64,000 nt of DNA from Alphaproteobacteria bacterium (GTDB lineage Bacteria; Pseudomonadota; Alphaproteobacteria; Rs-D84): positions 22,656 to 86,655 of the forward strand of contig JAFWJF010000008.1 in assembly GCA_017511715.1 (NCBI GenBank), written 5' to 3'. Of this stretch, positions 1 through 64,000 are shown piece by piece (positions within the stretch are counted from its first letter, which is position 1; each line of letters starts with the position of its first letter). The notes below the pieces were generated by a model. The model searched no databases, was not told the DNA's origin, and was given only the letters and a program-made list of their open reading frames with translations. Position numbers and translations under genes: made by a program.

Positions 1-747
1 GACACGACATCTGATTGGACATATATTATTGAACCTCGTGCACGTTTAACGATTATGACACATAACAATAAAGATTCTGTATTTGCAATAGACAATGATT
101 CTGCAGGACGTTTTTTATCTGACACGACTCTTTTTTCTGGTAATCGTTATGCCGGTATGGACGTTTGGGAAAACGGTAATTTTATTGATTATGGTGCAAG
201 GTGGGCGGCATTTAACGCAAAAAACAATATTGAAGTATTTTTAGGTCAAACCTATGATTTTGATGATGGCAAAGAAGATTTTTATGATAACGGTTTCCGA
301 AACGGTTTTTCTGATTATGTTGGTCGCATAGCCTATTCAAGAGAGTATCTTCAAATATCCAGTCGTTTTCGTAATGATCGCGATACAATGAAATTAAACC
401 ATTCAGAAAACTCAATATATTTTGGACACGACAAAACATATATCATGTTAGGGCATATTTGGGATACACAACCTATTGATATTTATTCTGACGGTGACAA
501 AGATACACACGAAATAGTGACTGGTGTCGGATTGAAACTTACAAAACGCACAAGCATCAAAGGCTCTGTGATATACAATCTGTACGAGCATATTGTTCAA
601 CGGCATTCTGGGGGAATTTTCTATGATCATCCCTGCTATTATTTGTCGTTTGAATATCAACGTGATAATGCCACCAAAGAAGACTATGTTGGGAACACGA
701 CTTTTCAATTCAAATTTGGTATAAGCATTGACAGTAAACACTATTAA
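1..747 (+). CDS. lptD: LPS-assembly protein LptD, C-terminal fragment (gene starts left of the window)
   Basis: Frame 1 is open from base 1 to the stop at 745-747. The C-terminus is Gly/aromatic-rich and beta-barrel-like (GQTYDFDD, TTFQFKFGISI). A SurA-like gene follows 15 nt later, as in the conserved lptD-surA pair. Confidence 0.6.
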   Translation, partial: DTTSDWTYIIEPRARLTIMTHNNKDSVFAIDNDSAGRFLSDTTLFSGNRYAGMDVWENGNFIDYGARWAAFNAKNNIEVFLGQTYDFDDGKEDFYDNGFRNGFSDYVGRIAYSREYLQISSRFRNDRDTMKLNHSENSIYFGHDKTYIMLGHIWDTQPIDIYSDGDKDTHEIVTGVGLKLTKRTSIKGSVIYNLYEHIVQRHSGGIFYDHPCYYLSFEYQRDNATKEDYVGNTTFQFKFGISIDSKHY

Positions 748-762
748 AGAAAGGGAAAGAGT

Positions 763-1587
763 ATGAAGAAAATATTTAGTATCTTTACATTTGTTTTTCT
801 GGGGCTTAACAGCGCAAATGCAACAAGTGTTATTGGCACTGTTAATGGTAACGCAATAACAGACTCTGATATAACGGCCCGCACAGAATTGATGGCACGC
901 CAAGGAAAGACTTCCACAACAAACCGCAGACAAGCATTTCAGAACATAATTGACGATTATATCAAATTGGACTATGCGGCAAATTACAATGTAAAGCCGT
1001 CAGACAAGGATGCAGACAAAGAACTGAAACAAATGAAACTTGGTGAAATGAGCGAAACAGTGCGCTCTATGGCACGATTAGCCGTACGTGCAAATATTGC
1101 TTGGAATGTTATGATGGCACGAACAATCGTTCCAGACATAGAAATTTCCAAGTCTGATATTGCCACCGAACGTGCATTATTGGCTCGCGAACACGGGTTG
1201 CCAATTGAAATAACAATGTTGCGATTAACAGACATCCCCAATGATGTTTATAAAAAACTGACTAAACCAAAGAACTGTGATGCCGCAGAAGAAATGGTTG
1301 AAAATCTTGGCGGATACCCACAAAAAATAACCGCTATGCAATATGAACTGGCACCCGAAGTGCGCAATCGTATTGCTGGCTTGCCCTTGCTAACATGGTC
1401 AAAAAACGAAAATAATACAGTGTTTTTAATTTGTAGCGAAAAGAAAGGCAAAGAATACAAAAACCTGGATGAAATTATCAAGCAAAATGCAATTTACAAA
1501 AAAGCATCTGTAAATGCAGAACAACAATTGAAACAATTACGCCGCAAAGCAGTAATAATCATCAATGACGACAGATATAAATTATGA
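763..1587 (+). CDS. surA: SurA-like periplasmic chaperone (SurA N-terminal-domain type)
   Basis: Signal peptide MKKIFSIFTFVFLGLNSANA. VIGTVNGNAITDSDI resembles the SurA N-domain. It sits after lptD and has an ATGA overlap with rlmN. Confidence 0.55.
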   Translation: MKKIFSIFTFVFLGLNSANATSVIGTVNGNAITDSDITARTELMARQGKTSTTNRRQAFQNIIDDYIKLDYAANYNVKPSDKDADKELKQMKLGEMSETVRSMARLAVRANIAWNVMMARTIVPDIEISKSDIATERALLAREHGLPIEITMLRLTDIPNDVYKKLTKPKNCDAAEEMVENLGGYPQKITAMQYELAPEVRNRIAGLPLLTWSKNENNTVFLICSEKKGKEYKNLDEIIKQNAIYKKASVNAEQQLKQLRRKAVIIINDDRYKL

Positions 1588-2684
1588 AAACAATACTTTT
1601 CAATTTAACCGATGGTGAATTAGAACAATTTATAACACAATTGGGGCAGCCTCGTTTTCGCAGCAAACAAGTCAGAGAATGGCTTAATCGTGGCGCACCA
1701 GATTTTAGTGTTATGAAAAATTTGCCAGAAGATTTAAGAAACAAACTATCTGAAATTGCTGAAACTCTGCCATTAAAAATTGTTAAACGATTGCAAAGCA
1801 GCGACAATCAAACAACCAAGTTTTTGTTGGAATTAAATGATTGCGAACAAATAGAGTGCGTTTTAATGCGCACAACATACGGCAACAGCGTTTGTGTTTC
1901 TTCCCAGGCAGGTTGTGCAATGGGATGCAAGTTTTGTGCGTCAACATTATTGGGGCTGAAACGCAATTTGACAGTTAATGAAATGTTTGCCCAGGTTTTA
2001 GTTGCTCAATGGGAATTACGCCGTGACAAAATGCGCGACATAAAACCAAATGGCGATGCGAACAACGGGGATGTTTCCCACATTGTTGTTATGGGTACAG
2101 GCGAACCTTTGCAAAATACAGAAAATGTTATCGGTTTTTTAGAGCGCGCCAACACAGAATTAAATATATCGTGGCGCCGCATAACCGTTTCTACATGCGG
2201 AATTGTTCCTGGAATAAATGAATTGAACAAATGGGGTCGTCCGATAAACATGGCGATATCACTGCATGCGCCAGATGATGATTTACGCAGTCAAATTATG
2301 CCTATTAACAACAAATACAAACTTCAAGAAGTTCTTGATGCCGCATTTGCGTTTTCTGACGCGCACAATCGACAATTAATGATTGAATATATACTACTTG
2401 GGCAAAAAGACAAAAACGATTCTGTGGTGCTTTATAACGCTTCTGAAGAGCATGCAAATAAACTATCAAAATTATTGCAAGGCCATAATGTTATGGTAAA
2501 CTTGATTCCATGGAACACAGTGGACGAACGTGATTTTGCATCTATATCTGGTAATGCCGTTCACCGATTCCAAGATATTTTAATAAAAAACGGTGTTCAT
2601 ACTCGAATCAGACGGGAACGGGGGGCGGATATTGGTTCTGCGTGTGGGCAATTAAGGCTTAAAAACGCAAAGGACAAAAAATGA
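1584..2684 (+). CDS. rlmN: 23S rRNA/tRNA (adenine-C2)-methyltransferase RlmN (radical SAM)
   Basis: Radical SAM CxxxCxxC in GCAMGCKFCAS. N-terminal QLGQPRFRSKQVREWL, VMGTGEPL and C-terminal GSACGQL all match RlmN. Confidence 0.9.
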   Translation: MKTILFNLTDGELEQFITQLGQPRFRSKQVREWLNRGAPDFSVMKNLPEDLRNKLSEIAETLPLKIVKRLQSSDNQTTKFLLELNDCEQIECVLMRTTYGNSVCVSSQAGCAMGCKFCASTLLGLKRNLTVNEMFAQVLVAQWELRRDKMRDIKPNGDANNGDVSHIVVMGTGEPLQNTENVIGFLERANTELNISWRRITVSTCGIVPGINELNKWGRPINMAISLHAPDDDLRSQIMPINNKYKLQEVLDAAFAFSDAHNRQLMIEYILLGQKDKNDSVVLYNASEEHANKLSKLLQGHNVMVNLIPWNTVDERDFASISGNAVHRFQDILIKNGVHTRIRRERGADIGSACGQLRLKNAKDKK

Positions 2685-3433
2685 AATTAAGATATATTAC
2701 GTGTTCTGACCCCCGCGAAGATATACCCATTGAATCAATATTGAATTTTTCAGAAAAATATCCAATCTCAGAAATTGGGGTCCAAGCACATGTTGGCCCA
2801 ATGTCTGAAAAAGAATCTCGTAATGTTTGGTTTAACAAGTTAATAGAATATGCAAAAAATTTAGAAAACGCACCAAATATAGCCTTGCATGTGAATTACC
2901 TTTGGTGTGATTATATGTGTCTTGGTTCTGTCCCCAACGAATTATCAGGCTGGATTTCTGCACGCAATACATATACAGGCAAACCCGTTGTAAAAAGAAT
3001 TCAATTAAATATTGGCGACAGAACTTTTTCTTTCAATTCATCAAAATTAGCAAAACTGATAAAACAATATTCCGACCAAGAATTTATTTTACCATGGAAC
3101 CCAAACACCGCACAGCAGATACAAGAATTAAAGAAAACACACACAAAGTTTTCGTTATTATTCGATGGGTCTTATGGTACAGGAATCGAACCGGACGAAT
3201 GGCAAAAACCTGTTTATAAATGCGTTCCAAACGGATATGCCGGGGGACTGGGGCCGGATAATGTCGCAAAGAATCTTGATAAGATAAACGCGATATTACC
3301 ACAAAAATATGAAACCTGGATAGATGCCGAAGGCAAACTGCGTAATTATAAGACAACGGGCTCTTTTACTTTGGAACTGGCAGAAAAATATATGCAAAAC
3401 GCGATTGCTTGGTATAATCAACACTCAAAATAA
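2681..3433 (+). CDS. TrpF-fold (phosphoribosylanthranilate isomerase-like) protein, paralog 1
   Basis: The pattern MKLRYITCSDPRE ... SLLFDGSYGTG ... GYAGGLGPDNV ... WIDAEGKLR parallels TrpF KICG ... LLDxxxGGxGKxFDW ... LAGGLxPENV ... DVSSGVE. ATGA overlap with rlmN. Confidence 0.6.
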   Translation: MKLRYITCSDPREDIPIESILNFSEKYPISEIGVQAHVGPMSEKESRNVWFNKLIEYAKNLENAPNIALHVNYLWCDYMCLGSVPNELSGWISARNTYTGKPVVKRIQLNIGDRTFSFNSSKLAKLIKQYSDQEFILPWNPNTAQQIQELKKTHTKFSLLFDGSYGTGIEPDEWQKPVYKCVPNGYAGGLGPDNVAKNLDKINAILPQKYETWIDAEGKLRNYKTTGSFTLELAEKYMQNAIAWYNQHSK

Positions 3434-3448
3434 TCAAAAGGTATAATA

Positions 3449-4201
3449 ATGAAATTAAGATATATAACTTGTTCTGATCCGCGCGAACAAAATTCTGTAA
3501 AATCTATTTTAGATTTGGCACACCTGCCACGCGCAGAAATAGCCGTTCAATGTCACCCCAGCAAAATGAGTGAAGGTATGCCCCGCAATCAATGGTTTAA
3601 TAAGTTATTGCGCGAAGCAAACATGACAGACAATGTTAATCTGGCAATCCATATTAATTGCGAATGGGCAAACGATATATGCGCAAACGGGAAAATCCCA
3701 GAAATAATATTAAACTGGCTGCAGATTGAAAGAGTATATAGCAAACCACTTATCGGACGCGTTCAATTAAATATGCCAAAAGCAACCGCAGATAATATAA
3801 ATACAGAATCATTGGCGCAAACAATTCACGATTTCAAGAACCAAGAATTTATTTTTCAATACAACGACAAAACCAAAGATGCAATTGAAAGATTGCACAG
3901 AACGGGTGCTAAATTTTCGCTTTTGTTTGATGCGTCTGGCGGAAACGGGAAAGCCCCAACCGCATGGCAAGCCCCTGTATACGAAACACACCCAATGGGA
4001 TACAGTGGCGGTATGTCACCCGAAAATGTTGCACGCAATCTGCATGAAATCGAAAAATTAGTCCCAGAAAACGAATCTGTATGGATAGATGCCGAAGGCA
4101 GACTTAAATCAAACGATTTGTTCTATGAAAAACCGGTGTTTGATGTCAACCTTGCCCGCGCTTATATTGAACGCGCAAACCTTTGGCAGAAACAACATTG
4201 A
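3449..4201 (+). CDS. TrpF-fold protein, paralog 2
   Basis: Same length (250 aa) and the same first 13 residues as paralog 1. SLLFDASGGNGKAPTAWQ, GYSGGMSPENV and WIDAEGRLK are present. AAAGG RBS upstream. Confidence 0.6.
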   Translation: MKLRYITCSDPREQNSVKSILDLAHLPRAEIAVQCHPSKMSEGMPRNQWFNKLLREANMTDNVNLAIHINCEWANDICANGKIPEIILNWLQIERVYSKPLIGRVQLNMPKATADNINTESLAQTIHDFKNQEFIFQYNDKTKDAIERLHRTGAKFSLLFDASGGNGKAPTAWQAPVYETHPMGYSGGMSPENVARNLHEIEKLVPENESVWIDAEGRLKSNDLFYEKPVFDVNLARAYIERANLWQKQH

Positions 4202-4263
4202 GTGTTTCATAACAAGTTTTTACTGGACAAATCAAAAAAATAAGATAATATAGATATCGCTTT

Positions 4264-4340
4264 GGATGTTTAGCTCAGTTGGCTAGAGCATCTCGTTTAC
4301 ACCGAGAGGGTCAGGAGTTCGAGTCTCTTAACATCCACCA
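4264..4340 (+). tRNA. tRNA-Val (anticodon TAC), CCA encoded
   Basis: Hand-folded cloverleaf. Acceptor GGATGTT/AACATCC; anticodon stem TCTCG/CGAGA with loop TTTACAC; T arm AGGAG-TTCGAGT-CTCTT. Confidence 0.9.
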
Positions 4341-4348
4341 GAAATTCA

Positions 4349-4376
4349 AACCGCTGTTTTGGCGGTTTTAATTTTT
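4349..4376 (+). terminator. Intrinsic terminator after tRNA-Val
   Basis: Hairpin AACCGC-loop-GCGGTT followed by a T-rich tail. Confidence 0.6.
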
Positions 4377-4382
4377 GCACTG

Positions 4383-4504
4383 GGATATTTAGAGACGAGA
4401 ACGAAGGAGTTCGACAACAAGTAGATTTCACAAGTAAAACGAAGTGAAATCGTTACGGTTGCCCCGCAGGTATTTATACCGAGGGAGTCTCTTAACATCC
4501 ACCA
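4383..4504 (+). pseudogene. Scrambled tRNA-Val-derived unit (tRNA-like remnant)
   Basis: Starts GGATATTTAG (tRNA has GGATGTTTAG). It contains the T-arm 10-mer AGGAGTTCGA, then about 63 nt of unrelated sequence with a perfect 8-bp hairpin (GATTTCAC/GTGAAATC). It ends ACCGAGG-GAGTCTCTTAACATCCACCA. Confidence 0.6.
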
Positions 4505-4542
4505 GAAATTCAAACCGCTGTTTTGGCGGTTTTAATTTTTGC
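4485..4542 (+). repeat. 58-bp exact direct repeat of 4321..4378 (tRNA-Val 3' end plus its terminator)
   Basis: GAGTCTCTTAACATCCACCAGAAATTCAAACCGCTGTTTTGGCGGTTTTAATTTTTGC occurs identically at both positions. Confidence 0.9.
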
Positions 4543-4546
4543 CTAA

Positions 4547-4840
4547 TTATTCGTTCAATGAACCAGTAACTGCGTTCATCGTTTTTTCAATCAATATGTC
4601 TGCTTTTTCTTTTGCATCTTTATAGGCATCAAAGACATATCTAGATACATTTTCTGCGCCAGATTCCAAAGCCCCAGGTTGAACAACAACAGATAAAATA
4701 TCATATTTACCGGTCATAGTGACAACAACCGCACCATTTCCCCCTATTCCACGAACATGTTGTTTTGCAAGGGAATCTTGCGCTGCAGATATTTTAGATT
4801 GTAAATCTGCCGCTTGCGCCATCAATGTTTCCACATCCAT
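4547..4840 (-). CDS. ybaB: YbaB/EbfC family nucleoid-associated protein
   Basis: MDVETLMAQAADLQSKISAAQDSL...GGNGAVVVTMTGKYDILSV matches the YbaB pattern. I chose the internal ATG at 4840 with an AAGGAAG RBS, because the longer ORF runs through the pnp terminator and into the pnp 3' end. Confidence 0.8.
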   Translation of the reverse strand: MDVETLMAQAADLQSKISAAQDSLAKQHVRGIGGNGAVVVTMTGKYDILSVVVQPGALESGAENVSRYVFDAYKDAKEKADILIEKTMNAVTGSLNE

Positions 4841-4860
4841 TTGTGCTTCCTTTTTTATAT

Positions 4861-4894
4861 AAAAAACACCCCATGCGTATTTTGGCATGGGGTG
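4861..4894 (-). terminator. Intrinsic terminator of pnp
   Basis: On the minus strand: CACCCCATGC-8 nt loop-GCATGGGGTG followed by TTTTTT. Confidence 0.8.
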
Positions 4895-4904
4895 CGTGGT
4901 TTTG

Positions 4905-7067
4905 TTATTTGGTTTCTTTACCTGTTTTTTGATCAATACCGACCATAGACAAACGTGTTTTTCCGCGCTTGTCTGTCCCCAAGTATTTTACATAAACTTT
5001 GTCACCAAGATTGATTTTGGCATCTTCGATTTTTGCCAATCTTTCACCTGTGATTTCTGAAATATGAACCATTGATTCAAAATTTTTCAGAATCTTAACA
5101 AACAAACCAAAATCTTTGATTCCGCTAACTTCGCCTTCATAGATTTCGCCAACTTCTGGTTCTGCGACAATTTCTTTGATACGGCGAATTGCTTCTTCTG
5201 CATCATCTTTATCTGCCGCCATAACTTTTATACTGCCATCGTCTTCTAATTCGATTTGAGTATTTGTTTCGCGGGTCAAAGCCTGAATTACAGAACCACC
5301 TTTGCCGATAACATCGCGTACCTTGTCAGGATTGATTTTCATTGTATATGCCTGGGGCGCAAATTCAGACAATTTTTTGCGTGGCGCTTTGATTGCCTTT
5401 TCAATTTTGCCAAGGATGTGCATACGACCATCTTTTGCCTGGGCCAGCGCATGTTCCATAATTTCAAATGTGATAGAAGTGATTTTGATATCCATTTGCA
5501 ATGCTGTGATACCTTGGTCTGTACCTGTCACCTTAAAGTCCATATCGCCAAGGTGGTCTTCATCACCCAAGATATCGGTCAATATTGCATAATCATCGCC
5601 TTCTTTAATCAAGCCCATCGCGATACCTGCAACAGGTCTTTTCATTGGAACACCGCCATCCATCATCGCCAATGTAGCACCACATGTTGTTGCCATGGAT
5701 GAAGAACCATTAGATTCCAAAATATCACTGCATACGCGAATTACATAGTCAAATTCACTGCGTGTTGGAACCATAGGATGAACAGCACGCCATGCCAAAT
5801 TACCATGTCCAAGTTCACGACGACCTGGCGATTTAAGCCCTTTGGCTTCACCAACTGAATAGCCTGGGAAATTATAATTCAAGATGAAATCGCGTTCATC
5901 ATCACCATCCAAAGATTCAATTGGTAATGCATCTTTGCCACCGCCCAATGTCAACGATACCAAAGCCTGAGTTTCACCACGTGTGAACAATGCAGAACCA
6001 TGTGCGCGTGGTAAAACACCCAATTCAATTTCAATTGGACGAACTGTTTTTGTATCACGACCATCAATACGTGGTTTGCCTTCCAAAATATTGGTACGCA
6101 TAATACGCGCAGTAATACCTTCGACAATTTCATCAGCCCAAGATTCCAATGTAGATGTTGCAGTTGTGGTTTCTGGGAAAAGTTCAGGGATACGCGCTTT
6201 TGCTTTTGCATGAATATCTGCCAAAGTGTCAAGGCGAACCAATTTTTCTTTGATTAACAACGCGTCTGTGATTTGTGGCGCAAATTGCTCAAAATCTTTT
6301 TCCATAACAACATATTCTTCGCTGTGTTCTGGGGTTTCCCAACGTTCTTTTCCAGCCTTTTCAACAAATTCGTTGATTGCTTTGATAACAGTTTGTTGTT
6401 GATCAAAACCGAATTTCACAGCACCCAAGGTTGTTTTTTCGTCCAATTCACCAATTTCAGATTCAACCATTAACACGCCATCTTTGGTGGCAGCAACGAC
6501 CAAATCCATTTTAGAATCTTCAAGTTCTTTTTTGGACGGATTTAACAAATATTTACCATCTTTATAGCCAACACGTGCGGCACCGATTGGTCCTTGGAAA
6601 GGAACGCCAGAAATAGCCAATGCGGCACTTGACGCAATCATTGCCAAAATATCGGGTTGATTTTTCTTGTCATAAGAAAACACTTGGGCAATTATTTGCA
6701 CTTTGTTCTTGAAAGTTTCCGGAAACAAAGGACGGATAGGACGGTCAATAAGACGTGCTATCAATGTTTCCGCAACGCTCGCCTTGCCTTCGCGTCTATC
6801 GCGAGAGCCCGGAATACGACCCGCGGATGCATATTTTTCCTGGTAATCAACAGTCAAAGGAAAGAAATCTTGACCTTCTACCGCTGTTTTTTCTGCACAT
6901 ACAGTTGCCAAAACCATTGTTTGACCCATGGTTGCCATAACTGCACCTGTTGCTTGTTTTGCATAGCGTCCTGTTTCCAAACGAACTGTTTCATCACCAT
7001 ATTGGAATTCAACAGCAATTGGATTATTCAAGACATTTTTTTCGCCTTTCTTAAAAATTCCAAACAT
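4905..7067 (-). CDS. pnp: Polyribonucleotide nucleotidyltransferase (PNPase)
   Basis: 720 aa with two RNase PH-like halves and C-terminal KH/S1 (IYEGEVSGIKDFGLFVKI). The N-terminus GRYAKQATGAV is typical. Confidence 0.95.
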   Translation of the reverse strand: MFGIFKKGEKNVLNNPIAVEFQYGDETVRLETGRYAKQATGAVMATMGQTMVLATVCAEKTAVEGQDFFPLTVDYQEKYASAGRIPGSRDRREGKASVAETLIARLIDRPIRPLFPETFKNKVQIIAQVFSYDKKNQPDILAMIASSAALAISGVPFQGPIGAARVGYKDGKYLLNPSKKELEDSKMDLVVAATKDGVLMVESEIGELDEKTTLGAVKFGFDQQQTVIKAINEFVEKAGKERWETPEHSEEYVVMEKDFEQFAPQITDALLIKEKLVRLDTLADIHAKAKARIPELFPETTTATSTLESWADEIVEGITARIMRTNILEGKPRIDGRDTKTVRPIEIELGVLPRAHGSALFTRGETQALVSLTLGGGKDALPIESLDGDDERDFILNYNFPGYSVGEAKGLKSPGRRELGHGNLAWRAVHPMVPTRSEFDYVIRVCSDILESNGSSSMATTCGATLAMMDGGVPMKRPVAGIAMGLIKEGDDYAILTDILGDEDHLGDMDFKVTGTDQGITALQMDIKITSITFEIMEHALAQAKDGRMHILGKIEKAIKAPRKKLSEFAPQAYTMKINPDKVRDVIGKGGSVIQALTRETNTQIELEDDGSIKVMAADKDDAEEAIRRIKEIVAEPEVGEIYEGEVSGIKDFGLFVKILKNFESMVHISEITGERLAKIEDAKINLGDKVYVKYLGTDKRGKTRLSMVGIDQKTGKETK

Positions 7068-7180
7068 TCGTTTTCTCCATTTTTGTTTGATTAATTTTGC
7101 GAAGAAAAATTATTCGTTTTTGCACTCTTTGTCCATCAAGCACAAAAAAGAACAATTCTATCTTCGCGACTCAGTTTTTG

Positions 7181-7208
7181 ATTATAAAATATAAATAATC
7201 TTTTGCAA
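7181..7208 (-). promoter_or_regulatory. Candidate sigma70 promoter of pnp
   Basis: Minus strand: TTGCAA, 16-nt spacer, TATAAT, directly after the gpsA terminator. It predicts a leader of about 105 nt. Confidence 0.45.
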
Positions 7209-7210
7209 CA

Positions 7211-7240
7211 AAAAAGCCCTGCAATACAGGGACTTTTTTC
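7211..7240. terminator. Terminator downstream of gpsA
   Basis: CCCTG-loop-CAGGG hairpin flanked by an A-run and a T-run. Confidence 0.6.
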
Positions 7241-7248
7241 ACAAAAAA

Positions 7249-8115
7249 CTACAGTCCCATTTTTTTCTTCATTTCGCACAACACTGGCGTTTTTACGCCT
7301 AGTTTTTCTGCGCGTTTTATAAGCCCGCGCAATGCAAAAATACCCTCTACAGTATGTGCAACAATGGGTTCGCCACGCGCGATTGCTTGACCCGCCGAAA
7401 AATTACGACTGGTTGTCGATGTCGCCGACAAAAACAAATCGCCAACACCACAAAGCCCCAAGAAAGTGCCACAACTTGCCCCCATTTCAACGGCAATATC
7501 AACTATTTCATTCCAAGCACGCGTGAACACCAACGCCCTTTCGTTTTCACCCGCCGCCTTGACCGTTAAATATCCAGAAATCAAAGAATCAGCATTTTTA
7601 CCAACCCCACAAATCTGTGCACCGATAAAATCGTCGCTGTCCTGCAAATATAGGTTTGCCAAAGCAATATGGCCCCCTGCCCTGACATTGTTGTTGCCGG
7701 CGATGGTTGAACCTGTTGGAACGCCAGTCGCAACTTCCCTTGCAAATTGCGGCCCCGACAAAACACCAAAATCTTTGCATTCAGGCAATTCTGCATTTAA
7801 GATTTCAGACATAAATTCGCCTGTTTCGCCTTCCATCCCTTTGGTACAAATCAAAATCGGTTGACCGTTATAAACCGCACGCATTTTGCGTACTGTTTCA
7901 CGAAAAAACGCAGCCGGGGTCACAATCAGCCAATATTCACAATTTTTCAAATCATCCATATTGTCTGTTCTGGATACGTTTTCGGGTTTTTCCAAATCGC
8001 TTAAGCCATCAAAAATACCCCCAAAGCCCCAATGAATAACCTTATTACCAGATTTAGCACTTAAATAAGCCAACGCTGTCCCCCATGCCCCAGCACCGAA
8101 AACACCAACTACCAT
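7249..8115 (-). CDS. gpsA: NAD(P)H-dependent glycerol-3-phosphate dehydrogenase
   Basis: N-terminal Rossmann motif VFGAGAWGTALA, plus the family-typical LSGPQFAREV. Confidence 0.85.
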   Translation of the reverse strand: MVVGVFGAGAWGTALAYLSAKSGNKVIHWGFGGIFDGLSDLEKPENVSRTDNMDDLKNCEYWLIVTPAAFFRETVRKMRAVYNGQPILICTKGMEGETGEFMSEILNAELPECKDFGVLSGPQFAREVATGVPTGSTIAGNNNVRAGGHIALANLYLQDSDDFIGAQICGVGKNADSLISGYLTVKAAGENERALVFTRAWNEIVDIAVEMGASCGTFLGLCGVGDLFLSATSTTSRNFSAGQAIARGEPIVAHTVEGIFALRGLIKRAEKLGVKTPVLCEMKKKMGL

Positions 8116-9728
8116 TTCAATTTCCTTATCTTTTTCTGAACATGTGGCACAACAATTAAATAATCATCAGACAAATCAAGCGCACGCATATACGATTCCT
8201 TTGCGCGTTCTTTATCGCCTTGTTTTTTATAAAAGTCCCCAAGATGTTCGTACACAGCAGATGTAGGTGTGATTTCACCAACCCGCTCTAGTATTTCTAG
8301 TGCGTTTGCAACGCCTTCTTTTTTTTCTATGATTTGACTTAACAAATCCCACGCCGAAATATCAGAAGTGTTCATCTTTATCAAAGACATTGCATAATCA
8401 TAAGCAGTGTCCAAATTTTTATCTTGCATCGCCCAAGCGCGCGCTTGCAATGCGACATAATCAGGTGTCATTTTATATTCCATATCACGAACCACGTCTA
8501 AGTCTTTTTGGGCGCGTTTTGCATCACCAAACATAATATACACATACGCACGCTGTTTAAGGAAATACACCCTGCCCTGATCCGACAAACCTTTTTGTTT
8601 TAAAGCCCTGTTTATAACAGACAATGCAAGCGATTTGTCGCCCCTTTTTATGCTTTCACGACCAATAACCTGAACCGCAGGAACAAACAAAGGATTTTGA
8701 CGCACAATTTTTTCTAGAGCCCTGATATCTTTGTTATTTTCTGCAATCTTTAATTGCCCAAAAAGATACAAAGGATTTGATTTGCTTATCTTGTTGAAAC
8801 TTGTTGCGAAATCGCCATTGTTATGAAAATAATATTGCCCCAAATAATAATTTATCGCATCTTGATAATTGCCGTCAGATATAATTTCTGCAAAACGCAA
8901 AAACATCAATGAAAAATCTGTATAAATCATAATCTGGGTATGCGATACTGTTTGAATCAGGCTGAATACCAAATTGTTTTTATAACCATCATAAATCGAC
9001 CAATCTGGGACATCTTCATACTGCAACATATACATACCGCCAACCTTGGCAACAAAGTCATCACGCAATATTTTCATATCTTCAATCATGTCATTATTTT
9101 TGTAAAAAGACATAAGGTAAAGATAATCATTAACATTCATGAATTCTGGATGAACCTTGGCAAATTCTTTGGCAGCCGTATCAATATCATTATTTAACAC
9201 CGCAATTTGACCACGAACAAAAGACTTCCAATTTTCATCTGCCTTGATTGAACTAATAAACTTTGCCGTATCTTTTGGGTTTCCGGTTTTAGAACCAGAA
9301 AAGATACGAATCGGTGCAGACAAAACAGAAGCGTCTTTGTTGTGACGTTTATAAACAGATTTCCAATCATCTTTCTGTATCAAGAACGCATCATAAATCA
9401 ACCCATTTACCACATCTTTGGAATCTTTCAAAGATTCTGCATTTTCAGGCATTTTGCCACCGAAAAAGTCTGTTAATTTCTTTATTTCTGCGACATTTTT
9501 GTTATCGGTTTTAACTGAATTAATCATCTTTGATGCGGCATCAAAATCATTGACATAAAGTGCATGTTGCGCCGCAAGGAAAGAACCATAATCAGTATCA
9601 ACAACCGTTCCAGCCTGCCCGGTTTTTCGCAGATTCATATCAAACACTTTCTGCCCCAATAAACAAGAGCAAAAAATCACAACCGCAATTAAAAACGGCC
9701 CTATATAAAAACTTTTTATTCCTTTCAT
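8109..9728 (-). CDS. Membrane-anchored tetratricopeptide-repeat protein
   Basis: Start set at MKGIKSFYIGPFLIAVVIFCSC (N-terminal TM). The C-terminal half has TPR-like repeats (YEHLGDFYKKQGDKERAKESYMRALDL). The listed ORF extension 9729..10121 is antisense to rsmG. Confidence 0.65.
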   Translation of the reverse strand: MKGIKSFYIGPFLIAVVIFCSCLLGQKVFDMNLRKTGQAGTVVDTDYGSFLAAQHALYVNDFDAASKMINSVKTDNKNVAEIKKLTDFFGGKMPENAESLKDSKDVVNGLIYDAFLIQKDDWKSVYKRHNKDASVLSAPIRIFSGSKTGNPKDTAKFISSIKADENWKSFVRGQIAVLNNDIDTAAKEFAKVHPEFMNVNDYLYLMSFYKNNDMIEDMKILRDDFVAKVGGMYMLQYEDVPDWSIYDGYKNNLVFSLIQTVSHTQIMIYTDFSLMFLRFAEIISDGNYQDAINYYLGQYYFHNNGDFATSFNKISKSNPLYLFGQLKIAENNKDIRALEKIVRQNPLFVPAVQVIGRESIKRGDKSLALSVINRALKQKGLSDQGRVYFLKQRAYVYIMFGDAKRAQKDLDVVRDMEYKMTPDYVALQARAWAMQDKNLDTAYDYAMSLIKMNTSDISAWDLLSQIIEKKEGVANALEILERVGEITPTSAVYEHLGDFYKKQGDKERAKESYMRALDLSDDYLIVVPHVQKKIRKLKW

Positions 9729-9753
9729 AACAAAATATGTTAGAATAAATATT

Positions 9754-10314
9754 ATGAAAAGAGAAGAAAAATTTATCGCATATGAAAAATTATTACAAGA
9801 ATGGTCAACCAAAATGAACCTGGTTGCCCCAAGCACGCTTAACGACATACAAACTCGCCACATCCAAGACAGCGCGCAACTTGCTAAATATTTACCAAAA
9901 GATACAAATATCATCGACCTGGGCAGTGGCGCAGGATTCCCTGGCGTTGTTTTAGCAATTTTAGGCTGGAATGTCACCTGCATCGAATCAATCGGCAAAA
10001 AGACAAGATTTTTGTCTGCGTTAAAAAACGAACTTGACCTGCCAAACCTTACAATCATCAACGACAGAATTGAAAATTTTTTATCGAAAACACCGGCAAA
10101 CCCCGGCAATTTTGTATTCACAGCACGTGCTTTTGCACCATTGATTAAAATTTTAGATTACACACACAAAACAAAATGCCGGCTTTTTTTATTAAAAGGC
10201 CGGGAAATTGAATCTGAAATATCAACAGCAAAAACCAAATATAAATTTGATTATAAACTTTATAAATCAGAAACAGGCGACGGCTATATTACATATATTT
10301 ACAACATAAAATAG
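9754..10314 (+). CDS. rsmG: 16S rRNA (guanine527-N7)-methyltransferase RsmG (GidB)
   Basis: TRHIQDSAQL and the SAM motif DLGSGAGFPGVVLAI; it precedes parA-parB. Confidence 0.9.
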   Translation: MKREEKFIAYEKLLQEWSTKMNLVAPSTLNDIQTRHIQDSAQLAKYLPKDTNIIDLGSGAGFPGVVLAILGWNVTCIESIGKKTRFLSALKNELDLPNLTIINDRIENFLSKTPANPGNFVFTARAFAPLIKILDYTHKTKCRLFLLKGREIESEISTAKTKYKFDYKLYKSETGDGYITYIYNIK

Positions 10315-10431
10315 TCTATTATTTCACATGAAACACCAGACAACTTATTGATTTTAGGCGTTTTTAATATTTGTATTGACTATTGTTTATCTTTTTATAT
10401 ACTTTATTTCCAAAGACAAGGAAGTGTAATT

Positions 10432-11205
10432 ATGGCGAAAATTATATCATTTGCAAATCAAAAAGGCGGTGTTGGCAAAACAACAACCGCAATAAATATC
10501 GCAGCATCACTGGCAACAATAAAAAAGCGGGTTTTGTTAATAGATCTTGATTCCCAAGGAAACGCTGGAACGGGACTGGGTTTTGTACGCGCCGCCCACA
10601 AACAAAGCGTATACGGCGTGTTAATGGGCACAGCAAGCGTTGCAGAAAACATATTAACAACAGCCGTTCCAAACATGCATTTGTTGCCGGCTTCTGCTAA
10701 ATTAGCCGGGGCGGAACTCGATATGCTTGATTTGGAAAACCGCGAATATCGGCTGCGCGATGCCTTGAAAACAATAGATAAAAATTATGATTATATTCTG
10801 ATAGATTGCCCACCAAATCTTGGTATGTTAACAATAAACGCTTTGACTGCATCAGATTATGTTATAATACCACTTCAATGTGAATTTTTTGCACTGGAAG
10901 GTGTTCAGCACCTGCTTTCTACAATCAAAGCGATTCAGGAAAAATGGAACCCTAAACTTGATATTTTAGGCATGGTCTTAACAATGTATGAAAAGAAATT
11001 AGGGCTTACACGCGCTGTAGAAGAAGATGTGCGCAACACGTTTGGAACCAAGGTATTCAAAACTGTCGTACCGCGTAATGTTCGGGTATCAGAAGCACCA
11101 AGCCACGGGAAACCTGCTCTGTTTTATGATTTTAAGTCCAGTGGCGCGCAAGCATATTTACGCGTAGCAACCGAAGTTGTAAACGCTCTTGAAAAAAGGA
11201 TATAA
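10432..11205 (+). CDS. parA: Chromosome partitioning ATPase ParA/Soj
   Basis: Deviant Walker A in NQKGGVGKTTTAINIA. ATG at 10432 has an AAGGAAG RBS; the upstream extension of the listed ORF is hydrophobic junk. Confidence 0.9.
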   Translation: MAKIISFANQKGGVGKTTTAINIAASLATIKKRVLLIDLDSQGNAGTGLGFVRAAHKQSVYGVLMGTASVAENILTTAVPNMHLLPASAKLAGAELDMLDLENREYRLRDALKTIDKNYDYILIDCPPNLGMLTINALTASDYVIIPLQCEFFALEGVQHLLSTIKAIQEKWNPKLDILGMVLTMYEKKLGLTRAVEEDVRNTFGTKVFKTVVPRNVRVSEAPSHGKPALFYDFKSSGAQAYLRVATEVVNALEKRI

Positions 11206-11206
11206 A

Positions 11207-12082
11207 ATGTCGTCTAAATTTTTAGGAAAATCTCTTGCACAATTAAATGAAGAAATGGGCATAACACCAGATATTTCAGTATTGACGGGCGCGGAACGCG
11301 TTGTTGTAAAACCAATTCCTATCGTCCAGATAAGCCCTAACCCAGACCAGCCAAGAAAAACATTTAACGACAATGAATTAAATGATTTGGCAGAATCTAT
11401 CAAAGAAAAAGGTGTATTGGTCCCAATTATTTTGCGCAGCGTGCAAAACAAATCATACCTTTATGAAATAGTCGCCGGCGAACGCAGATATCGCGCGGCA
11501 CAAAGGGCAGGGCTTAGCGAAATACCGGCGTTGGTAAAAAGTCTGGACGATAAAAACGCGGCAGAAATTGCTTTAATTGAAAATGTTCAACGCGAAAACC
11601 TGAACCCCATTGAAGAAGCCGAAGGTTTCAGAAACCTGATGGAAAAACACCAATATTCTTTGGAAGAGGTTTCTAAACTGATTGGAAAGTCAGTTAGTTA
11701 TATAAGAAATTTAATGCGCATCAATTCTTTGCCGGAATCTGTAAAACAACTTATCAAAGAAGGGAAAATATCGGCTTCACACGCACGCACAATCGCGGTT
11801 TCTGAAAACCCTGAACAACTGGCGCACGACATCATAAACAACAACATGTCCGTGGCAGAAACACAAAAACAAGTAAAAAATGCCTCTCGTTCCAAAAACA
11901 GTCGTAATTTTGTAAAAAACACTTTGGATGCACAATATGTATCTAAAATCGAATCGAAATTATCAAAGCGTTTCGGACTTGACGTAAAATTGCGTGAAAA
12001 ACGTGGTGGTGCAGGGCAGTTTATTATTTCTTTTGATAATCGTATTCAAATGGAAGATTTAATAAATAAATTGTCAAAATAA
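11207..12082 (+). CDS. parB: Chromosome partitioning protein ParB/Spo0J
   Basis: ParB box IVAGERRYRAAQRAGL with an HTH region. The ATG at 11207 follows an AAAGGA RBS; the alternative start at 11189 overlaps parA. Confidence 0.88.
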   Translation: MSSKFLGKSLAQLNEEMGITPDISVLTGAERVVVKPIPIVQISPNPDQPRKTFNDNELNDLAESIKEKGVLVPIILRSVQNKSYLYEIVAGERRYRAAQRAGLSEIPALVKSLDDKNAAEIALIENVQRENLNPIEEAEGFRNLMEKHQYSLEEVSKLIGKSVSYIRNLMRINSLPESVKQLIKEGKISASHARTIAVSENPEQLAHDIINNNMSVAETQKQVKNASRSKNSRNFVKNTLDAQYVSKIESKLSKRFGLDVKLREKRGGAGQFIISFDNRIQMEDLINKLSK

Positions 12083-12098
12083 CCAGGCCACAAAAACA

Positions 12099-12130
12099 AA
12101 AAAAACACCGGCAAATGCCGGTATTTTTTT
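12099..12130. terminator. Bidirectional terminator (ACCGGC-AAAT-GCCGGT) between parB and pal
   Basis: A-run, 6-bp GC-rich stem, T-run. A 33-nt stretch is identical to the one at 24213-24245. Confidence 0.75.
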
Positions 12131-12146
12131 ATTAACAAAAGTTATA

Positions 12147-12563
12147 TTATTTAACTGTTGTTGTTGCATTACGATTGTATTTCCAAACGTCTTCGCCGGT
12201 ACCTTTGACCAATGGACGTTCTTTACCATAAGATATAGTGGAAATACGAGAAGCCGCTATGCCGTCATTAACCAAAACTGCTTTTGCAGCGTTTGCACGA
12301 CGTGCACCCAAAGCCAAGTTGTATTCTGTTGAACCACGTTCGTCACAATTACCAGCAATTTGGATTTTTGTGTCTTCATGGTTTTTCATATACAAAGACT
12401 GACCCAACAAATTGTTTTCAGCTTCTTCGGAAATTTCTGCAGAATTAAACGCAAAGAAAACGCGTTGATCATTCAAATCAGAAGGTTCAACAACACTGGA
12501 TTCACAGCAAGCAGCCAACAATCCAGCGACACCAGCTAATAAAGCAAAGTTTACTATTTTCAT
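12147..12563 (-). CDS. pal: Peptidoglycan-associated lipoprotein Pal (OmpA-like domain)
   Basis: Lipobox LLAAC and OmpA-like motifs (GNCDERGSTEYNLALGARRANA). Confidence 0.88.
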   Translation of the reverse strand: MKIVNFALLAGVAGLLAACCESSVVEPSDLNDQRVFFAFNSAEISEEAENNLLGQSLYMKNHEDTKIQIAGNCDERGSTEYNLALGARRANAAKAVLVNDGIAASRISTISYGKERPLVKGTGEDVWKYNRNATTTVK

Positions 12564-12638
12564 GAAAATACTCCCTTGAGTTTTTGTTGCTCGATGTATA
12601 TTCTATAACAAGAATATCGAAAAATCAAGGAATAAAAC

Positions 12639-13382
12639 ATGAGAAATTATGTGTTGCAAGATTTAATCATGGCAGGTGTGCAGTGGGAACTGGCAGAAAA
12701 CCCAACAAAGCCCGACGTAAAAAAGGCACCGGTTCAGCAAGCATTGCTTTCTGATAAAGAAAATTCCAGACCCATAATTGTTCCCCCGTCCGCCCCAATA
12801 ACGTTGGATACAGTAAAATCTATGGTGGAACGACCAAACGATATCGATTCGTTGATTAGGATGGTTGCCGAATTTAATCACCCCTTGCGCAGTGGTGCGA
12901 CAAATGTTGTTTTACCTAATATAGCAACAAAACCAAACGGGGTAGTTATAATAACCGATTTACCCAGTCCTGACGATGATGCGTCTGGGAAAATATTATC
13001 GGGTCCTGCCGGCGATTTAACAGATAAAATGCTGGCAGCGATTAACATGTCGCGCGAAAGCGTTTCTATTATTCCATTGTTATTTTGGCGCACACCAGGC
13101 GGTCGTACCCCAAACCGCGAAGAGATAGACCTGTCGTTGCCTTTTGTTAACAAAATTATCGATATGTTAAAACCAAAAGTTGTAATAACGTTTGGCACTT
13201 TAAGCACGACAGAGTTCGCAAAAATAAATTTGAGCGATTTTCATGGTGCAGAAATCACAACAGATAAAGGATACACGGTTATACCAATGTATCACCCAAA
13301 TTATTTGATTCTTAAACCAAGTGCAAAGAAAGATGTTTGGAACGCCTTGCAAAATATGCAAAAATTGTTGAAAAACCCTTAA
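12639..13382 (+). CDS. Uracil-DNA glycosylase superfamily protein, family-4-like with a degenerate motif A
   Basis: GPAGDLTDKMLAAI, WRTPGGRTPNREE and motif B HPNYLILKP fit family 4. The position normally holding GE(A/G)PG reads TDLPS. Confidence 0.6.
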   Translation: MRNYVLQDLIMAGVQWELAENPTKPDVKKAPVQQALLSDKENSRPIIVPPSAPITLDTVKSMVERPNDIDSLIRMVAEFNHPLRSGATNVVLPNIATKPNGVVIITDLPSPDDDASGKILSGPAGDLTDKMLAAINMSRESVSIIPLLFWRTPGGRTPNREEIDLSLPFVNKIIDMLKPKVVITFGTLSTTEFAKINLSDFHGAEITTDKGYTVIPMYHPNYLILKPSAKKDVWNALQNMQKLLKNP

Positions 13383-13426
13383 AAATATTTAATAATTGCC
13401 CTGTAAGTTAATAAAGGAGCACGACT

Positions 13427-13975
13427 ATTAAACCTAATATGAACAACGGCAAGGCTCGCGATATGGGGCCACGCATGAATGAAAAAATATTTGCAAAATC
13501 TGTCCAGGTAATAAGCCAAGACGGTCAGAATCTTGGGATAATGGAAACACCAAATGCATTAAACATGGCATACGACATGGGTTTAGATTTGGTTGAAATA
13601 AATGCCAATGCAACGCCTGTATTGGTAAAAATCATGGATTATGGTAAATATAAATACGAACAGAAGAAACGCGCTAACGAAGCACGAAAAAAACAAAAAA
13701 CTATCGAACTGAAAGAAGTTTGGGTGAAACCTTTCATTGAAGAAAATGATTTGAACATCAAACTTAAAAAAGTTTTTGAGTTTTTAGAAGAGGGCAACAA
13801 AGTAAAAATTGCAGTTATGACCAGGGGCGCAAAAAAAGTTTTAGCACGTGGGCGTGATGCGGTTCCACAATTGTTTGAACATATCGCTGAATTAATTGGC
13901 GACAAAGGCACGGTTGAATCAAAATCAAAGCCAGATGAAAGAACAAAATCAATCATAATTGCACCCACGAAATAA
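13427..13975 (+). CDS. infC: Translation initiation factor IF-3
   Basis: GPRMNEKIFAKSVQVISQDG...VKIMDYGKYKYEQKK is typical IF3. I propose an ATT start at 13427, 7 nt after AAAGGAG and in frame with the first ATG at 13439. Confidence 0.85.
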   Translation: MKPNMNNGKARDMGPRMNEKIFAKSVQVISQDGQNLGIMETPNALNMAYDMGLDLVEINANATPVLVKIMDYGKYKYEQKKRANEARKKQKTIELKEVWVKPFIEENDLNIKLKKVFEFLEEGNKVKIAVMTRGAKKVLARGRDAVPQLFEHIAELIGDKGTVESKSKPDERTKSIIIAPTK

Positions 13976-13978
13976 ATT

Positions 13979-14001
13979 CCGCCCATTTGGGCGGTTTTTT
14001 T
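13979..14001 (+). terminator. Intrinsic terminator after infC
   Basis: CCGCCC-ATTT-GGGCGG followed by TTTTTTT. Confidence 0.75.
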
Positions 14002-14068
14002 ATACCTTTATTTGTTGCAAAGTGTGCTTTTATGCGGTATCTTTATCCCAAAGTAAAAGGATACTAAT

Positions 14069-14272
14069 ATGGAAGAAAACAAACTTTCTTTTGAAGAAGC
14101 ATACAAACAATTAACCGAACTTGTCAAAAAAATGGAAAGCGGGGAAATGCCTTTGGCTGATTCTGTGGCTGCATACGAACAAGGAATTAAATTGAAAGCG
14201 TATTGCGAACAATTGTTGAAAGAAGCAGAATTGAAAATCGAAACTCTGAAAGTGACAAGTGCCGGTGAATAA
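14069..14272 (+). CDS. xseB: Exodeoxyribonuclease VII small subunit
   Basis: 67 aa; LSFEEAYKQLTELVKKMESGEMPLADSVAAYEQGIKL fits the XseB pattern. Confidence 0.85.
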   Translation: MEENKLSFEEAYKQLTELVKKMESGEMPLADSVAAYEQGIKLKAYCEQLLKEAELKIETLKVTSAGE

Positions 14273-14273
14273 T

Positions 14274-16781
14274 ATGGCAGAAAAAAACAAACTTTCGCCC
14301 GTGATGCAACAGTATGTAGATATGAAGTCTGAAAATCCAGACGCGCTTTTAATGTTCAGACTGGGCGATTTTTACGAGGCTTTTTTTGAGGATGCAAAAA
14401 CAGTCAGCGAAACACTTAGTTTGGTTTTAACACATCGCGGGACAGATGGTTTCGGTGTTGATGTTCCAATGTGCGGTATTCCGTGGCACGCATCAGATAA
14501 TTATTTTGGCCGCCTTGTAAAGGCAGGATATAAAGTTGCTCTTGTTGAACAAATGGAAACCCCACAACAAGCGAAACAACGCGGACACAAATTTATTGAA
14601 CGCAAAGTTGTGCGTGTTTTAACCCCAGGAACATTAACAGATGAAAATTTATTAACACCAAAAAAATCTAATTTTTTAATTTCTATTGTTCCATTATCTA
14701 ATGCTAAATTTGATTTGGCAGGCTGTGATATATCTACTGGTGAATTTTTTATTGGTGAAACAGATTGTATTATTGACGATATGATTCGCATCAATCCTGC
14801 AGAAATAATTTATCCAGAAAGCGATGCTGAAAATCAGATAGTAAAAAATTTGCGTGAAATATACAAGACAACACCTGTATATGAAAAATTATATCTGCGT
14901 TCAGATATCAATTTAATTGTATCACATGTATTCGGCGGGAATATTAAGTCAGAAACACAAGAAAATGTTTCGGCGTTGCGTTTACTGGCTGGTTATTTAT
15001 TTAATACGCAGCGCGGTGCAAATATATCTTTTCGTGCGCCTTATTCTTTCAAATCAGGTCGTCAGTTGTTGATAGATTCATCAACTTGGAAAAGTTTGGA
15101 AATAGACGCACCAATTAACGATGGCGGAACATGTTTGTTGGATGTATTAGACCAAACAAAAACAGCATTTGGGGCGCGTAAACTGCGTTCTTATCTGCGA
15201 ACATTGCCGGGGGACATTGATATAATCTTGCAACGCCAAGAACATATTGGGCATTTATTAATAAATCATTCTTTGATGGCAGAAATTACATCTGTTTTGA
15301 CACGCGTACCAGATGTAAATCGTGCCCTGTCGCGTCTTTTGTCTGGCCGTGGTACACCGCGGGACTTAAAGAACATTTCTGAATTTTTATCAATTTTGGA
15401 TATCGTGAAAAACACCGGAAAAAAACTTGATACAACATTGTCAGAAAAATTTGCCGGTATTAACACACATGACGATTTAGCAAATGAATTAAGTATTGCA
15501 CTTAATGATGAATTGCCTACATTTTTCCGGGATGGCAATGTTATTAAACAAGGCTTTAATCCATCACTTGATAAAATGCGTTCATTATCAAATGGGGCAA
15601 TAGAAACCATTGCCGCACTGCAGGCGCAATACATAAATCAGACAAACATAAATACATTAAAAATTAAATACAATAACATTCTTGGCTATTTCATAGAAGT
15701 ACCATCCGCACGCGCAGATGCCCTTATGGCACCAGAATCTGGTTTTATCCATCGTCAAACAATGGCCGGAAACATGCGTTTCACAACACCACAATTGATT
15801 GATTTAGATAATGATATACGCAGTGCTTCTGAAAAAGCGTCTGCTATTGAAGCAGATGTGATAAATGAATTTATCGAAAAGATTCGCGATGTTTCTTCTG
15901 ATTTGATGAATACGGCAGATTTAGTGGCAGATGTCGATGTTTGGTTATCGCTTGCTAATGTTGCAGACCTTTATTCTTGGGTACGCCCAACGATAACAAA
16001 AGGGAAAGAATTTGATATTGTTGGTGGACGACATCCTGTGATTGAATATGTTCTGCGCAAAAAAGGCGACAATTTCGTAAAAAATGATTGTGATTTGACG
16101 ACCAAACCCGTTGCGCTTTTAACCGGGCCAAATATGGCCGGAAAATCGACATATCTGCGTCAAAATGCGATATTGGTTGTGCTGGCTCATTTAGGGTCTT
16201 TTGTTCCGGCAACTTCTGCCAAGATTGGAATTTGCGACCAATTATTTAGCCGCGTGGGGGCATCAGACAACCTGGCGGCAGGGCAGTCAACATTTATGGT
16301 TGAAATGGTTGAAACATCAAACATATTAAATCGCGCCACGGATAAATCTTTCATTATCTTTGATGAAATAGGGCGCGGAACATCAACTTTTGATGGCATG
16401 GCGATTGCCCAGGCAGTTTTAGAATACCTTAATGAATTGGGGGCGCGCACACTTTTTGCGACACATTATCATGAATTAACACGTCTGGTTATTGATGAAA
16501 AATTAAACAGTGTTGATTGTTTAACGATTGATGTTCGTGAACATAATAACGATATAATCTTTTTGCATAAAATCATTGCCGGGGTTGCAAACAGGTCATA
16601 TGGTATTGCTGTTGCAAAGATGGCAGGAATGCCAAAGAAAATTGTTGAACGCGCAGAAGCCGTTTTGGAAAACCTTGAATCAGATGCACCAAATACAACA
16701 CCGCACGCACACGAAAAAACTTCTGTAAAGCCGATTGTTGCAGAAAAAGAACCAGATTCACAATTATCACTTTTTGGATAA
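14274..16781 (+). CDS. mutS: DNA mismatch repair protein MutS
   Basis: N-terminal SPVMQQYVDMK...FRLGDFYEAFFEDA, Walker A TGPNMAGKST, and STFMVEM. ATG at 14274, one nt after the xseB stop. Confidence 0.95.
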   Translation: MAEKNKLSPVMQQYVDMKSENPDALLMFRLGDFYEAFFEDAKTVSETLSLVLTHRGTDGFGVDVPMCGIPWHASDNYFGRLVKAGYKVALVEQMETPQQAKQRGHKFIERKVVRVLTPGTLTDENLLTPKKSNFLISIVPLSNAKFDLAGCDISTGEFFIGETDCIIDDMIRINPAEIIYPESDAENQIVKNLREIYKTTPVYEKLYLRSDINLIVSHVFGGNIKSETQENVSALRLLAGYLFNTQRGANISFRAPYSFKSGRQLLIDSSTWKSLEIDAPINDGGTCLLDVLDQTKTAFGARKLRSYLRTLPGDIDIILQRQEHIGHLLINHSLMAEITSVLTRVPDVNRALSRLLSGRGTPRDLKNISEFLSILDIVKNTGKKLDTTLSEKFAGINTHDDLANELSIALNDELPTFFRDGNVIKQGFNPSLDKMRSLSNGAIETIAALQAQYINQTNINTLKIKYNNILGYFIEVPSARADALMAPESGFIHRQTMAGNMRFTTPQLIDLDNDIRSASEKASAIEADVINEFIEKIRDVSSDLMNTADLVADVDVWLSLANVADLYSWVRPTITKGKEFDIVGGRHPVIEYVLRKKGDNFVKNDCDLTTKPVALLTGPNMAGKSTYLRQNAILVVLAHLGSFVPATSAKIGICDQLFSRVGASDNLAAGQSTFMVEMVETSNILNRATDKSFIIFDEIGRGTSTFDGMAIAQAVLEYLNELGARTLFATHYHELTRLVIDEKLNSVDCLTIDVREHNNDIIFLHKIIAGVANRSYGIAVAKMAGMPKKIVERAEAVLENLESDAPNTTPHAHEKTSVKPIVAEKEPDSQLSLFG

Positions 16782-16784
16782 AAA

Positions 16785-17657
16785 ATGGATGGAATTTTAA
16801 TCTTGGACAAAGAAATTGGCGTTTTCAGCAGAACGGCTGGATATCGTGTTGCCAAAATGTTTGGTGAAAAAAAATTCGGACATATTGGGACTCTTGACCC
16901 GATGGCAAGTGGTGTTTTGCCAATAGCCATTGGAAACGCAACAAAAATGATACCTTTTATCGAAGAAGTATGCGAAAACAAAAAAGAATATTTATTCGGG
17001 CTTAAATTCGGCATAGATACAGATTCTTTGGACATAACTGGAAACACAAAAGAAACGAACGACATTATTCCAACCGATACGGACATTATATCTGCATGTA
17101 AAAAATTACAAAACAGCACAGAACAAATTCCGCCGGTTTTTTCTGCAATTCATGTAAACGGCCAACGCGCCTATGAATTGGCACGAAAGGGCGAAGATAT
17201 CAAAATGAAAGCACGCCCAATCAAAATTTACGAATTAGAATATACCGGGAAAGGCCGGGAAAAAGAATATAATTTTCGCGTAGTTTGTTCGCGCGGAACT
17301 TATGTTCGTTCACTTGTTCGTGACATCGCAAAATTATGTGGTGCAATTGCTACAACGACCTATATCCGCCGGACATCAACAAATGGCTTTGACATAAAAA
17401 ATGCAGTAAAACTTGATTTTTTGGAAAATCTGGTTAATAATGGTGGTCGCATTGAAGAATATTTGATGCAATCTGATTGTGCACTGGGGGACATTCCGGT
17501 AATCAATCTGAACAAAGAGGCAACCAAATTTTATAAAAATGGTGGCTTTGTTGAAACTGGCGAAAGCGATGGTTTATACCGCGTTTATTGCGACAAGACT
17601 TTTGTTGGAATAGGGCGCGTTGAAAACAAAATGCTGAAGCCCAAACGAACGATATAA
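16785..17657 (+). CDS. truB: tRNA pseudouridine(55) synthase TruB
   Basis: Catalytic motif GHIGTLDPMASGVLPIAIG. Confidence 0.9.
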   Translation: MDGILILDKEIGVFSRTAGYRVAKMFGEKKFGHIGTLDPMASGVLPIAIGNATKMIPFIEEVCENKKEYLFGLKFGIDTDSLDITGNTKETNDIIPTDTDIISACKKLQNSTEQIPPVFSAIHVNGQRAYELARKGEDIKMKARPIKIYELEYTGKGREKEYNFRVVCSRGTYVRSLVRDIAKLCGAIATTTYIRRTSTNGFDIKNAVKLDFLENLVNNGGRIEEYLMQSDCALGDIPVINLNKEATKFYKNGGFVETGESDGLYRVYCDKTFVGIGRVENKMLKPKRTI

Positions 17658-17672
17658 AAAAAAGGATTAACA

Positions 17673-17945
17673 ATGTCCGTAACAAAAGAAAAAAAGAGCG
17701 AATTAGTCGCTGCATATAAAAACAGTGAAAAAGATAATGGCGGTTCTGCAGCAGCTCAGGTTGCAATTTTGACAGAACGCATTCGCAATTTGACAGCACA
17801 TATGAAAGCGAATCACAAAGACGAACATTCTAAACGTGGTTTGTTGTTGATGGTTAACCGCCGTAAAAAATTGTTGGCATACATCAAAAAACATAATGTT
17901 GCAGAATATGAAGACTTGATTAAGAAATTAGGTCTGCGTAAATAA
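17673..17945 (+). CDS. rpsO: 30S ribosomal protein S15
   Basis: 90 aa; [36 protein letters not shown] is typical S15; it follows truB. Confidence 0.95.
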
Positions 17946-17961
17946 TCAATTTTCGATTGAT

Positions 17962-17991
17962 AAAAAACGGTATCTTTTGATGCCGTTTTTT
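17962..17991. terminator. Bidirectional terminator between rpsO and the efflux operon
   Basis: AACGGTATC-TTTT-GATGCCGTT flanked by an A-run and a T-run. Confidence 0.65.
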
Positions 17992-19207
17992 ATTCGTATC
18001 TTAAGCTGTCTATTGGGTTTAGTTTGGCCGCTTTTATTGCAGGCATAACACCGGACGCCAGCCCCACAACAACCGCCACAGACACTGACAATATTACCGG
18101 CCAAATTGAAAACGGAACGTTATAGTGCAATATAAATCGCCCAACGCCCTGTGATAAACCAACGCCCAAGACCAAACCTATCATTGAACCAATAAAAGAT
18201 ATCATTACTGATTCTGATAAAAACTGAATTATTATCACACGTTCGCGCGCACCAATCGCCTTGCGAATACCGATTTCGCGTGTGCGTTCTGCCACAGATG
18301 TTAACATCATGTTCATAATGCCAATAGAACCAACCAAAAGCGATACCGCGGCAATCGCTATTAATAACAATTTCAGATAACCCGTCACTGTGTCCATTGT
18401 TTCCATGATTTGTTTCATATCTGTAATAATAAAATCGTCTTCATCCGTGTCTTTAAGGCGGTGCCGTTGTCGCAAAAGCGATGTTATCTGTTCAATAACA
18501 ACATTATTATCAGAATCGTTATAGATTTTCAGCGCAATCATGGTAACCGCATCTGGAAACTTAGAACCCTGCAGGCGTTTTTTCAATGTTGTTATTGGAA
18601 TTATAATCATGTCGTCTTGTGAACCAAAGGCAGAATCACCACGCGCCTTCATAACCCCAACTATGACAAAAGGCATGTTCTGGATACGAATTATTTCGCC
18701 AACAGGATTTTCTGGCAGTCCTAATTCAACCGCTGTATCCGGCCCAATAACAGCATAAGTCGATGCGTTTTTGACCGCGTTTTCATCAAAGAAAGTTCCA
18801 TATTCTATATCAATATCTTGAATTGCGGCATAATCAGGCGACACCCCCAACACCATTGTTGCCCAGTTTTTGTTTCCATATATAACCTGACCATTTCCCA
18901 TTTGTGCGGGCGATACGAAAGTGACATCGCTTAATCGCCTTATTTGTTCGCTGTCTGTTATGGTCAAAGTTTGTTTGTTTCCCATACGAACACCGCCACT
19001 GCGCGCGGCACTGGCACGAACCACTATAGTATTTGTGCCAAGAGATGAAAATTGGTCTGTGATAGATTTTTGGACAGTTTCGCCGACAGCAACCATTATA
19101 ACAACCGCCATGACCCCAATAATAATGCCTAAAACCGTCAGAAAAGACCGAAGTTTATTTCCGCTTATTGATATCCAAGATTCTTTCAATATATCGCCCA
19201 GTGTCAT
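17990..19207 (-). CDS. ABC transporter permease, MacB/FtsX family
   Basis: 405 aa with an N-terminal TM, a large periplasmic domain and a C-terminal FtsX-like 3-TM bundle. It overlaps the ATPase gene by 4 nt. Confidence 0.8.
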   Translation of the reverse strand: MTLGDILKESWISISGNKLRSFLTVLGIIIGVMAVVIMVAVGETVQKSITDQFSSLGTNTIVVRASAARSGGVRMGNKQTLTITDSEQIRRLSDVTFVSPAQMGNGQVIYGNKNWATMVLGVSPDYAAIQDIDIEYGTFFDENAVKNASTYAVIGPDTAVELGLPENPVGEIIRIQNMPFVIVGVMKARGDSAFGSQDDMIIIPITTLKKRLQGSKFPDAVTMIALKIYNDSDNNVVIEQITSLLRQRHRLKDTDEDDFIITDMKQIMETMDTVTGYLKLLLIAIAAVSLLVGSIGIMNMMLTSVAERTREIGIRKAIGARERVIIIQFLSESVMISFIGSMIGLVLGVGLSQGVGRFILHYNVPFSIWPVILSVSVAVVVGLASGVMPAIKAAKLNPIDSLRYE

Positions 19208-19950
19208 TTTTTATGCCGTTTTTCAGAATTTAATAATATTGTTTCGCTTTTCGGAACAGGACCATCATATGTGACGTGCCCATCAAAGATATGAATTATT
19301 CGGCGTGCATATTGAGCAATCTCGAATTCATGAGTAATCATTATTATTGTTATACCCATATCTTTATTCAATTTTCCAAAAAACCTTAAAATCTCGTTTC
19401 CCATTTTGGAATCAAGAGAACCGGTTGGTTCGTCTGCCAATATCAATTTAGGATTGCCTGCTAATGCGCGCGCTATTGCAACACGTTGTTTCATACCCCC
19501 AGATAGTTGTGGTGGATAATAATCCTCGAATTTTTCAAGACCAACCAGGCGCAACATTTCACGCGCACGAATAATTCTGTCGTTTACAGATATTCCGCGA
19601 TACATCAACGGCAACATTACGTTATCAAGAATAGTGCGTTTGGAAAGCAAATTGAAATTTTGGAAAACAAAGCCTATATATTCATTACGCACAGTTGCTA
19701 AATCATCGGCAGTCATTGTTGTTATGTCTTTGTTGTATAATTCGTATGTCCCAGATGTTGCGGTATCCAGCGCACCGATGATATTCATACATGTCGATTT
19801 TCCTGAACCAGATGGGCCCATAATCGCTACAAATTCGCCGGATTTAATTGTAAAAGTAATATCAAACAAAACCTGTTGATTTCCCCCAACCGCAAGTGGA
19901 AAGGTTTTATTTACTTTGTTTAAGACAATAATGTTCGTTTGATTTTTCAT
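19204..19950 (-). CDS. ABC transporter ATP-binding protein (MacB/LolD-like)
   Basis: Walker A GPSGSGKST, signature LSGGMKQRVAIARAL, Walker B LILADEPTGSLD. Confidence 0.9.
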   Translation of the reverse strand: MKNQTNIIVLNKVNKTFPLAVGGNQQVLFDITFTIKSGEFVAIMGPSGSGKSTCMNIIGALDTATSGTYELYNKDITTMTADDLATVRNEYIGFVFQNFNLLSKRTILDNVMLPLMYRGISVNDRIIRAREMLRLVGLEKFEDYYPPQLSGGMKQRVAIARALAGNPKLILADEPTGSLDSKMGNEILRFFGKLNKDMGITIIMITHEFEIAQYARRIIHIFDGHVTYDGPVPKSETILLNSEKRHKK

Positions 19951-19953
19951 GAA

Positions 19954-21147
19954 TTACATTCGTGGCCGCATTTTGTCGCCTTTGTTAGTTGTTTTTTGAC
20001 CAGAAAAACCTATGATTATCTTGTCGCCAGGCTTTATTTCATCCGATACAATTTGCGTTTCTGTTGGTGTCGCAATTCCGCGTTTATACGGAATAAAAAC
20101 TATATCTTTGTCGCGCATTATCGCCAGGTGCGTTTTAGGACTAATATCATTACTGACATTATCTATGATATTCTTATACGAACGAATTAAAAGACCTGAA
20201 TTTTTTGTTTTCCATGTGTCTTTCGCACTGGCAACAACTGCCGTCACGAATGCCGTCATCCCCGGCATTAACTTCAAGTCGCTGTTATCTACATCTATGA
20301 CAACAGTATAAACAACAACATTAGAAACGGTTGTTGGCGACAACCTTATTTGTTGAACATTTCCTTTGAACACCATGTTTGGATATGCATCAACAGTAAA
20401 ACTGACCGGCATACCATTTTTTATCATACCTATATCAGCTTCGCTTACCGCGGTTTCAATTTGCATTTTTGATAAATCTTCGGCAATCTCAAAAAGGTCT
20501 GGTGTTTGGAAAGACGCTGCAACCGTTTGACCCTTGTCAACTTTGCGTGAAATAACCGTTCCATCAACCGGCGAAGTTATTGTTGCGTATCCCAAATTTG
20601 TGACTGCGCGTTCGTATGCATATTGCGCCTTGTTAACCGCCTGTTGAGCCTGTTCATATACGGTTTGTGATTTTTCCATTTCTGCCCGGGAAATAAAACC
20701 GTCCTTGTACAAAGATTGGTTACGATTATATTCGCTTTGCGCATATTTCAGTTCTGACTTCATAGAATCAAGTGTTGCCAACGCTTCGTCCACCGTAGAT
20801 TGCAAAACAGATGGTTCTATGGTTAATAAAATATCACCTTTTTTTACATGAGAATTATAATCAACGAAAATGTTTTCTATGGTCCCAGAAACTTGTGAAC
20901 CAACATTGATTGTGTTCACTGGTTGAATTTCACCCGTTGCTGTTACACTTTGTGTTATATCGCCCCGCGTTATATCCATCGTTATATATTCTTTTTTCTT
21001 GGAACCGGCAAACGGGCACAACCACCAACAAAGCAAGCCTGCAATTATAATTATTGCGCCCAACCACCATTTGTTGCGCCATATATAATTCCAAACCCGT
21101 TTTATAAAAGTCGGTTTTGTGTCAACAACATTTTCTTCTTTTTCCAT
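19954..21147 (-). CDS. Efflux periplasmic adaptor (HlyD/MacA family)
   Basis: N-terminal TM, a coiled-coil hairpin region and beta-barrel segments. It lies between the TolC-like and ABC genes. Confidence 0.8.
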   Translation of the reverse strand: MEKEENVVDTKPTFIKRVWNYIWRNKWWLGAIIIIAGLLCWWLCPFAGSKKKEYITMDITRGDITQSVTATGEIQPVNTINVGSQVSGTIENIFVDYNSHVKKGDILLTIEPSVLQSTVDEALATLDSMKSELKYAQSEYNRNQSLYKDGFISRAEMEKSQTVYEQAQQAVNKAQYAYERAVTNLGYATITSPVDGTVISRKVDKGQTVAASFQTPDLFEIAEDLSKMQIETAVSEADIGMIKNGMPVSFTVDAYPNMVFKGNVQQIRLSPTTVSNVVVYTVVIDVDNSDLKLMPGMTAFVTAVVASAKDTWKTKNSGLLIRSYKNIIDNVSNDISPKTHLAIMRDKDIVFIPYKRGIATPTETQIVSDEIKPGDKIIIGFSGQKTTNKGDKMRPRM

Positions 21148-22460
21148 TACTTGTTATCCTTTAGCCCGTTTTTTATATCGCCAATCGCCAATGCCACCGC
21201 AGCGCGTTTTATAAATAAATCATATTTAGCACTGTTATGTTGGTTGCGGGCATCTGCTAATTCTGACTGAACCGTCTGCCAGTCCAGCATCGTTGCACGC
21301 CCCACCTTGTACATACCAGATGTCACACGTTCGCTTTCTGTTGCAGATTTAAGAAGCGTTTCTGTTTGCTTTAATACAGTTTGCGCTGTTTTATAATTTT
21401 GGTACGCAGTAAAAACATCCATCATTGCATTATCTGCAACACTTTGTTCGGTGTATTTTACATTTTCATAATCTGAACTTGCGGATCGCGCATTATAGTA
21501 ATTCAAGAACCCCGTAAATATAGGCATAGATGCAGAAAAACCAATACTGCCATGTGTTTTCATTGTCATATGCTCAAACATTCCGCCAACCGTATAATCA
21601 TTTGTTTCAACAGATGCATTCACAGATATTGACGGTAAATTTTTCAAGAAAGCACTATTGCGCCGATGCCACGCTGCATTTGTTTGAGATTTTGCCCTTA
21701 ATAAATCTGGTCTTTGTTTTTTTGCAACAGAAATCAGTTCATCAATATTTTTACTTTCTGCCGCGCTGCCAAATGTTGCGGGCATATCTTTGATTTTTAT
21801 TGATTCATTGGCAGGGAAAGAAAGAATATTCAAAAGGTTGCCTTTGGCGATTTCTCGATTATTTTTTGCACGCTCTAATGCCAATTGCGATGACGCCAGT
21901 GTTGTATCAGCCTTGTAAACATCGGCACGCGCCACCGCCCCAGATTTATATTTTTTATCCGCGGTATCTTTTGCAGTCTGGGCAACCGTCAGGGCTGCTT
22001 TTGCAGAAACGACCGCCGCATCCATATTTAACAATTCATAATACGCGCCAACAACAGAATAAATAAAATTTTGCACTGTGTCATCATAGTCAAAACCGGC
22101 TGCCCGGTATGTGGCAAGGCTTTGCGCAAAATCAGATTCGCGTTTCCCAAAATCAAAAATCAAATAAGATGCAGACAAAGAACCACTGTAATCCCAATCA
22201 TCGTGTTCTGTATGCGAACGATTTGCCCCAACATGACCAGAAACCGATGGCAGATAGTATGAATGTGCCGCATTTTTTTGATAACGTTGTGATTGCAACG
22301 CGGCATATGCCGCGGCAGTATGCGGATTCCGACAAAGCCCGATATCTACAACTTCTGCCAGGTTCATTTCAACATCTGGAACATGACGCATGGTTGCACA
22401 ATCGTCCTTGGCAGCGGCACACAATGGCAAAAAAAGAAAAACAACACTAACGCGCTTCAT
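21147..22460 (-). CDS. tolC: TolC-family outer membrane efflux protein
   Basis: Signal peptide MKRVSVVFLFLPLCAAA and two repeated alpha/beta TolC-like halves. Start set at the ATG at 22460 (the listed ORF begins at an upstream TTG). Confidence 0.8.
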   Translation of the reverse strand: MKRVSVVFLFLPLCAAAKDDCATMRHVPDVEMNLAEVVDIGLCRNPHTAAAYAALQSQRYQKNAAHSYYLPSVSGHVGANRSHTEHDDWDYSGSLSASYLIFDFGKRESDFAQSLATYRAAGFDYDDTVQNFIYSVVGAYYELLNMDAAVVSAKAALTVAQTAKDTADKKYKSGAVARADVYKADTTLASSQLALERAKNNREIAKGNLLNILSFPANESIKIKDMPATFGSAAESKNIDELISVAKKQRPDLLRAKSQTNAAWHRRNSAFLKNLPSISVNASVETNDYTVGGMFEHMTMKTHGSIGFSASMPIFTGFLNYYNARSASSDYENVKYTEQSVADNAMMDVFTAYQNYKTAQTVLKQTETLLKSATESERVTSGMYKVGRATMLDWQTVQSELADARNQHNSAKYDLFIKRAAVALAIGDIKNGLKDNK

Positions 22461-22536
22461 AATATACAAAAGATAACTGTTTTTCAGCTTGAAAAATATC
22501 GGAACAAATTCATTTACTGGCGCACGTATTTTTATG

Positions 22537-22565
22537 TTGAAATATGTTTATTTTTTGCTTAATAT
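22537..22565 (+). promoter_or_regulatory. Candidate sigma70 promoter for tRNA-Cys (and recF)
   Basis: TTGAAA, 17-nt spacer, TAATAT, ending 14 nt before the tRNA. Confidence 0.5.
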
Positions 22566-22579
22566 GTCCTTACGCGAAA

Positions 22580-22653
22580 GGCCAGGTGGCAGAGTGGTTA
22601 TGCAGAGGACTGCAAATCCTTGGATGCCGGTTCGATTCCGACCCTGGCCTCCA
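22580..22653 (+). tRNA. tRNA-Cys (anticodon GCA), CCA encoded
   Basis: Acceptor GGCCAGG/CCTGGCC; anticodon stem GAGGA/TCCTT with loop CTGCAAA; T loop TTCGATT. There is one C-A mismatch in the T stem. Confidence 0.85.
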
Positions 22654-22663
22654 TATATTAGAA

Positions 22664-23743
22664 ATGATAAACCAGATTACTCTTACTAATTTCAGAAATC
22701 ATATATCTTCGCGAATCACGATTGATAACGCAAAAAACATTATCATCACTGGTCTTAATGGTGCCGGCAAAACTGCTGTATTAGAGGCCGTATCGTTGCT
22801 CTGTGGGGAACGTGGCTTGCGCGGTGCAGAAATTCAGAATCTGGCACGATTTAACGGCGATGGTGGTTTTTCTGTATTTGCTACAACAGATGACGAAAGC
22901 GACGTATGCGTATTCTTGAATCCCGGCGATACAAATCGTCATGCAAAGATAGACAATGAAAATGTGGCGTTGGCTGAATTAGCAAAAAAACTGCGTATTA
23001 TATGGCTGACCCCAAAAGAAGACAGAATTTTTATGGAATCTGCCAGTGATAGACGTGCTTTTTTTGACAGATTGGCGGCTTCTTTTGAGCCATCTCATAT
23101 GGGACGCATCGCACGACTTAATAAGTTAATGTCAGAACGTGCAGGCGCAATAAAAAATGGGGCGGATAATAATTGGCTTAACGCGATTGATACACAAATT
23201 GCCGCGACATCTGTATCTGTTGCCGCAGGACGCATAAGATATGCGGGCGAAATAAACTATTTTTTTTCAAGCGGTGCAGTATCTGTCAATGGTTGCGTTG
23301 AAAAATTGGTTTTAGAAGAAAATGCAATGTATGCAGAAAAAAAATATCTTGAATATTTACAAAACAACCGTGAATTAATCGGGGACAAAATGGTTATTGA
23401 TGGCGTACACAAATCTGATTTTGGTGTGTTTAATAAAAAACTAAATTTACCCGCACAAATAACATCCACCGGTCAGCAAAAGGCAATTTTAATTGATTTA
23501 ATTTTGGCACATGCAAAGTTAGTTAATATCAAAACTGGTGTTGCGCCACTAATTTTGCTGGATGAAGCCGCAGCGCATCTGGATAATGAAGCGCGCGCAA
23601 AACTGTTTCATGATTTGAACGCATCTAATGCCCAGGTCTGGGCAACAGGCCTTGATGCAAATATATTCAGGAATATTCCAAATGCTTTATTTGTCACTTG
23701 CGTTGATGGCACAATAAATAATATAGTTATGACGGAGAATTAA
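22664..23743 (+). CDS. recF: DNA replication and repair protein RecF
   Basis: MINQITLTNFRNH plus Walker A GLNGAGKTAVLEA and C-terminal LLDEAAAHLD. The start at 22664 is 10 nt after the tRNA-Cys CCA; the listed ORF extension overlaps the tRNA. Confidence 0.88.
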   Translation: MINQITLTNFRNHISSRITIDNAKNIIITGLNGAGKTAVLEAVSLLCGERGLRGAEIQNLARFNGDGGFSVFATTDDESDVCVFLNPGDTNRHAKIDNENVALAELAKKLRIIWLTPKEDRIFMESASDRRAFFDRLAASFEPSHMGRIARLNKLMSERAGAIKNGADNNWLNAIDTQIAATSVSVAAGRIRYAGEINYFFSSGAVSVNGCVEKLVLEENAMYAEKKYLEYLQNNRELIGDKMVIDGVHKSDFGVFNKKLNLPAQITSTGQQKAILIDLILAHAKLVNIKTGVAPLILLDEAAAHLDNEARAKLFHDLNASNAQVWATGLDANIFRNIPNALFVTCVDGTINNIVMTEN

Positions 23744-23744
23744 A

Positions 23745-24215
23745 ATGCCAAAGATAAACTATCAACAACTACTTGATAACGCATTAAAATCTGTTGTCAA
23801 AGAAGCACTTATTTATGCACAATATAATGGCCTTGGTGACGATGCCGGTTTTTTTATAACATTCAAGACGCGCGCACCGGGTGTGGTATTACCAGATTTT
23901 CTTCGTATGCGTTATCCTGATACAATGACAATTGTTTTACAATATTCCTATAATAACCTTAATGTTTCCGATACAGAATTTGGTGTTCAATTAACATTTG
24001 ACGGTCGCCCGTTTTTTATACGTGTCCCGTTTTCTGCACTGGTCGAATTCAAGGACCCAACAACTGAATTTATGTTGTCTTTTCAGACACGACAACAGGC
24101 CACAGAACAAAAAATTGACAACATGGAATTACCACTGGAAGAAAAACCAGACACCGTTCCTGATGACAAACGCGTGGTTTCATTGGACGAATTTAGAAAG
24201 AAAAGAAATTTATAA
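23745..24215 (+). CDS. sspB: ClpXP adaptor SspB (alphaproteobacterial type)
   Basis: FFITFKTRAPGVVLP...YPDTMTIVLQYSYNNL...LTFDGRPFFIRVPFSAL matches the alpha-SspB pattern as I recall it from Caulobacter. Confidence 0.65.
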   Translation: MPKINYQQLLDNALKSVVKEALIYAQYNGLGDDAGFFITFKTRAPGVVLPDFLRMRYPDTMTIVLQYSYNNLNVSDTEFGVQLTFDGRPFFIRVPFSALVEFKDPTTEFMLSFQTRQQATEQKIDNMELPLEEKPDTVPDDKRVVSLDEFRKKRNL

Positions 24216-24245
24216 AAACACCGGCAAATGCCGGTATTTTTTTAT
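24213..24245. terminator. Bidirectional terminator (ACCGGC-AAAT-GCCGGT) between sspB and accC
   Basis: AAAAACACCGGCAAATGCCGGTATTTTTTTATT, identical to the copy at 12101-12133. Confidence 0.75.
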
Positions 24246-25618
24246 TCTTTATCGTCTTCTGATTCTTCCGTTTTTTGATTCGCCAAAAAGGTTTCCAGCC
24301 AATGATTATCTGTTTTCAATTGGCGCACATCAGATGATTCCAAAAGTTTCTTTTGCAGCGGAATCGTTGTCTTGATTCCTTCAATAACGAATTCGTCCAG
24401 CGCACGTTGCGCACGCATAATACACGCAGGCCGCGATGGCGCATGCACAACTAATTTCGCAATCATTGAATCATATGTTGGCGGAATTGTATATCCAGTG
24501 TATGCCGCACTGTCCACACGCACCCCAAGCCCCCCAGACGGCGCATACAATGTTATTTTTCCAGGATTCGGAACGAACGTTTCAGGGTCTTCGGCATTGA
24601 TACGAAATTCAATCGCATGACCGTTTGCGACAAGATTTGATTGTGTATAACCTAATTTTTCACCCGCGGCGATACGAATTTGTTCGCGCACCAAATCAAC
24701 ACCATAAACCATTTCTGTCACCGGGTGTTCAACCTGCAGACGCGTATTCATTTCAAGAAAATAAAACTTACCATTTTCATACATAAACTCGAAAGTTCCA
24801 GCATTAGTATATTTCATTTTCTTGGCAGCATTTTTGCAAACTTCAATCATATCATCGCGTTGCTTTTGGGTTAAAACAGCCGCCGGGCATTCTTCCATAA
24901 CCTTTTGGTTTTTTCGTTGCAACGAACAATCGCGTTCACCAAAGATTACAACGTTTCCATGCTTATCCGCCAAGACTTGAAATTCAATATGACGCGGATG
25001 CAATAATAATTTTTCCATGTAAAGAGTATCATCACCAAAGGCAGATTTAGATTCAGCCTTTACAATAGGGAACGCTTCCCTTAATTCATTAGCATTATTT
25101 ATCGCGCGCATACCACGACCACCGCCACCAGATGCCGCCTTTATCATCACGGGATATCCGATTTTTTCCGCCCAAACAAGTGCATCTTCAATATCACGTA
25201 ACGCGCCATCACTGCCGGGGACAACGGGCAACCCGCATTTTACAGCCGTCTGTTTAGCATTAACTTTATCCCCCATCTTGCGAATCATATCGCTGTCTGG
25301 GCCAATCCATATAAGACCGTGTTGTTCAACTTTATCTACGAAATCTGCACGTTCTGACAAGAAACCGTATCCAGGATGAATCGCATCTGCATTTGTTAAC
25401 AATGCCGCCGTTAATATTGCAGATTCGTTAAGATAAGATTCTGATGATTGCGCCGGCCCAATACATACAGATTCGTCTGCTAACTTAACATGCATCGCAT
25501 CTTTATCTGCCACGGAATAAACCGCGACAGTACGTATTCCCATATCACGACACGCACGAATAACACGCAGTGCAATTTCACCGCGATTTGCAATTAAAAC
25601 TTTCTTGATTTGTGGCAT
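24242..25618 (-). CDS. accC: Acetyl-CoA carboxylase biotin carboxylase subunit
   Basis: KVLIANRGEIALRVIRAC and ATP-grasp motifs; 458 aa. Confidence 0.95.
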   Translation of the reverse strand: MPQIKKVLIANRGEIALRVIRACRDMGIRTVAVYSVADKDAMHVKLADESVCIGPAQSSESYLNESAILTAALLTNADAIHPGYGFLSERADFVDKVEQHGLIWIGPDSDMIRKMGDKVNAKQTAVKCGLPVVPGSDGALRDIEDALVWAEKIGYPVMIKAASGGGGRGMRAINNANELREAFPIVKAESKSAFGDDTLYMEKLLLHPRHIEFQVLADKHGNVVIFGERDCSLQRKNQKVMEECPAAVLTQKQRDDMIEVCKNAAKKMKYTNAGTFEFMYENGKFYFLEMNTRLQVEHPVTEMVYGVDLVREQIRIAAGEKLGYTQSNLVANGHAIEFRINAEDPETFVPNPGKITLYAPSGGLGVRVDSAAYTGYTIPPTYDSMIAKLVVHAPSRPACIMRAQRALDEFVIEGIKTTIPLQKKLLESSDVRQLKTDNHWLETFLANQKTEESEDDKE

Positions 25619-25629
25619 GATTCGCCCCG

Positions 25630-26055
25630 TTATTCTATGACAATAATCGGCGTATCAAATTCAACAGCCATACCGTCTGTGACCAAAATTTCTTTGACAA
25701 CACCATCAACATCAGATTTGATTGGGTTGAAAGTTTTCATGGCTTCGACCAAAGCAACCGTATCACCAGCCTTTACTTCGCTGCCCACATTTACAAAAGG
25801 TTTTGCGCCTGGTTCTGGGGCAAGGTATGCCACGCCTACCATTGGCGATTTCAATACATGACCAGATATTTTTACATCTGTCTTGTTTTGTTGAACGAAA
25901 CCGACCGGTGCAGCAGCGACTGCTTGTTGTTTAGATAAATGAATATGTTTGCGATACAAACCTAATAACAGTTGACGTTCTAAATCAAGTTCTGTTATGC
26001 CCATCTCGTCCATCAGTTTGGACATATTTTCTACCGTTGACCTAAAAGATGCCAT
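25630..26055 (-). CDS. accB: Biotin carboxyl carrier protein of acetyl-CoA carboxylase
   Basis: Biotinyl-lysine motif VEAMKTFNPI near the C-terminus; it lies upstream of accC. Confidence 0.9.
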   Translation of the reverse strand: MASFRSTVENMSKLMDEMGITELDLERQLLLGLYRKHIHLSKQQAVAAAPVGFVQQNKTDVKISGHVLKSPMVGVAYLAPEPGAKPFVNVGSEVKAGDTVALVEAMKTFNPIKSDVDGVVKEILVTDGMAVEFDTPIIVIE

Positions 26056-26115
26056 AATTATAAATCCTTTTTGTTTACATATATCACTTGAATTTTACCA
26101 TATTGATTTTTTAAG

Positions 26116-26346
26116 TCAAGGGACAGGATCATACCCGCATCCCCCACCGGGTCTGCAACGCGATATGCGCTTTATTCCCATCCATGTGCCACGAAATAAA
26201 CCATATTTTTCAATTGCTTGTTTTGTATATTCGCTGCACGTTGGAATGAAACGACATGCCGCCCGCCCCCCAATAAACGGCGATATACATATTTGATAAA
26301 ATCGGACAAGTTTGCACCCAAACCGGCTTAAGTAATCTGTTTTCAT
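26116..26346 (-). CDS. yidD: Membrane protein insertion efficiency factor YidD
   Basis: [33 protein letters not shown]...GYDPVP is diagnostic. Confidence 0.9.
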
Positions 26347-26669
26347 TTGGAAATTTTCTTTAATGCGTTCGCCAATTTTTTACGACCATCGCTGCGATTA
26401 CAGTCAAAAATATGCATCCTGGCAATAAAAATATAATCTAGATTTGGCAACATCAGGTGTTCATTATACGCAATCCAATCACGCAACAAACGCTTTGCAC
26501 GATTACGATGTACCGCCAATTTGAAAGTGCGTTTTGATACAATAATTCCATAGCGAGAATCTTTTCTTGCCGCGGGTTTTGCCTTGGTTATAAAAAAATG
26601 ATTAAAAACCACCGGGTCATCTGGTGCGGTCAAAAAATCTTTATGATTTCGTATGGTTTTTCTTTTCAT
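26343..26669 (-). CDS. rnpA: Ribonuclease P protein component
   Basis: 108 aa, basic. RNR-like motif [13 protein letters not shown]; it overlaps yidD by 4 nt. Confidence 0.85.
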
Positions 26670-26732
26670 GCCAGCGATTATACCAGAATATCAAGAAAAG
26701 CAAATAAAAAAGCAAAATTTGCTGATGTGCAC

Positions 26733-26760
26733 TTGATTTTTTCTGTGCCTGCTTTATAAT
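26733..26760 (+). promoter_or_regulatory. Candidate sigma70 promoter of mreB
   Basis: TTGATT, 16-nt spacer, TATAAT, ending 28 nt before the mreB ATG. Confidence 0.5.
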
Positions 26761-26788
26761 GCGAAAAACAAAGCCAAGGGATTTATAG

Positions 26789-27838
<1,050 letters not shown>

Positions 27839-27845
27839 ACTAATA

Positions 27846-27875
27846 AAAAAACACCGGCACAAGCCGGTTTTTTTA
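27846..27875. terminator. Terminator after mreB (ACCGGC-ACAA-GCCGGT)
   Basis: A-run, 6-bp stem, T-run. Confidence 0.75.
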
Positions 27876-27903
27876 TTGCAAATCGGTTTTTTACTGTTAT
27901 AAT
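27876..27903 (+). promoter_or_regulatory. Candidate sigma70 promoter for tRNA-Val(GAC)
   Basis: TTGCAA, 16-nt spacer, TATAAT, ending 12 nt before the tRNA. Confidence 0.5.
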
Positions 27904-27915
27904 TCACTCAGTTTT

Positions 27916-27992
27916 GGGTGGTTAGCTCAGTTGGCTAGAGCGTCACGTTGACATCGTGGAGGTCGTTGGTTCGAGCCCAATACCACCCACCA
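27916..27992 (+). tRNA. tRNA-Val (anticodon GAC), CCA encoded
   Basis: Acceptor GGGTGGT/ACCACCC; anticodon stem TCACG/CGTGG with loop TTGACAT; T arm GTTGG-TTCGAGC-CCAAT. Confidence 0.9.
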
Positions 27993-28005
27993 CGAAATTC
28001 CAAAA

Positions 28006-28030
28006 GGCAACCAAAACGGTTGCTTTTTTT
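28006..28030 (+). terminator. Intrinsic terminator between tRNA-Val(GAC) and metG
   Basis: GCAACC-AAAAC-GGTTGC followed by seven T. It ends 21 nt before the metG ATG. Confidence 0.75.
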
Positions 28031-28051
28031 GTTCGAATCACAGAGGCACGC

Positions 28052-47297: not shown

Positions 47298-48440
47298 ATG
47301 TCAACAACACGTGTATCTAATGCAAATATGATGACTTTGGGCGAAAAACTGTCGCGTTTTTCGTGGGCATTGTTTATACCAATGTGTGTTGTTTTGTTGT
47401 TTTCTGTCGTCGTATTATTCAGCGCAGGTAATGGTTCATGGCAACCTTTCGCCTTATCACAACTATTGAAAATATGCGTTGGTATGTGTATTTTCTTTGT
47501 TGCCGCATTTTCCAACATAAAAATTTGGATAAAATCGGCATATTTTATATACGCGATTGCGTTAATTTTAGTGTTATTAGTGACCTTTGTTGGCGATGTC
47601 GGTATGGGCGCGCAAAGGTGGCTTTCATTAGGTCCAATAAATATTCAGCCATCAGAATTTATAAAAATCGCCCTTGTTTTGGCGTTGGCGCGGTATTTTG
47701 CTTGGGCTAATAGTGTAGAAATCTCTCAATTCAAGAATTATTTAATTCCTGTATTGATGCTGTTGGTACCATTTATTCTTATTTGCGCGCAACCAGACCT
47801 TGGAACAGGAATATCGCTTGGTTTAATAACTGTCGGTATGTTTTATATTGTTGGGGCAAATAAAAAATGGTTTTTGATTGCTGGTATATTGGGTTTATTG
47901 TCATTGCCTGTGGTTTGGTATGGTGGTATGCACGATTATCAGCGTGCACGCATTATAACATTTATAAATCCTGAAATGGATGCGCGTGGGGCAGGTTATC
48001 AAATAAACCAGGCAAAAATAGCGTTTGGGTCCGGTGGTATTATTGGCAAAGGCTATATGTCTGGGACACAATCACAACAATCTTTCTTGCCAGAAAAACA
48101 AACTGACTTTATTTTCACCATGCTGGGTGAAGAATTTGGTTTTTTGGGGGCATTTATGCTGTTATCAATATATACTTTTATTGTAATTATGCTTTTTTGG
48201 GCGGCAAAAACCTGCAGAAATCGGTTTGGTCAATTGGTTTGTTTTGGTTTTATGTTGAACTTTTTCATTTATTATTTTATAAATATCTCTATGGTACTTG
48301 GGATATTACCAACCGTTGGTGTTCCATTACCTTTAATGTCTTTTGGTGGCAGCAGTTTGATATCTTTACTTTTCGGGTTTGGATTATGTCAAAATGCTCA
48401 TATCCACAAAGACCAACAACTATCGTCCAAAGGGTTTTAG
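47298..48440 (+). CDS. rodA: Peptidoglycan glycosyltransferase RodA (SEDS family)
   Basis: Polytopic SEDS protein with QPSEFIKIALVLALA, TDFIFTMLGEEFGFLG and GVPLPLMSFGGSS. Confidence 0.9.
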   Translation: MSTTRVSNANMMTLGEKLSRFSWALFIPMCVVLLFSVVVLFSAGNGSWQPFALSQLLKICVGMCIFFVAAFSNIKIWIKSAYFIYAIALILVLLVTFVGDVGMGAQRWLSLGPINIQPSEFIKIALVLALARYFAWANSVEISQFKNYLIPVLMLLVPFILICAQPDLGTGISLGLITVGMFYIVGANKKWFLIAGILGLLSLPVVWYGGMHDYQRARIITFINPEMDARGAGYQINQAKIAFGSGGIIGKGYMSGTQSQQSFLPEKQTDFIFTMLGEEFGFLGAFMLLSIYTFIVIMLFWAAKTCRNRFGQLVCFGFMLNFFIYYFINISMVLGILPTVGVPLPLMSFGGSSLISLLFGFGLCQNAHIHKDQQLSSKGF

Positions 48441-48443
48441 AAA

Positions 48444-50663
48444 ATGAATTTATTAATCGTAGAATCTCCATCAAAAGCAAAAACTATTGAAAAATACCTT
48501 GGAAAGGGTTGGCGCGTTATTGCGTCTGTTGGTCATGTGCGCGATTTAGTTCCAGAATCTGGCAGTGTGGATACCGAACATGATTTTGAACCAAAATGGC
48601 AGATTATGCCTGGCAAAGAAAAACAATTAAAACTGATTATTGATGAATTGAAAAAAGTCGATAATGTCTATCTTGCATCAGATCCTGACCGCGAAGGGGA
48701 AGCCATTGCATGGCATATCAACGATATTTTAACCGCGCGCAATGTATTGAAAGGAAAAAATGTTTATCGTGTCGCATTCCATGAAATTACTAAAAACGCG
48801 ATTGTTGAAGCATTAAAACACCCACGTGAAATTGATAATAATTTAGTAGATGCGTATCTTGTTCGCAGAATACTTGATTATTTAATAGGTTTTGGAATAT
48901 CGCCCTTGCTTTGGAAAAGAAACCTGGGCAAATCTGCGGGGCGTGTTCAATCTGTGGCGGTGCGCCTTGTTGTTGATCGCGAAAAAGAAATTGAAAGTTT
49001 CAAACCTGTTGAATTTTGGAGTATAAGCGCAAATTGTAATTTTGATAAAACTGATTTTGATGCGAACTTAATTAAGCATAATGGTAAAAAGATAGAAAAA
49101 ATGACCTTGGAAAACAAATCTATGGTCGATGAAATTGTTGATTCTGTGCAAACACCATTATCTGGGGTTGTGTCTAATATTGAAAAGAAAAAAGTACAAA
49201 GACGCGCATCTGCGCCGTTTACAACATCTACCCTGCAACAAGAAGCAGCGCGTAAACTTCACTTTTCATCAAAGCGCACTATGTCAACAGCGCAAAAATT
49301 ATATGAACAAGGTTTTATTACTTATATGCGAACAGATGCAACAAATCTTTCTAATGAAGCGGTTGCTGAAATACGCGAATATATCAAAAATGAATATGGC
49401 GATAAATTCTTGCCAAAAGCACCAAATATTTATGTGACTAAATCTAAAAACGCCCAAGAAGCCCACGAAGCAATTCGTCCAACACATTTTATAAGTCAAA
49501 AAACAGATTTATCTGGCGATGAATTGAAACTTTATAATTTGATTTGGAAAAGAACTGTTGCTTGTCAAATGAGCAATGCGGAATTTGATTCTGTGTCTGT
49601 TGATATAGATGTTGAAAAATCTGTTTTCCATTGTGTTGGCACTTCGCGAATTTTTGATGGCTTTATGAAGGTTTATATTGAAGATACGGACGACGAAAAA
49701 GAAAGTGATGATGTTAAATTGCCTGTATTAAATGTTGGTGATAAAATAAAAATTAAATCATTAAAAACAGAACAACATTTTACACAACCTCCGGCAAGAT
49801 TTACCGAAGCATCACTGGTTAAAAAATTGGAAGAATTGGGCATAGGTCGTCCATCAACATATGCAACGATTATGTCAACTATTGTTGACCGTAAATATGT
49901 TGAACAAGACAAACAACATCGTTTTCATCCAACAATTTCAGGGTGGGTTTTGATTTCTTATTTATCTAAATATTTCACAGATTTAGTTGATGTTAATTTT
50001 ACTGCCAAGACAGAAGATACTTTGGATGATGTTTCAAACGGAGAAAAAGACAAATTATCTTCTTTGCGTGCTTTTTGGGAACCAACAGATAAAACCATAG
50101 AATCTGTGCGTGGTATTAAAACAACCGATATAATAAATAATATAAACGAATTTATGAATTTTCACTTGTTTCATAAAACAGGCGATAAATGTCCAGAATG
50201 CGGTGGAAAACTTGGAATAAAGTTATCTAAATTTGGACCTTTTATCGGTTGCAGTAATTATCCAAAATGTAATTATACTATGAAATTATCTGATGATAAT
50301 GTGTCAGAAATTTCACCTGAAAACAATGCAGCAAAAGAAAAAGATTTAGGCGAAAATATAACATTCAAGATTGGAAAATATGGTCCATATGTGACAGATG
50401 GTGTAAAAAATGTATCTGCAAAAAAATATACAGCTGACACAATTACTCTGGACGCAGCACGTGAATTATTAAACGGCGATAAAAAGAAAATTGAACCGGT
50501 TATAATCGGTACAAATCCGGCAACAGATAAACCTATATATTATTATTCTGATGGTCGTTATGGTCCTTATATTTCATCTAATCGTGTAAATGTTTCAGTC
50601 AAAGAACAACCAAGTTTAGATGCTGCAATTGATTTAATTAATAACAAAAAAAACAAAGAGTAA
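48444..50663 (+). CDS. topA: DNA topoisomerase I
   Basis: Toprim LLIVESPSKAKTIEKYLG and DPDREGEAIAWH, active-site region ITYMRTD, C-terminal Zn ribbon CPECGG...CSNYPKC. Confidence 0.95.
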   Translation: MNLLIVESPSKAKTIEKYLGKGWRVIASVGHVRDLVPESGSVDTEHDFEPKWQIMPGKEKQLKLIIDELKKVDNVYLASDPDREGEAIAWHINDILTARNVLKGKNVYRVAFHEITKNAIVEALKHPREIDNNLVDAYLVRRILDYLIGFGISPLLWKRNLGKSAGRVQSVAVRLVVDREKEIESFKPVEFWSISANCNFDKTDFDANLIKHNGKKIEKMTLENKSMVDEIVDSVQTPLSGVVSNIEKKKVQRRASAPFTTSTLQQEAARKLHFSSKRTMSTAQKLYEQGFITYMRTDATNLSNEAVAEIREYIKNEYGDKFLPKAPNIYVTKSKNAQEAHEAIRPTHFISQKTDLSGDELKLYNLIWKRTVACQMSNAEFDSVSVDIDVEKSVFHCVGTSRIFDGFMKVYIEDTDDEKESDDVKLPVLNVGDKIKIKSLKTEQHFTQPPARFTEASLVKKLEELGIGRPSTYATIMSTIVDRKYVEQDKQHRFHPTISGWVLISYLSKYFTDLVDVNFTAKTEDTLDDVSNGEKDKLSSLRAFWEPTDKTIESVRGIKTTDIINNINEFMNFHLFHKTGDKCPECGGKLGIKLSKFGPFIGCSNYPKCNYTMKLSDDNVSEISPENNAAKEKDLGENITFKIGKYGPYVTDGVKNVSAKKYTADTITLDAARELLNGDKKKIEPVIIGTNPATDKPIYYYSDGRYGPYISSNRVNVSVKEQPSLDAAIDLINNKKNKE

Positions 50664-50666
50664 AAA

Positions 50667-50936
50667 ATGAATACAAATAAAAAATTTGATTTATATAAAA
50701 GTTTTCTAAAAACAAAACCTGTTCGTGTTGTCCGCAAAGATAACAAAGAAAATCATATTTGTCATATAGAAATGGAATATAAAATCGATAATCAACACTT
50801 GTTTGTTAATACTTTTATAAACGAAGATAAATCGTACGGCGCAACAATAAATAATTACAAAGGACAAAAACTCGCAAAGTTTAATAATCCATTTATTGCG
50901 AAAACATTGTATGAACACGGACAAAGACATTTATAA
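50667..50936 (+). CDS. Hypothetical 89-aa protein wedged between topA and dnaG
   Basis: It starts 3 nt after the topA stop and ends 2 nt before the dnaG TTG start. I recognised no family. Confidence 0.45.
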   Translation: MNTNKKFDLYKSFLKTKPVRVVRKDNKENHICHIEMEYKIDNQHLFVNTFINEDKSYGATINNYKGQKLAKFNNPFIAKTLYEHGQRHL

Positions 50937-50938
50937 AA

Positions 50939-52564
50939 TTGGCTAAATTTGATAATTCTTTTACTGATGAATTAAGACAAAGATTATCTTTGGTTGATGT
51001 GATTTCGCGTCGCGTACCACTTACTAAAAAGGGTCAAAATTATTGGGGCTGTTGTCCGTTTCATAATGAAAAAACACCGTCATTTTCTGTAAATGAAGAA
51101 AAAGGGTTTTATCACTGTTTTGGATGTGGTGAACATGGCGATATAATTTCTTTTACCATGAAATCTGAAAATATTGATTTCAAGGATGCTATTAAAGAAT
51201 TAGCAGATATGGCAGGACTTAAAATGCCTGAATACAAGAAAAAATCTGCAGCGCAAATTGAAAATGAAGAAAATTATATAAAAATAACTGAACGCGCAAC
51301 ACAAATTTACCAAGACTTATTGTACAGTGATATAGGACAACACGCGCTTCTATACATCAGAAACCGTGGCTTTGACGATGAAATGATAAAAAAATATCGT
51401 ATAGGTTATGCACCAAAAAATAATGTCATTTCATCTAAATTTAACGATGTTAAACGTGATAAATTAACATCAACTGGTTTGGTCAGAATAGGTGATTATG
51501 GTCCATATGATTTCTTTCGCGATAAATTGATGTTTCCTATATTCAACGCACACGGTCAGATTGTTGCTTTTTCTGGACGTTCATTGGATGGAAGTGAACC
51601 AAAATATATAAACACAACAGATACAGAATTATTCCATAAACGGCAAACTATATTTGGTTTTAATTTTGCACGCGACAGCATACACCGTGCAAACCGCAGT
51701 ATAGTGGTCGAAGGACAAATAGATGCAATTCAAATGCAAGTACACGGATTTGGTGAAACAGTTGCACCACTTGGGACCGCGTTAACAGAAGACCATATTG
51801 CGATTTTATGTAAATCTAATCGAAATATTACATTTTGTTTTGATGGTGATAATGCAGGGCAAAAGGCGGCTATACGTGCGTGTACGCTGTTTTTGCCGTT
51901 TTTGCGTGATACTTCTGATGTGCGGTTTGCGTTTGTTACTGGTGGAAAAGATCCAGACGAAATATTGAAAAATTCTGGTGAATCTGCAATGCGCAAAATC
52001 ATAGATAATGCGACACCATTGATTGATTTTTTATGGGAAAGTGTAAATAAAAATTACCTTGTAAATACGCCGGGGGGTCGCGCCCAGGCTGAAAAATACC
52101 TAAAAGACTGCACATCCAAGATAACAGATAAAATTTTCCAAAACGAAATAGAACAAGAATTTAATCAACGTAAATTCAATCAATGGCATAAATGGAAACA
52201 ACAAAAACATATAAAAACTGTTGAAGTACCTGATATAGATACTATGACAATAAATCTTATTAAATCTATTGTGCAGACGTATCCTGAATTGGCGGAAAAA
52301 TACACAGACTTTTTTGTTTCATTAAATATATCTTTTGATGGTGATGTACAAAAAACAGAACTTTCGTTAAAAGAAGCAGAAAAATTTGTTGTTTCTTTCA
52401 AATTACAAAGATATATAAAATTTTTGAATGATGAAAAATTACAACTCTTATCAAATATACCGGAAAATGCCGGTGATGATTATAGAAACAAATTGAAAGA
52501 AATTGATGAAAATATTATAAAAGCAAATGAAAAATTAGAATTATTACTTGATATGAACAAATAA
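50939..52564 (+). CDS. dnaG: DNA primase
   Basis: Zn-binding CCPFHNEKTPSFSVNEEKGFYHCFGCGEHGD and Toprim VVEGQIDAI ... FDGDNAG. TTG start. Confidence 0.93.
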   Translation: MAKFDNSFTDELRQRLSLVDVISRRVPLTKKGQNYWGCCPFHNEKTPSFSVNEEKGFYHCFGCGEHGDIISFTMKSENIDFKDAIKELADMAGLKMPEYKKKSAAQIENEENYIKITERATQIYQDLLYSDIGQHALLYIRNRGFDDEMIKKYRIGYAPKNNVISSKFNDVKRDKLTSTGLVRIGDYGPYDFFRDKLMFPIFNAHGQIVAFSGRSLDGSEPKYINTTDTELFHKRQTIFGFNFARDSIHRANRSIVVEGQIDAIQMQVHGFGETVAPLGTALTEDHIAILCKSNRNITFCFDGDNAGQKAAIRACTLFLPFLRDTSDVRFAFVTGGKDPDEILKNSGESAMRKIIDNATPLIDFLWESVNKNYLVNTPGGRAQAEKYLKDCTSKITDKIFQNEIEQEFNQRKFNQWHKWKQQKHIKTVEVPDIDTMTINLIKSIVQTYPELAEKYTDFFVSLNISFDGDVQKTELSLKEAEKFVVSFKLQRYIKFLNDEKLQLLSNIPENAGDDYRNKLKEIDENIIKANEKLELLLDMNK

Positions 52565-52634
52565 AAAATTCCCGGCTTTTTTGATAAAAAAACACAAAAA
52601 GACCGGGATTTTATTTATTTTTTATTTTTTATAA

Positions 52635-52660
52635 AAATACCGGCTTTTGCCGGTATTTTC
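52635..52660. terminator. Bidirectional terminator (ACCGGC-TTTT-GCCGGT) between dnaG and ychF
   Basis: A-run, 6-bp stem, T-run. A second imperfect hairpin (TCCCGG...CCGGGA) lies at 52572-52612. Confidence 0.7.
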
Positions 52661-52677
52661 ATTATTTTTTATATGTT

Positions 52678-53757
52678 TTATACATTAAACAAGAAATGAC
52701 AAATATCGCCTTCTTGCATAACATATTCTTTGCCAACAAGTCGCATTTTGCCGGCTTCTTTGACGGCAACTTCACCACCATATTGTAAATAATCGCTTGG
52801 TGAAATTATTTCAGCCCTAATAAACCCGCGTTCAAAATCAGTGTGTATTTTTCCGGCAGCCTGTGGCGCAGTCATGCCTTTATTTATAGTCCATGCATGT
52901 GCTTCCTTTGGACCAACCGTATAAAATGTTTGCAGACCAAGAGTGTCATATCCAGTATGTATTACTTGGTCAAGACCTGATTCTTTCAATCCTAATTCAT
53001 CAAGAAACATCTTTCGTTCATCAATATCAACAATTTGTGCAATTTCCATTTCTATTTTTGATGAAATTATCAATACTGGTGCTTTGCCTGAAAATTTTTT
53101 GCGAACCATATCTGAATATTTATTACCAGTGCTTGCAGCACTTTCTTCAACATTACAGACATAAATAACAGGCTTGCTTGTTAACAAATTGAAAGGTTTT
53201 GCATCTATATCTGTATCACGCGCCGGTACAGATTTTTCAAGACCAGATTTTATAGCATTTGCATCCGCTAATAATTTAGCAGCATTTTTGTCCAATCCAT
53301 GAACTTTCTTTTCAAGTTTTTTTATTTGATTATCCAAACTTTCCATATCAGCCAGCATCAATTCTGTTTCAATGGTTTCAATATCTGATAATGGATCTAT
53401 TTTTCCGTTTACATGCACAATATCATCATTCTCGAAACATCTGACCACATGAATAATTGCGTCTGTTTCCAGAATATTAGATAAAAACTTATTCCCAAGC
53501 CCTTCACCAGCAGATGCCCCCTTGACGAGTCCTGCGATATCAACTATTTCAAGTTGGGTTGGTATAATGCGTTCTGCGCCCGCCATTTTTGCTAAATCAT
53601 GTAATGTTTTATCAGGTACAACAACACGGCCAGTATTTGGTTCAATCGTACAAAATGGATAATTTTGTGCATCAGCCGCCGCGCTTTGTGTTAATGCGTT
53701 AAACAAGGTAGATTTTCCTACATTAGGTAAACCAACAATTCCACAATTAAATCCCAT
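52678..53757 (-). CDS. ychF: Redox-regulated ATPase YchF
   Basis: MGFNCGIVGLPNVGKSTLFNALT, with the coiled-coil insert and C-terminal TGS-like GFIRAEII. Confidence 0.93.
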   Translation of the reverse strand: MGFNCGIVGLPNVGKSTLFNALTQSAAADAQNYPFCTIEPNTGRVVVPDKTLHDLAKMAGAERIIPTQLEIVDIAGLVKGASAGEGLGNKFLSNILETDAIIHVVRCFENDDIVHVNGKIDPLSDIETIETELMLADMESLDNQIKKLEKKVHGLDKNAAKLLADANAIKSGLEKSVPARDTDIDAKPFNLLTSKPVIYVCNVEESAASTGNKYSDMVRKKFSGKAPVLIISSKIEMEIAQIVDIDERKMFLDELGLKESGLDQVIHTGYDTLGLQTFYTVGPKEAHAWTINKGMTAPQAAGKIHTDFERGFIRAEIISPSDYLQYGGEVAVKEAGKMRLVGKEYVMQEGDICHFLFNV

Positions 53758-53831
53758 ATCTTTTCACCAATTAAAGTTGTTTTTTATTTATAATTCTTTT
53801 ATTATGTTAATATAATAAGTTGGTTATAAAT

Positions 53832-54524
53832 ATGTCATACCTTTGGCAAGAATTCAATATAAAAACTTTTCCAGCAGAAACATTAGTTTTCCGCGATGGT
53901 GTTTTTTGTGAAGATTTATCAGAATATGAAAGTGTTAAATTTAATAAACAAGAAAATTTAATATCTGTTGATAAAACACCAAACTTGCCTGTTCATATTA
54001 TATATATAGGTGAAGCTAGCGGCAATATAGACTTTTATATCAATATAAATGCAGAAAATACAAATATTGTCCTTGATTGGAAAACAACTAATAAAAAGCC
54101 GGTTTTTTTCAATTTGTTTATAAAAAATTTTGGAAAAAACAGTGTATTGAATGGTCAAATCATAGATAAAAACTATGATAAATTGAAAATAAATGTAAAA
54201 GCCCAACATTTAACCGAAAATACCGGTATTTTTGTGAAAACACGTGTTGTTGCATATAAAAATACATCGACAGACCTGCAAGGCAGCGCGATAATAGAAA
54301 AAAATGCAACAGACTGTGATTCTGATATATCTTTTTCGGTAATGGCTGATGAAAGTGCAAAGATTATATTAAAACCAACACAATATATAAATTCTGCACC
54401 TAAAAAGGCTTCACACACTGCTTCACTTTATAAACCAAATGAAAATCAGATAAAATATCTGCGAACATCTGGTTTGGGCACTATCGAAATAAAACAAGTT
54501 ATGGAAGAGGCTTTCCTTAATTAA
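53832..54524 (+). CDS. Short SufD/SufB-like beta-helix protein (orphan)
   Basis: The C-terminal KKASHTASLYKPNENQIKYLRTSGLGTIEIKQVMEEAF parallels SufD DDVKCSHGATVGxxDxxQxFYLxSRGIxxxxAxxM. Only about 230 aa, with no sufB/C/S nearby. Start set at the ATG at 53832. Confidence 0.5.
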   Translation: MSYLWQEFNIKTFPAETLVFRDGVFCEDLSEYESVKFNKQENLISVDKTPNLPVHIIYIGEASGNIDFYININAENTNIVLDWKTTNKKPVFFNLFIKNFGKNSVLNGQIIDKNYDKLKINVKAQHLTENTGIFVKTRVVAYKNTSTDLQGSAIIEKNATDCDSDISFSVMADESAKIILKPTQYINSAPKKASHTASLYKPNENQIKYLRTSGLGTIEIKQVMEEAFLN

Positions 54525-54548
54525 AAAAAATACCCGGAAAACCAGGTA
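54523..54548 (-). terminator. Terminator of rpmJ
   Basis: Minus strand: TACCTGG-TTTT-CCGGGTA (one mismatch) followed by TTTTTTTT. Confidence 0.55.
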
Positions 54549-54580
54549 TAAAAACATCATCCAATAAATACATGGATATA

Positions 54581-54715
54581 TTATTTTTTCTTGAAGCCCT
54601 GTTTAGCCTTTAATTTAGGATTAGAAGGGTCAATCAATATAACTTGTTTTCCACGGCGAATTTGTTTAATGTTTCCGCGTTTTTTCCAAGCCTTTAATGA
54701 ACTTAAAAATTTCAT
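54581..54715 (-). CDS. rpmJ: 50S ribosomal protein L36 (Cys-less, YkgO-like type)
   Basis: Hand-translated 44 aa, MKFLSSLKAWKKRGNIKQIRRGKQVILIDPSNPKLKAKQGFKKK. Too short for the ORF track. It resembles MKVLxSLKxxKxRxxxxxxVxRxGRxYVIxKxNPRFKAxQG. Confidence 0.8.
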   Translation of the reverse strand: MKFLSSLKAWKKRGNIKQIRRGKQVILIDPSNPKLKAKQGFKKK

Positions 54716-54846
54716 GTCAAAATCCTTTTTACAGGGCGATTATATAACAGATTTCTAAAAAATCAAATAATTTATTATATTTATGTTATTGTTTTTATTT
54801 GGGCTGTTTATTTTATTAAAAACTTTTATTGACTTTTTATTAACAG

Positions 54847-54998
54847 TTTTTCAACAAAAAAACCGGCTTTTTCCGGTGTTTTTATAAAAAATGTTGAAAA
54901 ATAGCACAAAAAATAAACATGTTGAAAAAACCGGTGTTTTTAATATTTTCAACAATTTTTATGAATTTTACTTTTATGCTTGTTGAAAAATGTTGAAA
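54847..54998. repeat. Array of six TGTTGAAA(A) boxes upstream of virB3
   Basis: Direct copies at 54892, 54920, 54981 and 54991; inverted copies at 54847-54856 and 54946-54954. These form two inverted pairs plus a tandem pair 10 bp apart. Confidence 0.85.
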
Positions 54999-55008
54999 TT
55001 GTTATAAT
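54980..55008 (+). promoter_or_regulatory. Candidate sigma70 promoter of virB3-virB4
   Basis: TTGTTG, 17-nt spacer, TATAAT, then AGGAGA RBS at 55021 and TTG start at 55031. Confidence 0.45.
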
Positions 55009-55030
55009 TGAATCATCAAGAGGAGAGATT

Positions 55031-55330
55031 TTGAGGCAAAAGGTCCTGAAAGCTTTGGCAAACCCGGCGCGCATATTTTATGTGCCTTATACTCTTGCTA
55101 TCTTGAATTTCTTGATTTGGTTTATGGTATTTGTGATTGCTATTATATTATTTACAGTTTTACCACCTAATAATATACCAATGTGGTTACCGTTAGTTTT
55201 TTTGGGTATATTAGCACTTACACACAGTATATTGGCGTTTTATTCCAAAAAAGACCCACAGATATCACAACTTATATTTTCAAGTGTAAAAATAATAAAA
55301 AACAGAATACCAAGAAGACTAGTAGTATAA
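55031..55330 (+). CDS. virB3: Type IV secretion system protein VirB3
   Basis: LKALANPARIFYVPYTLAILN followed by two TM helices matches the VirB3 pattern (KGLTRPxxxxGVP). TTG start 4 nt after AGGAGA. It lies immediately upstream of virB4. Confidence 0.75.
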   Translation: MRQKVLKALANPARIFYVPYTLAILNFLIWFMVFVIAIILFTVLPPNNIPMWLPLVFLGILALTHSILAFYSKKDPQISQLIFSSVKIIKNRIPRRLVV

Positions 55331-55333
55331 AAA

Positions 55334-57748
55334 ATGGAAAAATTATTTGATTATTTTGCTGGAAATTTAGATTCTATGACGATGACTTTGGTTATAATAT
55401 CAATGTCTGTGATAGTTGTGTTTTTGATATTGTTGGCATATATCCCGACAATAACAAAAAAAGTTTTTCCAAAATTTGGGTATGCAAAATATTCTGATTA
55501 TTTGCCTTTTAATAATGTTTATAGTGATGACAGTTTATCTGTAGATGATGGTTCTTTGGTTCGTGTTTACAGAATAAAAGGTATACAGACCAGTATGATG
55601 AGCGATGAAAATCGTGAAAAAATGCTAGATTTAAGGGCTCAATTATTCAACCAAATAGAAGACCCAGATGTTTATCTTCGATTTTTCACAATTCGTGATT
55701 TCATAGACCAGAAAACAGATTATGAATTTGATCAGCCTGTTTTACAGAAAATATATGATAAGTGGAATAATCAAGGGTTGAAAATCTATTCTAATAATTA
55801 TTATGTTGTTGTGTCTGTCCATGGTCAAAATAATCGTGAAAAGTTAAATCAATGTTGTAATTATATTGAATCAATGTTGGCTGCATATAAACCGACACTG
55901 TTAAGAAATAACACTACAGATAACATGGCAACATTTTTTGGTCGTATTTTATCGCCTGTATCAAAACCAGTGATAAAAAAATGTGATGAAAATATTTCAA
56001 GACTGGTAAGTGTTGATAATGTTGAATTCTTGAAAAATGGTGTTATTGCATATACCAGTGGTGATAAAACTTATTATGCTGCTGCACTTTCTTTCAAAAT
56101 ATCGCCTGATTATATGGATGAAGAATTTTTTGATGCTGTTGCAACAATTCAGTGTGAAATGATAAATATGAATGCTCTGCATATTCTGCAATCAAGTGAT
56201 ATAGAAGTTTTAATGCGTCAACATCGTTCAACAATCACTGATGAAACAGAAGAATCTACATTAGAACAAATAAGTGAAGCACAATCTTCGATGGATGAAA
56301 ATAAAACTGGAAATCAGACATTGGTTGATTATTATCCGTTGTTTATGTTGTTTGCATCAAATATGGAAGAATTAGACGAATATGTTGATGAATTTAAGAA
56401 AATAGCCGCATCTTTTGGTATATCACCGGTTGTTGAAAATTTTGCATCCAAAGTTTCATTTTTTGCACAATTACCGGGGTTTGATGTGTTCCCAAGAACA
56501 TTTAAGATGTTATCAAAAACAGCGGCGACAAGTATTCCTTTGTCATCTATGCCAACAGGTGTTGAAAACAGTGATTGGGGTCCGGGACCGTTGGTTGTTT
56601 TCCCAACAGCCCAAGGAACACCATATCAATTTCAATTTCATGTTTCTGATAAACCAGCAGCGGTTGGACACACTCTTACTATTGGTCCAACTGGTGGTGG
56701 TAAGACAACTTTGTTCTCGTTTCTTATTTCTCAATCATTACGTCATCAAAAATTGAAAGCATTTTTCTTTGACAGAAACAAAGGCGCAGAAATATTTACA
56801 TTGGCAGTTGGTGGTAAATATATCACGATGAATAGTAAAGAAAAAGATGCGGATAAAGATGCCTTTTTAACACACTTGAACCCATTAAAAATGCCGGATA
56901 GCAGCAGTAATCGTGCGTTTTTACGTCGTTGGTTTTCAATGATAACTAATGTTAATGATGCGGAATCAATGGACGAAATTGCACGTGCTGTATCTGTTAA
57001 TTTTGATTATTTACAAGATAAAGACAGATTATTGAAAAATCTTTATGAAAGTTGTTTTTCATCCAGTGGTAAAATGCGTCAGGAATTGAAAAAATGGATA
57101 GACCCATTGCAATATGGTGATATATTTAATGAAGAAAGTGATACTCTTGATTTAGGTGCACGTTTAACAACATTTGATTTTACTGAAATATTGCAAGATG
57201 AAGTTTTAGCACCTGCGGTAATATCTTATATTTTGCATCGTATTAATAATGTGACTGTATCTGGTGGAAATCCTTCGCTTATCATGATTGATGAAACTGC
57301 GCCAATGTTAGAAAATAAAATGTTCCGTGATAATTTTATTGCAGGACTTCAAGAAGGTCGTAAAAATCGTCAGGCGTATATGGTGGCATTCCAACGCGCA
57401 AATGTTCTTGATAAACTTGGGATAGGTGATGTTGTTCGTGGTCAGGCACAAACAGTATTATTCTTCCGTAACCCAGCAGCAGATGTAAGCGATTATGAAA
57501 AATGGAATCTGAACCCACTTGAAATGGCATTTATCAAGGGTCAGGCATATCCAAACCTTAAACGTGCGGTATTGTTATCAAGACCTGTTAATGGGGAATC
57601 TGTGATTCTTAATACTGAATTAGGTGGTTTGGGTAATATGTTGAAATTGTTCGAATCTGGTCGTTCATCTGTTTTACTGGCAGAAGAGTTATATAAAACA
57701 TATGGAAATAATTTTGTTGCAGAATATCTAAAAAAGCAAACAATATAG
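55334..57748 (+). CDS. virB4: Type IV secretion system ATPase VirB4
   Basis: 804 aa. Walker A IGPTGGGKTT, Walker B-like LIMIDETAPML, N-terminal TM segment; it follows virB3. Confidence 0.9.
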   Translation: MEKLFDYFAGNLDSMTMTLVIISMSVIVVFLILLAYIPTITKKVFPKFGYAKYSDYLPFNNVYSDDSLSVDDGSLVRVYRIKGIQTSMMSDENREKMLDLRAQLFNQIEDPDVYLRFFTIRDFIDQKTDYEFDQPVLQKIYDKWNNQGLKIYSNNYYVVVSVHGQNNREKLNQCCNYIESMLAAYKPTLLRNNTTDNMATFFGRILSPVSKPVIKKCDENISRLVSVDNVEFLKNGVIAYTSGDKTYYAAALSFKISPDYMDEEFFDAVATIQCEMINMNALHILQSSDIEVLMRQHRSTITDETEESTLEQISEAQSSMDENKTGNQTLVDYYPLFMLFASNMEELDEYVDEFKKIAASFGISPVVENFASKVSFFAQLPGFDVFPRTFKMLSKTAATSIPLSSMPTGVENSDWGPGPLVVFPTAQGTPYQFQFHVSDKPAAVGHTLTIGPTGGGKTTLFSFLISQSLRHQKLKAFFFDRNKGAEIFTLAVGGKYITMNSKEKDADKDAFLTHLNPLKMPDSSSNRAFLRRWFSMITNVNDAESMDEIARAVSVNFDYLQDKDRLLKNLYESCFSSSGKMRQELKKWIDPLQYGDIFNEESDTLDLGARLTTFDFTEILQDEVLAPAVISYILHRINNVTVSGGNPSLIMIDETAPMLENKMFRDNFIAGLQEGRKNRQAYMVAFQRANVLDKLGIGDVVRGQAQTVLFFRNPAADVSDYEKWNLNPLEMAFIKGQAYPNLKRAVLLSRPVNGESVILNTELGGLGNMLKLFESGRSSVLLAEELYKTYGNNFVAEYLKKQTI

Positions 57749-57751
57749 TAT

Positions 57752-58390
57752 ATGTTTAAGAATATAATCTTTTTATCAGTATTGTTTTTACCAAATGTTT
57801 TATTTGCGTATGATTGTTCGCGATATCAATATGATGTTGATATAGATATAAAATTTAATATAAAAGATATTGAAACAAAAAAATCAGATGAAGAATTGGT
57901 TGGAAAGTTAGGTTATACAGAACCAATAATATCATATACTGCGATGGCAAGTACTGTGATAATACCTGTACACGGTGGATTTTGTGTGTCTTTGCGTGGC
58001 ATAGATATAGAAATAAATGAAGATTTTAATGTTATTATTGATAAAAGATTGAAAGAAAATTCTTGTGCTTATGACATAGTGTTTAGACACGAACAAGACC
58101 ATGTTGATGTTTATAAAACTGTTATAAAAGACAGTTTAGATGAAATACAAAAATCAATTAAAAAAGGTGCAAAAAGTCTGAAACCTGTGTTTATAAAAAG
58201 CGACAAAGAAATACCTGATTTTTCTGAAAAGATTAACAACAGCGATTTTGTCGCTGAAATAAAAGAAAAAATTAAAGAAAAACTTAAAACAGAAAATGAA
58301 AAGATAGATGAACGTGGCGACAGTTTTTATATCTGGAAATGTGATGATTTTTATAAAGAAATGAAAAATTCTGGTATAGTAATAGACTAA
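57752..58390 (+). CDS. Secreted HExxH protein, paralog A (putative Zn-metallopeptidase, DUF922-like)
   Basis: Signal peptide MFKNIIFLSVLFLPNVLFA. HEQDH at nt 58088-58102. Four Cys are conserved with paralog B. It starts 3 nt after the virB4 stop. Confidence 0.55.
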   Translation: MFKNIIFLSVLFLPNVLFAYDCSRYQYDVDIDIKFNIKDIETKKSDEELVGKLGYTEPIISYTAMASTVIIPVHGGFCVSLRGIDIEINEDFNVIIDKRLKENSCAYDIVFRHEQDHVDVYKTVIKDSLDEIQKSIKKGAKSLKPVFIKSDKEIPDFSEKINNSDFVAEIKEKIKEKLKTENEKIDERGDSFYIWKCDDFYKEMKNSGIVID

Positions 58391-58391
58391 T

Positions 58392-59006
58392 ATGAAGCGT
58401 ATTATTTTTGTGTTTTTATCGTTTTTTATTTCTGGTGCATTTGCATCAGATGATTGTATTGATTATAAATTAACACCAAATATCACAATAAAATCGCCAG
58501 TTTGGACAAAAAGCGTTGTTCAACCATTAAAAAAAATGGATGTTTTACACGGAAATGTTGCTGCGACACTGATTGATGAGTTTGAGATAACAGCAGATAT
58601 TACTTCCATAGAAGACGGTTTTTGTGTTGCACTTAAAAATGTAGATGCAACGATAGGATATTCAGATTTTTTGGTACAAATAGATATATCACACAAACCA
58701 AACACGTGTTCTTATAATGCAATTTTACAGCATGAAGATGAACATATTCGGGCCTATTTATCAGTCATAGAAGACAATAAAGACTTATTCGCAAAATCTA
58801 TAAAAAATGCGGCAGATTCAATAGTTCCTGTATTTATCAAAAACGAAAAAGATATAGAATCTGCAATTGATAAATTAAATAATGAATTACAAAACCACCC
58901 AGATATTGTATTACTTAAACAGCAAATTCGTACAGACGAAGAAATTCGTAATAAATATGTGGATATTAATGATACCGGGGAAACACTGAAAAGGTGTTTT
59001 GATTAA
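58392..59006 (+). CDS. Secreted HExxH protein, paralog B
   Basis: Signal peptide MKRIIFVFLSFFISGAFA. HEDEH at nt 58731-58745. It shares GFCV, N(S/T)C.Y, KSIK and PVFIK blocks with paralog A and starts 1 nt after the paralog A stop. Confidence 0.55.
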   Translation: MKRIIFVFLSFFISGAFASDDCIDYKLTPNITIKSPVWTKSVVQPLKKMDVLHGNVAATLIDEFEITADITSIEDGFCVALKNVDATIGYSDFLVQIDISHKPNTCSYNAILQHEDEHIRAYLSVIEDNKDLFAKSIKNAADSIVPVFIKNEKDIESAIDKLNNELQNHPDIVLLKQQIRTDEEIRNKYVDINDTGETLKRCFD

Positions 59007-59015
59007 ACAGGTTGC

Positions 59016-59044
59016 TTGATTTTTCGGGAATTTATTAGTATAGT
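59016..59044 (+). promoter_or_regulatory. Candidate sigma70 promoter of the glycosyltransferase cluster
   Basis: TTGATT, 17-nt spacer, TATAGT, ending 42 nt before the first GT2 ATG. Confidence 0.45.
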
Positions 59045-59086
59045 GCGCATAAAATATATAGTATGTTTATATAAAAGGACTTTTTT

Positions 59087-59941
59087 ATGCCACGCGTATC
59101 TGTTTTAACACCTATTTATAATACAAAACCACAATATTTGCGCGAATGTATAGAAAGCATACTTAACCAAACTTTCAAGGACTTTGAGTTTTTAATTCTT
59201 AATGATAGTCCAGATAATAAAGAAATTGAAAAAATAGTTAAAGATTATGCTTACAAAGATAAACGCATAAAATATTACAAAAATGATAAAAATATAGGAA
59301 TCGCTAAATCTAGAAATAAACTGTTAGATTTGGCATCTGGTGAATATATCGCTGTTTTTGACCATGATGATATTTCATTGCCAACGCGTTTAGAACAAGA
59401 AGTAAAAATATTAGATGAAAACCCAAAAATTGGGGCGGTGAGTGGTTTTTTAAGGCTTTTTGATTGTAAAAAAACAGGTTCGTTGCATACATGTCCGGAA
59501 CATGATTTTGAAATAAAATGTACTATGACATCAGGATGTTGGTTTCCGCATACTGCATCCATGCTTCGTAAATCTGTATTAGATGAAAACAATATAAGAT
59601 ATGAAGAATATTTTACACCCTGTGAAGATTACCAATTATGGAATCGTTTAATGGATGTGACTAAATTTTATTGTATTCAATCTGTATTGGTTGATTACCG
59701 CAATTTTGACGGTAACACAACACACAAAACAAAAAATCAGATGGATATGTTGCATACTGTGATAAAAGCAGATATTTCAGGGCGGTATCCAGAATATGCA
59801 ACATGGTTCAAAAGATATACAGACAATGCTGGAACTTTATTTCGCTTGCGTTTATTCGAATTTATCCCATTGTTAAAAATCAAAAATAATAAAATTTATT
59901 TATTTGAGTTTATACCAGTAATTAAAATAAGGTGGAAATAA
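59087..59941 (+). CDS. Family 2 glycosyltransferase
   Basis: VSVLTPIYNTKPQYLRECIESILNQTFKDFEFLILNDSPDN and DHDDIS (DxD). Confidence 0.85.
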   Translation: MPRVSVLTPIYNTKPQYLRECIESILNQTFKDFEFLILNDSPDNKEIEKIVKDYAYKDKRIKYYKNDKNIGIAKSRNKLLDLASGEYIAVFDHDDISLPTRLEQEVKILDENPKIGAVSGFLRLFDCKKTGSLHTCPEHDFEIKCTMTSGCWFPHTASMLRKSVLDENNIRYEEYFTPCEDYQLWNRLMDVTKFYCIQSVLVDYRNFDGNTTHKTKNQMDMLHTVIKADISGRYPEYATWFKRYTDNAGTLFRLRLFEFIPLLKIKNNKIYLFEFIPVIKIRWK

Positions 59942-60846
59942 TGCCAAAGGCACTTGTTGTAATTCATTTTTATTATGCTGAACAAGTAGATACAATATTA
60001 AATTTGTTGAAAAACATATCTGTTGAATATGATTTATATTGTTCGATAAGTAATAAAGATAAATATGAATATATTAAACAAAAAGTATTAAATTATAAAC
60101 CAAATGCCCATATAGTTAATGTGGCAAATGTTGGTTATGATGTTTGGCCATTCTGTTATGTAATAAATAATGTAAATTTAGCAGACTATGATTACATAAT
60201 AAAATTACATACAAAGCGTGATACACCAGGTGATTTACCGACTCCTTTGGGAAATGGTTATTTTGTTGGACCTGGATGCAGATGGCGTGAAAATTTATAC
60301 GCTTTTATTGCAAGCAAAGAAAACTTTAATAAATGTTTAGATGCATTGAAAAATCCAAAAATTGGTATGTGTGCAAGATTTAATCTGATTCATGGTATGG
60401 CAAATCATTGTGGTGTAATTAGTGCAGCAAAGAAAAAGTATCCCAAATATATTCTTAAATTACGTGATTTTAGTTTTGTTGCAGGAACAATGTTTATTGC
60501 CAAGGCTGCGCCTTTCCAAATTTTGAAAGATATGCAAATAAGTGAACAATTATTTGAAAAACCAAACCAGAAACACGATATGCAATTTGCACATGTTATT
60601 GAAAGAACTATTGGTGAAATTATTTATAAATCTGGTATGAAAATTGTTGATCCTTTTACTCCGAAAAAATATGTTAAAGAAGTAAGAAAACAAGAAAAAA
60701 AATTAGTTTTTCTAAAACGGGCAATAAATTATCTGGTTTTTCTTATACCTGTTCCATATATAAGACGAAAATCGCGTATATTTCTTATGGATAAATTTTT
60801 TATACCACATGTTCATATTGTTATAGATACAGACAAAAGGTTTTAA
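59932..60846 (+). CDS. RgpF-like (rhamnan synthesis protein F family) polysaccharide biosynthesis protein
   Basis: LVVIHFYYAEQVDTILNLLKNI..YDLYCSI, NVGYDVWPF and IIKLHTKRD resemble RgpF family blocks as I recall them. Confidence 0.55.
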   Translation: MEIMPKALVVIHFYYAEQVDTILNLLKNISVEYDLYCSISNKDKYEYIKQKVLNYKPNAHIVNVANVGYDVWPFCYVINNVNLADYDYIIKLHTKRDTPGDLPTPLGNGYFVGPGCRWRENLYAFIASKENFNKCLDALKNPKIGMCARFNLIHGMANHCGVISAAKKKYPKYILKLRDFSFVAGTMFIAKAAPFQILKDMQISEQLFEKPNQKHDMQFAHVIERTIGEIIYKSGMKIVDPFTPKKYVKEVRKQEKKLVFLKRAINYLVFLIPVPYIRRKSRIFLMDKFFIPHVHIVIDTDKRF

Positions 60847-60847
60847 T

Positions 60848-61789
60848 ATGCCAAAAGTTAGTGTAATTATACCTGTTTATAATACGGAAAAATATCTCTC
60901 TAGGTGTTTGGATAGTATTGTAAATCAAACATACAAAGATTTAGAGATAATTTGTATAAATGATGGCAGTACAGATGATTCGCTAAAAATATTGAAAGAA
61001 TATGCCAAAAAAGACAAACGCATAAAGATTATAACACAAAAGAACCAAGGTCTTTCTGTGACACGTAATGTTGGTTTGGAAAATATTACTGGTCAATATA
61101 TAAGTTTTATAGATTCTGATGATTATGTTGATTTAGATTATTATGAATGTTTAGTAAATTTAATGGAAAAAAACAATGCAGATGTTGTAATGTGCGGGAT
61201 GAGAATTGTCGATAATGATGTTGTATCAAAAAACACAACACCGAATATGACGACAAATAATTTTATCAAAAAAATACAAAACCTTCCAAATGGTAGCACC
61301 TGCGATAAATTGTTCAAGGCAGATTTGTTTAAGAATCTAACGTTTCCTGTGGGAAAATATTATGAAGATAATATTGTTTTGTTGAAAACGATGTTTTATT
61401 CTGATGTGGTGGTATTTACTAACAAGGTATCATACTATTATTTTATGAATTATTCTGGAATATGTCGAACAACAGATGAAAATATTATAAAAAGACGAAA
61501 AGAAGACAGATTGTATGCAGCTAAAATAATGATGAGTTTTGCAAAAGAACACGGTTTTGACAAATCAAAACAAGTAAAAGATTTTATAGTCAGAACCGTT
61601 GCAAGTGATTTTATCACAGAAGAATCTCCTTATTATAGAGAAATTAAAAATATCTTAGGAAAACGATATGTATTAAAGCACAATGGAAAAAATTTAACTG
61701 CGAAAATAAAAAAATTTTTACTCAGAATTTTGTGTTTGTTTATTCCGGTAAGAACTTGGCGACATAAAATAAAAGATTTTTTCAACTAA
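60848..61789 (+). CDS. Family 2 glycosyltransferase
   Basis: VSVIIPVYNTEKYLSRCLDSIVNQTYKDLEIICINDGSTD and DSDDYV. Confidence 0.85.
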   Translation: MPKVSVIIPVYNTEKYLSRCLDSIVNQTYKDLEIICINDGSTDDSLKILKEYAKKDKRIKIITQKNQGLSVTRNVGLENITGQYISFIDSDDYVDLDYYECLVNLMEKNNADVVMCGMRIVDNDVVSKNTTPNMTTNNFIKKIQNLPNGSTCDKLFKADLFKNLTFPVGKYYEDNIVLLKTMFYSDVVVFTNKVSYYYFMNYSGICRTTDENIIKRRKEDRLYAAKIMMSFAKEHGFDKSKQVKDFIVRTVASDFITEESPYYREIKNILGKRYVLKHNGKNLTAKIKKFLLRILCLFIPVRTWRHKIKDFFN

Positions 61790-61801
61790 AAAGGATGTGT
61801 T

Positions 61802-62641
61802 ATGAAAAAAACACCACGTATTTCAGTTATAATGCCGGCATATAATTCTGAAAAATATATTGGCGAAGCCATTGAATCTATATTAAATCAAACATTCAAA
61901 GATTTCGAATTGATTATTATTAACGATGGCTCAACAGACAATACTGCAAAAATAGTTAAAGAATATGCAAAAAAAGACAAAAGAATTAATTTTGTAGATA
62001 ATAAAAAAAATCAAGGATTGATTTCAGTATTAAATCAAGGTATTGATTTGTGTCGTGGGGAATATATTGCGCGTATGGACAGTGATGATATATCTTTGCC
62101 AACACGGTTTGCAAAACAAATTGAATATATGGATGCGCATCATGAATGTGGTGTTTTGGGAACATGGTTTCAATGTTTTGGTAATTCTACCGCAAAGGTT
62201 CGACATCCAGAACGTATAAAAATATTAAACATATTGCATGATCAACATGTTGGGCATCCGACTGTTATGGTGCGAAAATCTGTTATGGACAATTATGGTT
62301 TTTATTATGATGCAAATTATAAACATGCCGAAGATTTTGAATTGTGGTCACGAATGGTTTTTGTCACAGAAATTCGTAATTTGCCAGAAATTTTATTAAA
62401 ATATAGGTGGGGCAATACAAATGTCAGTGTATTGCACGCAACAGAACAACTTGATGCAGCAAATCATGTTAAACAAAATATTTTGGATAAACTAACAGAT
62501 GATTCTGTTAAACAACAAATGATTTTAAATGAAAATAAACCTGGATTTTTATTGCCAAAGTGGTTAGGTCGTATTTGTTGTTTGTTTATATTTAAACGCG
62601 AAAATCGTCATAATTTTCGCGATAGATATGTAAGGGATTAA
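61802..62641 (+). CDS. Family 2 glycosyltransferase (paralog of 59087..59941)
   Basis: ISVIMPAYNSEKYIGEAIESILNQTFKDFELIIINDGSTDN and DSDDISLPTRF. Confidence 0.85.
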   Translation: MKKTPRISVIMPAYNSEKYIGEAIESILNQTFKDFELIIINDGSTDNTAKIVKEYAKKDKRINFVDNKKNQGLISVLNQGIDLCRGEYIARMDSDDISLPTRFAKQIEYMDAHHECGVLGTWFQCFGNSTAKVRHPERIKILNILHDQHVGHPTVMVRKSVMDNYGFYYDANYKHAEDFELWSRMVFVTEIRNLPEILLKYRWGNTNVSVLHATEQLDAANHVKQNILDKLTDDSVKQQMILNENKPGFLLPKWLGRICCLFIFKRENRHNFRDRYVRD

Positions 62642-63532
62642 ATGATGAATTTTTTTAAGAAAATATATGATAAATTTTTTCCTGGTCAAGAAGCGATCAG
62701 TTTAGAACGAATAAATTTAGATGATTCGCAATTATTAAATTGTCTGCGTGAATTGGGTGAGTTTTCTTATATGCCGAACAGTGGTAATATTGGCGATATG
62801 TTGATTGCATCTGCGACATTACAATGGTTTGATGCAAACGGTATAAAGTATAAACGGACATCAGAAAACGAAACACCAAATATATTTGTTTATGGTGGCG
62901 GTGGCGCATGGACACGCGATTATATTCAATGGATGGGACCGTTGATGGACAAGATGAAACAAGCGAAAAAGGTTGTTATTTTACCATCGTCTTTTAATGA
63001 TGTGCCGGAATTTATAAAGATACTGGACGAACGTTTTATAGTCTTTTGTCGAGAAAAGAAATCATACGATTATCTGAAATCTCAAAAAACCAAGGCTACA
63101 ATATTATTGGATCACGATATGGCTTTGCGGCTAAGCTGTGTTCCAGATGGCAAAAAAATTCCGAAAAAATATAAAAAACAATACAAGAAAATGAACAAGG
63201 CATTGCAAAAATTACCTAAAACCGCAGATTTATTCAGAACAGATGTTGAATCACATGGGCATTATAAATCTGATTTTGATATTTCAGATGCGTTTGGGTG
63301 GTTTTCGCCATATGAAAAACGCGAAATAATAGATTTTGCCGCAAGAACTATGTTGAAAATGGTTAATAAATTCGATAAAGTCAAAACAGACAGATTGCAT
63401 GTTGGTATTGCATCAATGTTTGTTGGTGCAGATGTCGAATTATATGATAATTCATACGGCAAAATCAGCGGTGTTTATGAAAATTCACTTAGTAAATTGA
63501 AAAATGTTATCTTGAAATATAAAAAGGACTAA
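62642..63532 (+). CDS. Polysaccharide pyruvyl transferase family protein
   Basis: SGNIGDMLIASATLQWF near the N-terminus and C-terminal TDRLHVGIASMFVG are typical of PS_pyruv_trans (CsaB/WcaK-like). Confidence 0.6.
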   Translation: MMNFFKKIYDKFFPGQEAISLERINLDDSQLLNCLRELGEFSYMPNSGNIGDMLIASATLQWFDANGIKYKRTSENETPNIFVYGGGGAWTRDYIQWMGPLMDKMKQAKKVVILPSSFNDVPEFIKILDERFIVFCREKKSYDYLKSQKTKATILLDHDMALRLSCVPDGKKIPKKYKKQYKKMNKALQKLPKTADLFRTDVESHGHYKSDFDISDAFGWFSPYEKREIIDFAARTMLKMVNKFDKVKTDRLHVGIASMFVGADVELYDNSYGKISGVYENSLSKLKNVILKYKKD

Positions 63533-63535
63533 GAA

Positions 63536-64000
63536 ATGATCAAAAATAATAAGACTGATAAAATTGTAAAATTTTTAGATTGTTATATTCCTGTTAAAAC
63601 TTGTAATTTTAGATGCAATTATTGTTATATCACACAAAATAAATGGTGGGGTGAAAAATTACCAAAGTTCAAGTATTCCCCGGAACATATTGCAAAAGCT
63701 TTATCAAAAAAACGTATGGGTGGGACTTGTTTGGTCAATATGTGTGGCGGTGGCGAAACAATGTTACCACCAGAAATTGTTGATATCACACGTTGTTTGT
63801 TGGAAGAAGGTCATTATGTTATGATTGTGACAAACGGGACAATTTCTAAAAGGTTTGACGAGATATTGTCACTTGATAAAAATTTGTTGAAGCATTTGTT
63901 CTTTAAGTTCTCTTTTCAATATTTAGAATTAAAAAGAACAAATTTAATGAAAATATTTTTTGATAATGTTCGCAAGGTTAAAGAAAGCCCTGCATCATTT
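63536..64000 (+). CDS. Radical SAM enzyme, N-terminal part (runs off the right edge)
   Basis: Hand-translated open frame from the ATG at 63536. CNFRCNYC (CxxxCxxC) and the GGGE SAM-binding motif in NMCGGGETML. It is absent from the ORF track because no stop lies in the window. Confidence 0.7.
   Translation, partial: MIKNNKTDKIVKFLDCYIPVKTCNFRCNYCYITQNKWWGEKLPKFKYSPEHIAKALSKKRMGGTCLVNMCGGGETMLPPEIVDITRCLLEEGHYVMIVTNGTISKRFDEILSLDKNLLKHLFFKFSFQYLELKRTNLMKIFFDNVRKVKESPASF

Follow-up and report, generated by a model that had tools for sequence, protein, structure and literature searches.

A predicted periplasmic HExxH protein of a large unnamed family follows virB3-virB4 in Rs-D84 alphaproteobacteria

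Among described systems, the rvh T4SS of Rickettsiales (PMC2653234) is scattered and has a chromosomal virB3-virB4-virB6 islet. Elsewhere the slot after VirB4 normally belongs to VirB5/TrbJ (PF07996), an all-helical protein with a signal peptide, and virB operons include VirB1, a Sec-exported periplasmic accessory enzyme with an SLT/lysozyme-like domain. Pertussis toxin (ptx) is likewise Sec-exported and is then moved across the outer membrane by the Ptl T4SS. Among predicted enzymes, the DUF922/COG5661 family ('predicted secreted Zn-dependent protease') consists of small, secreted proteins common in Alphaproteobacteria; it is uncharacterised, and its zincin-like label goes back solely to a weak FFAS score, -7.4 (PMC3650047). 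The host of the locus described here, Ca. Enterousia of the order Rs-D84, is an uncultured, genome-reduced gut/rumen alphaproteobacterium (genomes of the order are roughly 0.75-1 Mb), and dependence on partner organisms has been predicted for Rs-D84 bacteria (PMC12306168). In the literature on Enterousia, Rs-D84 and DUF922 we found no study of the protein family reported below or of a T4SS in these bacteria.

In the window (the whole stretch of 64,000 nucleotides analysed), ORF reading places virB3, virB4 and two further genes, here called P1 and P2, head to tail on the + strand. The virB4 stop codon TAG ends at 57748 and the ATG of P1 lies at 57752, leaving a 3-nt gap, and 1 nt separates P1 from P2; the first-pass annotation had described just such a tandem of 212-aa and 204-aa genes, and its coordinates are correct. 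As in rvh, a chromosomal virB3-virB4 islet is embedded in housekeeping genes of a reduced alphaproteobacterial genome, with any further T4SS parts lying elsewhere; unlike in rvh, virB4 is followed by an HExxH family gene instead of virB6 copies, and no VirB6-like polytopic protein was found within 10 kb. The features are as follows.

54922-54949, + strand, promoter-like site TTGAAA-16-TATTTT just 5' of virB3 (weak, consensus scan only)
54980-55330, + strand, virB3-like gene (Pfam VirB3 PF05101, E=1.1e-5; NCBIfam PRK13899, E=6.3e-5)
55334-57748, + strand, virB4, T4SS ATPase of 804 aa (TIGR00929, E=1.6e-115; Pfam CagE_TrbE_VirB, E=1.8e-15)
57752-58390, + strand, P1, extra and faster-evolving paralog of 212 aa (ORF), found only in a subset of Enterousia genomes
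57752-57808, + strand, P1 signal peptide, aa 1-19, predicted cleavage LFA/YD (sequence, -3/-1 rule)
58088-58102, + strand, P1 HEQDH (H113, E114, H117), invariant in 28/28 P1 orthologs, in predicted helix 105-127
58307-58309, + strand, P1 Asp186 in the motif IDERGD, an invariant column, candidate third metal ligand
58392-59006, + strand, P2, universal copy of 204 aa (ORF), following virB4 directly or after P1
58392-58445, + strand, P2 signal peptide, aa 1-18, predicted cleavage AFA/SD (sequence)
58731-58745, + strand, P2 HEDEH (H114, E115, H118), near-invariant family-wide, in predicted helix 106-128
58962-58964, + strand, P2 Asp191, candidate third metal ligand, at the end of predicted helix 170-192

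No terminator-like site was found inside the virB3-virB4-P1-P2 operon. The promoter-like site at 54922-54949, which is preceded by a hairpin at 54862-54877, is a weak candidate for the start of a virB3-virB4-P1-P2 transcript; promoter-like sites recovered by the consensus scan in the virB3-P2 region are not enriched over shuffled sequence, and an Rfam search of 52-60 kb gave nothing real. The virB3 ORF as listed has 116 aa and a TTG start, orthologs are called at 98-102 aa, and the true start possibly lies further downstream; the gene is kept in all related loci that reach that far upstream. VirB4 contains the Walker A motif GPTGGGKT and shares 72-93% identity across Rs-D84 genomes, its nearest plasmid relatives (32% identity) being located in canonical virB2-B11/D4 clusters.

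BLASTP shows P1 and P2 to be genuine paralogs (E=4e-24; 33% identity across 208 aa), and both carry the blocks GFCV, N(S/T)CxY, KSIK and PVFIK together with four cysteines and an HExxH motif (HEQDH in P1, HEDEH in P2), all as reported at first pass. Both N-termini, already described as signal peptides, look like the Sec type (VLFA/YDC in P1; GAFA/SDDC in P2; no lipobox). Homologue searches returned 597 clusters for P2 and 58 clusters (43-93% identity) for P1, which in a neighbour-joining tree branches outside the P2 clade, a position that may reflect long-branch attraction. The family extends far beyond Rs-D84, to 1,107 clusters at 50% identity; it is large, unnamed and found across Alphaproteobacteria, Pfam and NCBIfam scans gave no model for it, and a cultured member from Microvirga (WP_203447134.1) carries the PGAP label 'hypothetical protein'. 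HExxH is present in 321/321 full-length members, of which 291 have a hydrophobic N-terminus. Among 343 family sequences (P2 numbering) the conserved positions are H114 (337/337), E115 (337/337), H118 (336/337) and D191 (332/332), and the four cysteines are conserved in at least 99%. This conservation persists down to 17-20% identity and lies far beyond chance, so the earlier view of HExxH as a functional-looking motif holds for the family as a whole. The invariance of E115 argues for catalysis over a purely structural metal site.

AlphaFold2 models of P2 (pLDDT 90.4, pTM 0.79) and P1 (pLDDT 87.3) have the same mixed b/a fold, a long three-stranded sheet with strands of about 20 residues each plus a helical bundle, with HExxH in a long helix immediately past the sheet; the N-terminus is helical with low pLDDT in P1, and pLDDT falls below 50 at residues 11-19 of P2. 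Filtered direct coupling analysis, which is usable but weak and in which pairs among invariant columns are artefacts, packs the HExxH helix on strands b2/b3 and on the C-terminal helix; it also brings the region of D191 close to the sheet and links C22 to C78 (P2 numbering). A metal site would most likely be formed by the two HExxH histidines and D191. Foldseek searches with both models against PDB returned neither a zincin nor any other fold, with nothing below E=0.1; across PDB and BFVD the best E values were 0.12, 1.2 and 0.02 with TM at most 0.2, and P2 against BFVD gave only insignificant SprT-like and IrrE-like matches (E about 1). Local matches to hemolysin pore stems (E about 3) reflect the long hairpin only. 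Sequence-profile searches of PDB with family alignments yielded SitA (E=0.12) and apolipoproteins A-I/A-IV, the latter rejected as compositional matches due to amphipathic helices. The modelled fold is confident, novel-looking and without a solved relative.

The first-pass comparison with DUF922 pointed to a real but remote signal, the only recurrent Pfam match, which stays always below the 27-bit cut-off. Sub-threshold matches to DUF922 (PF06037) occurred in 4/42 and 16/78 members (best E=0.0023), all in one register, with profile positions 82-88 onward aligned at the start of the HExxH helix, and they cover mainly that helix. The best member against the 27-bit gathering threshold scored 17.4 bits (E=0.0048), and P1 and P2 themselves had no match at E<=1 in the Pfam scan. 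A plasmid tblastn for DUF922 sequences recovered only two unnamed members of the present family and one spurious match. As in DUF922, HExxH is preceded by about 90 residues, and the two would at best be sister families or clan-level relatives. The other weak Pfam matches seen repeatedly are all zincin-type (eCIS_core in 6/78; Peptidase_M56, Tox-MPTase2 and SprT-like). As in aspzincins (HExxH + D), the HExxH helix follows a b-sheet and an invariant Asp lies downstream, often with a conserved Tyr five residues further on in a distant subgroup of the family. The predicted structures place HExxH with its conserved Glu on an alpha-helix, as in zincins, whereas the N-terminal sheet region, built from three strands each about 20 residues long and lacking a helix, differs from the classical zincin N-terminal subdomain; no zincin fold is recognisable in either model, nor was there a sequence match to a solved zincin. 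P1 and P2 reach no peptidase model in Pfam or NCBIfam, and the term metallopeptidase, applied to the pair at first pass, is therefore inferred from the motif.

Outside Rs-D84 the family is not tied to T4SS genes: it is missing from the canonical virB clusters of the nearest VirB4 relatives, and its carriers without a T4SS nearby include cultured Methylobacteriaceae. Methylorubrum extorquens AM1 and Microvirga sp. VF16 are among the culturable carriers. In two distinct lineages (loci L048 and L049), amounting to 2 of about 7 independent non-Rs-D84 contexts, the family gene overlaps the end of mltA, which encodes a lytic transglycosylase. In the other contexts the gene neighbours erpA/argS/SPOR genes, stands by itself or forms tandem pairs, again with no T4SS in the vicinity. 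A genome search with P0219 matched only its own MAG. The coupling to mltA makes peptidoglycan or envelope-protein remodelling a plausible general job for the family, and the cell-wall remodelling role once proposed by analogy with VirB1 gains independent support from these distant, translationally coupled members.

Within Rs-D84, P2 is present in all 42 genomes and in metagenome contigs, and wherever an examined Rs-D84-type locus spans the junction P2 comes after virB4, so that the coupling to virB3-virB4 seen in the window proves general. The conserved unit is not the pair, as had been supposed: P2 stands alone after virB4 in about 30/42 genomes, and the extra copy P1 is lineage-restricted, occurring in about 11/42 (about a quarter). 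The order virB3-virB4-P2 occurs in all Rs-D84-type loci and also in a deeper lineage (L062), where virB4 and the family gene overlap by 8 nt; the gap between them is 2-6 nt in 39/49 loci. The family gene behind virB4 is thus co-directional, tightly spaced and conserved across genomes, as would be expected of part of a T4SS operon.

We tentatively favour, at somewhat less than an even chance, the reading that P2 and P1 are periplasmic metallo-hydrolases of the cell envelope co-opted as T4SS accessory factors. The main alternative, unlikely but to be taken seriously, is a housekeeping periplasmic enzyme with no tie to the T4SS, held behind virB4 by frozen synteny in compact genomes. It accommodates the family's occurrence in other Alphaproteobacteria at the contexts listed above, and where P1 is absent P2 is the sole family copy within the roughly 20 kb examined per genome. 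The block ychF/SufBD-like/rpmJ/virB3/virB4/P2 is syntenic throughout these reduced genomes (dnaG and topA are likewise syntenic with the cassette), which makes the virB4-P2 adjacency weaker evidence of shared function than it appears, and in one locus (L006) an unrelated GT10 gene lies between virB4 and P1, so their coupling is not obligatory. Against frozen synteny, the short gaps or overlap imply co-transcription, and probably coupled translation, in nearly all loci. Rearrangement breakpoints, moreover, pile up directly after P2, whose downstream neighbours differ among the window, L001, L002, L004, L052 and L062, and do not split virB4 from P2. There have also been no fewer than two independent gains of extra family copies beside virB4 (P1 before P2; P0211 after P2).

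The accessory-factor reading casts P2 as a functional analogue of VirB1, which is also a Sec-exported periplasmic enzyme; unlike VirB1, P2 has no SLT/lysozyme-like domain and would be a metal-dependent hydrolase, not a glycan lyase. Neither P1 nor P2 matched an SLT or MltA-type domain in Pfam or NCBIfam. A phmmer search of the loci and their flanks with Microvirga and Erythrobacter VirB seeds, of limited sensitivity, found only VirB3, VirB4 and PilB-like ATPases, with no MltA in the window or in Enterousia-type loci and, for every genome, no VirB2, B5, B6, B8, B9 or B10 in the roughly 10 kb around the cassette. These searches bear on a second alternative, which we consider improbable, that P1 and P2 are T4SS substrates, exported by Sec, folded and oxidised in the periplasm and then carried across the outer membrane by the T4SS, to attack a partner or host cell as metalloprotease effectors. 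Signal peptides, conserved disulfide-type cysteines and operon linkage would match the ptx-ptl logic, the predicted partner dependence of Rs-D84 would suit it, and P1 has a much higher rate of change than P2 (43-75% identity, compared with 59-84% for P2 across the 42 genomes), as is often the case for effectors. P2 is nevertheless as conserved as VirB3, unlike a typical effector, the family is widespread in genomes where its neighbours are mltA or housekeeping genes and not a T4SS, and no outer-membrane T4SS parts appeared within those 10 kb.

There is similarly little chance that P2 is a structural T4SS subunit, a non-homologous stand-in of a stalk/VirB5-like or VirB7/B9-like kind in which HExxH...D is a structural metal site. 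P2 does sit right after virB4, the VirB5 position in the nearest canonical systems, and resembles VirB5 in size and signal peptide, and its long b-hairpins and helical bundle could oligomerise, as the weak pore-toxin stem matches might hint. Homology to VirB5 or VirB6, raised by the gene order, found no support and is ruled out for P2 by the family HMM, hhalign and Pfam: the HMM had no match in the canonical T4SS loci of the nearest VirB4 relatives (L060 and L061), hhalign of the family against two VirB5-slot proteins gave a probability of 0.2-0.3%, and the Erythrobacter VirB5-slot protein does match PF07996. The mixed b/a fold predicted for P1 and P2 also differs from all-helical VirB5/TrbJ, and for VirB6/TrbL there was no Pfam TrbL match, both proteins being hydrophobic only at the signal peptide and modelled as soluble. 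The family's wide occurrence without a T4SS and the invariant HExxH Glu, which a structural site does not need, count further against a subunit. Least probable of all, and very doubtful, is a non-catalytic regulator or inhibitor that controls MltA-type enzymes and, in Rs-D84, a wall cutter serving the T4SS: periplasmic wall-hydrolase inhibitors with conserved cysteines (Ivy and MliC types) provide a precedent and the mltA overlap in two lineages fits, but full invariance of H-E-x-x-H together with Asp is what catalytic metal centres typically show, and no MltA gene was found in the Rs-D84 DNA fetched (loci and flanks).

If P2 is an envelope metallo-hydrolase serving the T4SS, P2 and its duplicate P1 would be exported by Sec to the periplasm, where two disulfides (C22-C78 and C106-C202, P2 numbering) would probably stabilise them. 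The metal would be held by both HExxH histidines and most likely D191, with E115 as catalytic base, in zincin-like metal-dependent hydrolases that are at most remote relatives of DUF922. The family would serve the cell envelope in general, remodelling of peptidoglycan or of envelope proteins being the most plausible task. In Rs-D84 a single family gene would have become fixed right behind virB3-virB4 and co-transcribed with them, and P2 would most likely assist assembly of the T4SS inner-membrane complex through the wall, a niche that belongs to VirB1 in other systems, and would not substitute for VirB5 or VirB6. A bolder version, which we think distinctly unlikely as a whole, would make the family a new fold of periplasmic HExxH...Asp metallo-hydrolases and an alphaproteobacterial partner of wall cutters like MltA; in Rs-D84 it would be dedicated to wall opening or maturation for a minimal, scattered T4SS and would replace VirB1 without being homologous to it, extra copies (P1, P0211) having been repeatedly recruited beside virB4.

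The family spans at least 1,100 clusters (50% identity), with invariant catalytic-looking residues and a confidently modelled fold that lacks solved relatives, yet it is unnamed in Pfam, NCBIfam and PGAP output, cultured Methylobacteriaceae included; its characterisation would establish a new alphaproteobacterial envelope enzyme. Should its link to virB4 be only frozen synteny, the T4SS angle would be gone and the family would still offer a clearly delimited object for finding a function. That an entire order of gut and rumen bacteria has the gene fixed behind virB3-virB4 gives a concrete way into the question of how a reduced T4SS comes together when no VirB1 or VirB5 can be recognised, and would bear on how the unculturable, probably partner-dependent Rs-D84 bacteria interact with other cells.

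Directly behind virB4 lie the genes for P1 and P2, two predicted exported proteins encoded in a block of four genes on the + strand, with spacers of 3 nt (virB4/P1) and 1 nt (P1/P2):

54980-55330 (+), virB3-like (Pfam and NCBIfam; PF05101, E=1.1e-5)
55334-57748 (+), virB4 (Pfam and NCBIfam; TIGR00929, E=1.6e-115)
57752-58390 (+), P1, 212 aa (ORF)
58392-59006 (+), P2, 204 aa (ORF)

As read from sequence, both proteins carry a Sec-type signal peptide with no lipobox, and each contains four cysteines and an HExxH motif (58088-58102 in P1; 58731-58745 in P2). They share 33% identity (E=4e-24), so that, with the ORFs and their spacing, the first-pass description of tandem secreted HExxH/four-Cys paralogs abutting virB4 holds. 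Sequence scans, as weak evidence, placed a hairpin and a promoter-like site 5' of virB3 and another promoter-like site 3' of P2, and found no convincing terminator from virB3 to P2.

The survey for this arrangement (tblastn and HMM, 47+ loci) recovered the order ychF(-)/SufBD-like/rpmJ(-)/virB3/virB4/P2 in every Rs-D84-type locus reaching that far, with identities to the window proteins of 72-93% for VirB4 and 59-84% for P2. The layout recurs, with an 8-nt overlap, in a deeper lineage where the P2-type protein shares only 30% identity. In 39/49 loci the family gene has its first in-frame ATG 2-6 nt past the virB4 stop, and the sole interrupted junction is in MAG RUG12958 (locus L006, 8282-9319, +), where a GT10 (fucosyltransferase-like) gene separates virB4 from P1. 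Genes 3' of P2 vary between genomes, which places the breakpoints directly after P2 rather than within the virB4-P2 stretch. Of 42 genomes, only about 11 carry P1, which also evolves faster (43-75% identity); what is conserved is therefore virB3-virB4-P2, and the linkage to virB4 proposed for both proteins stands for P2 but not for the pair. Another contig has a different extra paralog 3' of its P2-type gene (L063, 88-1369; virB4/P2-type/paralog), so copies were gained beside virB4 at least twice. P1 falls outside the P2 clade in an NJ tree, a placement that may be a long-branch artefact.

The SufBD-core-like gene that every Rs-D84 locus keeps directly 5' of the virB3 cassette (53820-54524, +) encodes a lone 234-aa protein (Pfam SUFBD_core, E=9e-9, below SufB/SufD equivalog scores), and no sufC was seen near it. 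Between it and virB3, a conserved 44-aa ORF (54581-54715, -) reads, on inspection of the sequence rather than by a database match, like bL36 (rpmJ, alphaproteobacterial type), with a terminator-like hairpin nearby (54549-54530, -). Immediately 3' of P2 is a surface-polysaccharide cluster (59087-63532, +; three GT2 glycosyltransferases, an RgpF-like protein and a polysaccharide pyruvyl transferase). Its GC content is 0.28-0.32 (the first 48 kb have about 0.37-0.43), and other genomes do not conserve this neighbourhood. Several Enterousia genomes (L004, 13460-16639; L006, L008, L024 and L046) contain type IV pilus genes a few kb 3' of the cassette, for a PilO-like protein and an ATPase of the PilB/T2SSE type (about 540 aa); the published description of Rs-D84 reports such genes only for another lineage (UBA9783).

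Among GTDB genomes, relatives of P2 come from 'Candidatus Enterousia' and from further uncultured Alphaproteobacteria of gut or rumen; one of these genomes is a circular MAG of 958,618 bp. Enterousia, of order Rs-D84, has genomes of about 0.75-1 Mb, and these bacteria are without TCA cycle and respiration and probably partner-dependent; the account does not mention a T4SS (PMC12306168). The window itself is unremarkable chromosomal DNA (pnp, mutS, parAB, mreBCD-pbp2-rodA, topA, dnaG) with four tRNA genes, two of which are overrun by mechanically called ORFs (22544-23743 and 27956-30034):

22580-22653, tRNA-Cys, overlapping the N-terminus of ORF 22544-23743
27916-27992, tRNA-Val, overlapping the N-terminus of ORF 27956-30034

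Translation of the recF-like and metS genes must thus begin at sites downstream of those called. Elsewhere, the gene for a secreted trypsin-like serine protease (34333-35340, -; Pfam Trypsin, E=3e-9) shares 4 nt with that of a 311-aa secreted protein assigned to no family (35337-36272, -), and the two may form another exported pair; tandem 250-aa paralogs (2681-3433 and 3449-4201, both +) share the start MKLRYITCSDPRE and have no Pfam match.

The family of P1 and P2 comprised 1,107 clusters at E<=1e-3 and 221 at E<=1e-10 (exhaustive profile search, 50% identity representatives), and no member scanned received a Pfam or NCBIfam assignment. One member comes from cultured Microvirga, where it bears the label 'hypothetical protein'; a second is encoded on the Methylorubrum extorquens AM1 megaplasmid. 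Residues C22, G54, C78, C106, H114, E115, H118, D191 and C202 (P2 numbering) are invariant in alignments down to 17-20% identity and at least 99% conserved (n=343 sequences), with HExxH in 321/321 full-length members. Confident AlphaFold2 models of P2 (pLDDT 90.4, pTM 0.79) and P1 (pLDDT 87.3) have the same architecture, three long antiparallel strands followed by the long HExxH helix and several further helices, the penultimate long one of which carries D191 at its end. Mean-field DCA after filtering (Neff about 170) supports contacts of the HExxH helix with strands b2 and b3 and with the C-terminal helix, and couples C22 to C78; the geometry of the metal site is a prediction. Foldseek gave no match in the PDB (best E=0.12 and 1.2, TM about 0.1-0.2) or BFVD, and sequence profiles found no solved relatives.

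Scanned member by member over whole alignments, the only recurrent weak Pfam match was DUF922 (4/42 members, best E=0.064; 16/78, best E=0.0023), always in one register around HExxH, followed by the HExxH zincin-type eCIS_core (6/78), Peptidase_M56, Tox-MPTase2 and SprT-like. The DUF922 likeness initially suggested recurs as a weak signal, but no scanned member reached the 27-bit cut-off, which points to a remote relationship rather than membership; the zincin nature of DUF922 itself is no more than a prediction (FFAS -7.4; PMC3650047).

P1 and P2 are best read as predicted exported, disulfide-stabilised HExxH...Asp metallo-hydrolases. The most economical account, a tentative one, has them remodel the wall or envelope as an accessory factor for the T4SS. 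The earlier interpretation is partly supported. The main rival, a rather doubtful one, is a housekeeping enzyme whose position behind virB4 is frozen synteny: outside Rs-D84, stand-alone family genes adjoin erpA/argS/SPOR-type housekeeping genes, and tandem pairs occur with no T4SS nearby (L051, 845-2481; L057, 4953-6274). Such pairs recur independently, the L063 one being the case beside virB4, and may hint at hetero-oligomers. The family gene also overlaps the mltA stop within a secB/Tim44-like/mltA cluster in two distinct alphaproteobacterial MAG lineages outside Rs-D84, an association that favours the remodelling reading. A transglycosylase regulator is less likely. No MltA gene, nor any for VirB2, B5, B6, B8, B9 or B10, was detected in the window or fetched Rs-D84 flanks. 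A structural T4SS subunit is also less likely: the plasmid-borne VirB4 proteins nearest to this one (32% identity) are encoded in canonical virB2-B3-B4-B5-B6-B8-B9-B10-B11-D4 clusters that contain no family members, and the proteins in their VirB5 slot are unrelated to P2. A T4SS-secreted substrate is likewise less likely.

The family is best read as an unnamed, remotely DUF922-like alphaproteobacterial envelope family, one gene of which has joined the virB3-virB4 operon in Rs-D84, where the predicted metallo-hydrolase may remodel the wall or envelope as an accessory factor of the T4SS.
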